Assembly: GCA_030265395.1 (NCBI GenBank) | Contig: JARFYF010000074.1 | Span: forward strand, 96,206,756-96,270,755 | Source of the DNA: Rhina ancylostomus | Lineage: Eukaryota | Reading direction: 5' to 3' | Length of the DNA: 64,000 nt | Part shown: piece after piece, positions 1 to 64,000 of the stretch | Position numbering within the stretch: the first letter of the stretch is position 1 | Layout of the letters: each line of letters opens with the position of its first letter | Translations under genes and position numbers: made by a program | Notes under the pieces: generated by a model | Databases searched by the model: none | Told to the model about the DNA's origin: nothing | What the model saw: only the letters and a program-made list of their open reading frames with translations

Positions 1-505
1 GGCTGATGGGCCCATTTCTGTGCTGTATTGCTCTATGACACTGTAAAATCCTTAGCAACAATTCATCCATTCTTCCTGCTCTACTACATGGCTCATTGCC
101 AGCCTTTTGTCACTAATTTGCTGCAATCCATCATCAACTGTTTTTCATGAAGGGCAAGAGGGAAGTGTTTATTGTTCCATTCAAAATAGTCAATGGTAAA
201 GAGCAAATTGCATTGGTGCCAATGTTAGTTGTGATGGTATGGCACAGATAGCCTGGGTTAAACATAGCACCACATCATTTCTATTGTTGTTCAATTTCAT
301 TCTAGCATTTGTAAGTTTGGCTTGATGCCTGTATGAAATAATGTGACCCTAGTATTTAAACACCATCAGCAATACTTTGGCAACAAAACGTTGNNNNNNN
401 NNNTAAGGATCTGATTATTTTGGAGAATTGTACGTTCAGATCGAGCTGGTGCTCTAATTGCATGCTAATCTATGTCACTGATCACAGCTGTAGGAATTGA
501 AAAAT

Positions 506-512
506 ATGCAAA
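506..512 (+). CDS. Possible first coding segment (ATG CAA A) of the Cut8/Sts1-like gene
   Basis: ATGCAAA|gtaatc donor, then a 68-nt intron with a ttctaat branch-like motif ending in tttag at 580. Phase 1 matches the next exon. The real start could instead lie upstream of the window. Confidence 0.35.
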
Positions 513-580
513 GTAATCCAATATTAGCATATCAAAGAAGTCATCAAAGTTTCTAATCTAATTTATATTTTAATATTTAG

Positions 581-638
581 ATTTTACTGAGGCATTGATC
601 ATACCAAAATTACATCGTGTTCAGTTTGATCATTCAAA
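581..638 (+). CDS. Cut8/Sts1-like gene, exon (xFTEALIIPKLHRVQFDHSK)
   Basis: tttag acceptor, gtatgc donor, open frame; phase 1 to 2 fits the next exon. Confidence 0.65.
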
Positions 639-1192
639 GTATGCATAATATGCATTTTCTATGTTCACATGAATCATTAATGTTCAAAGAAAGCAGTGTA
701 CACATATCACTGTGGCATATGACTGGGTAAAGAAATTCAACAGACCTGCAAGTAAATAGTGCTTATTTTCTCTTGGCCAGTTATGTTAATGCAGTCATGT
801 TACTGGCTTCTTAGTTAATTGTCTTGAATTCAGTTACCCTCTTCAGGATTAAAATGTAATCAATGCACAACCTGGAGCATGGATTATAACAGGATTAAAA
901 TCTGAATACCATTATTACAGTTTCACTGCTAATGCTTTTGCCTTTTTCTATAATGAAGCAAAATGGGAATCCCTTATTAGCAGAGGTGTATCTTGTTGAA
1001 TCAGTTTTTGTGTGCAGGTTTCTCTCGAGACTTGGGATTATAATTTTATTACATAAGATTTCCACTTGCCCTACCGATTTCCCTGGCAATGTTGTTACAT
1101 CCCTTAATCTTAAAAAGTGAAGTTTAACATTACAGGTGGCAAGTATACTGCATTTGATTGTGGTACATTCTTAATAAGTTAGGTTCCATTTA

Positions 1193-1450
1193 GGGGTGGC
1201 ACGGCAGCGTAGTGGTTAGCACGATGCTATTACAGCACCAGTGACCGGGGTTCGATTCCCGCCACTGCCTGTAAGGAGTTTGTACGTTCTCCCATGTCTG
1301 TATGGATTTCCTCCGGGTGCTCCGGTTTCCTCCCACATTCCAAAGACGTACAGGTAGGTTAATTTAGGGGTTTAAAACGGGCGGTGTGGGCTGCCCATTC
1401 TCGTTGGGCTGGAAGCGCCTGTTACCACGCTGTAAATATTAAAAAAAAAT
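1193..1450 (+). mobile_element. tRNA-derived SINE (V-SINE/HE1-like)
   Basis: tRNA-like head with A box and B box (GGTTCGATTCC at ~1249), core 'tttgtacgttctcccatgtctg..ttcctccgggtgctccggtttcctcccacattccaaagacgta', A-rich tail. Confidence 0.85.
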
Positions 1451-1698
1451 AGTGGTTGAGATGGCAATATTAGAAACATTTAAAGGCCATCTGGAAGGTA
1501 TATGGATAGGAGAGGTATAGAGGGCTATGGGCCAAATATATATAAATAAAATCATCCAAAAGCAAACACTTTCAGCAGATCAGGTGTTCCTGGGGGTTTG
1601 CACTTGTTGCCTTTTGAAATAATAGAAGGAAAGTAATAAAAAGGTCCTGTCACTATTTTCATTTAATTGTTTTTCCCTCTTTTAGTCCATCTTCGCAG

Positions 1699-1805
1699 GT
1701 CCTATGAAGAAATTCTGAATTCTACAAGAGCACAAACACGGTTAACAGCACTTCATGCCAATGTTCCTCCAGCGTCTTTTCTGAGAAGAGAGAATGAACC
1801 AACAG
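1699..1805 (+). CDS. Cut8/Sts1-like gene, exon (SYEEILNSTRAQTRLTALHANVPPASFLRRENEPT)
   Basis: Polypyrimidine tract plus cgcag acceptor, gtgatt donor, phase 2 to 1. Confidence 0.75.
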
Positions 1806-3059
1806 GTGATTGTTTTGTTCAGGATGTGAATGTTGAGTCAAGTTTGTGTGTGTGTGTGATCATTAGTGCAATAGTTGTCATCCCATCCATGTAAATAAAA
1901 GACAATGGGCTATTCCCCTTCCTCTTTTTTTGTCTTACATAAGATGTAGACTTTATTTAAAAAAGTAATGTACAAACATATGAATTAAAAGTCTGGGTAG
2001 GCCACTTGGTCCCTGTTTCTCATTTTATAAGGTCATGGGTGATCTACTTATAATCTTGACTGCATTTTTGTCCACCTGCAGTAAGCTTGTACGTCCTGTT
2101 GCTATCAAGAATTGATCCAACTTTGTCTTACAAGAAAGTTAAGGATTTTTTTTTTGTTATGTTTCAATTAAGTTCCCTCTCTCACTTTTAAACACCAGCA
2201 GGTACAAGCCTTGCTTGTCTGACCACTCTCTGTAAGATAACTTGCACATTTCCATACTTAGCCTAGCAAACCTTATCTGATCTTCCAATGCTTTAACATT
2301 CTCCCTTAAATGTTATTACTGCACACAGTGCTCCAGATGTTGTGCAAATGATTCTGAAGAACCAGTATTCAATGCTGCAACCAGTATGTTATCAGGATCC
2401 TCAGTCAACAGTAGTCTTGGTTGGTTATCTTGGGTTTTTTTGGCCAGTGTGTTCAGCTGTTTCATTATATGGAGTGAATTAAACTGACTGAAAATTGGCT
2501 TCTGTAATGCTGGGGAGCTCTGGAGATGGATCAGCTACTGTGTTTAGCATTGAAGACTGTTGTGCAATCTTTCTCATTAATGTGATGAGTTCTACCCTCA
2601 TAAATTGAGGGTGTTCACGCAGCAACCCCTTCTGTTCGGCTCTCATGAGAGCTTGGATTTAATTTGCTGTTTGTGAGGTTTCTAGCCTTTGTCTTTTAGA
2701 GTATTATATAAAACATCTAATGCTCATCTGTTGTTTGACCAGTCTGTTGGGCAGTTCTCCCATTAGGACAAGGCCTTGGTATTATTGAGGAGGACTTTGC
2801 TGTGTAAATTGCAATAGTTGTATTTCTCTCTATTATAGTTGTATTTTAGTTACTTATCCAGACAAAAAAAAACACAACACTATCTTGTTATCATAAATAC
2901 AGAGAGGCAATCTGTTGGAAAATTTTGGTAGGCATTATTCAGACCAAGTATTCACTGTGTCCATCTTAGAATTAAATTTGTTTTTAAATCAATTATGGAA
3001 GGTCCTTAAGAAACTATGCAAATGCATATTGTTTTCAGGTTGATAGCTAGTAGAGCTAT

Positions 3060-3330
3060 CATGTGGCACAGCTAGTAGAGCTGTTGCCTCACAGCTCTAG
3101 CAACTGGGTTCAATCTTGACCTTTGTCTGTGTGAAGTCTGCCTGTTCTCTGTGGGTTTCTTCCTAGTGGTCTGGTTTGCATTATCAAAGATGTTCAGATT
3201 GGTAGGTTAATTGGCCATGGTGAATTGCTGAGTGATTAAAATCTTAGGAAAATTGATGGAGAATGTGGGGCAAATAATGTGAAGGATTAGTGTAAATGGG
3301 TGCTTGATGGTCAATGTACAGTGAAGTCTA
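3060..3330 (+). mobile_element. Degenerate HE1-like SINE
   Basis: tRNA-like head (gggttcaatct), V-SINE core remnants, 'ggtaggttaattggcca...ggattagtgtaaatgggtgcttgatggtc'. Confidence 0.7.
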
Positions 3331-3566
3331 TCAAATAAAAATGAGAAAAATAACCAGAAAATTTGCCTTGATACAGATTGAAATATTCGAGTGTATAACA
3401 TAATGCCTTTTATTAGCCTTATTGATCTTTATGGTTTTGTCTGGGCCTTTGTAAGGGAGCAACTTAAACTATTACAACAGGCATATGTATATATGATAGT
3501 TTTAGCTATTGGCAATTATCCACCTTTTTATTTTGCTAAATACATTTTTATGTTTTCCAATACAAG

Positions 3567-3683
3567 ATATTTCTGAAGTCACATCACTCACCAGAAGAAA
3601 CTTTGGATCTAGAAGAGGAATGTGCATCAGTTCATCAAATTTTATCAATAACAAAAAAACATTGGAAAATGACAGTGAGAAAG
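3567..3683 (+). CDS. Cut8/Sts1-like gene, exon (DISEVTSLTRRNFGSRRGMCISSSNFINNKKTLENDSEK)
   Basis: tacaag acceptor, gtgtgt donor, phase 1 to 1, open frame. Confidence 0.72.
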
Positions 3684-4025
3684 GTGTGTGTCTGATGCTA
3701 TTTAATACAAACCTGAGTGTTTCTGTGGAATTCATTTCGCATCCATTTTGTGCTCGTAGTCAAAATTCCACAGTGGGATCCAAGTGCACCATAGATATTT
3801 GACAGATATCAAACAGTTGCCATCATTTTCAATCTATGTCAAGAGAGTTTTGTTTTGAATGCAAGGTAACTATGTTATGGTGATTTGTTCTCGCATGCCA
3901 TTTGCAGAGAGAACAAATGTGTGCACCCAAGAGACATTAATCCTTTGGTAGCATTGTAAAGTATACTGTTTAACAGAAATATTTCCATGAAAGAACTGAC
4001 AAAACTTAAAATTTTCACTTTTCAG

Positions 4026-4156
4026 AATCACCTTTCAAGAAACAACGACTGCATTTTAAACCAGGTGTAAATTTAGAAGTCAAACTGAATGATTTATTAA
4101 CATCTCAGCTAGTGCATACTCTCTTATTGCACCGATATCCAGCAATTGATGATGAG
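4026..4156 (+). CDS. Cut8/Sts1-like gene, exon with NLS-like PFKKQRL (ESPFKKQRLHFKPGVNLEVKLNDLLTSQLVHTLLLHRYPAIDDE)
   Basis: ttttcag acceptor, gtatgt donor, phase 1 to 0. Confidence 0.8.
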
Positions 4157-4333
4157 GTATGTAGTCATGTTGTGACATTAACCTAACATGCCACAATTTT
4201 TTATACTTAAACTGGACCAAAGTCTCACTAAAGCTTCCCTCTAATCCTTGACAACAGACTTAAATGTGCATTGTAACTCTGGCTGTTGAGTTCAGAATTA
4301 AATCAAATCCAGTGTTTTTTTTTCCTGAAATAG

Positions 4334-4495
4334 GACATGAAATTGGTTCTTCCATCATTGATCCTGAAATGTGCTCAGAAACAGCTGGAGTTATCCAAAA
4401 GCAATGTTTATCGTTCAATACCACGATGGCGCTTGGGTTCCAACAGAGATGCATACTGCTATCGCAAAGCACATAATCATCTTCAGGCTTTCAAG
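4334..4495 (+). CDS. Cut8/Sts1-like gene, exon (DMKLVLPSLILKCAQKQLELSKSNVYRSIPRWRLGSNRDAYCYRKAHNHLQAFK)
   Basis: aaatag acceptor after a T tract, gtttgt donor, 162 nt phase 0 to 0. The 'YRSIP...DAYCYRKAHNHL..F' segment resembles the Cut8 core. Confidence 0.82.
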
Positions 4496-6183
4496 GTTTG
4501 TATTCTCCAACTAAGATGGATTGGACTGCCATAAGAATACTTGTTTCCACTAACATTTTCCACCTTTTATACTGTATTTCTAAGTGTACTAATTTATACA
4601 AGCTGGTGGACACCAGCAGTTCCTTATTTAATATAGTGGTTATTTGTATGCTCAGTACACACAAATCAGAGATGATCATCAGAGATGCTTAATCGTCTTA
4701 TTCTATGGATGTCTCAATCAATATTTAAAATAATAGTCAGGATTGCAAAACTTTGATTTAACAATTTGATCCTTGGGCCTAATGAAATAAAATAACCTTG
4801 GCATTTAACAGATTTACCAAATGGCTCAGTGCTAGTGTAAAGGAAGTTAAAATTAAACTTTCCAGATACTGGGAATTTGAAATCGAATAATAGAAAATAG
4901 TGGAAACACTCAACAATGGAAGACCTTGAAATGTTAATTCTGTTTCACTTTCCCAAGATGCTGTCTGACCTGCTGTATTTCCAGCTCTTTCTGTTTTTAT
5001 TTTTTTATTGAACATGCTTCATGTATACAAATTATGTACTTAAAATTTTAATACAAGTGGATGACAATCGGGCATCAAAGTTCATGTGTATCAAACATAG
5101 TCTTAACAGGATGGATGAATAAATGGTAAGGAAATTAAGTTCAATGAGCCTCTTCCTAAAAATAAATCTCTACTGAGTTGCAGAGGTGGATGTTTCCATT
5201 GCCTTGTCTTACCATGAAAAGCTTGCTCGTTTCAGCCCTAACCTTGCTTTGGTTGGTTTCCGTAATCTCTTATCTTTATAAAGTTTAAACTGATAATTTT
5301 CTCTGTGACTCTCATTTCTTTCAAATGCTGCAAACCCCACATTTCTCCAGCCATTTCTCAAAACTGCCACCAGTCAAGACTTGGCCACAAGTGGCATATT
5401 ATTCCAAATATAGTCTTACTTGTTTGGTTTGTTTTTCATAGTATACTTTGGCATTCTACTACCTTGAAATTTATCAACTGTGTTGTCACCAAATGCTGGC
5501 AATCCTTCACACACGTCCTTTATGGATTTTAAAACAAAATTCCTGAGTGCATTTATCACATTTTTTAATGTTTACTTGTTATTACATTTTATTTGCATTT
5601 TTCTGTCTGCTTAAATATTTTACTAAATAACTTATCTTTTGGTAGTCCATCCTATGATTTGACAGCACTATTTTGATTTTGGCTGTATTTGTTCCAACTG
5701 CCTAGAGGCAGAAATAAAATTCAAACTTTGGTGGTTGGGGAGGAGGGGCTCACTCCAAAGATATATGCTTAGCATGCACCTTCCACCTACCAGTTTTGTC
5801 CACTGTTAAATGAAGACGTAATTGTGTTTATTTCCTCTTGCTACATGGTCCAAAGGGCTTGCTTGTAAAAAAAAATGTAAATAAAATGAAACAATCCATC
5901 CTCCTTTTTATTATGTATACAGAGTTTTTAATCATTCAACATGTGGAAACTAAATGCCTTCACAGCCATGATCTCTTGATATCCTGATTTAAAGCAACTA
6001 AAAGACACAAAACGGGGAACCTATTTTATCCTTTTCAAAGCTTCTCCTACTGATTTAAGTCCTGGGCATCTTATCCTTCACGGAAAGGTTCAGTCAGGTT
6101 CTGGTGGGTGATGTGAAATTTATTCAAATCAACAGAAGTGACTTAGAAAATGTTATGATGGATTGGATTTTGTTTCTTTGCAG

Positions 6184-6410
6184 AGAACGTGCCTGGAACA
6201 AGGGAAGCTATTATTGCAAGCAGGATGCTGGGAAACTTCATTAAACTACATACTGATTGCGTGGAGGACTACAAGTGAACTTCCACAGTGGGATAATAGC
6301 TTCCACAATGAATGTACACAACAGTGTTTTACAGTTTTAGCTGTTCAGGGCATAACTGCCTTGCAAAGAAGCTGTCTAGAGTTGGACAAGTATAAACAAC
6401 TTCGGAAAAG
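6184..6410 (+). CDS. Cut8/Sts1-like gene, exon (RTCLEQGKLLLQAGCWETSLNYILIAWRTTSELPQWDNSFHNECTQQCFTVLAVQGITALQRSCLELDKYKQLRKR)
   Basis: tttgcag acceptor, gtaaat donor; carries the LPxWD...HN....CF..L motif typical of Cut8/Sts1. Confidence 0.85.
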
Positions 6411-7598
6411 GTAAATGCTTCAACATCGATGTTAAGAGAGGTATAGAATTAATTTCTGGAAAGGGGTGTTGANNNNNNNNNNNNNNNNNNNNNNNNNNNN
6501 NNNNNNNNNNNNNNNNNNNNNNNNNNNNNNNNNNNNNNNNNNNNNNNNNNNNNNNNNNNNNNNNNNNNNNNNTCTGGAAAGGGGTGTTGAATTGGTAGTG
6601 ACTTTCCAAAATACTCTACAATGTAAATGTAAAAATCACATTGTTATTAATGTTGGTCATAGTTCCAGATGGCCAACCATACAAGGAGTTGGTGACTTTT
6701 TTTAAAAAGGGTTGCATTTGCACTCCTCCCAGACTCTTCCTTGAAATGAAATAATCATATTACAAATAACTACTGAATTCTTAGATCATAAATATTTCAA
6801 TTGGTTCAGACTTAAATTTTTAGTTGTCAAGGAAATATAAACGTTGTTTAAATACAGTCCTCATAATTCCTTGTTTTTGGCCTGATATTCTATTGGAGCT
6901 GCTCTACTCATTTTCATTTATAGATTACCCTTTCCTGTAAAATGTAAAATCTACCAAAAATGAGCAAATTAATCATTTTCATCCATTATTAGCCTGGCTA
7001 TTGTAAGTAAAGTCTATGACATGAACTGCATAACTAATATTTAAGCTAACCTTCATATATTTTCATTTGTCTTTGATGTGCCCAGAACTTTAGTTTTCCC
7101 TCTTATTTTCCTAGGTTTTGTGTACATTGACCAGGCTGTTGCCTACTCCAGTTTTTCTTCCAAAGTATCCTCCAATTCATCCATTTGGAAATTAATACTG
7201 ATCTGCACCCCCCCCACCCCTTTTATTTTGTATGTTGTAGCAAAATTGTCAAGTTGATCAAACAATGAAGGTAGATGTTGTAACTTAAATGGCCTGATTG
7301 GGAGGGGAGGATGGGAATATAAACTTAACGTTGCATAAGACCCTTGTTCATGTGTCTTCATATCATGGGACATGTATTCATTTCTGAAAGTAACCTAGTT
7401 ACTAAAGTTTAGTTGTCTGAGTTTACTGAAGCACTATATCAACAATGACCATTGAGGCTTGAGATCTGGTGTTGATAACATTATAGGCTTTACCCTGGCA
7501 CTTAAGAAGCTGAGTAATGGAAGGAAGAACACAATTGTAATTTATATAATGTAATAAAAGCAAAATAATAATTCTAACAATTCTTCTTTCTGTTACAG

Positions 7599-7719
7599 AC
7601 TTAGAATTGCGTATACACAAAACAAACTGATCAAACCCTGTCTTGAAGAATTGGATAGGATAATTGTAGTCCTGGAATGCAGTCCTTCAGAACAAAATCC
7701 CTCTTGCCTAAATGCTTGA
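7599..7719 (+). CDS. Cut8/Sts1-like gene, last coding exon (LRIAYTQNKLIKPCLEELDRIIVVLECSPSEQNPSCLNA*)
   Basis: ttctaac branch point, pyrimidine tract and ttacag acceptor; phase 2 matches; TGA at 7717-7719. Confidence 0.8.
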
Positions 7720-8360
7720 AATTTCAACTTGAATGAGAAGTTTAGTATGTCCACAGCGAGAAAATCCAATGCCTTCAGAGGCAAATGGCAGCTCTATTTC
7801 CTTTTGGTTTGCTGCAGAAAGGTTATATTTGATATCAAACCTGTTTGTTCAAAATGACTTGTCCATATCAGAGTACTCCTACTTTGCATTGGATTGGGGC
7901 CAGCATAACATTATGGAAAATTGGAATTAAAAGGAGTGGCCTTTGGAATTTAATGATCAAATAACATATTTGGTGGAGAAAATAGTATTTTTTTACATGT
8001 TTGGGAAAGGTGGGGACGGGGCAGGTAGCCTGTGTCCTCTAATTCAAATTGTTCACTTTTTAAACAAAAAAGGAAGAATAGCTTTTTTTTTAAACCTCAA
8101 AATGGTAACTGCAGGATTCTGTCTTGAGACAATATGCAATTGTAGGTAATTGGATTGATGGATCTTATGGAGGTTTGTGCAAGTTTTGGTACTGATCATT
8201 TTGGATATTTCTGGAAATGTGAAAGTATAAAATTGAGATTTTTTAAAATGTGGATTGTATTTTTTTTTTGAAAATCATCCAGTGAGTCTTAAATCACTCC
8301 TTTCTTGTATAAGAAAACAGAGTGCTGTAAGTCGTAGCATGCAAATAGAATGTATGGTAC

Positions 8361-8712
8361 AATAAATTTGGTGCAATAGCAATATTAGTAATCTAATAAT
8401 GGCAATTGCACTTTAACCTTTGACTAATTACTGTTTTTAATATGGAGTTTCTGGTAATAAACCAAAAAACAAGTTATGAATTTTGGCCAGAGTTGAGCAT
8501 ATTTTTCATATGTTTAAAAAAAACCTATTCTTTAAATTATCTATGGATTTCATAAATGTGTAAATTTACCTAGTTATGAGCAATGTAATATGTTTATTCT
8601 TACTCGAACACTGAAATGCAATGTATCCAACATGTGAAGAAAAATTATCATTTATGTTTTAGCTGTTTTTGTAAATGAGCAATTTGGTGTTTATAAGAGT
8701 TTTCCAAATAAA
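8361..8712 (+). terminator. Candidate polyadenylation signals of the Cut8-like gene
   Basis: AATAAA at 8361, 8456 and 8707 in an AU-rich 3'UTR-like region free of obvious repeats. Confidence 0.4.
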
Positions 8713-9479
8713 ATGAGTACTAACTTATAACCTTTAAAAATGCATGGAGATTGGATTTTCAAAATTATTGCATTTTCAATTTTAAAAATGATATTGTAAA
8801 TGTCTTGTTTTGCAATATCTAATATCAAGCAGACTGAGGGATTCAATGTTCTATTGAAAATGGTGCATTTATCAATTAGTCATTTTCCTTAATCAAGCTG
8901 TAAAATGAAGTAACAGAAAGTCAACTACTTGCTCAAAATCAATAATGTTAGTCTTGCCCTCTACAATGAGTATACAGCCTTCACACCCTGTCTGCCTGAA
9001 ATTTGTGGGTGTTGATTCCAAACTTTTCCTTGCTGGTGCTGTTTCTCTCCCAAACTTCTGTGGAGCTTGTATCTTAACTCTGTTGCTTGATCTTGGTGCA
9101 CTGTTAGTGCTGCACCAGTTAACCTTACTCTGTGGAAATTAACACCTGTCATCTGGAGGTGCAATAGCAAAATGAGTCATATCACTTGTAATAATTATTT
9201 GGAGAAAGCATACTAAGTTTAGGCTTAAATTAGCCAGTTGCTCAGAAATTGGGTCCAACTGATGGGAAGAAAGTACCATTCTGTGCACTAGCTCTGGGTA
9301 GTTCTGGGTTCAAAGATGGAATCTGTATCTCTAGAGTTAAGGGATAATTAGAGAAGTTATTGTGCTGTAGGTAGCAGTCTCCAAACAACCAAATTGGAAT
9401 GAAACTGTTAAATAATAGAAATATTAAAGAAATTTTGCGTCTTATTTCAATGATTTTGTTTAAAGTGGTGTCATAGTTA

Positions 9480-10300
9480 TACAGGGTGGTGAAAAAGGTG
9501 TTTAGCGTGCTGGCCTTCATCAGTCAAAGTGTAGGAGTTGGGACACTTGTAGTTGTATAAGTGAGACTGCACCTGGAGTACTGTGTCATTTTGGTCACCC
9601 TGTCATAGGAAAGATTTGATTAAACTGGAAAAGGTGCAGAAAAGATTTGAGGATGTTGCCAGAACAAGAAGGCCTGAATTATAGGGAAAGGTTGGCCAGG
9701 CTAGGTCTTTATTCCTTGTAATGAAAGAGAATGAGGAGCAACCTTTTATAGAAATATTTAAAATTATGAAAGGCATAGATAAGTTGCATGGTAACAGTTT
9801 TTTCCCCAGAGTTGGGGAGTCCAAAACTAGGGGGCAGAGATTTAGGCTGAGAGTTTCTCTTTCCCAGGGCACCAATGNNNNNNNNNNNNNNNNNNNNNNN
9901 NNNNNNNNNNNNNNNNNNNNNNNNNNNNNNNNNNNNNNNNNNNNNNNNNNNNNNNNNNNNNNNNNNNNNNNNNNNNNTGGTGTGATGGGCAGCACAACAC
10001 GGTGGGCCAAAGGGCCTGTTTTGTGCTGTGTTGTTCTATGGAGGTGAAAGATTTAAAAGGGACTTAAGGGGCAACCTTATCATGCAGAGGGTGGTGAGTA
10101 TATGGAACATGCTGCTAGAGGAAGTGGTTGAGACAGGTACAATAATATCATTTAAGAAGCACTGGATAGGTACATGCAGGGGTGGGGCTTGGAGAGATAT
10201 GGGCCAAATGCAGGAAATTGGGACTAGCTGGGTAGGCACCATGGTTGGCATAGACATGTTGGGCCGGAGGGCCTGTACCCTTGCTGTATTGCTCCATGAC
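9480..10300 (+). mobile_element. CR1-type LINE 3' fragment (with a nested fragment or gap)
   Basis: Translates to 'IEIFKIMKGIDK..FFPRVGESKTRG', 'QRVVSIWNML'; CR1 3' tail 'gggccggagggcctgt..gctgta'. Confidence 0.85.
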
Positions 10301-12759
10301 AAGTATAAAGCAGTTTGCTCTTGATTGGAGAAAACAGATAAAATGTGGAAAGAATTTTGAGAAATGTAAAAGAAATTGATTAGTTTTATCTTTGTATCTT
10401 TATTATAAAATATTATATTAACTTTTTAGTTTTTTCTTTTTGTGTATCTTTCTATTTGTTCTCATTTGAAAGGTTTCCAGATTAACAAGGTAGGAACAAG
10501 TGCTGGAATGAAGCAGAGGAACTGGAGCAGGTTTCATTTGGGGGATAGTAAATAATTTAAAGTGGTTATGTAAAAGGATTTTAAAAAAAACAAAAATTCG
10601 CTAGAGAGTTTATGGGGTTTATTCATTTATGAGATTACATTATAGGCCAATTTGATGCCTGGAGCCATGTTTTAGGAGATTACATTCTGTGATCCTGGCA
10701 AACCATGTGACTACTGGCTCTGTCTACATCATTATCTGGACTAGTAGATAAATCCAAAAGGAGATTTTGACAAAGTAAGTAATGAGAAGCTTTCCAAAGC
10801 AGAAATGTTGATTTAAGATAATTGGTAGAAGGAGCAGAGATGGTATGAAGTATAAAATTATGCACTTGTAGGGAACACAGTCTTAAATAGTGATAAGAGA
10901 TTCAATAATAAATTCAAATGGAAATTAAATACTTGAGGGTAAATATTTGCAGGAAAGAATAGCAGGTTGGGGCTATTTGAATTTCCTTCAAAATGCCAGC
11001 TTGGGCTGTATGTCCTAACTGAGGGCTGTATCTTTCTATGATTCTCATACACAAATAACTTCAATTAAATTTGCATCTTCTGAAAGTTGAAATTGGACAT
11101 GTAATATTGGTTTGTTTTCTCAAACCATTAGCAAAAATTGCTTGAATGAGAGTCCTTATTCTCCAACCTCACTGCCACAAGACTGCACCTAGTCTTGGTT
11201 ACCTAAACAAAACCACAAGGGATTTTTTTTAGACAACAGAATATGGATTGAACAGACTACTGAAGTAACATTTGAAAATAAGTTTTTCTTTTACCAAAAT
11301 TACTTTATTTCTTGGAAAATAATCTAATAAAGGAATTTGTACTTAGTTCATGCAAACACAGATATTTTACACATTTCAAATCAATTCATTTATACACAGA
11401 GCAATCTTATTTTTTATAAATATCCTACATCTTCTCACACATTGTTTGGTATGCAGAACATTAGAATAGGCTTCCCCAATAGATCCTTTGCATAGGTTAT
11501 AACTTGCTTAAGTTTGTCCTGCAGCATTTACTCCTGGACTTGAGCACACTGGTCACCAATTCATATTACTAATTCTTATAAGACTGATTGAAAGTCATTA
11601 AAAGTTTACTGCATCACTTCTCAATTTCTCACAGCTATGTACACATGGATGTGTCCTCCTTTCTACAGATTATTAATTACCTTAAATCATAGGGGATGGA
11701 ATAGAAGCAAATTGCTTTTTCATAGCTGCAATATAATTGCAACAACAAATACATCTACTTAGCACAATTGAGAAAGCCATGCTTTTAAGCTTGGACAGAA
11801 ATTTGATTACTGTAATTCAACTCATTTTTTCCTCATTCCAAATGCACAAATTGTTGGTGTGGTACTGCTCAAACCTGCTCATTTTCTAATACTCAGCTTG
11901 TTCTTCAATTAGAGCATCAGGACTAACTGAAAAGTGTTTAATTAAAGAAGGAATAGCCGAGGCCAAGCACGTTTTATGTGCATGCTACATCTGCTTTGGG
12001 AGTAGATAGGGTAAAAAGGAATGGCAACATAAGAAGGAATTTCAAAAAGATTCTGAGGTATTCTACATAATAATACTACACAAAAATAGGACAATAGTTA
12101 GGTAAATGACAATAATTTTTAAAGTTTACTTAAAACACCAGATGTAGAAACCACTTATCCTGAGAGTAGAAAACATCTATTATTGCACTGAAAGTCTCTA
12201 TATGTCTCAATTATGTATTGTTTAGTACCTTGTTAGGTTTGCATTTACTCAATTAAATGAAAAATTGGAATTACAGAAGACTTCTGTCAGCAACTGGTGT
12301 GCACTCTCGGGGAAACTTTCTCCGGGAGCATTTTTTGGAGGTATTTCAGAAAGAATAAAGAGGGAGGGGGTGCAATAAAAACATTTGGTTAGTACAACAG
12401 CGTCTGTGGAGAAAACAGTTATTGATTCAGGACAAAAGAAACTTTGATGAGGATTTAAGTTCTGATTGTGAAGAAACAGTTGATGAACAATAACTAATTA
12501 CTTTAAAGCATCCCTCACAGGAATTAGTGAGGGATGCTTTCAAGATGTTTCTACCGACAAGTACCGAAGATTTGCTTTGCACAGATCTGACTTTCTGAAT
12601 AATTGCAGCACTTTCGTTCTCTTTTTTTCCCCTATCTCCAGAAGACAGTGTTTGCCTTTTTATGTTGGCAATATGAAAACATGTTCATTCTAATAATAAT
12701 TCATTTAAACAATAATCCATTTAAACGTAAACAATTTGATAAAGAGAAACAAAATCTTT

Positions 12760-13200
12760 ACCACCGTGAGAACTCACAGTCCTGAGCCACGCCAAGACTG
12801 AGTGCCGTAAATAAACTCGCCCCTGGAGTTTCTTTACGGCAGCTCTCTTCTCTCACGACGCTGGGTCGCGGGGCGGGGAGAATCCGGCGAACCGGCTTAC
12901 GGCAGCAGCTGAGGGACGGACGTGGAAGCGGAGAGAGGGATGGCGGCGGCCGAGGACGGGCGGCTTGTGCCGGCAGACGATGGCAGCAGCAGCAGCAGCT
13001 GGTGGGTGTCAGCCTGGCTTGGCTTGCGGTCGGCTTGAAACGGCAGGGAGCCGGCGGGCCTTGAATGTGCCCAGAGTGGCGGTGCCTCTCTAGCGGGTAC
13101 GAGTGGCTCTACACCATCGAGCCCAGGCGAAGAGCCTGAAGCTGGACAGAGGATCGATTGGAGGGATGGGCTGAGTGTTTGACAGAGTCTCTTCATTTCA
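12760..13200. promoter_or_regulatory. CpG-island promoter of TBC1D23
   Basis: Abrupt GC and CpG enrichment in an AT-rich background; GC box GGGGCGGGG at 12870-12878; spans coding exon 1. Confidence 0.8.
12940..13001 (+). CDS. TBC1D23: TBC1 domain family member 23, coding exon 1 (MAAAEDGRLVPADDGSSSSSW)
   Basis: ATG in good Kozak context inside the CpG island; TG|gtgggt donor; phase 2 joins exon 2 to give W-DKDL. Confidence 0.85.
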
Positions 13201-14649
13201 GTTCCGTGTGTGTCANNNNNNNNNNNNNNNNNNNNNNNNNNNNNNNNNNNNNNNNNNNNNNNNNNNNNNNNNNNNNNNNNNNNNNNNNNNNNNNNNNNNN
13301 NNNNNNNNNNNNNNNCCGTGTGTGTCACTTCACCTCTAATGTAAGCCTGGTCACTTCCCCTCCTGTGGGAAATCAGGTCCGTCAAAGTCTGAATTCCGTG
13401 ATCAATGTGGAGATTGATAGTCGATAATACAACAAGGCTTTTCGGTTGTTTCCCCTCAGAAGATCGTACTGGTACAGCCTCAGTCACTTCACCAGTAGTG
13501 TTTCCAAGTGCTAGACTTGCCATAAGAAAATCGAGTATTTAAATATAAAATTTCAGGAAATGTGTAAATTTTAAACTGACATCTTATTGCTTTCTGACAT
13601 TCAGGCATTTTGTAGCAGTCTGCTGAGGAGGTTTGGGTGTTGAGGTAGAGAAGTTCTGTTTATATTGTCTGACCTTGTAAAAGAGTACTGTAGAGTGGGA
13701 TTTCTATCTGAAAATTACTTTGTAAGGCATTTTTGATTTGCAAAAGCACCATTCCAGACTTTATAACTTTCTTCCTTGCCATTAGCTGAAATTAATTTGT
13801 TTGAACTTAAAAAAAGTGTTTTTGCATTAAAATTGTAATTAACACCACAGAGTTAACGTTACTCTTCCTCAAATCTGCCNNNNNNNNNNNNNNNNNNNNN
13901 NNNNNNNNNNNNNNNNNNNNNNNNNNNNNNNNNNNNNNNNNNNNNNNNNNNNNNNNNNNNNNNNNNNNNNNNNNNNNNNNNNNNNNNNNNNNNNNNNNNN
14001 NNNNNNNNNNNNNNNNNNNNNNNNNNNNNNNNNNNNNNNNNNNNNNNNNNNNNNNNNNNNNNNNNNNNNNNNNNNNNNNNNNNNNNNNNNNNNNNNNNNN
14101 NNNNNNNNNNNNNNNNNNNNNNNNNNNNNNNNNNNNNNNNNNNNNNNNNNNNNNNNNNNNNNNNNNNNNNNNNNNNNNNNNNNNNNNNNNNNNNNNNNNN
14201 NNNNNNNNNNNNNNNNNNNNNNNNNNNNNNNNNNNNNNNNNNNNNNNNNNNNNNNNNNNNNNNNNNNNNNNNNNNNNNNNNNNNNNNNNNNNNNNNNNNN
14301 NNNNNNNNNNNNNNNNNNNNNNNNNNNNNNNNNNNNNNNNNNNNNNNNNNNNNNNNNNNNNNNNNNNNNNNNNNNNNNNNNNNNNNNNNNNNNNNNNNNN
14401 TATTTGACTGCTTTGGCATTGCAGTTTTTGCAGAGCGGAAACAATTATGACACTACAGTCTACAGGTTGTTTCACATTTGTCTAAATTTAATTTGTCAGT
14501 TGATCACTGGTATCATATTACAATTTCATACCAGTATCAAGAGGAAGCTGTTTTTAATTGGTCTCTTAGATAATTGTGAGAGTACAATGGCATTTATGAC
14601 TGGTGATGTACACTAATAAGACTCTTGGCTATGCATTGCTAACCACTCA

Positions 14650-15435
14650 CTGCAAAAAACAAACTGCTGGAGGAACTCAGCAGATCGAGCAGTATCTGTG
14701 AGGGGAAAGGAATTGCCGACATTTCAGGTTGAGACCCTGCATCAGGACCTAGGGTGGAGAGGGAAGGTAGCCAGTATAAAGGAAAAAGGAGAGGGGTTAT
14801 TAGGTGGGGTGAAGGATGATGGTATGGGAAAGGAAACAACAATGGGAGGACTAGAGATGGATCGGGGGGGGGAGGACGCAGGACGTAAGAGTCACCTGAA
14901 ATCAGAGGTCTTCCTATTTTGTCCCCTTTCCCAGAGATCCCATGCATCTACATCCCCCCCCCATCCCATTCTACCCATACATTTGGCCCACCTGAACCCC
15001 TCCCCATCTGGTTCTAACAGCCCTTCACCTCTCCCCTAATTGTTCCCATTATTACCTTCATTTCTTATCAGATTCCAGCACTGGTAGTCTTGTGTTCCTG
15101 CTTGTCATCCTCCAGCAGCTCTCTCCACCTTCACCCTTTCCTTCCCCCACCTGGCTCCACCTGCCCTTTTTCTCCCTCTTTGTCTGCTTCTACCTGTTAC
15201 CCACCTGCCTCTGTCTTCAAACTGCACCCTTCTCCAGCTATGCTCCATCTGCCTTTTATTCTTAACCACCTCCTTGATCCACCTATCACTTACTACCCCC
15301 TGTCTCATCCCTCCCCTTCTCTNNNNNNNNNNNNNNNNNGCAGGTCTCAACCCAACAATTCCTTTTCCCCCTCCCACAGATGCTGCTTGACCCACTGAAT
15401 TTGTTTTTTTGTTTCAGATTCCAGCATCTGCTGTC
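14650..15435. mobile_element. Penelope-derived non-autonomous element with inverted terminal arms
   Basis: The left arm 'aaactgctggaggaactcagc..gcagtatctgtg' is inverted relative to the right arm 'cacagatgctgcttgacccactga..ttccagcatctgc'. The interior switches from purine-rich to pyrimidine-rich. Confidence 0.6.
14715..14748 (-). ncRNA. Minimal hammerhead-ribozyme-like motif (variant core)
   Basis: Minus strand GTC-CTGATGC-A-GGGT-CTCA-ACCT-GAAA-T-GTC-GGC: helix II present, GUC cleavage triplet, CUGAUGC instead of CUGAUGA. Confidence 0.5.
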
Positions 15436-15479
15436 TTTTGTTTCTCCTAACCACTCACAGTTTGGGGAAAAACGAAGGC

Positions 15480-16360
15480 TCACAACGTTTTCTTTGGTTC
15501 TTTTGTCAATCTTTCTTTCATTCTATATGCTATGGTTTTGGACATAGCACTAATTTAAATGGTTTCTTTCTATGCACTTGGTATGGCCCCTTCATGATTT
15601 TGAATACAGCTGTTGGATCCTGTCTCAACAATTTCTGTTCCATGGAGAACAACTCCAACTTCTCCAGTGTACCATGTAACTAAAATCCTTCATTCCTAGA
15701 ATCACTTCAGTAAACAACTTCCGCACCCTTTTCAAAATCTCCGTTATTTTTTTTTAAGTATAATGTCCTGAACTGGCCTCAATGCTCCAGTTCCAAGTGA
15801 ATGGTTTTATGACAGTTCGTCATGAGGTTCCCAATTGTTTTGCTTTAAGTGCTACTTATAAACATTTTATGCACATATTTTCCCGGATATTACTGCAACT
15901 ATTCCCTTTTTAGAATTGTGCCGCCTTCTTTATTTTGCCCCTCCCATATTTTTCCTCCTGTAATGCTTTGCAACTTTGTGTTGAGTTTCATCTGCCATGT
16001 ACCTACACTCTCCACCAGCCTGCATCCTTCCAAAGTTTGATATTATCTTCCTCATGGATCACTCTGCTTGCAAGTTCCCTACCTTCTGCAGATTTGGAAA
16101 TTATGTCCTTTAAGTCATCAATGTGAAGAATCATTAACATATTAAAAAAACAGTGTTCCTAGTTACCCCCACCCCCCCCCAACCCTTTCCCTGGGGAGTT
16201 GCCTGTGCACTTCCCTCTAGTCCAAAAATCAACCATTCACTATTACTCTGTTTCCGGTCACTAAGCAATTTTCTGTCTATATCACTGCTGCCCCTTTTAT
16301 TTCATAGACTTCAGTCTTGACCACAAGTCTTTTATGCAGCAGTCCATGAAATACCTTTTA
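15480..16360 (-). mobile_element. Old degenerate CR1-type LINE fragment
   Basis: Reverse-strand CR1 RT and C-terminal remnants (ttctgcagatttgg, ccccttcatgattttgaatac). Confidence 0.55.
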
Positions 16361-17129
16361 AAAGTATGTATCTCTTTAACCAAATTTACCTTATTGATCC
16401 ACTGGATGGGCTGAAAATTGAAAAATGGCAGATACTGGAAAAAACTTGGGCACACTTAAGCGAATTATTTACTGTTTCATGGGAGTCAAGGGGTATTAGG
16501 AGAGTCCTGGAAAGTGGTGTTGAGGTCAAGATTGGATTAGCCTTGATCTTACTGAGTGTCAGATTAGACCTATGTTCTCATAAATGAACATAAATAATTT
16601 GGCTTTAACTAATTTGATGGAACATAATAAAGCCATGCTGCTTTTCTCTAATCAATCCACACTCTTCCAAGTTACTGCTAATACTGTCTTTGATTATTGT
16701 TCCCCAAAACTTCCCTCCCACCAACAGTGGAATATTTGCAACTCCAGTCCCCAGATGCTACCCCAGCATCTACAGATATTTGGAAGATGACAGTCAATAC
16801 TTCTGCAGTTTTTACCCTTTGCTCAAAAACCTGGGATGCATCCCTTTTGGACCAAGTGATACTTGCACTTTAGAATGCAGTTAGTTTTTCCAATGTTATT
16901 TCTCGCTTGTTAGCTAATCCAGTCTCTTAAATACATTTACATGCTGAGACTCTATAAACGGGATCTTCCTTGCTAAAGACCAATGTAAAGTAACTCTCCC
17001 TTCAATGAGTGAATCTCCTGTTCCCATGATCTTCACTCTTTTTCAAGCAGAAGCAAAAAAGCTTGCAGTTTCAAGCAGTATTAGGAGAGTAAGACTATCT
17101 GACAATGCAGTGAAANNNNNNTTTACAGA

Positions 17130-18990
17130 GCAAGTAATGTAAATAGTTGACTTGTACAATAAAACAATATCCTTTTTATTTAAAAAATTGCAGTAAACAA
17201 TATGAATTTTAAAAAAGTACCTATGTACATGAACATTTTAAAGAGCAGAATAATGCAAATAGTACTTTAAAACTTTGGTGATCAGAAGTTTGCCTATTGC
17301 TCATTGCCTTCATTCATGCAGTATTTGTAGTCAATCACTGCAATTCTAATAAGGCAGTCCAAATGTTTATTGGTCAATTAGTTCCACTGTTTTCTTTTTA
17401 CAATATTTAGGGCATGCATTGCATTTTCTGTGCACATTGTTTTAGAAATGGGTATTGTGTATCCAGGGCTATGTCCCAGAAAGGATGAAAACCTGTCTTA
17501 AGTTCAGACTTCACGATGTAATTTGCCTGAAGTTCCAAAATTTCACTCTACACCAGTCATAACAAATATTTGCAGTGACTGGCAATGGAGATGATATCAT
17601 AAGTATAAGCAGTTTTCAATGAAGTTAAAAAAATATCTTTTTGTACTTCATTATATCATTAAATTTAGACTCAAATCCTTTTTTGAAAATCTGTTGTAAT
17701 GTGTAACAAGAAACATGTCAATGGGAAGTTTCTGTTTCCCGTGCAACTGCAGATTTGGTACATTCAGATGGTAGGTGACATCAGTCAAAAATGCTAGCTT
17801 AATTATCCACTCTGTATTTTCCAAGGCTTTCTCATGTGTCTGTTTAGTTTCAAGCAATTCACAAATCTGAGGAAGAAGATCCAAAAATCTTACAAGGTCC
17901 CTGCCACACTATAAACCTTTCACTGCATTGTCAGATAGTCTTACTCTCCTAATACTGCTTGAAACTGCAAGTGATCAATGTCTTGAAACAAGAAAATTGA
18001 CCACCTTTTATCACCAACTGCATGGTATTTTGCACTTCGTATGTATTTACTTGTACTTTTTTAGTGTATGATGCACAGGAAATTTGGTTATTTCTTTCAT
18101 TTCCCCTTCAGGTCAATCAATCCACTCTCCTTCCCTCTACTGCGCACACCATCTGTATACACAGATGTTACTTCTGTCCAAAGTTATTGTCAGCAAAAAA
18201 AATTGAGATGGGCAGTCAAAATGTTTTTCAATTTTCAAAGATATTAAACACAGCAGTTCTTCCCAAACTTGTTCTACTTTCTGAAAATGAACATAGATAC
18301 AAAATTGTAAGACAACATGCAGATCTGTATTTTCATCCAATTCTAAGCTAAAACATGGTTCTGTCAAAATATGCACTGTTAACAGTTGTCTGAATTTTTT
18401 TTCTATTTTCTGTACCCTTTTCATTCTGGTTTTGTCAGATAATTGCAATCATATTATTTCTTTTAGAGTTATTATTTGAAATCAACATGTAGGATTTCCA
18501 TAGAAGGAAAAAGAATACTCTCTGCATTAGTAAATTCCATTTGTTATGTCTTGCTGGAATCCATGTCGTGTCAATGGACACTTCTGTTATATTCTCTGCA
18601 ACAGTCTCTCATTTTGTTTTTCTGCCTTCTTGGTGAAGCAGCAAGTTGTTCAATTTAACTTTTTTTTGGGTTACTACAGGTAGGTAAATTTCACTTAAAT
18701 TTGCATGCACCATTATGTATTTGTTCTAAATTACAGCATTTAAAAGCAGAACATCTGATAAATTCAACAAATAGGCTTTATACGTGTTTCGTTACACGTG
18801 AAGAAAAACTTTTCAGGCCACTTTCCTTGAAACATCTGTTTTTTAATCTTATGAAGCCTATACCTTTCTCTTTTGCTTTTGGCTTGGTTATAGTCTTATT
18901 ATGACCATTACTAGCCTACTTTATTTTCTGCAGTTGTTGCACATTGTTAACATCCACAGTTGTGTCCTTATTTGGTTTTGTTCCTGTTTC
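17130..18990 (-). mobile_element. Decayed hAT DNA transposon (Charlie/SPIN, GTF2IRD2/EPM2AIP1-like transposase)
   Basis: Broken ORFs 'FSLELDENTDL..LQFCIYV..EELLCLISLK' and 'EWIIKLAFLTDVTYHLN..NLQLHGK'; frameshifts and stops; boundaries approximate. Confidence 0.8.
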
Positions 18991-19088
18991 ACTTTCCAAT
19001 TTTATCTTCAATGGATTTACAAATCAATCCATTCTTTTCCGTGGCCATAAAAATAAATTATGATGACACAAACGGTTCAAAACTTGGT

Positions 19089-19385
19089 TATAAGATAAGA
19101 TCTTTATTAGTCACATGTACATTGCAACACACAGTGAAATGCATCTTTTGTGTAGAGTGTTCTGGGGGCAGCCCGCAAGTGTTGCCACACTTCTAGTGTC
19201 AACATAGCACGCCCACAACTTCCTAACCTGTACATGTTTGGAATGTGGGAGGACACCTGAGCACCCAGAGGAAACCCATGCAAACATGAGGAGAACGTAC
19301 AAACCACAGACAGTGGCCAGAATTGAACCCCAGTCGCTGGCACTATAATAGCATTATGCTAACCACTACACTACCGTGCCTGCCC
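19089..19385 (-). mobile_element. tRNA-derived V-SINE-like element with a non-CR1 tail
   Basis: Same head and core as the SINE at 1193; tail 'atgcatttcactgtgtgttgcaatgtacatgtgactaataaa' plus (TCTTA)n. Confidence 0.85.
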
Positions 19386-22300
19386 TTGTTGATAGGGAAT
19401 TATTTCTGTATGATTATCACATGTAGGCCAGAGCTATAATTGTAACAAGTCTTTATAGTACTGATTACAAGCAATGGAATTCAATGAAAATTATTGAATA
19501 CATAGCATTTTGTTTAGTTCTGACACAAGAACAATAATTGATAGTGGATTAATAGTCCAGGGAATGTGACTGTGATAATGTTTGTTGAGGCCAAAGGTAG
19601 ATGGCAAGTTGGGCCACCCATTATTCTATGCATAATTTTTGAGTCCAAAGAGTCTTTAATGATACTTCCCTGATACAATCATCCTCGTTGCCTCTATTCT
19701 CGTATATATTGTCTTCATCACACTTGGTTCGTTCATTCGTGTGCTTCCTTTTGATGGCTGTTGTCAGCCATCTGGTATATCTCATTTGTTTACCTATTTT
19801 TCAGTATTCAGTAGTCCTGGCTCTATTTCAATGCACCTCCTAAAGAACTAACTTGCTTTGCTGTTGTGCAAGCTCTTTGTCTAATCTGTCCTAACTTGGA
19901 CCTTGTCTCCTGTATATTTAACCAAATATCTTATACCTTGTGGATATGTCTCGCTCAGCCTACCATAATATTGNNNNNNNNNNNNNNNNNNNNNNNNNNN
20001 NNNNNNNNNNNNNNNNNNNNNNNNNNNNNNNNNNNNNNNNNNNNNNNNNNNNNNNNNNNNNNNNNNNNNNNNNNNNNNNNNNNNNNNNNNNNNNNNNNNN
20101 NNNNNNNNNNNNNNNNNNNNNNNNNNNNNNNNNNNNNNNNNNNNNNNNNNNNNNNNNNNNNNNNNNNNNNNNNNNNNNNNNNNNNNNNNNNNNNNNNNNN
20201 NNNNNNNNNNNNNNNNNNNNNNNNNNNNNNNNNNNNNNNNNNNNNNNNNNNNNNNNNNNNNNNNNNNNNNNNNNNNNNNNNNNNNNNNNNNNNNNNNNNN
20301 NNNNNNNNNNNNNNNNNNNNNNNNNNNNNNNNNNNNNNNNNNNNNNNNNNNNNNNNNNNNNNNNNNNNNNNNNNNNNNNNNNNNNNNNNNNNNNNNNNNN
20401 NNNNNNNNNNNNNNNNNNNNNNNNNNNNNNNNNNNNNNNNNNNNNNNNNNNNNNNNNNNNNNNNNNNNNNNNNNNNNNNNNNNNNNNNNNNNNNNNNNNN
20501 NNNNNNCTTCCCATCTCATGGGAATATAGCAAGAATGTATTTGGATCATTTCCTACAAGTACAATTCCTGGTTTCCCTACCAGTTTTTGATTCTAATTTA
20601 GTTGAACCAGATGTGTTTTCATCCCATTGCAATTGGGCCTTTCTACAATTAAGAATCATAGACAATGTGTGGCGCAGAAGTTCAACCATTCCACTACAAT
20701 GTCTGTGCTAGTTTTTAAAAAATGCCAATGATGATGGGCGCCACATGTTGCCTTACCAGTTTTTCTCACTTATGCCACTATTTAATGTTGATCTTAAGTA
20801 GGTATTATTCACTTGGGCCATGTTTGGAATACACAATCCTGTTTCCACCTCCATGACAGAGCAACACAATTACTGGAATAAAGGTTTAGATTAGATGTAC
20901 AAGAAGGGCTAAGTCAATTAAGAAGGACCTTATCAAATAGCTTAGAAGAAGGGAACTCCTGAAGGCAAGCAAGAAAGGGAAGGGTTGAAATTGGATTAAG
21001 TAAGCTGTGGTAAATTTAACTGCTGATTTGGTTTCTGGGATAAACCTTGGTTGCTTTAAGGACTTTCTCAGTTCGCCATCACCACTTTAAAATTTCTTGG
21101 ACTGATCCTTTTGGTTTTTGCCAGCCATCTATTTTGTTGCTGAAAGCTGCATTTTTCTCTCTGTTGCTGGACTATGCTACAAGCTAGATTCTAACACTTA
21201 TACATAGCTCGTTGTGTTTTTATTGTTGCTAGTACATAGTAACTAGAACTGCTTATAGCTTTTCTGGACACCACTTTGTTCTTTCTCCGGATTCTCTGTT
21301 CTACTGCTTGTCTCATGAATTTCCCAGCCTCTGTTGCTATCGCCACCCTTCCCTGCCCCACCTGACTCCATCTTCCAATCAACCTTTCCTCAACTGGATC
21401 CACCTATTGCTTGCCATCTCTTGCCCCACTCCTTCCCCTCATCTCTTTATACTGGCCATCTTGCCTCTACTCTTTCTGTTCACATGAAGGATCTCAACTC
21501 AAAACATAAGACATAAAGGAAGTCATAAGTTAAACAGTAGAACAAAGAATCCAGAGAAGGAACAAAGTGGTGTCTAGAAAAGCTAAAACTAGACGCTCCA
21601 CAGATGCTGCCTGACCTGGTGCAGCAGCTCATTTTTGCTCCAGATTCTAGCATTTGCAGTATCTTGTGTCCCCGTCTATTCCTGCTTTTGCTGACGCTCA
21701 TTGTAATATATCCTTACCACCATTTAAAAACTGGGTCCAGCCCAACTCTAAGTTCCCATGCATGTTTTTCTCACTTGGTTGCTGATCATTGGGAAGAGTT
21801 ATTGTTTTTCTCAGTTTTCACTATAGTCACTCTTATCTAGCCTTAACTCAGATTAAACCTAACCCTGCAGAACTTTGTCATCTTGTTAGATCCTGAAATG
21901 CAGACTCCACATTCACTTTGTCACCTACGTTGCATATCTCTGCAGTAACAACTGCACCAGCATGTGTCTCTACCTCTGCTATCCAAAGCATATCAATGAT
22001 TTTGTCACCTCCAGGCTCAATTAATCCAATGCTGTCTTTTCTCAATCCAGCCACTCAACTTCTCTCATGGGTAGTTAATAGTACCCTATCCTGACACAAA
22101 TCTCTCATAACCCATCATTCCTGTCCTTTGACAAATTAGCTTCCTATTCCTGGACCTAATGATATCAATTCTCAAACATAAATCCTACTTTATATACTGA
22201 ATTATCCTCATCTTTCACTTCATTGTACAACTTGTAATCTTCTGACTCTCAGTTCCAATGGATTGCACCTTCACTGTCTCTTGAAAAGGCAGGAGAGTTT

Positions 22301-23104
22301 TCAACTGCCAAATCTATGACCATATGTTAATGTGCCATTGGAGCATTCCATGTAAATGTTAGTTGTTTCTGCCTTTTCCTCCTTAAGCTGGTAACTTGTG
22401 CTACGCAATTGTTCTCCGGTATTTCATTATGAACCTGGAAGATGAATGTTACAAACTTGGTTTACTGTATGGATGAGATCATTACAGTGGAGCTTTTACT
22501 TGTTGAGAATCACTCTCATCTTGACATCAATATTCCTAAGTCTGTCAGCATTACTTCTTTTGCCCTCCCACTCCATCAAATGAGCTGTGTCTTGGGAAGA
22601 TGGAGAGAGAAAGAATGTTTTGTTGCACAACATTCAATGTTGGGTAAGAAAATATTTCCTCCGACTAAATATTTAGAAGCTATTTTCTTGTTTCTTTTCC
22701 TAGTTAAGCAATTTAATGTTAAAATTCCCTTTCATTTTCAAGTTGCTCTGTGACTTTACTATTCCTTTGCAATTTCTTCCAGCACCACACTTCAAGATAT
22801 CGATGCCTTTGCTGAGATTATAGCCTCTTGATAGTCTCTGAAGTTATTTGCTACACTTTTGCAGCAAAGCTTTGGAACGGAATTGGAGATTGTATTTTCT
22901 TATGCTCCTTTGAAGGGCCTTTGGATATTTCACTACGTAAAGATGTTGTACAAATGCAAATTATTGTTGAACAATATAGTGTGTTAGCAATCCTTGATTC
23001 TTACTCTTTCCTTAGTCCTTTTTGTTCTTGCTGCCCCCAATTCCTCTTTGTCTGAACGGTTACCTTGTTCAGACTAAAAGTCAAACTTGGAATATTCTTT
23101 GATT

Positions 23105-24350
23105 ATCAAAAAGCTGCAGATGCCAGAAACTAAAATAAAAATGGAAAATGCTGGAAAGACACAGCAAATCGGACAGTGAATGTGGAAAGAGCAACAGAGT
23201 TAATGTTTGAAGTGAAAGATCTCTGATCAGAACTGGACATGTGAGAAAGCAAGCTAGGTTTAAATTCCAAAGAGGGTGTGGGAGTAATGGATGGGACAAA
23301 GGGAATATCTCTGGTAAGGTGAGGTCAGGGTTGTTGAGGTCATTCCAAAGTTTACCAAGTGCCTGGTTAATAAATTAATGAGGGCAGTTAGAGACAGAGA
23401 AAACAATTAGAGGGAGATACAAAGTTATGAAATGCAGGTAAGAGCTGTTGCCAAATCTGAAGCCAAAAGGAGAATTCTAGAAATGCTCAGGAGATCAAAC
23501 AGTGTCTGTGGAAAGAGAAAAAAATCTGAGCTAATATTACAGATGGATAACTTGCAAAAGAACTGGCTAATTTGGATGCAAACAGAAAAAGGAAATTATC
23601 TGAAATCATTGAATTCAGTAGCAAGACCTGAAGGCTCCAATGTGCCCATACAGAAGATGAAATGGTATTCTTTGATTTTCTGTGAACTTCTTTGGAACAG
23701 TATAGGAGGCCAGAGGCAGGGATGTCATTGTAGGAGTATGATGAAGAATTAAAGTCATAAGCAATTGAAAGCTTAGGGTTACTCTTGTGGAGTGATTAGA
23801 ATTGTTCTGCAAAGTGTTTCTCCAATGTGGAGAAGATTACATTGTGAGTACTGAATGTAATGCGCAAGGTTGGAGTAAGTGCAAGTGAATTACTGCTTCA
23901 CCTTGAAGGATCATTTGGATCCCTGAATGGTGGGAAGGGATGAGGTAAAAGGACAGGTTTTGAAGGAGTGGTTTGCAGAGATGGAACAGTGAAGCAGAGA
24001 GTCATGAAGAGACTGATTCTATTGGAATGCTGAAAGGTATGGATGATGTATCTGGTGGTAGAATCCCTTTGAAGATGGTGTAAGATATAGAAAATGTTCT
24101 GTTGAGTACGAAGGCTGCTGAAGTGGAAGGTGAGGATAAGGGGACCTATATCCTTGTTCTAGCAGGGAGAGAAGAGAAAAACAAAGTATGGGAATAGAGC
24201 ATGTGCAGTTGAGAGTCTCTGGCTTCCAGTGAAGAAAAAAGGAAGATGTCTAGAGGCACATGTGTAAAGCCTTGCCTTCAGAGCAGATACAAAAGAGAAG
24301 GAAAACTGGGAAAATGGAACGGTGTCTTTCTGGGAAGCAATGTGGGAGGA
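23105..24350 (-). mobile_element. Decayed Penelope-like retroelement (GIY-YIG endonuclease remnant plus tandem terminal repeats)
   Basis: Minus strand ~23910-23820 reads FKVKQ*FTCTYSNLAHYIQYSQCNLLHIGE; terminal-repeat copies at ~23110-23240 and ~23450-23570. Confidence 0.75.
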
Positions 24351-25454
24351 ACTATAATCAANNNNNNNNNNNNNNNNNNNNNNNNNNTAATGGACACTAT
24401 GCTGCCCAATCTACTTTGTGTATCCAACACTTGCTGTTTGTAATGCTGGACTACATTAGTGCTGTTCTCTGTGTGAAGCTCTTAACCTACTTCTGCTCAT
24501 CATATAATATAACATTCCTCTTTTAAAAGTACCCGCAGTTTACTGCTAATTTGCAGTCAATTTGAGTTTTGATCTGATGAAAGTGGCGCTTTATATATAA
24601 ATTCTTACACTTTATAAATTACTGCCCAAATGTTTTTATGTTCCTGTTAATTTAAAAGGATGATTTGTTTTTTTTGGAACTGTTATTCTAAATTTCAAAG
24701 TATTGTTATTTTAAGATTCTTTACACAGTATCTTTTCATGGCAACAAAAATGTTTTAAAGGGAAATATCAGTGTTAACTGGAAATGCGTTAATGCAAGAG
24801 TAATTGATCAATGGATGCACATTCATTGAGAGTAACCATAGAAGTTTGCAGCACTGAAGGGAGTTCTCACTCTGAAAATTTGAAATTGATATGCTCAATT
24901 GGAGCAATTGTTCATCGTAACAAAATCCTTCATAAATTAAAAGATTTTTTGAAATATTCTCAATGTTCATTTTAGTTGAAATGGCTCCAATATCTTAAAA
25001 TTCAAATAATTATAGTTCCTCACTGATAAATTTGCATTAACACTGCGGCTTTATTGCCCTTCCCTAATGTGTATGCTAAACCACACACTGCTCTATGACC
25101 CTATGATTACTTCATGCAAAGTTATTATTACATCTTTGTTCTTGTGATTTTTTTTGCCATTATCCTCAAAACTCAAACATACTATTGACTTATTTTGCAG
25201 TCTAGATTTTTTCAATTTTCCTTGTATTCATCTAAAGCTTTGCAAATAGAACTTATTAATCTTAGTTGCCTTACATTTAAGGAAATGTATTTTTACCCTT
25301 AAGTTTCAGTTTTGATCAAGATTCTTTAACAACTTTCATTTGGTTATGTACTACATTATATAATTGTCAGGGTAAAGTTTACTCTCACCTTATTCTGTGC
25401 TGTAAATAACACCTGCCACTTTTCTGTCTTTCCACCCACATCAGACTGAGAACT

Positions 25455-25965
25455 TTTATAGTTATAGAGCTGTACAGCATAAGAACAAGCTTCTCAGCCC
25501 ACCACACCCATGCCAACCTTTTCGCCTATCCATCTAATCCTATTTGCCTCCCTTAGATCTTTATCCTTCTATGCATTGCATATGCAAGTGCCTGTCTAAA
25601 TGCATCATAAATGTAGTGATTGTGTCTGATTGCACCACCACCACCTCTGGCAGCAGACATCAACCGTCTGAGTTTTAAAAAAGAACTTTCCCCTCAGATT
25701 CACGTGAAAAGTCCTTCTTCTCCCCCAAATCTCCTGTCATTTTGTTTTTGATGCCACTACAATGGGGAAAACAAGTTATGATTATCTACCCAATCTATGC
25801 CTCTGAATTTTGTACAACTCTCTTGGGTCACTCCTCAGCTCCCTTTGTCCCAGGGAAAACTCGCCTAGGGTCTAGAGTCTGGGGGGGGGGGGNNNNNNNN
25901 NNNNNNNNNNNNNNNNTCCTCTAATCCAGGTAACATCCTGATGAAACTCCTCTCTATTTTCTCTA
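25455..25965 (-). mobile_element. CR1-type LINE 3' fragment
   Basis: Reverse CR1 tail 'atagagctgtacagcataagaacaagc..cagccc' and C-terminal ORF2 remnants. Confidence 0.7.
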
Positions 25966-26773
25966 CAAACCTGCTACTTATATGACTTGAATAATTCTTG
26001 ATGACGTTCTTCCAAGTTCAAATCAAATTAATATAATGTGAAATAATAGTGTACTCAGCATAAACAAAAAGTTTATGTGTGATGCAAAGCTGAATGACAA
26101 TGTAAGTTGTGAGGAGAATGCAGAGAAGTATCAGGGAGATATGGACAGGTTATGTTCGTTGGCAAGAAATTGGAAGATTGATTGTCACGTGATAAAAATG
26201 TGAAATCATTCACTTTGGTAAACAAATAGAAAGGCAGATTTTTTTTAAATGGTGGGAAATTTAAAACTTGAGGTACTGCATGAAAATTAACACCCCATGT
26301 AGAGAAACAGTTCTTGTTGCAGGTTGGAGACAGTAAGAGTGGCATTTACAGATACTGATTTGCCACTGCATTTCCACTAAAATAAAACCAAAATTCTGTG
26401 GATATGAGAAATATGAATTAAAAGAGTGCTGAAAAGTTCCCAATGAGCCAGGTAGTACTATAGAGAGAACATATTTAGACAGGCTGTAGAAATTGCCTCC
26501 ATTTTCAATTTTTAATACTATTTCCAGTTTCATTTATCATACACAATTATTATTGCTTCTCAAATGAAACATAAAGAATAAGGTTTTATTTATTATTACA
26601 GTCACTTTTTAGTCCTTCAGTGTAACATTAATATTGGACTAAATTGTTTTCCAGCACTTTTACGTCAGCCAGTGCTAAACTACTGGTAAGACCAGTCTAC
26701 TGATACTCATATTTCTACAGACCAAGATAAACCATTGAGTTGCTAGTAAAAGTGTTCTCAATGCTATAAATAA

Positions 26774-26959
<186 letters not shown>

Positions 26960-27929
26960 TAGCATTTTTCAGTTCATAAAATAAGATTTTTAGAGCAGTT
27001 TGGCCATCGAGGATTAATTAAATTACTTGTGCAATCCATCTGGAGAAACTGTTAGGCTTACTTTTAGGGCTTGGTTTATTTGGCAATAACTACTTTTATA
27101 ATTTGCTGATGATAGCAATTGGAGAATTAGCTCCTTTTGATCATCATAAACATAGCATTGCCCCAGCTCCTCTGCATAAATTTGCTGTTTGTTTTGTACT
27201 AAATTATATAGACCAGAAGAAAGTACTTTTGATTCTCAACATGTGTAGATTCAGCCAGAGATGGCTATAGATTTCTGCTCTTGCATCACTCCAACAGAAC
27301 TTGCACTCATACTCTGTTTTCTGTGCTTAAATTCAAATTTGACAGTTTAATACATGGCTTTGTTCTCCTGCTTTCATATGTAAATATATTAAGGTCAGTT
27401 GTTTCAAAGTAATAAAACATGCTTTTTAGTGGGTTCCAAAAACAACTAAAAGGTTTTAGTGTTGAGTTCCAAAAACTGTCACATGTATTGTCATAATGTT
27501 GATTTAATATGCAATATTTTCTCCTCTTTTGCAGAGTATGCCTCTTGTTAGTATCCAGTTAGATTGGCGTGACTTGTTTCTAACCTATGTACCCATTGTT
27601 CTCGTGTAAACTTGAACAGTGACTGGCGAATTGCATTTAGGAAGGATATGCAGCAGAAGGAGTGCAGTGCATTTCCAGAGTTCCAAGTCATGTGAGCAGA
27701 GATTCCATAAAATGGGGTTTTATCCCTTGTCATATGGAATATTAGGGATGATTGAAATTTTAGGATATTGAAAGGGGAGACAGAAACTTTTTTTGCTGTT
27801 GGAAGTGGAGTATAGGACAAGGGAACGTGATTTGAAAATTAAAGCTATGCCATTTGAACAATATTAGCAATCAAGTATTGACTTGAAGGATACCAAGAAT
27901 ATGAAGGGACAGGATTAGGGTTATGAAGT

Positions 27930-29480
27930 CATTATAGCAGAGAAGAAGAACATTCAGCCCATGGATTCTACAGATCCAGTAATCCATTTGCTCCCTCATT
28001 CTCACCCTGTAATCATTGATCAAATCTGCTTTCACTACCCTCATAGACAGCAAGTTCTAGGCCATTTCTGTTCATCTTTCTTGCTTCCTCCCCTGTAACT
28101 ATTACTTAAAACCTAAATCTGTGTTTCCCTTGTCTTTGTGCCATCAGATAATGGGAACAGTTTTTCTCTGTTCATTTTACCTGAACCTGTCATAATCTGA
28201 ACACCTCTGTAAAAAGTTTCCTCAATCTCCTTTGCACAAAGAAAGAACTCGAGGTTTTCCAACCTAACCTTGTAGCTAAACTACCTCATCCCTGGAATGA
28301 TTCTGATAAAAATTTCCTGCATCCTCTCAAGAACCCTCAGTCCTTTTCCAAAGTGTAGTAACCAGAAATGGACACACTGCTCTTGGTTGTGACCTAACTG
28401 GAGTTTTATACAGGTTCAATATATCCTCTCATTTTGTGTTCAACTTCTATGCTTCTGAAACCCAAGGGCACATATACTTTACCAATTACTCTCAATACGT
28501 CCCGTCACCTTCGAAAACCTATGGACATAAGAGTCATTGAGGGATGCAGTACAGAAATAGGCCCTTCAGCCCAGCGAGTTCATGCTGACTATCAACCACC
28601 CATTTACACTAATCCTACATTAATCCTATTTTTTTTAAATTCTAGAGTCATAGATTCATACACCACAGAAACAGGCCCTTCAGCTCAATCAAGATGCCCA
28701 TCTAAGCTAGTCCCATTTGGCCCATGTCCCTTTAAACCTTTGCTATCCATGTACCTGTACAAGTACCTCTTAAATGTTGCTAATGTACCTGCTTCCGCCA
28801 CTTCCTCTGGCAGGTCATTCCATATACAAAGTCTTTTGGGTGGAAAAGGTTACCCTATTAAATCTCTCCCCTTTTACTTTAAACCTATGCCTGCTAGTTC
28901 TTGATTCCCCAACCCTAAGAAAAAGATGGTGTGCATTCACCCTGTCTATGCCCCTCATGATTTTATACGCCTCTCTAAGATTATCCCTCAGTCTCCTAAT
29001 GAATAGAGTCCTAACCTGCTCAGCCTCTCTACCTCAGTCTCTTGAGTGCTGGCAACATCCTCGTAAATCTTATCTGCACTCTTTCTATCTTTTCTATAGC
29101 AATGTATTCTCTCCACATTTTCATCATCTCCACCTAGATTTTGCCACCCTTCTGCAAATTCGGGACAATTTGCAGTGGCCACTTAACCTACTAACTTGCA
29201 TGCCTTTGGAAAGTGGGAGGAAACTGGAGCATCTGGAGGAAACCCACACTGTCATGAGGGAATATGCAAATCCCATGCAGAAAACACTTGAGGTAGTGAT
29301 TGAACCAGGGTCTCTGGCACTGTGAGGTATCAGCTCCACTAGCTACACCACTGTGCTGCCCATGAACCCTCAGTTGCTCTGCACCTGTGCTCTTTTGAAC
29401 TATGCCTTGTGTCTATATTGTCACTTTCTATTCCATCCATCAAAATGCAAAACTTGTACTTCTCTGTCTGTCTGAAGTTT
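27930..29480 (-). mobile_element. Nested cluster: old CR1, HE1-like SINE (28528-29361) and a younger CR1 fragment (~28644-29090)
   Basis: The SINE head (29361-29100) and tail (28640-28528) are separated by a CR1 3' fragment; flanks are older CR1 sequence. Confidence 0.7.
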
Positions 29481-29789
29481 CTTTTACTTTTTCCTATAAG
29501 ACTTGGGCTGAATGGCTCATTTCTGTTGGAGTGCCATGGAACTGTACCCCAGTCTGGTGTATTTTCAGGAGAAAGAAGCTGGATGGAAACTAAATATATT
29601 TAAGAAAATTTTGTTGTTTTAGTAAATGAGATATCAATTTGTTATATTGTGATGTAATGAAGCTAAGGATACAATAGTTTCCATCTCTGCTTCCTGGCAG
29701 TATGCCTCCTAAATGATTTGAGGAAGGGAAGTTATGAACTTGGCAACAGTTATTTAATAGGAAATGTACACGGGCATGAACTGACCCTA

Positions 29790-30030
29790 TTATGTGTGCC
29801 TTGGCTTAGTGCCAGCACTCTCACTTATAAATTAGAAGTTTGTGTGTCCAAGACACACAATACTGACTTGAACATAATTTCCAGTGCAGTACTGAGGGAT
29901 TGCTGCATTGTTGGAAGTGCCACCTTTCTGATGATGCAATAAATCCAGATGCCATCAGTTGAGATAGACAGAAAAGGTACCGTGACACTAAGTGTTGAAA
30001 AACAAGGGAATACTTGTAACGTCCAAGCTG
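29790..30030 (+). mobile_element. DeuSINE-like (SacSINE1/AmnSINE-type) relic
   Basis: Deu-domain-like 'ccagtgcagtactgagggattgctgcattgttggaagtgccacctttctgatgatgcaataaa' preceded by a degraded tRNA-like head. Confidence 0.6.
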
Positions 30031-30849
30031 ACTTCTATTTTTCAATGTATACTAAGGATAACAAACTCTCCACACCTCCAACTGAGAAGGCCTGGGCAGC
30101 TCTTCACTTCTTAGTTGAACACAGGTCCAATTAATACTCTACCACAGATCTCCACCTGGCTGAATATTCTTGCATTGAAAGCTTTCAGTTTTAACTCCAG
30201 TCACCTTCTCCACATAAAAAAAGTTGCTATTGGAATCCATATGGGTCTGTTTAATTGTGGGATATGTGAATATTCTTTGTTCCAATCAATGCTTGGTCTC
30301 CTCCTTTGCCTCTTTTCCTTTGCCTTAATCATTTGACGCATTTACAACCAATTTCCAGACTGCTTTCACCTTCACTTGATCCTTTTATGACTCTTGCCTT
30401 TCTTGTATTGATGAGAAATGAATACACACCGAACTAATAAACATCTTTGTCCNNNNNNNNNNNNNNNNNNNNNNNNNNNNNNNNNNNNNNNNNNNNNNNN
30501 NNNNNNNNNNNNNNNNNNNNNNNNNNNNNNNNNNNNNNNNNNNNNNNNNNNNGTTTCTGACACAATATCTTCTCCATCATCCACCTTTGCTCTGCTTCAG
30601 TTCAACTGCTGCTGAAAATCTTATGCACATTTTTGATTTCTCACACTTGACTAGTTTATAATGTCTTGGATGTTTCCCACAATGCACCATGAGTAAAATT
30701 GAACAGGTTCCCAGACTAATAACACCTTGGGACAGAAATTTGTACTCTTGCGTATACACGGAAGATGTGACAGAGAAGTGTTTGCATTTTGAACTCCAAT
30801 TCTGAAATACCATTGAATTACTTTTGTAAACTGTTGTTCTTCATACATA

Positions 30850-31470
30850 AATTGGTAAATTGGTTTATTATTGTCACACGTACCGACATACAGTGAAGAA
30901 TTTGTCTTGCATACTGTTCATACAGATCAATTCATTACACAGTGCATTGATACTTGTTTTCAGGCTTTTGTGTCTTCTGCCTGAAGGGAGAGGGAAGAAG
31001 AGAGAATGTTCGGGGTGGGTGGGATCTTTGATTGTACTGGCTGCTTTACCAAGGCAGTGAGAAGTGTAGACAGAGTCCACAGAGGGGAGGCTGGTTGCCA
31101 TGATGTCCTGGGCTGTGTCCACAACTCTCTGCAGTTTCTTGTGGTCATGGGCAGAGCAGTTGTCATACCAAGCTGTGATGCATCCGGATAGGATGCTTTC
31201 TGTGGTACATCAATAAAAATTGGTGAGGGTCAAAGGGGACATGCCAAATTTCTTTAAGCTTCTGAGGAAATAGAGGCACTGTGGAGCCTTCTTGGCTGTG
31301 GCATCTACTGGTTGGACCAGAACAAGCTATTATTGATGTTCACTTTTTGAAGCTTTCAACCCTTTCAACCTCAGCACTGTTGATGTAAGCAAGAGCATGT
31401 GTACTGCGCCCCCTCCTCCCTTTCCTGAAGTCAAATGGCCAGCTCTTTTGTTTTGCTGACATTGAGGGAA
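30850..31470 (-). mobile_element. Rex1/Babar-type LINE 3' fragment
   Basis: 'LPSVDSVYTSHCLGKAASTIKDPTHPEHSLFFPLPSGRR' C-terminal motif and tail ending gtgacaataataaacc. Confidence 0.78.
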
Positions 31471-32052
31471 AAGTATCTCACTGTGTTGTGTGTTTAGCAA
31501 AAGCAATTAAGGTTCATCCTTATTTTCCCTTTCCCTGCTTCTGGAACCATTTGTTTAGCTTTGACTTCCTCCATGTTCCCAGTTTCCTTATCTCGTTACG
31601 TTTGCTTCTGATGATGCTACCTTTCATGTCAATGCTTCCAAGATGTCTTCCTTTTTGTTTCAATCACAGTTTCCCTCTATGATATTCAGGGCCCTCAATC
31701 ATATTTCTCATTTCCTGTACCATCTCCAGCCTATGTCATTTCTGTATCTTACTGCTTGTTTATTTATAATGATTCCCAGTTCTGATGGAAGCTCATTGAA
31801 CTAAAATGCAAATCCTGTTTGTCTTCATAGATGCTGACAGTTCTCCTGAGTATTTCCAGCACTTTTTGTTATTTTAGTCCCAAAAATAATGATCTACTCA
31901 GTTATCTAATTGTTTTTTTAGCTTTTGTTGTATGCATTTTGTCTGTGTTTGCCTGTATTACAACTGTAACTGCATTCCAAAAGCAGCACCATGTGAATGC
32001 AAAACATTATTTTCTGTGATGCTTTAAAATTTTAACTGGTTCTACTTTTCAG

Positions 32053-32158
32053 ATTTCACTTAATGTAGCAGGGAAAGTAGGTAGTCTGGGATCATGGGAT
32101 GGATCTCTGGATCTGCCTGAACAAACATTAATTCAAGAAGATTGCCAAAAGCTCATAG
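32053..32158 (+). CDS. TBC1D23: TBC1D23 exon 3 (ISLNVAGKVGSLGSWDGSLDLPEQTLIQEDCQKLI)
   Basis: Canonical AG/GT, phase 0 to 1, recognisable TBC1D23 sequence. Confidence 0.95.
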
Positions 32159-33004
32159 GTAATGAAGTAACTTCTGTGAAGTGTGGAATGTTCATCTGTG
32201 TTCAGGTTATTGCTTACAATAATTGCTGCCAGGGATGGTATTCTAGCAGGATGGAGAGGGGAAAGTTGAGGTTTGTGATGCAGGATGCCATCAAAGCTGA
32301 AAAGAATAAAATTAACTAAATAAATTATGATTGGTTATGCTAAATGAGTTAAACTAAAGGATATAGGAGAAATAGAAGTATACAGCACAAGGCTCATTCA
32401 GAGCCTATACATGTGATTGAAAGTTCTGAATTTCATTCCTGTACTCTTTCCTAAATCTCTTCATTTTTTTTTCTTAATTTTGTGAATGCTTAAACCATTG
32501 CCTTCATATCCTGCAATACATTCCATTTCCTTGCCACTGTTTTTAATCTCACTCCCTGACGATAATTGTCTAAAATTAAATCAGGTAACTTCACCCACCT
32601 TATTCATGTCCTTTTGAAGCTCTGTGCATTTGTTTTGACAAAACCTAACCATTTCAATCTATTTCTTCACTGCCTTCCTGCTTTCTAGTGTTTGTAAGCA
32701 AGATCATCCAAAACTCATGTCAATATCCTAACTTGCAGCAAATCCTATTCATCTGCTGTCCATGTAATTGGTGACTTGCTCAATCTTTTAAATTTTCACC
32801 CTTGTTTTCAAATCTTTCCATNNNNNNNNNNNNNNNNNNNNNNNNNNNNNNNNNNNNNNNNNNNNNNNNNNNNNNTCTCAGCATTCCAGTTAAGGCCTCT
32901 TGATCATTCCCAGATTTAATTTCTCCCTCATTTGTCAAGTGCGTTTGGTTGCCAAAACCTTGGCTTTGGATTCCCTAAACCTCTACATTTTTTAAGATGA
33001 TCAA

Positions 33005-33215
33005 TATGCTGAAAATCTGAAATAAAAAAAAAACAGACAATGCTGGAATTACTTAAGAGCCTTTGGAATATTTATGCAGAGAGAAACAGTTTCTGTTTCA
33101 GATCGATGTCCTTTCATCAGAACTGCATTCAACTTGAAATATTAATTCTGCTTTTCTTTCAACAGCCGTTACCTTACCTGCAGTGTACTTCCAGCATTTT
33201 CTGTTTTATCTTTGA
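33005..33215. mobile_element. Short palindromic Penelope-derived element with a hammerhead-like core (33087-33125, - strand)
   Basis: Inverted arms; minus strand CAGTT-CTGATGA-..-GAAA-CAGA-AACTG (cleavage triplet degenerate). Confidence 0.55.
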
Positions 33216-34039
33216 CCAAAATTTTGTTAATTTGTCCTACTATCTCTCAATGTGATGTAAAGTTAATTTTTTTGATAGTGTTCATATGAAGATCCTTGAT
33301 GTTTTATTACTTAGAGGCTACATAAAAGTTTTTATTGTATTTAGGTAGTTGTATAACTGATGCATAAATTTTATTCAGAGTGTATTTCCTGTCTTCCATA
33401 AACCTTGCTCTTTCATTCACTGAAGATCCTATTTTCTGATCATGAATGCTATATTTCTTGAGCACGTAGTAGAAATCATTACAGGAAGTAGAGAAACACA
33501 AGTGATTTGTATCTAACAGCATTACCAAAATATGTCACCTAGATTTGCCATTAGTCAGATCATGCACATGTTTGTTGTACTGTTGGAAATGCAAGTTTGC
33601 AACACAAATACATCACTGCATTTGTGTTGCCATACAGCTTGTTTAGCATCCAGTCCTAAATGAGTTGTATTTGGCTCATTCCACTAGTGTTTCAATTTGA
33701 AAATTTTCCATTCAATTCTGTACATACCCATCCCTGCAATTTTCTCATAATTCTGCAATCCTTCAGCTTTTGCCTTTTTTCATTTCACTACTGTGATTAA
33801 AGCTTCAGCCACCCAAGAGTTGAAAATCTCTTAACCTCTTGTGTTTTCCAGTTTTAAAGGTTCCTTAACAATGACTTTGACTGCTTCTTTGTCCCAAGAT
33901 GTTTTTTCTTGCTTTGGTGTCAATTTCTGTCTGATTACATCCCTGTGAAGTGCTTTGAGGCAATAGGTGCATTTTTTGTAACGTACTAATTGTTGAAGAC
34001 TTGCTGGAAACTTCTTTAGTGGTTCATTTACAGATATCA

Positions 34040-34400
34040 AGGGAGTAGGTTTATTGAGATCAACAAAACATTTTCCAGGGCTTGGTACAGAAGATGTTTT
34101 TCCTGACTGGGGTATCTAGAACCAGGGGTCCCAGTGGTGTTGACCACTCAGGATATAGATGAGAAGACGTTTCTTCACTCTTTAGGTTATGAGTATTTGA
34201 ATTGCTTTACCCAAACAGGACTATAAAGGTCCAGGACTATAGGTTTATGGTGGAGATCCATAGATTTTAGGATGTTAATGGAATCAACAGTTATGGATTA
34301 GTGGAGGAATGGTGCTGAGGTAAAAGATCAGACATGATCTTATTGAATAATAGAACAAGTGCAAGAGGCCAAATGGCATACTCGGATCCTTTCTTATAAA
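34040..34400 (+). mobile_element. Degenerate CR1 3' fragment
   Basis: 'gtatctagaaccagggg..gagaagacgtttcttcactc..gatcagacatgatcttattgaat'. Confidence 0.6.
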
Positions 34401-35098
34401 GGTGCTATCATTGGTATCAACAAACTGAATTAGTGGTGGGAAATCATTTTAAGTTCTTGTTCCCGCTTTGTGTCTCATAAGTTGGTGGATATTGCATGGG
34501 GATGCATGGTAAAATGCCCTAAGGCACTTCATAGTATTATAAAGCAAAATTTCTCTTAGTTACCTAGGAAGATATTAGCACAAGAAGGCATAGTTCTAAG
34601 AGCACACTTAAATAGGAGGTAGGGCACAGGAATTCCTGAGTCTAGGGATTAAACAGCGGAGCCGTTTTTTTTTAAAATCAAATGAATGACTTGTTGAAAC
34701 TCACGGCTACCTTCTTAAATTAATAAAACAAAATTACATTAAGTGCCTGCAAGAAATCTATTTTAGGATTAAAACAATAGATAGCATGTAATGAATAAAG
34801 AAAAAGATCAAGTGATGTAAACGTGACTGAGATTTGTGCCTCGATGTGTTTTAACAAGAAAAAATTATCAGCATTAATATCAATGCAGACACATCTTTCT
34901 CTTGCACTTTCAGCTCTGATACAACATTTCAGCATACAATGCAGGATTATTAAAGGAATCTTCATATGAGCAGTTCCCATCCTGTTAGATCCATCAATTC
35001 TGGCTCCATTTTTTTTAAAGTAGTTTTAAATGTTTTTTTTAAGGAATAGATATTTACCCAATATTTAAGTTTCAGAAACCTAGCACAATGATGTCTAA

Positions 35099-35346
<248 letters not shown>

Positions 35347-35424
35347 GTAAGGAAACAGGGATGTTGTCTGAATTAAATTCCATTTTTTATGGTTAATGGA
35401 TCTCTCCTTTCTCTAAAAGCAATA

Positions 35425-36010
35425 AACTGCAGGTTTTGGAAATCTGAAATAAAAACAAGAGGCTCAAAATATTCAGCAGGTCACACAGATCTGCTGAATA
35501 TTTCAAGCATCTTTGGAAACAGAAACAGAGTTAATATTTCAGGTAAATAACCTTTCATCAGAACTAAGAAAAGTTGTAAATCAAATATTTGGGCATTTGG
35601 TGGGTATGTGGCTGAGAGACAAGAATGGTGATCAGAAAAATTCAGCAGGTCAGGCAGCATCTGTGCAGACAGAAATGGAGATAATGTGACAAGTTGATTT
35701 CCTTTTATCAAAACTGTCCAGTTTTGATACAAATTGAAAGGCTGATTATCTGAAATTGTTGATTTCAATATTGAGTCCTGAGCTCGGTAAAATGCTTAGT
35801 TGGAATATTGAGCTCCTGTAGGGCTTTGCAGATCAATGTCAGAGACCAAAGACAGAACAAGATGTAAAATTAAAGTTATAGGCAACTGTAGGCTTAGTCA
35901 CCCATACAGACTCAAATGGAGATGTTCTGCAAAACCAATCTGCATTTGATATCTCCAGTCCAGAAGAGACCACATTGTAAGGACTGAATGGAATATACTA
36001 AATTGGAAGG
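35425..36010 (-). mobile_element. Decayed Penelope-like element 3' end with tandem terminal repeats
   Basis: Minus strand ~36007-35950 reads SNLVYSIQSLQCGLFWTGD (GIY-YIG-like); repeats at 35427-35570 and 35635-35725. Confidence 0.7.
35529..35565 (-). ncRNA. Minimal type I hammerhead-ribozyme motif (best-preserved copy)
   Basis: AGTT-CTGATGA-A-AGGT-TATTT-ACCT-GAAA-TAT-T-AACT: intact CUGAUGA and GAAA, helix I AGTT/AACT, helix II AGGT/ACCT, palindromic helix III AATATT. Confidence 0.65.
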
Positions 36011-36019
36011 ACAGAAGAG

Positions 36020-36705
36020 ACAACCCATGAAATTATAGGATGGTGAGTCTTAATTCAGTGGTAGGGAAATTACTAGTAAAGATTCTTAGGGATAGGATTT
36101 ACTTGCATCTGGAAAAGCATAGATATATTAGGGATAGTTAGCATGGCTTTGTGCAGAGGAGGACATGTCTTGCAAACATGATTTTTTTTTGAGGAGGTGA
36201 CTGTGTTCAGTTCTGGTCACCCCATTTATAGGAAGGATGTGCAGGCTTCGGACAGAGTGCAGAAAAGGTTCACCAGGATGTTGCTTGCATTAGAGAGTAT
36301 TGTCTATAAGGCGTGGTTGGACAAACTTGGCTTGTTTTTCTCTGGAGCATCAGTCACTGAGGGGTGACCTGATAGAAGTGTGTAAAATTATGAGAGGCAT
36401 AGATAAGGTGGATCGTCAGTTTTATTTCCAGGGTGGAAACGTCAAATACTCAAGGGCATAGGTGAGAGAGGGAAAGTTTAAAGGAGACTTACAAGGCAAG
36501 TTTTTTTTACACACAGTGTGCTAGGTGCCTGGAACATGCTACCGGGGGAAGTTTGTGAGGCATTTGGCCAGGCACGTGAACAGGCAGGAAATAGAGGGCT
36601 GGAGACCATATGTAGACAGATGGGATTAATTTGGATTGGTGTCATGGTCAATACAGACATTGTGGGCCGAAGGGCCTGTTCCTGTGCTGTACAGTTCTAT
36701 GTTCT
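36020..36705 (+). mobile_element. CR1-type LINE, internally deleted
   Basis: RT N-terminal remnant (gtagggaaattacta..gcatggctttgtg) joined at ~36200 to the C-terminal 'tgtgttcagttctggtcacccc' region and CR1 tail. Confidence 0.8.
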
Positions 36706-36796
36706 AAGTGAATGATTGTTTCAGTTGAAATGAGTATTTGACTCCCTNNNNNNNNNNNNNNNNNNNNNNNNNNNNNNNGAACCACAGTTATAGAGA

Positions 36797-37097
36797 AAGA
36801 AGATAAGATAAGGTATCTTTATTAGTCACGTGGGCATCAAAACACACAGTGAAATGCATCTTTTTGCGTAGTGTGTTCTGGGGGTAGCCTGCAAGTGTCG
36901 CCATGTTTCCAGCGCCAACGTAGCATGCCCACAACTTCCTAACCTGTACGTCTTTGGAATGTGGGAGGAAACCGGAGCACCCAGAGGATACCCACGCAGA
37001 CACGGAGAACATACAAACTCCTTACAGGCAGCGGCCGGAATTGAACCTGGATCGCTGGTGCTGTAAAGCGTTACGCTAACTGCTGCACTACTGTGCC
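36797..37097 (-). mobile_element. tRNA-derived V-SINE-like element, same family as 19089-19385
   Basis: Highly similar to the 19089 copy along its length. Confidence 0.88.
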
Positions 37098-37517
37098 TAA
37101 AGGCACCTCAGAAGCTCTAGTGTGGAAAGTTTCATCAGAACAAATACAACAAAGCTGGAGAAGCTCAGAATTGAGCAGAGTTGGTAGAGGTAGTCAAGAT
37201 AGCTGTGCGATTCATGAACCTATATGCTGAGATCAAGAAAGGAAAGTCAAAGGAGGGATGAACAAAGTCAAAGATGTGGAAGTGAGAGCATGGTGGAAAT
37301 TGTTGGCAGGGGTAATGAGACATTAAAGTTCTGTACAAGTGCTGGAGATGGCACCAATACAGTCATCCATTCCCTCTTACAATGCTAATTATTTTTCTAG
37401 CACTTTAGAGTAGTGTATTATTTTGTTTCGGGTTGAAAGGATCCCATGTTGTACATTCTGAAGTGCCAGCTGGCATGATTAACCATGTGCCGAGTTGCAG
37501 TTTTGATTTGTTTTTGA

Positions 37518-37682
<165 letters not shown>

Positions 37683-37849
37683 TAAAAAAATGTTGTGCTG
37701 CATCACTAATAGCATATCTGGTGTAGTCTATTCCAATTATCTAGGTATCATAATTACTCAAATCCATTGAAGGTGCCTCTCCACAAAAGCTGGTGATTTT
37801 GGTAGAATTCAGTTAATTGAATTGTTTTTTTTCAATCTGGCTTCACAAT

Positions 37850-38915
37850 ATCATAGAATCATAGAAATGTACAGCACAGAAATGGGCCCTTATGGCCCAT
37901 GCACTGTGGTGCCAATCTACACTAATTCCATTTCCCTGCAATGGGACTGTATCTCTCTTTTTCCACCCAATTCCCTGTTCAAGTGCCTTTTGACCATTGT
38001 AATAGTACCAGTCTCCACTACCTTCTTTAGTAGCTCGTTCCAAATATTCACCACCCTTTGTGTGGAAAAACTTACCCCTCAGATATCTCTTAAATGTTTC
38101 ACCTTAAACCTCTGAATTCTAGTTCTAGACTCCTCTCCCCTGGGGAAAAAGATGCCAAGTCTATCCCTTGTATCCTTCTATCTATCTATCTATCCCTCAT
38201 AATTTGGTAAACCTCTATAAGCTCACCTCTCAGCCTCCAACGTTCCAGTGGGATTTAAACCCAGCTTATCCAATCNNNNNNNNNNNNNNNNNNNNNNNNN
38301 NNNNNNNNNNNNNNNNNNNNNNNNNNNNNNNNNNNNNNNNNNNNNNNNNNNNNNNNNNNNNNNNNNNNNNNNNNNTCCAATCTCTTTTGATGACTACAGC
38401 CCTCCATTCCAGGCAGCATCCTGGTGAATGTTTTCTGTACTCTATTGCTACCATATCCTTCCTGTAGCATGGCAACCAGAACTGGACACAACACTCCAAA
38501 TGTAGTCTAATCAATCTTTTGTACAACTGCCATTCGCAACTCTAAAACTCAATGCCTCAGCCTATGAAAGCAAACATACCAAATACTGTTTCACTACCCT
38601 ATCCACCTATGTCACCAATTTCAGGGAACGATGCACTTGCACCCCAAGGTGTCTCTGTACATCAACACTCCTAAGGTGCCTGCCATTTACTCTGTATGTC
38701 CTAATGGAATTTAACCTCCCAAAGTACTTTACCTTGCACTTGTCTGGATTAAATTCCATCTGCACTGCTCTGCTCAACTTTCCAGCTGTTCTGTGTCCCA
38801 CTCTGCATCCGCAATCACGCCTCCTACATTGTCATCCAAGTCATTTATATATAGGTCCCAGCACTGATCACTGCAGTACACCACTTGTTACAGATTTCCA
38901 GTCAGAAACCTCTAT
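37850..38915 (-). mobile_element. CR1-type LINE 3' fragment
   Basis: 'QMEFNPDKCKV..FGR', 'YK.LIRLHLECCVQFW.PCYRKD'. Confidence 0.85.
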
Positions 38916-39607
38916 CCTCTGCACTTATGCACTTCTGTCAGTTGTGGTCTATCATGGCATGTTTCAATAGAATAATTCATTGTATTGCAAAGTTTGTTCA
39001 ATAAATCCGAACAGTGATTTGACATAATTTTGTTTTCTGTGGAGCATTTGTAAAGTATTTCTATTTCTCCATTTATTGGAATTAGTGTCTTGGTTACATT
39101 ACTCTGACAGACAATTCTAAAACTGGTTGTTAGTTATGTCATGTACAAGTGTTCCCACTATCACTCACTACTAAAATGGTACAATTTACCTCTTAAAAAT
39201 GCATTTTTATAGAATAATTGTTTTANNNNNNNNNNCTACATGTTATACTTTTACTTAGTATGTGGTATGGCTTAAAATACTGCATTTTTTTGCTAGAACT
39301 CAATTATGAATTGCCTTATGCCTTAAGAATTTGACTATATGAATGAAGTAATCAAAAATGGAATTACTTCTCTAATTTGAAATCATATACATGTATTGCA
39401 AAGCTGTACTGAAATTCAGAGTTGATTTAATTAGAAATGCCTTACACTTATTTCACTTTATTTATGGCACATGCCTGATGAAAATACATGTTATTTTCTT
39501 TGAAGAGCATTTTTTAATTTGTATTCCTGAAATACAAATATGAGTTGCCAAGAAGCTACGATGTTGAAATGTTAGTTTCATTTATGGAACATTCTTATCC
39601 TTTCTAA

Positions 39608-39745
<138 letters not shown>

Positions 39746-40324
39746 TAAGTATCTTTTATGGAAACCTTTGAACTGTTATGATTAGGTTCACTTAACATTT
39801 GGTTATTCATAGCACCGTGCTGGTTTAAAAGTACATAATTCTAATTGATTAACTTCATCTGTTCAGTTTGATTTAAATTGTAATCTTGTCTCTTATANNN
39901 NNNNNNNNNNNNNNNNNNNNNNNNNNNNNNNNNNNNNNNNNNNNNNNNNNNNNNNNNNNNNNNNNNNNNNNNNNNNNNNNNNNNNNNNNNNNNNNNNNNN
40001 NNNNNNNNNNNNNNNNNNNNNNNNNNNNNNNNNNNNNNNNNNNNNNNNNNNNNNNNNNNNNNNNNNNNNNNNNNNNNNNNNNNNNNNNNNNNNNNNNNNN
40101 NNNNNNNNNNNNNNNNNNNNNNNNNNNNNNNNNNNNNNNNNNNNNNNNNNNNNNNNNNNNNNNNNNNNNNNNNNNNNNNNNNNNNNNNNNNNNAATCTTG
40201 TCTCTTATAAAAGGGTGTTTTTGACTGTTCTGTAAATTTCTTATCTTTACATTTTCATTTGTTTCAACTAAAAGTAATACATACATAAGTAACATATATT
40301 TAATCGCTTAATATAATTAAAAGT

Positions 40325-41790
40325 TATAAGACATAGGAGCAGAATTAGGCCATTTGGCCCAATTAGTCTGCTCCACCATTCAATCATTTTTTGCCCTCTC
40401 AACACCGTTCTCCTGCCTTCTCACCGTAACCTTTGACAACCTTACTAGTCAAGAACCTATCAACCTCCACTTTAAGTATACCCAATAACTTGGCCCCCAC
40501 AGCCATCTGTGGCAATGAATTCCACAAATCCACCACTTTCTGTCTAAAGAAATTCTTCCTAACCTCTGTTCTAAAGGGATATCCTTCTATTCTGAGGCTG
40601 TGCCCTCTGGTCCAAGATTCTCCCACGACTGGAAATATCCTCTTCACGTCCATTCCGTCCAGGCGTTTCAATATTTGGTAGGTTTCAATGAGATCCCCCT
40701 CTTATCCTTCTAAACTTCAGCAAGAATAGGTCCAGAGCCATCAAACACTCATCATATGTAAACCCTTTCATACCTAGGATCATTCTTGTAAACCTCCTCT
40801 GGACCCTCTCCAATACCAGCACATTCTCCCTTTTAATATGGGACCCAAAACTGCTCACAATATTCCAAATGTGGTCTGACCAATGCCTTATACAGCCTCA
40901 GCATTACCTCCTTGCTTTTATATTCTAGTCCTCTCAAAATAAATGTTAACATTGTATTTGCCTTCCTTGCTACTGACTCAACCTGCAAGTTAACCTTGAA
41001 GGAATCCTGCACTAGGACTTCCAAGTGCCTTTGCACCTCCAATTTCTGAATTTGCTCCCCATTTAGAAAATAGTCTACACCGTTATTCCTTCTACCAATG
41101 TGCATGACCATACACTTCTGTACACTGTATTCCATCTGCCACTTCTTTGCCCATTCTCCCACCCTGTCCAAATTGTTCTGCAGACTCCCTGCTTCCTCAA
41201 CACAACCTGCCCCGCCACCTATCTTTGTATCATCCGCAAACTTGGCCACAAAGCCATCGGTTCTGTCACCTAGATCATCAACATAATGTATAACGTGAAA
41301 AATAGCAGACCCAACAGTGAATTCTATCAAACTATGATCACTGCCTCCTAAGGGTTCCCTTGCCTTTAGCTCCCTTATCAAATCTGGTTCACTGGACAGC
41401 ACTAAATCCAGAAATGCCTTTTCCCTAGTGCGCACAACCACAAGCTGCTCTAAGAATCCATCTTGTAGGCATTCTACAAATTCCTCCTCTTCGGATCCAG
41501 TACCAACTTGATTTTCCCAAGCTACCTGCATATTGCAATNNNNNNNNNNATTTTTGAATCCCCCCCCCCCCCCCCCCCTGACCATTATAACATTTCCCTT
41601 TTTACATGCCTTTTCTCTTTCCTGTTGTAATTTGTACACCACGTCCCAGCTGCTATTTGGAGGCCTATATAAAATTCCCATTAGGGTCATTTTTCCCCTG
41701 CAATTTCTTAACTCTACCCACGTTTTCTGCATCTTCTGATCCTATGTCATGTCTTGCTCAGGATTTGATATCATTTTTTCCCCAACAGAG
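40325..41790 (-). mobile_element. CR1-type LINE with a large internal deletion (endonuclease fused to RT C-terminus)
   Basis: ORF 40833-41732: APE motifs 'ILYRPPNS' and 'GSDH', directly followed by 'AKFADDTKIGG..HLEYCEQFW'; intact CR1 3' end. Confidence 0.9.
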
Positions 41791-43582
41791 CCACCCCTGT
41801 GGCTGTTTATGGACTGATTTTTAAATTTGATTCATAGTCCTGAATACTGTCCTAACAGTGAGCCACATAAATTGTATACACTTGAAGCTGCTTTACCTAT
41901 TCAATCCAACTCTATGCCCTTGTCAGTGTTATATCGCTGTGATCTTCTTCACCCACCCTGCTGAACACATTTTGCTCTGTCGATCCAATTACTTCCCTGC
42001 ACATCCTGTACCTCCATTACTTCTGACCACTCACTGACCTCAATACAATGTAAATGTAAGTGTTATAAGCTATTATTTCTCTTTCAATAGTACTCTACTC
42101 TCCTCAAAAGAAAATGTTTAATCTTTGGCCCCTTCCCCACCTGTCATTCTGTCTCTAATGTTCCTCTGCTCCAACTGACGTTTCCAATTTCATAACACTT
42201 TTTAAACAAATACCTTCTAAGTCCATCTTTTGCCGTGCCCATAACACTATAACCACTCCGACCAAAGTTGGAAATGACGTCCTTTGCAACTTCAGTGTGA
42301 ATTATCCCATCCTAATCTCTGTTACCAATTGATGATATCACTATATTAGTCTTTGTTATTGTCCAGGTCTGTGGAATTGACTTCACTCCTGCTTCAATGC
42401 AGCCTGAAAAGCTTCAGCAGTATCTTTTCTGACCACCATTTTGACATCCCCAAAGGATATTTCTCTTTCTTGCCTTCTCATTCACCCCCAGTTATATCAT
42501 TTGAAGGTATGCAGTTACAATGCGTGTGCATACCAATAACTCTACATTAAGCTCAGCACTAATTTGAAACCACAGTTACCTCAGCTTGGAATACAATAAG
42601 TTATGAATTAATAAGCTTCCTCCCAACTAAATTTTTAAATAACCAAAATTAGCATTTTTGGTGGTTGGTTTAGAGTTTACTTCATTGTTCTTAAGTCCAT
42701 TACTCTAGTCATTCACATGACATGAAACATCTGTGTGCAATTGGACCTGAAGATTAGTTTTAAGCCCCACATTCCATCATTGCAGTATGTCAGCAGGAAA
42801 AGCTTAAAGTATTCAAATTTATGACAGGAAGATTTAGTTCTAGTCATTGATTGCTCTTTCAGCTTTAGTCCTGCATGATTGATTCTTGTTATATTGTATT
42901 TCTCTTCAATCCCACTATTGATGGGACTATTTAATACTATTTTTCTTGGTCTTCAATTCCTTTCTGTACTGCTGACCAGATTTTTTTATAAATATGTTAA
43001 AAGCTCATCTCATTGACTAACCTTTTTATTATTTCTAATTTTCACCTCATGGCTTCCCATTTGTTCTTTGAATTTGATCTCTGGCAATATAAGGCACTGT
43101 TAAATTTTCTACATTGGAGAAGGCACTCAGTTGAAAATAGTTATTTTAAAAAGTGGCTTTTATATCCATGATTTTCATTGCTGTGCTGTTGGCAGCCATC
43201 CATTCACCTGCTTTGACTCAAATTGTACAATTCTCTGAATCTCTTAACGTGTCTTTCCTCCTTTACAGTGCTCCTTAAAATCTACCTCAGATATTTTTTT
43301 GTTCCTATGTCCTAGTACATCCTTGTGCAGCTTGGTGTCAGATTTTGTTTAACTTTCTATGCAGTGTCTTTGGACATTTTAATACATTAAAATTGCTTTA
43401 TAAACAGAAACTGGCAGTGCTACATCAGTAGGAATGATATTTCTACTTTTAGTCTGGTTTTTCAATTTAAGAATAAATTTTCTAACCAATTTCTGATTCC
43501 TAAAACCTCCTCATGGCATATTTACAGTGCTCAATATTAAATCAATGCTGCTAATTTGTATATCCTTCCTTTCCTTCCCCAG

Positions 43583-43629
43583 AGAGATTATTTTATCCCA
43601 AGAAGCAGAATGCAAGGAGGAACTCATTC
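43583..43629 (+). CDS. TBC1D23: TBC1D23 exon 7 (EIILSQEAECKEELI)
   Basis: Strong pyrimidine tract and cag acceptor, gtaagt donor, 47 nt phase 2 to 1. Confidence 0.9.
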
Positions 43630-45739
43630 GTAAGTTTGCCCAAATAGTCAATTTTTTCTGAATTAAATTTGCAACTTAAAAGTCAGAGATCCTCTGCATA
43701 CTCAGACAATGAATCTAGTGTGTAATGTAATTTTGAAAATTGTTCCTAAAATTTCCTTCAACTGAAAACAGCTTGAAGTTGAGTAAAACTCTTTTATTTG
43801 TAGAAATAACTTCAATTTTTAACTAGCCTAATTTTCTCAATTCATTGGTGGCAATTTGAAACAAAAAATAGAAAGCAACATTGACACCAGTTTAAAAATG
43901 CATCGATTGTATTTCCTTCAAGAAATTTAACTTTATGTTTACGCACAGAGATTTCACAACTAAGAAATGAAATGATTCAGGTTTCTGAGTTTTAGCATTA
44001 AGTACTCCTTGGTCAGGTGCAGTACAACTAGATGAGGGAGTAAAGCTCCTTTTGCTCTGTCTCAATTATGTATTTTACTCCACTACAAAAGAGCAATATT
44101 GCACCACTTAGGCACAAGTATTGACATGTTTTTTCTACACTAGCCATGTACACTGTGACCTTCATTTAAAACAGATAAAGAGCCAGTGCATTTCTTTCCA
44201 TGTTAATTGACTTTTAACATTGATATTTAGTTCATTAAAATTAATACAGAAAGCTATCAAGGAATTGAAAATGGATACTGTATCTTGAACGTTAATTGTA
44301 TGTATAAATAACTTGGAAATGATATATGTTTTGGACTAAATGAAAGTAAAAGCTTTTACCTTGTGCTTGTGCAGCTTTTTTTCCACATCTTGGCCAGTTT
44401 TTCTTCAAGATTAGGGTCTTGTAAGATCATTTCAGTTGGGTTGTTCAGTATTATAATTGCATATGTTGTTAAATTAGGAAATGTCCTGTATGTTGTAGTG
44501 ACGTAAGTGAGAATTTATGTTAAATATTAAGTTTCTTGCCTAGGATTAGGAGTATACAAATAATTCATATTACACTTCAAGCATTGTTTCTTTTGGAATT
44601 GCCAATTTGTTGCATCCTTAATGGTTTGATAACTGGCAAACTATTCTCAGACCATTGCCAGGCTGTTTCTTTGAGTGTTACTGATCAGCTAATTGCTGAG
44701 GGAGATAATCATGATGCAGAACTATTGTTGTATTAGCTGTCTTCAAAATTCAGATCTCTCTATCTGGGACGTATTGAAAGTGGCTTTCTTCAGATCAATG
44801 TTAATAGAATGATACAAATTTCCTGTGCTACAGTGATCAATCCCAAGACTTTTCATTTGTACACAGTCTCACTGTGGAATTGAGATTAAAATCAGTTTGT
44901 GTGCTTTTAAGACACATTGACTATATGTATATTTAATTCATTTGAAATGGGTTTGATGTACTTTTAACCTGCATTAATCCGGGGAATTATGGTCATGATA
45001 CATCTCTCATACCATCACTCAGATTATAGCATAATTTAATCTGCTCTTATCACAGATCTGTTTGCCATATAGCCTATAAATAGCCATTATAAACATGCCT
45101 GTGTCTTGTTTATAATTAAAGGGTATAATTCTCCATCAATACAACTTGGATAAACGTAACTTCCCCCCACTAAAAAGAATTCTCTACCCAAGCTATCCTA
45201 TCAATTTCTTTGTTCTTCTGCCCTTAACTTGTATAGCTTGACTTGTATAGCTGCTCCCTTTGGGGAAGTCCACTAGTAAAAGAGCAAGAACACATTGCTT
45301 TATGAATTGAGTTTCCTTTGCAAAAATGCTCAATCATCAAAATTGTTCTTTTCTTTTTTGCAAAATTGCCAATCGACAGCAACCTGCCCTCCCTACCATC
45401 ATCATCCACGATGAAACTTCAAACATTGTGCCTGAGAACAATGGTTGAATTATCATAATTTTGTTTAGCTGCTAAATTTCAATGGTTCCTTGTAATGAAA
45501 AGAGCATTGTTAGCCAAAACTTGCATTTTGTTAAATACTGAGTTGTGTATCGCCAGAGTATAAAGTAATGATGCAAAATCAAAGTGGTGTAGATGCTAGA
45601 AATCTGAAATAAAAGCAGAAAATATTGATAGCTCAGGCAATCTTTGTAGAGATGTTGCCCTTTCCACAACCAATAATGCTCAATGAACTGCTGATCTTCC
45701 TCCCCACCCCCAAACATTTTCCATTTTCTTTTATTTATT

Positions 45740-46170
45740 ATTAGAGAGGATACAAAAGAGATTTAATCGTCTGATTCCTGGGATGAGGGACCTTAGTTGT
45801 GTGTGTAGATTGGAGAAGTTGGAGTGGTTCTCCTTGGAGCAGAGAGGATTGGAAAGGGATTATGATGGATTTAAACAGAACAGATAGAGAAAAGCTCGTG
45901 AAAGGTTCATGATGCAGAGGATCTTTAAGAATGATATTGATATAAGCATCAAAATATCTTGAGGAAAGTAATTAGAATCTGGAGAGGACTGCTGGGGTGG
46001 GGGGAACTATTAGAGGCAGATTCAAGTGTGCTATTCAAATGAGAACTGGATGAGTACATGAAAGGATGGAATTTACAGGGTAAGGAAGAGGGCAGAAGAG
46101 AAAGACTAATAGAATTGCTGTTGTATAAAGCTGCCACAGAAGGATTAGGTCAAATGGACTGTTTCCATGT
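45740..46170 (+). mobile_element. Degenerate CR1 3' fragment
   Basis: 'ttctccttggagcagagagg', 'aaatgagaactggatgagtac', CR1-like tail. Confidence 0.6.
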
Positions 46171-47115
46171 TGAAATCTTTCTGTCATGAAGTTTAATGAT
46201 TTTACTTGGAGGTATGTGATCCATTCATCATACCAATGTGAATAAATGCAACTCTGCCGGGCATGGTCACTTTGTTCCTGATTTCCACATGAACACATTG
46301 CAATGTAAAATCAGAAACAAATTGGAAATCAGATGTTGAAGCATTCTAACTTCCTTCTGCTATACTAGTGGGTGCAGTGTTGAGTCTAATGGTCCTGAGT
46401 TGAGGGATGCATTTTGATGGTTGGCTTAGGTAACCCAACCCCATTTGTAGAGTAAGTGCAAGTAAGTGACTTATTGGTTTTCCTAATCTTATTGCCTTAA
46501 TTAATTTCTAATGTTGTCAAAAAAATCAGTAAAGCTCTGTCTAAGCTGATCTATCTATCAAATTTTTCATTGCAAGTCAGCAGTTATGCTGTTACTCTAG
46601 TGTTAGGACAGGTGTATATGTGACTATTAAAAGGATTTGGATTGAAGTTTCAGAAAAGCATAAATTATGAAGCAGGTGATTTTCCAGAAATAATTTTCTT
46701 TGCTTATTTCAAGTAGGTACATTTTAAAAAGGTTGTTCCTTTCACATATTTATATAGGATTAAACATACGCAAATAACTACTATAGAGCCAGTGAACATA
46801 ATTCATTCCACTGTTCTTCTTGTCGGTTACTTCAAAAGAAGTTCATGCTTAAACTCGTTCTTCTCTACAAGAATAATTTTCTTTCTTTGCCAATACATAA
46901 ATTATGACCTTTTTAGTGTTTTTGTGTTGTGCATTTGTGGCCTTTGTAAATTATTTCCTATATAAATAGAAATTTTGAACTGTTGATTCAACTATTTCAA
47001 TGAATTTGTGTATGTAACATACTGGATGTAAGCCATAAATATTTAAGTACGTTTTTGTGATTGAGCAGTATCCTTTTTCAATTATATCTGAGGTCAAAGC
47101 AAATATATTTCTTAA

Positions 47116-47382
<267 letters not shown>

Positions 47383-49460
47383 TGAAAATCAAACAACAGT
47401 AGGTTTTTATTTTTGATCAGTATGTGTCAACTAAACATATAAACAAGATTCGAATGAGGCAGATTTTCTTTAAATAATTTGTATGCTATTTTGAAAGAAG
47501 TATAACTTTAAACCAATCATATTTAATTCCTTAAAAACATTTGTAAACATTTATGACAAGGCAAGAATGTTGTGCTATTTTTAAAAGTAATTAAAATTAG
47601 CATGCAAGATGCCTTCCATCACAAAAAAAATCTTGAATTTGTCTGAGAAGGTTAACCATATTTTTGTCTAAAGCCAACATTTGAAAAATCAGTAACTGAT
47701 ATCAAAAGATCAGAGATCATTGCAATGGTGTCAGTGAATCAAACCTGAGTCTGCTCTTTCTCCTCTGACACTTTGAGCATCCTAATTTATTCCTTCTCTT
47801 ATCTTTTGTTTAAATTTATAATTTTCTCTCTCTCCCAGCTAAGCATAATAAAACTTTTCTCTCCAAGATGTTCACACTTCATTTCAGTTTATTAAGTGTT
47901 CTGCCCCGCATTCCTCTCTCATCTTAGCCTCCATGCAAACTCCTTAACTGCTACTTTATGTCACCCTGCTGCTCCCATTATATCAAACACAGTCACTTCT
48001 CATCTCTTGCCTTTGTAACATTCCACCCTCTCAGCCCTTTTCTGGGTTAATTGCTGGTAAAAGCTCTCCCTACAATTTCCCTTAGATGCCATGCATCAGA
48101 TTCTCATTGCTATTGGACATAGACAGGTGAAACTCTACCGCGGTATTTGTGTTTTTATTTTTTTCTATATGCTATGGTAAATTACATTGAGAGACTATAT
48201 TTTGTACTTGGGCTTTATGTGTTTGCCTGTTGTAGAATTGACTGCTCTGAAGACTGCCACACAATTGATTTCATTGTTGAAATACAGTTGGGTAATGATT
48301 CAAACCATTGTTGAGACTGGGATGGTTCATGGGAGAAGAAAGTGCAACCATATTTTCAAACTTCAAAACAATATAGAAAGGAAAATCTAATTTATATATT
48401 CTGCCTTCGTGGTTTGAAGACAACTTTTTATGATTAGTTAGTGCCCTTCATTAGAAAAGCCTTCTCTCTTACACCTGGTTCAGAGTCATGGAGATAATTT
48501 TTTTTTTCCCCTTTACTGCTGGCTTGAATCATAAGTGGAATCTGATGCCAAATTTTAAGCATAGTCCGGTGTAACAGAACAGCACTGATTTTTGAACCAT
48601 GTTTGCTCATTTTGCAAGGGTAAAATAATGAAAGAAATAGACACGCTGGTAAATTAGAAGCATTGTATTCAGATTAAAAGAACACTTTTCTATTTATATT
48701 GTGCTTCAAGATGTATGTCAATTACTGGATTACTTTAAAAATAGGTTCTGTTTGATTGTAGGTCAATTCGCATATTGCAAGATTGTATACACAACAATGA
48801 ACTACATTTCCAGAAAAACATGGTCATGTTTTGCATGATAAATGTTGGCCAGATGCTGATTTAAAACCCATCTCCAATGTTCAAAATAGAATCAAAGAGT
48901 CTTTTATCTCTTCTTGAGAATACATATCTTAGTTTATAGTTTTAGCTGATAGATGATGCACTCCCCTAGTCTTGCATTAAACTAATAACTTAGATATATG
49001 TGCTGGTATCTCTGTAGTGGTGCTTGAACCCATAATTTTGTAACTCAAAGGCAAGAGGATTACCTCCAAGCCAAGACAGATATTGAGAGTTGTCAATGCA
49101 CATTGTTGGGGCCCAGAAAAAGGTTTGTTCCACATCTGACCTCAAATTACTAAGTTCTGACCCCAAATTCATAAAGTAAATATAAATCTGCATTTTCTTG
49201 TCCTGATGTGTTTCACTTTGATAACCACAAAAATTCATCACAAAAGAACAATAAAGGATTGGCAATTTGCACTTTATCTAATAAAAAAAAATTCCTAAGG
49301 AAAGTGGAAGCAATCCTTGCATCTTGACTTGAGTTTCAGTTGCTTTCAATTCTCCTGTCTTGTGAATCAGATGTTTGATATGGCTTCCAGTTCAAATGCA
49401 GATATTTTTAAGTAGCAGTACAACTATTGCCATCTAGTTGTTGACGGTGATTGTTCATGA

Positions 49461-49649
<189 letters not shown>

Positions 49650-50559
49650 TGAGCAGTGTTGCATGTGTGATTTTTTTTTGTTGTTGTTGTTCATTTGATC
49701 GATTATTTATGAAATATCAAGATTCCCTGTATAGAAATGTAAGCCTGAGCAGGGAATAAGTCACTGCTGCTACCAGATACACAATAAGACATGTCAGAGA
49801 TCTGAAGTAAATATCAGGTGTTGCAAATAATTAACAGTTCAGGTGGCATTGGCAGAGCAAGAAACAGTGGTAGTGATTTGGGTCAAAAGATTTTAGCCAG
49901 AAATAGCAAATGCCAGAGATCCAACAGATTCTAAGCAAATACAGAGACTGTAAAATTGACTAGAGGAGGAAAGAACAAAAAGGGAAGGTCAGATAGTACA
50001 GAAGGCAGTATTGTAAATGCCAAGAGATTGGGATGATGAGTCATGGCAAAAGGGAATGGAAATGAGACAATTAAAGAAGCAAAAGATGGGTCAAGTGGAT
50101 CTATTAATGCAAATACCAGAATTGTTGTAGTAGTGCTGTCCAAAGTACAGGTTCCTATTCATTACAGTTTGATGGTACTAAACTTCAGAAGATGTTACCA
50201 CATTTTTGCTATTTGATTACAATTTTTTATTTAATGAATCATTGTTTAAATAACTCAGTATCTCCAAATGTTCTATTTATCTTCATAGAAGTAACATTGG
50301 AAATGTAAATGTAAGTGTTTTAAATTAAAACACATTCTTCACAACCAGAAACTTCTTTCATCTCACTCTAAAACATATACAGTTCAGCATTTTACATAAA
50401 TGGAAAGAGAAAAGTTTTGTTTGCTGAGAAATTTAAAATGGCATTATTAAACCCAGATTGTAAATTTACATTGCAGTTGCAGGATGGTGTTACAGTTTGA
50501 TAATACTTAAAGGTATAAATGTTAATTAAAAAAATAATGACACTATGAAACAACAGTAA

Positions 50560-50853
<294 letters not shown>

Positions 50854-51693
50854 TAAGTGTAAAGTACTGGATAAGTGTATGTTTAGCATACGTGTACTAA
50901 GGTTGTTTAATATTGTTTCGAATTATTGCATTTTATTCTTGGCTCCCTTGCAGGATCTTTCTAGATAATGTGAGATACTTATCTGCTTAGCAGGTTCAAG
51001 TTCCATTAGATTACATGCTGGGCCCAGATACTGAAAAGTTTGGAAGGATCAGCACTGAGACATGTGAATTAGGATTGGTCCAAATTAATAATTAAAACCT
51101 CATATTGTTGGTGAGGTCCTGTTGGGATACTTTACATTGTTTTGGACAAATGGCTTTAAGAAGACGTGATGATCTTGGTTTTGGTGATCAAGTTAAGGAG
51201 ACAGTCTTGGTGCTAAACTGAATTTTATGTCAGGTAAAATGTTCCAATTTTTAAAATGCTGAGAGGAATGGGTAATATAGATCATAAAGGCAGTAAGTAT
51301 ATGAATAAAGCCTACAGACAGAGATTTTGATTTTTATTATATGGCACATAAGTGAAAACAGCTAATGTATATATTAATTTCTAAAAGAATTGTACAAATA
51401 TCAGGGTAATTTGAGATCTCTGAATTGTTATCAGTGGACAGCTATTTTCCCTATAATCTTTATAAAAAATCAGTAATTTTCTTAAGCTTCATAAAGGAAA
51501 TATGAAGTTAAAACAGTCACATTTGGAATGTGTTGTGGATAAATGTAACTGACCAATTTTATTTTTTATATAAAATGCACTNNNNNNNNNNAGCCATGCT
51601 GGAGCTGGAAAATCCACACTGCAAGTTACTGTATAATTAAAATAGATAATGACTTTAAAATTAGTTTTTATTAATAGAATTAAGCTACATTAA

Positions 51694-51933
<240 letters not shown>

Positions 51934-52804
51934 TGATATAACTTGGGCATAATTTAGCTTCTGCTCTATCAATTAGAGTATTAGCAAAAAAAAGTAATAC
52001 AGGAAATTAAATATTTCAAGTCCACAATGTCTAAATAATTCTTAATACTAGGAAGCAAAGCAACCTGTCTCTATCATGTAGTATGAGTTGAAAACAAAAT
52101 ATTCTTTAAAAAATGGCCATCCTTGAATAAAAGTAATAAAATTCATCATCATTATGCATTCTCTATACAAAATATGCACAGGTGACCCTAGTACTTTGGG
52201 AAGCCGTGTTAATAAGTGTACACCTGAAAATATTTTCAAGATATAGATGTTTCTATTTGCACTTGTCTATATCACTGTAATTTTTTTTTACAAATGTTAA
52301 ATATAGTGAAATTCATGCCATTAACCCTTTCTGGACCCTGCACGTGGCGATATTAAATATTGAATAGTCTCAAGGGGGATTTGCATTTTAGGATAACTGA
52401 AAAACTTTAAAGAAGTATAACTGAAGAGAAATTCCATTTACTTTCTAAATGTGAGAACAATCTACAAAGAATATGAGATTAACATTTGTTTAATAAACAC
52501 TGAATATTGGTGTTTGTTCTATCTTTTTGATATAAAAACATTGAAGAAAACATCTGTCATGTTTGAGCTCCTAGTAGCTATAACTTTGACTTGCTATCAT
52601 TTTTATTATTCAGCAATTAGAACTTGTACAGCTGTTGAACAATTTGTTCAAGTTGTTGTATTTTAAACTTGTTAGACTTAACCATTAATTTTTCATCCCA
52701 TTTAACCCATAAAAATGTGTAATGAATCTTTGAATACATCAGGTTATGTGTTTTGTGATTATGCTTAATATTAAAATATTATTTAAAATGTTTTTATACT
52801 CTAG

Positions 52805-52847
52805 AAAAATAAAGAGTATGTTAGTATTGCAAGAGGAGGCTTTATGG
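52805..52847 (+). CDS. TBC1D23: TBC1D23 exon 12 (KNKEYVSIARGGFM)
   Basis: ctag acceptor, gtaagt donor; rhodanese C-terminal GGF motif. Confidence 0.93.
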
Positions 52848-55344
52848 GTAAGTTCTCAATATTCGATTGTTGGTTCATTTTATTCAGATATTGCATGAAA
52901 GTATTGAAGGCATTTCCACTTTATTGACACGAGCATGTCCCAACCCAGCTCAATAATTTAATTTGGTTGGAAATATGTTTACTATGTAACATCCATGCCT
53001 ACTGCTTTGGGCAAATATTTCCATTCTAGATTGACAGGCAAAAAATTGTTCATTCTGGTGTCACATATGCTTTATTCTTTGTAATCAACTTGTGGGGTTA
53101 AATACTGCTGTCACTGATGGTGTAATTACAGAAATTGTGTGTGCAGTTAAAACAAAATATGTGTGCAAAATACTTACAGCTAATGGAAATGTGCAATAAA
53201 GGGATTGTGGAATTGATTGATAAAGACTTGATTGATTTCTGATAATTTGATAATCTATAATTGTAGTAGTCACTGTATCTTTTATGTTCAGTTGTATGCC
53301 ATTGCTGCTCAGCAGCCATTTCATTAGATAATTTAAATTTGTCAAGTTATGACCTGCTTTCAGCTTTTGTCACAATATTGATGTTATTTTACAGGTTTTA
53401 GTCGATTTGGCGTGGCATCCAATACCCAATCTAATTTCTTTTTATTTGTCAGTTTGCATGCTGTTTTCTGATAGCAGAGTCTTCCTTCACTGTTTTATGC
53501 AAAGAATTTTGCAGCATAAGTAAGAGAGGGTACATTCTACAATTTAAAGTATCTATTCAGAAAGATCATTAGTTACTGTTTGGGAGTTCTGCCATACTTT
53601 CCGTAAAAGTTCCTGTTTGGGATGACCAATATTGAACAACTGTTTAATTTAATTACTGATGCAAATAAGGCCTATTTAATATACTGTTGACAATAATTAG
53701 GAATTAGAGAGTATATCTGCTGAATCTTGTCAGTGTTTGCTTTCCACCCACATTATTGACATTTTCTTCTATGAAATTGAATTTTCACCAAGCTTATTCC
53801 ANNNNNNNNNNNNNNNNNNNNNNNNNNNNNNNNNNNNNNNNNNNNNNNNNNNNNNNNNNNNNNNNNNNNNNNNNNNNNNNNNNNNNNNNNNNNNNNNNNN
53901 NTTATTCCATGTTCGACAAAAAAGTGGATGAATTCAAATAACTTTAGTTGAGAATGGAAACCAGCTGCTGTAGCTTAGTTCTAACTATAACTCCTTAATT
54001 AAGTGTAATTTGAATTCTTGGGTAAATAACATGCTGCAGAGTATGATAACTAGAGATTTTCTAGTCAAGATTTATTGTACATTGATAGCATTATGTTTCA
54101 AAGCTGTTGCTTTGAGGCGACCCAGAAACAAGTATGATATTCAACAGGATAGTTGTGTACAAATTGTACTCCTTTTTGAAGTGTTAAAAACAATAAAATC
54201 TTTAATATGGGATGATGTAATAATTCTGTTGAATAAATTTCCCGTCAGATCCAAGGGGGGGGGGAATTGTATTTTGTATCAAGTCAAATTATATACTGAA
54301 TTATTAATTTTTATGTTTGACTTTTCCCAAAAGGTACAATACTATTTTTTTTTCCCTTAGGCAATGTACTGAGTTAGAGGACACAAAAAAAAATCTTTAA
54401 ACTTTTAAATTTTAAATTATTATATAGATGTCAATATTTACTGATTATAATTTTATATACAAATGGTATAATGCTACTCAGTGTAAAATTTTCTGTCCTG
54501 CCATTCTGGACCTGAAATTATGGTATAGTCTAACAAATATGTAGCCCTCTTTTCACTAGCTGTAACTTTCCTTTGCTATAGAAATTAAGAATTATGTAAA
54601 ACATTGTGGGAAGGCTCTGATACATTTAGTGTCCTTGGTTGCTGTTGGAAGCTGCATCCCTTTTTTTATTTTTGAAGCCCTTTTCCTGCAAGTCATTTCT
54701 ACCTTAAGTTTAGACTTAGTGATTCATTGCCTTGTTTATCATGGGGTTTAAGACTGTCCTAGAACAACCTTTTATTATTTTCAGATGTAGTGTGATACGA
54801 ACAAATATGTTGCATTTGTGAATAATGTACACTGATATTTTATTAATTGGTGTGCAGGCTAGGAAAGACATGAGCAAATCATACAATATTTTCTGAAATG
54901 TGAAGAGTTGAATCACTGTTATAGTGAGTTAAAGCTGTATAAAGCATATTAATGTGCAAAAGTTTGTGTTTTAAATCATATCAATTTCATGTATTAATTT
55001 TGTCATATTATTTATAGTGTTTGTATTTATTATTTATGTGGTATTTGGTCAATCTTAAATATTTGGAAGAGCTCTGTGTTGTGCTGTTCTATGAGCCATG
55101 ACTAGTTTTGCCCAACCCACATGGTTTATGTTGTCTCTTGAGGAAACATGTAAGGGACAACTATCTACAATCTTAGGCTGTTGGATAAAAACCAGGAATA
55201 GAAACACTAATAGTTCTTTCCCCTCTTAACAAAGGGGTGCTGAGCCCACTTGTATCATTTTGTCATGGCCCTGGTTAAGATCAGTTAATTTAGTAGTGTT
55301 TGGAGTGAACCTAGTTCCTTCTTGGATTCAGCTTGTTTAGAGTG

Positions 55345-55545
55345 AGAGTGAGAATCAGGTTTATTACCACTGACGTATGTCGAGAAATTTGTTGTTTTGC
55401 GGCAGCAGTACTGTGCAAGACATAAAAATTACTATAAGTTACAAAAATAAATAGTACAAAAGAGGAATAATGAGGTAGTGTTCATGAGTTCATGGACCAT
55501 TCAGAAATCTGATGAGAGGGGAAGAAACTGTTCCTGAAACGTTAT
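55345..55545 (-). mobile_element. Rex1-associated LINE 3' tail fragment
   Basis: 'aatcaggtttattaccactgacgtatgtcgagaaatttgttgttttgcggcagcagtac..gggaagaaactgttcctgaa'. Confidence 0.6.
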
Positions 55546-55609
55546 AGTCTGTTAGTGGGAAGATGGAATTTGGACTGGTAATTATCAATGTAAACCATAC
55601 ATCCAAGTT

Positions 55610-55860
55610 GATATAGAGCTTTACAGAATGGAAACAGGCCCTTCAGTCAACTCTGTCCATGCCAAAACTCAAGTGCCCATCGACACTAATTCCATTTTTC
55701 TTCTCTCATTCTCATCAACTGCCTGAAATTCTTTTGCCACCCATGTACACTAGGGCCAATTTACAATAGACAATGAACCTACCAACCAGAACACCTTTAA
55801 GATATGGAAGGAACCAGAACAGCCAGGGAGAATGCGCAGACTCCACCCATGCACCCCATA
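55610..55860 (-). mobile_element. Degenerate HE1-like SINE 3' portion
   Basis: 'ggaaacaggcccttcag..cactagggccaatttaca..aacctaccaacc..ggaaggaaccaga'. Confidence 0.6.
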
Positions 55861-57952
55861 TCAGGACACAGGTCTGACAATGATTGGCTGATGCTCAAAT
55901 TTAATCCCAGCTATTAAATTTTATGCTCAGTACAGCATTTCTCTTTAATTTTTTAAAAATATACTCAAATCATTTTGAATATTAGTGGAAATGTGTAAGT
56001 CTCATCTGTTGTTACATGTATACATGCAAGAAAACCTGAAAATTCATCAGAAACTTCAAAGAAATTGTCTATTCCCAAAACGCTCAAGAACTCAATCATC
56101 CCAAATTTCAGCCTAGGAGATCTAGAAACAAAATAAACACATTTAAAAGTGCAGTAAGACATAGACTTCCAACTTAACTCAAAGGTATATGCAATATTAC
56201 TTCTCTCAGCTGAGGGGAAACGTCTGAAAATTTACTGGGATTGCAAATGTTGAAGGCAGATGATTCAGTTTGAGGGGGTCTGCAGGGATCTCTTTCACCT
56301 TTCATAATAAAAAAACATAAATTTTTATTTCTGCCACTTGTTTCATTTCTTGGCTTTTGTTTCTCATTTCCGATGAACATGGGTGTTGAAGTTCTCTAAA
56401 ATCAAGGAATCAGAAGTATTTGCTGTCTGTTATTGAAAAATAATAATCCAAGTTTGGAAATGGTCATCTTCTATATTTTAATATTTCTGTCTCCCAGCAC
56501 CTACAGATAACTTTTCCCCCGAGCATCTTTAAAGTTTGCGTGTACAGGCCACTTTCAAGCTTTTTTGCTAACCAAATGGGAAACTGAGAACTTGACTTCT
56601 GTTCTTCTCCAGGTCTGGAGATTGACCCAATGAGCCACCAATCAATTGACTACCAACATTCAATGTGATGATTCCCCTTAAAAGTTAAATAATTTAAAGA
56701 TGGAACATTACACTACATTTTAGGTGTGAATACTTTTGGAAAGTTTTTAAAGAGCTTCCTTTGTTTCAAGCAGTTTAGCTAATGTTTTACAGTAGTTCAC
56801 CTATCCATAATCTCAGAAGTTCCTGGTTGCTCAGAAGTTAACCAATATTTCACTTTGAATATTAAAAAAAATTGATCCAGAAGAAGTCAGAAATCACTAA
56901 TCATGATTGACATCAGGGTTTTTAACTGATCTTTGTCTTCAGAAACTATCTTGACACATTTCACTAAGGCATAGACTTTTTTCAATTGATTTATTCAACT
57001 GATCTTCCAGCTTGAAGAGAGAGAGACATTGATTAACTTCACTGATGTGGTCCTCGTACACTGTCCAGTTGTACGAAGATGGCATTTTTATACACGTTTA
57101 TAGATGAGGTAAACCATCTCCACCAATATACCCACAGAGATCATTCTTGGCCAATCCAAGAAGAGGAAAGTGCACAGAAATTGCTGAATCTGTTGTCTCA
57201 AGCCCAATATATCCCTTTGTTCAGTTGCAGGCTTGGTTACCGTGATAGTGGTGCTAGCATCTTCTCCAATTACTGAATTTCTTATGGAGCTCATTTGGTG
57301 GAATATAATACCTCCCTCCCATTATAACAGTAAGAAAGCTTAATTCCTTTAGTTGAAGTAGTTTTGTTTGTTACATACGGAAAATTTTGGATGCTTCATT
57401 AATTGGGTTTCATTTAATTTGTTAGCCTTTAATGCACCATTTAAGGACCATTTCCTGAGGCACAGAGTGATGCAGTTCTCAAATTACGAAGTTTCTGAAT
57501 CGATAAATTTTCAAAGCTTCTATACACTTTTTTTCAAGCTGCATCTGTAATGTCTTGCAAGATCCTTAATGATGACTAAAATAGAAAATGAGACTTACCT
57601 GCACAGTTCACAATAACTTCAATAACATTTCACTTTATTAAATTATGATGCACTTCAATAATTATTTCAGTTATCGTAATCCATAGCATATTTTAGATTC
57701 ACTAGAGAGCAGTGTTTCTTTGTTGGTAATATATTCATAATTAAAATTGCTGTCATTTGTAATATTAAATTATTTCACTACATGCAACGAAGAAACAAGA
57801 ATAGTCAATCACATTTATGTTTATATCAATTAAGGAACTAACCATAATTGAGGAGTAGTATACACTTGATCTGATTAAAGTGAAAGGTTGTTCTGGTGAA
57901 CAGCAATCTCTTCATCAAAATTTTTGAAGATTACTTTTGGACGTAAGGTTAG

Positions 57953-58147
<195 letters not shown>

Positions 58148-59082
58148 TAAGATTATTGGTTATGGTTGCAATACCTCAAGGTTTCAGTCAAAGTAAAGCA
58201 TAAATTGTGTAAATCCAGCATTATTTAAAAAAAATAGAAACTACCTCTTGGTTTACAGTTGGATATGCTGCATCTTTCAGACTTAAATCTTTCTGTACAG
58301 TGTCTCTATTCAGTCTGGGTCATAGGTGACACCAGTCTGCAATACAAACTTATCCAATTCTTCCACTCCAAAATTAAGGGTTGCATTATGGATCTTCTGA
58401 TTTCTTCACTTTGTTTGATAAAGGACTGATATTTTAGCATTCTTTCATTAACTATATTAAAATAGGGAAAAAAGTAAGAGCAGGCACTCCCTGTAAAACT
58501 AGCATGCAGGTTCAAAAACCCTCTGCTAATTTCCTGACTTGCAACACATGCAGGTCCAAAGAAAATAAGCGGAAAAGAGCTGCACCTTCACATCTCATGG
58601 CTGACGTGGAGCAGTTTTAATTGGTGCCCAGAAACAAAATGTCTCACTGAGATTTCATTTGAATTGCTGATATTTTTGGCCATATAAAATGATGTTGTGT
58701 GGCAACTTTCTACTGAAAATTGTCACATCTGTTACAATTATATCTGGCCTTGAAGCTCTTTTTTTTCAATCTCATTTTATTTTCCATTGTACATACTCAA
58801 ATGCCCAAGTGCATTTCTGATTGAAATGCTGAGGTTTAATTTCAGTTACAGAATTTTAGCTCACTGTAAATTGTATATAGTTTTCTAGAATAAATACAAG
58901 GGTAATTGAGCGATTTGACTTGATGTTTTTGAACATCAGTGTTGCATTGTCTGAGTAGCTTACTAATCATTCCGCTTAATGCTAAAGTATTGAGTGAATG
59001 ACCAACAGCTATATATGCATTTTTTTTTAAAGTTCTTATTTCTTCAATCTTAATTTCTCATGCAGCATGGACTTGCTAATAA

Positions 59083-59301
<219 letters not shown>

Positions 59302-59700
59302 TAATGTAGGAATACTTGGTTTTTCATGTAAAACTTTGCTGTATGGACTGAAAGATTGTGTGCTAATTTAAATAGATCTTCTGTTATGAGAAGTTTTGAC
59401 AGAAGTAGTCCTTTTTCCTGCAAGATTCCCAGTTAGAAAGAATTTCAATTTTACAGAGCTTCCATTTCCAATGTAAGAACCAGTTTGCTTGTCCAATCTG
59501 TATGAATATAAATATATAGATACATATCCAAATGGCACCAAAAAGACGTCCAATTACAGCAGTTATAAAATTGAATGTCTTTGGAATGAAGATTATTTTG
59601 TTTTAATCATCTTCTGTCATAGTTAAGTTTTCACTTTTAATTGATTTTTGGGTGTTTTTGAAATTTATTCTGTTTTTTTTTCCATGATTAACTAAAATAG

Positions 59701-59745
59701 AATGACTTTTCAACTTCCTTGGCCAGAAAAGGTGAACCTAGATTG
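59701..59745 (+). CDS. TBC1D23: TBC1D23 45-nt cassette exon 15 (MTFQLPWPEKVNLD)
   Basis: aatag acceptor, gtaaga donor, symmetric phase 2 to 2; resembles the human alternative 15-aa segment (MSFNLPWPDR..., recalled from memory). Confidence 0.85.
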
Positions 59746-60429
59746 GTAAGATGGTGTTCAGAATAGCTTGCCAACTTCTGGCCTGTGTACTTCAGCATGT
59801 TGTGCAAGCTCTTTCTATTTCACTTTCACTGTTGCTTTGCTGCAGTATCTTAAGCCTTGAGCAACAAATATTTGTTTGAATTTTACTCGGTTTGTCAAAA
59901 GACAGAGTTGCTATTACTTTTCCACAAGGTAACCATGCAAATATACTAAAACGTATATGTAACATTTTAAGTTGTATTTCACCTTATCTGGCATCCTGGG
60001 GTCTTGCAAAGTACTCTGCTGCAATGTTCGTCCTGCCATTTATCAAGATATGCTTTTTGTTTTGCCAATGCTATGCTTTCTGTGTGTTTTTTATATATAA
60101 TTACCAATTGTATAATCACACCTCAGAAATTACTGGTATTTAACATATGCTGACTCATTTAAGTTTCCCCAATTTACACTGCTGTATAGATGTAGGCAAT
60201 GCCAGATAATTGATTATTCATGCTGCTTGACATCCTAATAAGGTCTGGCCTCTACGTGACACAAGATCAATAGGATGTGGTTGACTCTTAGCCATCCTCT
60301 GAAGTGGATAATCAAGCCATTCAGTTCAAGAGCATTGTAAATAGGCTATAAGTGTAAATTCTGGCCTGGCTTGTGATACACACACCCAAGAATGGATAAA
60401 GGAAGCTCATTGTTTTCACAAAACTTTAG

Positions 60430-61335
60430 ATTATCCATCTTTGGGCTTAAGGTGTAGGAAGTGACTTATTGGTGTGGATGGAAGATTGGCTAGCAGGAAA
60501 CAGTAGGCATAAATAAGCCTTTTTTCTGGTTGGCAAGATGCAATGAGTGTTGTATTACAAAGACCAGTGCTTGGGCTTCAGCTTCTTGCAATGATATAGA
60601 TGGAGGCTAAGTTTGCTGCTGATAGAAAGTAAGTTGTGTGGAAGACTTCATGAGGTTACAATGGAGTATGAGTAGGCAAAGATCTGACATGATACAAGAA
60701 AACATGAGTTTTTAATTTTAACAGGAAAAATAACGAAAAATTATGGTGAGAGATTATAGGGCAAATTTATTCAGTATCCAAGTGCATGATTTGCAGAAAG
60801 CTATGTAGCTACAGCAAGTAATTAAGAAAGCAAACAGAATGTTGTTGCTTATTACTTCGGGGAATTGATTACATACTAATAAGATTGTGCTTCAATTATA
60901 TAGGGCACTGGCAAGATTGCACCGGGAGTTCTGTGTGTCGTATTGGATTCCTTATTTAAGCAAGGCTGCTAATGCTTTGGAAGTAATTCAAAGGTTTACT
61001 AAACTAATACATGGAATGTGCAGGATATTTTATGTGGAAAGGTTGAATGGACTAGGCTTGCATTCCATTGGAATTTAGGTGATTAACTGAAACTGTCTCT
61101 TAAAAAAAGAGTCACCCATTTAAGGCAGAGATGTAGTGCAATTTTATTTCTCGAGCATTGTGATTCTTTGGAACACTCTTCCTCAAAGGACAGTGGAAGC
61201 AGAGTCTGAATATTTTTTAGACGGAAGTAGGTGTTGAAAGGTTACCGGGGTTAGACTGGAATGCATTGTAAAGGTTACAATCAGATCAGCTGTGATCTCA
61301 CTGAATGCAGAACAGGCCTGTTAATGTATTCATGT
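60430..61335 (+). mobile_element. Degenerate CR1-type LINE fragment
   Basis: 'LQLYRALARLHREFCVSYWIPYL.K...LE.IQRFTKLI.GM'. Confidence 0.8.
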
Positions 61336-62249
61336 TGCCTCATTTGTCCCTGTGCATGTTTGCAGTTTTTAAATTATGGTTCTATGAAGCACTTTAAAAT
61401 GTTCTTCAACATGAAATGCATTATGTTGATGAGGTTGAAACATGGCTTTACACTTGATATGAATACTCATATGAATATTTATTCAGTGTACTTTTCATTC
61501 TGTACTAGAACCTCCCCAGATTATCCATGGTTTTGGTTATCTTCTGGGTTGACAGGCGTCATAATCTATTTTTTAATTTTTTTTGATTTACCATGAAAAT
61601 AGAACTGTAAATTATGAATGCTTGTATTAGAAACTGCAATGAAGTCTTATTGAAAAGTCAGTCTTCTGTTATTGTGGGGAGAAACATCAAGAGGTATCTC
61701 AGATTTTTCAGTGATGGCAAGTTTACATGGTATTGCATTTTGCTTTTGTCTCACTAACCACNNNNNNNNNNNNNNNNNNNNNNNNNNNNNNNNNNNNNNN
61801 NNNNNNNNNNNNNNNNNNNNNNNNNNNNNNNNNNNNNNNNNNNNNNNNNNNNNNNNNNNNNNNAAAGAATGATCATATTTATTTAAAAATATGGACTCTT
61901 CATTCACCTTTCTCTTGGTACTACTTTATAATTTTATAAAACTTTTTTCAAAGGAATCGGATAGCCAACCTGACACGAGTCTCCCATTGTATTCCTGACC
62001 TTTGCACCCACGGAATGCGTGTGAATTAAAAACAGTTAATGGAAGAGTGGAAAATGATGCATATTATAGTTTTAGTCCATAAATACATTGGATAACTTCT
62101 TGGAGTTTGCGCGTGCAATGGCTTCAGTCTAAAATCAGCTTCATGAGCCACCACATCAACTGTCATGAGATTTGCAGCTCTGGGAATCATCAATCTTGTT
62201 TTATGACCTAGATAAACTGCATTGCATTCCTGTAAAGCCAGACTCTTGC

Positions 62250-62500
62250 ACAATGGTGGGTTTCCTCCAGGTGCCCCAGTTTCCTTTTGCATTTCAAAGA
62301 CAATGGATAATTAGGTTGATTGGCCATTATAAATTGCCCCTTGTGTGTAGATAAGTGGTAGAATCCAGCAGAAATTGATAATACGGGGAGAATTAAAAAT
62401 GGGATTAATGTAGGATTAGAGTTAATGGATGATTGATGGTCGGCATGGACTTGGTGGGCCAAAGGGCCTGATTCCATGCTCTATTTCTCTATGACTCTAT
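62250..62500 (+). mobile_element. HE1-like SINE, 5'-truncated
   Basis: V-SINE core plus CR1-shared tail 'gtgggccaaagggcctgattccatgctctatttctctatgactctat'. Confidence 0.75.
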
Positions 62501-63824
62501 AACTATCAACTGATCAGGTTCACCATTTTTTGAGACTGCTGTGCAAAATACTAAAATGGTGTCACTTAGTCCTCCTTAATGTAGGAAATGATGAGTACTG
62601 AAAGCACTATAACAAATGCATGTTTGAAATCAAAAAATTTATAGAGATTGTTTTTTTTCAAATGGGAAGACATTTATAACAGCAGATACTTAATGTCATA
62701 TTGAAGAATTGGTTATAAAGCTATTAAAATACTTCAAAGTTTCTGATATAAAAGAAATATTTTTTTCCTGGAATGTGCATGGTTGTCTTATTTGTGCTAT
62801 TTTTACCTTACCCCAACAAAACCATTGTCCTAATGGTTGACTTGCTGGTTGGGATTCTGAAGTTATGATTAAGGCAAAACTGTCAACGTTCATTGTAATT
62901 AACTTGTGAAACTGACAGCAGATATTTAGGTACGTACATGGAAACCCAGAAATTGGTGGTTTCCTGCTCCTCCATGGGATACACTTTTCCAACCTCATCA
63001 AGGATAATCTTCATACATCAGTGCGTTAACAAGACCTACAGGCATTTGTGACCTATTCTTCCTGTAACAAATTCAGATTTTTTAAAACATTATTTAATGT
63101 GAAGCTGACTTAACATACAAAGCCATAACTACAATATTCTTTTTGGCTGTTTATAAACTCATTTTATACATGCACAATTATATTAATATTCTGTTTTATA
63201 AATAATTTGTATCTCATTTAAAAAATGTTTTGATATGTTGACCTCTACTATAATTTCAAATGTTCCAATTGCTATTGCACTCACTGAAAAATGTTTAAAC
63301 TATTAATTAAAAATTATGCATTTTACATCTTGCTTGCTGTCTTTGAGAGTCCTTCGGTGGAATTGTCTATTCAGCCAGCTTGATGACATTTCATTGCTTT
63401 TGGCAGAAATCCCTTCCAGTTAACTCCAGATAACAACTGAAATCAGTGAAGGTGAAATTCAAGCCACAGAGGTGACTTGATCTTTGTTGGCAGGTTCCTT
63501 CCACGCCAGAGGCTAATGTTGGGCACTTCACCACTGATGTCAAAATGTTTACATTTTAGTAAAAATATAAAGTAAGCCAAAAATCCTGAAGCCTGCACCA
63601 TCAACACCTTCCAATATGCAAAATTCCTTGATAAAATATATAAATGCTAAATTATGTTGTCCTCTGTTCAAATAATAGTTTATCTGTGTAGCTGTCAAGA
63701 CTCTGTTCTGTAATTTTACTTAAAACTTTCAGAATCGCCATTGTATTTAAGAAGATTTGCTGTTTTCATTATGCAGGAAAACCTGAAGTAATTTAACTAG
63801 TTTTGTTGTGCAAAAACTTTCTTT

Positions 63825-63940
63825 GACTAACATATACTACCTCAATGCACTGTGTAATGAATTGATCTGTGCAAATGGTATGTAAGACAAGTTTTTCACT
63901 GCACCTCAGTTCAAGTGACAATAATAAACCAATACAATAT
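63825..63940 (+). mobile_element. Rex1-type LINE 3' tail
   Basis: Reverse-complement match to 30855-30950, ending gtgacaataataaaccaatacaata. Confidence 0.65.
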
Positions 63941-64000
63941 AGCACACCATTTGGCTTTTTGTTTTCATTTTAATTATTGACTGCTGTGTTTACCCTCACA

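Follow-up and report, generated by a model that had tools for sequence, protein, structure and literature searches.

A spliced gene of the Cut8/Sts1 family in the ray Rhina ancylostomus, encoding a candidate nuclear proteasome adaptor

The closest described systems are two yeast proteins. According to PMC4279164, Cut8 of S. pombe (structures 3q5w and 3q5x; Pfam PF08559) acts as an anchor at the inner nuclear membrane. It is reportedly degraded via Rhp6/Ubc2, and its bundle reportedly binds membrane or cholesterol (Takeda, 2011). Sts1 of S. cerevisiae (PMC10808114) has 319 residues, with its helical bundle at residues 116-276; its NLS is bipartite, and its degradation needs no ubiquitin. In human cells the import of proteasomes is already the task of akirin (PMC12979645); AKIRIN2 binds the alpha ring of the 20S particle by its SYVS tail and, according to PMC8961600, cannot carry particles that are capped at both ends, and the entry route of 19S-capped particles was called unclear in 2026 (PMC12979645). 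The same article states that Sts1 has no vertebrate homologue, and an earlier one (PMC10520889, 2023) that a homologue was found only in Drosophila.

The window, that is, the whole stretch of 64,000 nucleotides from Rhina ancylostomus that was analysed, holds on its forward strand a spliced, stop-free reading frame with AG/GT boundaries and consistent phases, whose six coding exons lie between 1686 and 7719. With one further exon upstream of the window they encode a protein of 314 residues (Table 1). The use of donor 1841 instead of 1805 gives a form of 326 residues, which has 310 of 328 residues in common with the isoform P0104. The first-pass annotation had proposed an intact gene of eight segments and about 309 residues, beginning at an ATG at 506; the open frame, splice sites and phases stood, and the start and the exon count had to be replaced. 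The segment 506..548 (+) was rejected as first exon, since it lies within intron 1, has no counterpart in the homologues and is bypassed by spliced contigs of a relative; models from 506 over the six window exons gave 294, 303 or 306 residues. The upstream exon is identical to the homologue P0001 at 21 of 22 residues and encodes the D-box-like motif R-Q-V-L-V-E-I-P-N, and because of the wrong first exon this most conserved N-terminal motif had been missed.

Table 1. Features of the Cut8/Sts1-family gene (positions are those of the window unless another coordinate system is named).
Feature	Position	Strand	Evidence or remark
Intron 1, 3' part	1..1685	+	Coding exon 1 lies upstream, beyond the window
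Coding exon 1, 22 codons + 1 nt (67 nt)	L007:3545-3611 = G000:C74:96200300-96200366		Roughly 6.45 kb upstream of window position 1
Coding exon 2, conserved RRSY segment	1686..1805	+	Alternative donor 1841 adds 12 residues
Coding exon 3, disordered linker	3567..3683	+	Homologue match; relative's spliced contig
Coding exon 4, with KKQR (4037-4048, NLS candidate) and the beginning of the Cut8 dimer-domain-like segment	4026..4156	+	
Coding exon 5, helical bundle start, YRSIP..LGSNRDA motif	4334..4495	+	Pfam Cut8 E 1.1e-4
Coding exon 6, core of the bundle with SELPQWD...HN motif	6184..6410	+	Pfam Cut8 40.3 bits, E 3.5e-10
Coding exon 7 with TGA stop	7599..7719	+	Homologue match; relative's spliced contig
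Likely 3' UTR	7720..8740	+	AATAAA at 8361, 8456 and 8707; X1 contig reaches 8740

Exons 1 to 7 are joined by contigs of X1 and X2, two runs of one study on a close relative of Rhina ancylostomus whose RNA nature is probable but only guessed. In both runs exon 1 is spliced directly to 1686. The expected junctions were thereby seen in the relative, not in the species itself. Contig ends, such as that of X1 at 8740, cannot show a true transcript end. The relative's contig enters exon 3 at 3561/3562; as 3559-3560 reads AA and not AG in the window, the acceptor was placed 6 nt downstream. Part of intron 1 is given as N in the stretch, and a small additional exon may lie there in Rhina ancylostomus, although the relative's contigs have none. 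A crude count against the relative's contig gave at least 21 differences in 20 codons, with 8 synonymous codons over 192 sites and 12 non-synonymous over 631 sites; the ratio of about 0.5 comes from too few changes to weigh. Seven of the 12 non-synonymous codons fall in the disordered arm. The genome has one locus for the gene, placed between FILIP1L-like and TBC1D23 on a contig of 117 Mb. Matches to CDC50/TMEM30 in the same assembly fall on other contigs.

By profile and predicted structure, the gene belongs to the Cut8/Sts1 family, as had been proposed from its motifs. These motifs were all present: PFKKQRL at 4031-4051, YRSIP..LGSNRDAYCYRKAHNHL in 4334-4495 and W...ELPQWDNSFHN in 6184-6410. 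Exon 6, taken over 6184-6408, exceeds the curated cut-off of PF08559 (26.2 bits), and exon 5 by itself stays below it. The homologue P0001, which shares 300 of 316 residues with the gene of the window and was used for modelling, matched the family with 82.9 bits (E 3.6e-23, profile positions 39-237 of 241). All 100 aligned homologues match PF08559 (E<=0.01), and Cut8 is the sole family over cut-off.

A fold predicted at first with 10 sequences was of low quality (pLDDT 56.5, Foldseek E 9e-3) and gave way to a model from an alignment of 100 sequences, in which a disordered N-terminal arm is predicted to precede a helical bundle of Cut8 type. The pLDDT is mostly above 90 across the bundle and below 50 over most of residues 39-126, the disordered linker. 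The predicted six-helix bundle has the fold of Cut8: the top VIA-align match is 3q5w (Z 17.3, rmsd 1.9 Å over 139 residues; next Z 12.0), the best Foldseek match in the PDB is again S. pombe Cut8 (E 1.9e-4), and the same holds for HMMER (E 0.016 and 0.012). In the HMMER alignments KKQR falls on the basic patch of 3q5w, and the exon 4 segment on its small helical domain. This dimer-domain-like segment aligns with that of Cut8 in chondrichthyans, with helices predicted at 130-140 and 146-174; it is weakly conserved across fishes, and the best alignment by VIA-align begins at residue 157. A homodimer prediction for residues 118-306, in which the alignment was left unused, scored 0.00 and carries no weight either way. 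Identity to Cut8 is only 16-18%, and with it the proteasome-binding surface may have changed. The nearest ESM Atlas clusters (0.93-0.94) are arthropod Cut8-like proteins, a group with the Drosophila homologue, of 278-333 residues and 96-98% Pfam Cut8.

Compared by description, the fish protein resembles Sts1 in family and size and in a basic NLS candidate that precedes the helical domains, within an N-terminus predicted to be unstructured; a disordered N-terminal arm, again as predicted, is shared with Cut8. It differs from Cut8 in a longer N-terminal linker, from Sts1 in having a single KKQR patch, lost in teleosts, and from both in the D-box-like motif. The host also differs from S. pombe, since it has an open mitosis and an akirin gene. 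This akirin gene is a separate one, whose product ends in SYVS; with both genes in one genome, the suggested coexistence of the two is borne out at the level of genes. AKIRIN2 is unrelated in sequence; its NLS, disorder, short life and part in proteasome import, as far as described in PMC8961600 and PMC12979645, parallel what may be supposed for the fish protein.

The N-terminal half had been regarded as of low complexity, which suits the disordered linker but not residues 8-33, which are as conserved as the core. Of 133 homologues, 124 carry the D-box-like motif, which occurred in 3 of 722 background windows of 30 residues, and R8, L11 and I14 are invariant in 29 of 29 homologues. The exon 1 motif is an RxxL with an acidic residue at P6, an aliphatic one at P7 and N at P9, within a disordered region; the consensus, as given in PMC12401543, is RxxLxxxxN, and Ile fits position 7. 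Among the 93 members of alignment A3 that bear the motif, 11 have N at position 9 and most have A, E or T there, and RxxL motifs are described as frequently not degrons (PMC9713472). A basic patch K(K/R)x(K/R) stands ahead of the core in 19 of 21 non-teleost proteins, namely 11 of the 12 from chondrichthyans and 8 of the 9 from ray-finned fishes outside the teleosts; these are matches of motif rather than of import activity. Among 112 teleost-group proteins only 1 has this NLS candidate, whereas 104 have the D-box-like motif. Because of this near absence, and because residues 121-160 are weakly conserved in the 100 aligned homologues (mean 0.19-0.31), an importin-alpha step would not be general.

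We propose, with about even confidence, that the product of this intact, single-copy, spliced gene is a short-lived adaptor, by which proteasomes with a 19S cap are brought into the nucleus or held there. In sharks, rays and those ray-finned fishes that are not teleosts, importin-alpha would bind the KKQR patch; the six-helix bundle would bind the 26S particle, an interaction shown for Sts1 of yeast. The N-terminal RxxLxEI would act as a D-box through which APC/C clears the adaptor on exit from mitosis or in G1, and this loss would tie the re-import of proteasomes after an open mitosis to cell-cycle progress. The adaptor would serve capped particles without a 20S ring free for akirin, the two routes sharing the work. 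Against this reading stands akirin itself, which fills the role in human cells and is present in the ray as well.

The same architecture could have been put to another use. In a repurposed Cut8 descendant, a regulator of the cell cycle or germ line, the bundle would bind a partner other than the proteasome and the N-terminal motif would make the protein a substrate or pseudo-substrate inhibitor of APC/C. The persistence of that motif in teleost-group proteins that have nearly all lost the NLS candidate speaks for this, as do RSIP and SNRDA, invariant among fishes and only partly shared with Cut8, and the presence of akirin together with tetrapods that seem to manage without the gene. However, the order of disordered arm, basic patch, small helical domain and bundle is that of Sts1 and Cut8, and no alternative partner is indicated; we consider this reading possible but rather unlikely. 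A tether similar to the nuclear-membrane anchor is less probable still in our estimation. The structural match is Cut8 itself, and a tether could more easily bear the loss of the NLS candidate in teleosts, but a conserved degron-like motif suits a short-lived factor, as described for Cut8 in the review PMC4588042, more than a scaffold.

An origin from ZSWIM-type proteins, or by transfer or contamination instead of vertical descent from Cut8, is highly improbable; the ZSWIM origin and contamination were rejected. Xenopus Zswim4 is described with a cut8/STS1 domain (PMC10897318), and a ZSWIM8-TPR cluster appears in the ESM Atlas at 0.79. The fish protein, however, stands alone with its 314 residues and the Cut8 family only; the Pfam matches of the 100 homologues (E<=0.01) include neither a SWIM zinc finger nor a TPR_ZSWIM8 region, the marks of the long ZSWIM4/8 proteins, and two loci in the ray genome with ZSWIM8 TPR exons, the ones compared, show no similarity to the fish profile. 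Introns, the long contig with its two gene neighbours and a tree that follows the fish groups argue against such origins.

The gene was indeed kept in this lineage, as had been supposed, but it is not peculiar to it. All 119 named homologues come from cartilaginous or ray-finned fishes, and none is called Cut8 or Sts1; zebrafish is not among the species named. The set holds no invertebrate, lamprey, lungfish, coelacanth or amphibian sequences, and none of the 119 is from lobe-finned fishes or tetrapods in a search that was incomplete; the distribution hints at a loss earlier than mammals, which is for this reason only a lead. In human, the corresponding interval is FILIP1L/CMSS1-TBC1D23; a search for the CMS1 family in the ray genome found none, which does not show absence. 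Under the adaptor reading, jawed vertebrates would have begun with two import adaptors, akirin for particles whose 20S ring is free and, for 19S-capped particles, a Cut8/Sts1 orthologue newly placed under APC/C by its D-box. Cartilaginous and ray-finned fishes would have kept both, whereas the lobe-finned and tetrapod line would have lost the Cut8 gene between FILIP1L and TBC1D23, a loss that would have made AKIRIN2 essential in mammals; we offer this history as speculative and on balance doubtful.

The statements that vertebrates have no homologue of Sts1 and that one was found only in Drosophila are contradicted, at the level of sequence, by the ray gene and by its orthologues in medaka, carp, salmon, tilapia and fugu. 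A literature search by gene identifier gave no match. The Pfam tag was already precomputed on the fish proteins, so that the fact was overlooked rather than hidden. With these genes, two questions can be put to the test in vertebrate cells: whether proteins of the Cut8/Sts1 family import proteasomes or tether them where mitosis is open, and how 19S-capped particles enter the nucleus.

The Cut8-like gene is real, and the first exon proposed for it in the first-pass annotation is wrong. That annotation had joined eight segments at 506..7719 into ~309 aa; this structure was not reproduced, and we found seven coding exons encoding 314 aa, with identity to the Pristis pectinata homologue P0001 at 300/316 residues. 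The frame is indeed open at 506, but the segment had no match in the homologues, and the true N-terminus is located upstream of the window. An alternative donor at 1841 gives a form of 326 aa, which agrees with the isoform P0104. The in-frame extension of exon 2 (1806-1841, 36 nt) matches Pristis isoform X1 and is similar to an insert in shark proteins. The coordinates are collected in the table.

Coding exons of the Cut8-like gene and neighbouring features (window positions unless a stretch of the same assembly beyond the window is named)
Feature	Position	Strand	Basis
Cut8-like coding exon 1	L007:3545-3611, ~6.45 kb before window		ATG and GT donor; N-terminus common to first ten homologues
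Cut8-like coding exon 2	1686-1805	+	AG/GT boundaries, matching phase
Cut8-like coding exon 3	3567-3683	+	AG/GT boundaries, matching phase
Cut8-like coding exon 4	4026-4156	+	AG/GT boundaries, matching phase
Cut8-like coding exon 5	4334-4495	+	AG/GT boundaries, matching phase
Cut8-like coding exon 6	6184-6410	+	AG/GT boundaries, matching phase
Cut8-like coding exon 7	7599-7719	+	last coding exon, matching phase
TBC1D23 probable first exon	12940-13003, CpG island, ~4.2 kb after Cut8-like 3' UTR	+	presumed
TBC1D23 rhodanese-like exon	50560-50853	+	Pfam
TBC1D23 exon	51694-51933	+	presumed
TBC1D23_C exon	59083-59301	+	Pfam
FILIP1L-like open exon, 803 codons	L011:1427-3835, ~47 kb upstream of window	+	ESM Atlas 0.97

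Splicing was examined in four sequencing runs, none of them recorded as RNA, of which X1 and X2, from one study of a close relative, were presumed to be RNA. Their contigs covered the exons and the 3' UTR and skipped the introns; a single X1 contig of 1,923 bases spanned exons 2-7 and ended at 8740. Three GT..AG joints were found in both runs, and in both exon 1 was joined straight to exon 2. The junctions are thus supported in the relative rather than in Rhina ancylostomus itself. The exon 3 acceptor of the relative's contigs and of P0001 lies six bases earlier than that of the window, where AA replaces AG (3559-3566), so that the next AG must be used and two residues are lost; either the species differs at this site or the assembly is in error. 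Very high-copy SINE-like short repeats lie in the introns at about 1200-1430 and 3060-3310, with very high summed contig depth. In one short X1 contig (record 1, L007:3364) the start of exon 2 stood ahead of the 5' end portion of exon 1; this is probably an artefact, produced at a short word common to both by template switching or during assembly.

Membership in the Cut8/Sts1 family, as first proposed from motifs, is near certain judging by sequence and predicted fold. Exon 6 alone scored 40.3 bits against Pfam Cut8 (cut-off 26.2) and P0001 scored 82.9 bits; all 100 members of A3, the alignment of homologues, matched Cut8 at E<=0.01, and other families gave two single weak matches only. In the AlphaFold2 model from A3, the arm was disordered and the helical part was predicted with confidence. 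S. pombe Cut8 ranked first in Foldseek (E 1.9e-4), with a high rmsd that is likely due to a different position of the small domain, and in VIA-align against 48,161 chains (Z 17.3, 1.9 A, 139 residues; next row Z 12.0). Cut8 was also the best HMMER match in the PDB (E 0.012-0.016), and arthropod Cut8 clusters were the nearest ESM Atlas neighbours. Protein and Pfam searches of the assembly each gave one Cut8-like locus, counts that are lower bounds.

Two profile searches (102/102 matches, and the best 120 of 153) listed 133 distinct proteins. Of the 119 named ones, 12 were chondrichthyan and 107 came from ray-finned fishes, which ranged from reedfish and sturgeon through medaka and fugu; the 14 unnamed showed 77-99% identity to named ray-finned fish proteins. 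The names Cut8 or Sts1 were absent among the matches listed, nearly all being "uncharacterized", "hypothetical" or "unnamed". P0148, a tilapia member (cluster 9), carries the source name "glutaryl-CoA dehydrogenase", apparently a mis-annotation. In a tree without outgroup, built from 40 of the first 102 matches and exons 2-7 of the window's gene, a 100/100 branch separated the chondrichthyans from the rest, and the window's gene adjoined P0001. The gene has been kept in this ray, as had been suggested, but its range is wider than one lineage and includes chondrichthyan and ray-finned fishes. None of the 119 named proteins among the matches listed (best 120 of 153 in the larger search) came from a lobe-finned fish or tetrapod. 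Loss in that line is taken only as a lead from sequence searches, because 33 weaker matches fall outside the best 120 of 153 and neither invertebrates nor zebrafish appear among the matches listed, though arthropod Cut8 clusters occur in ESM Atlas.

The strongest new feature was an N-terminal motif in exon 1, the exon previously missed. R8, L11 and I14 were invariant in 29/29 sequences, and RxxLx[DEQ][ILVM] preceded the helical core in 124/133 homologues vs 3/722 other 30-residue windows. Rays and sharks have N at position 9, which completes the D-box consensus RxxLxxxxN, including Ile at position 7 (PMC12401543); RxxL motifs can be false degrons (PMC9713472). Alternatively, the N-terminal segment may fold back onto the bundle (model pLDDT 61-69 at residues 11-40), like the low-confidence fold-back noted for Sts1. 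The candidate NLS patch KKQR in exon 4 aligns with the basic patch of S. pombe Cut8, and K(K/R)x(K/R) was present in 11/12 chondrichthyan, 8/9 non-teleost ray-finned and 1/112 teleost-group proteins. A CDK-type site, S-P-F-K (4028-4039), abuts KKQR here and in three other rays; sharks and P0001 have L-P-F-K.

In yeast, the bundle of Sts1 suffices to bind the 26S, and importin-alpha is bound through the N-terminal NLS (PMC10808114). AKIRIN2 acts through the free 20S ring and reportedly does not transport doubly capped particles (PMC8961600), and 19S entry into the nucleus is termed unclear (PMC12979645). Considering these points, the fish protein would be a short-lived adaptor for capped proteasome particles, its timing set by APC/C, a reading to which we give an even chance. 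A cell-cycle factor put to a new use is an unlikely explanation, a nuclear envelope tether less likely still, and some other origin of the gene very improbable. An akirin start motif had a sole exact match in the same assembly, a start exon (contig C55:22098078 onward; L013, L016, L017). Two more exons lie downstream of it, as does the last exon, which supplies the C-terminal SYVS and the stop; akirin and Cut8-like genes are therefore both in one genome.

TBC1D23 lies downstream of the Cut8-like gene on the same strand, as does the FILIP1L-like exon upstream. In human, FILIP1L and TBC1D23 are presumably neighbours on opposite strands, and their interval is therefore the place to look for a Cut8 relic. 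Decayed LINE-like fragments (window 40836-41537, minus strand; L007:29-1148; L008:988-1356; L009:7781-8020) gave weak endonuclease/reverse transcriptase matches, all under the cut-off.

Published papers state that for Sts1 "no homolog exists in vertebrates" (PMC12979645), that a Cut8/Sts1 homologue occurs "only in D. melanogaster" (PMC10520889), that none was identified in mammals (PMC4279164), and "absence in higher eukaryotes" (PMC4588042); PMC11513537 adds nothing on this range, and PMC10897318 says that Zswim4 contains a cut8/STS1 domain. No report of a fish Cut8 was found by title or start of abstract in the literature searched, which covers few subscription papers. The fish proteins already carry a precomputed Pfam tag. 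Takeda 2011 reportedly surveyed homologues across eukaryotes, and fish sequences may be among those given in the paper or its supplement. The fish Cut8-like gene contradicts a statement currently in print and opens direct tests.
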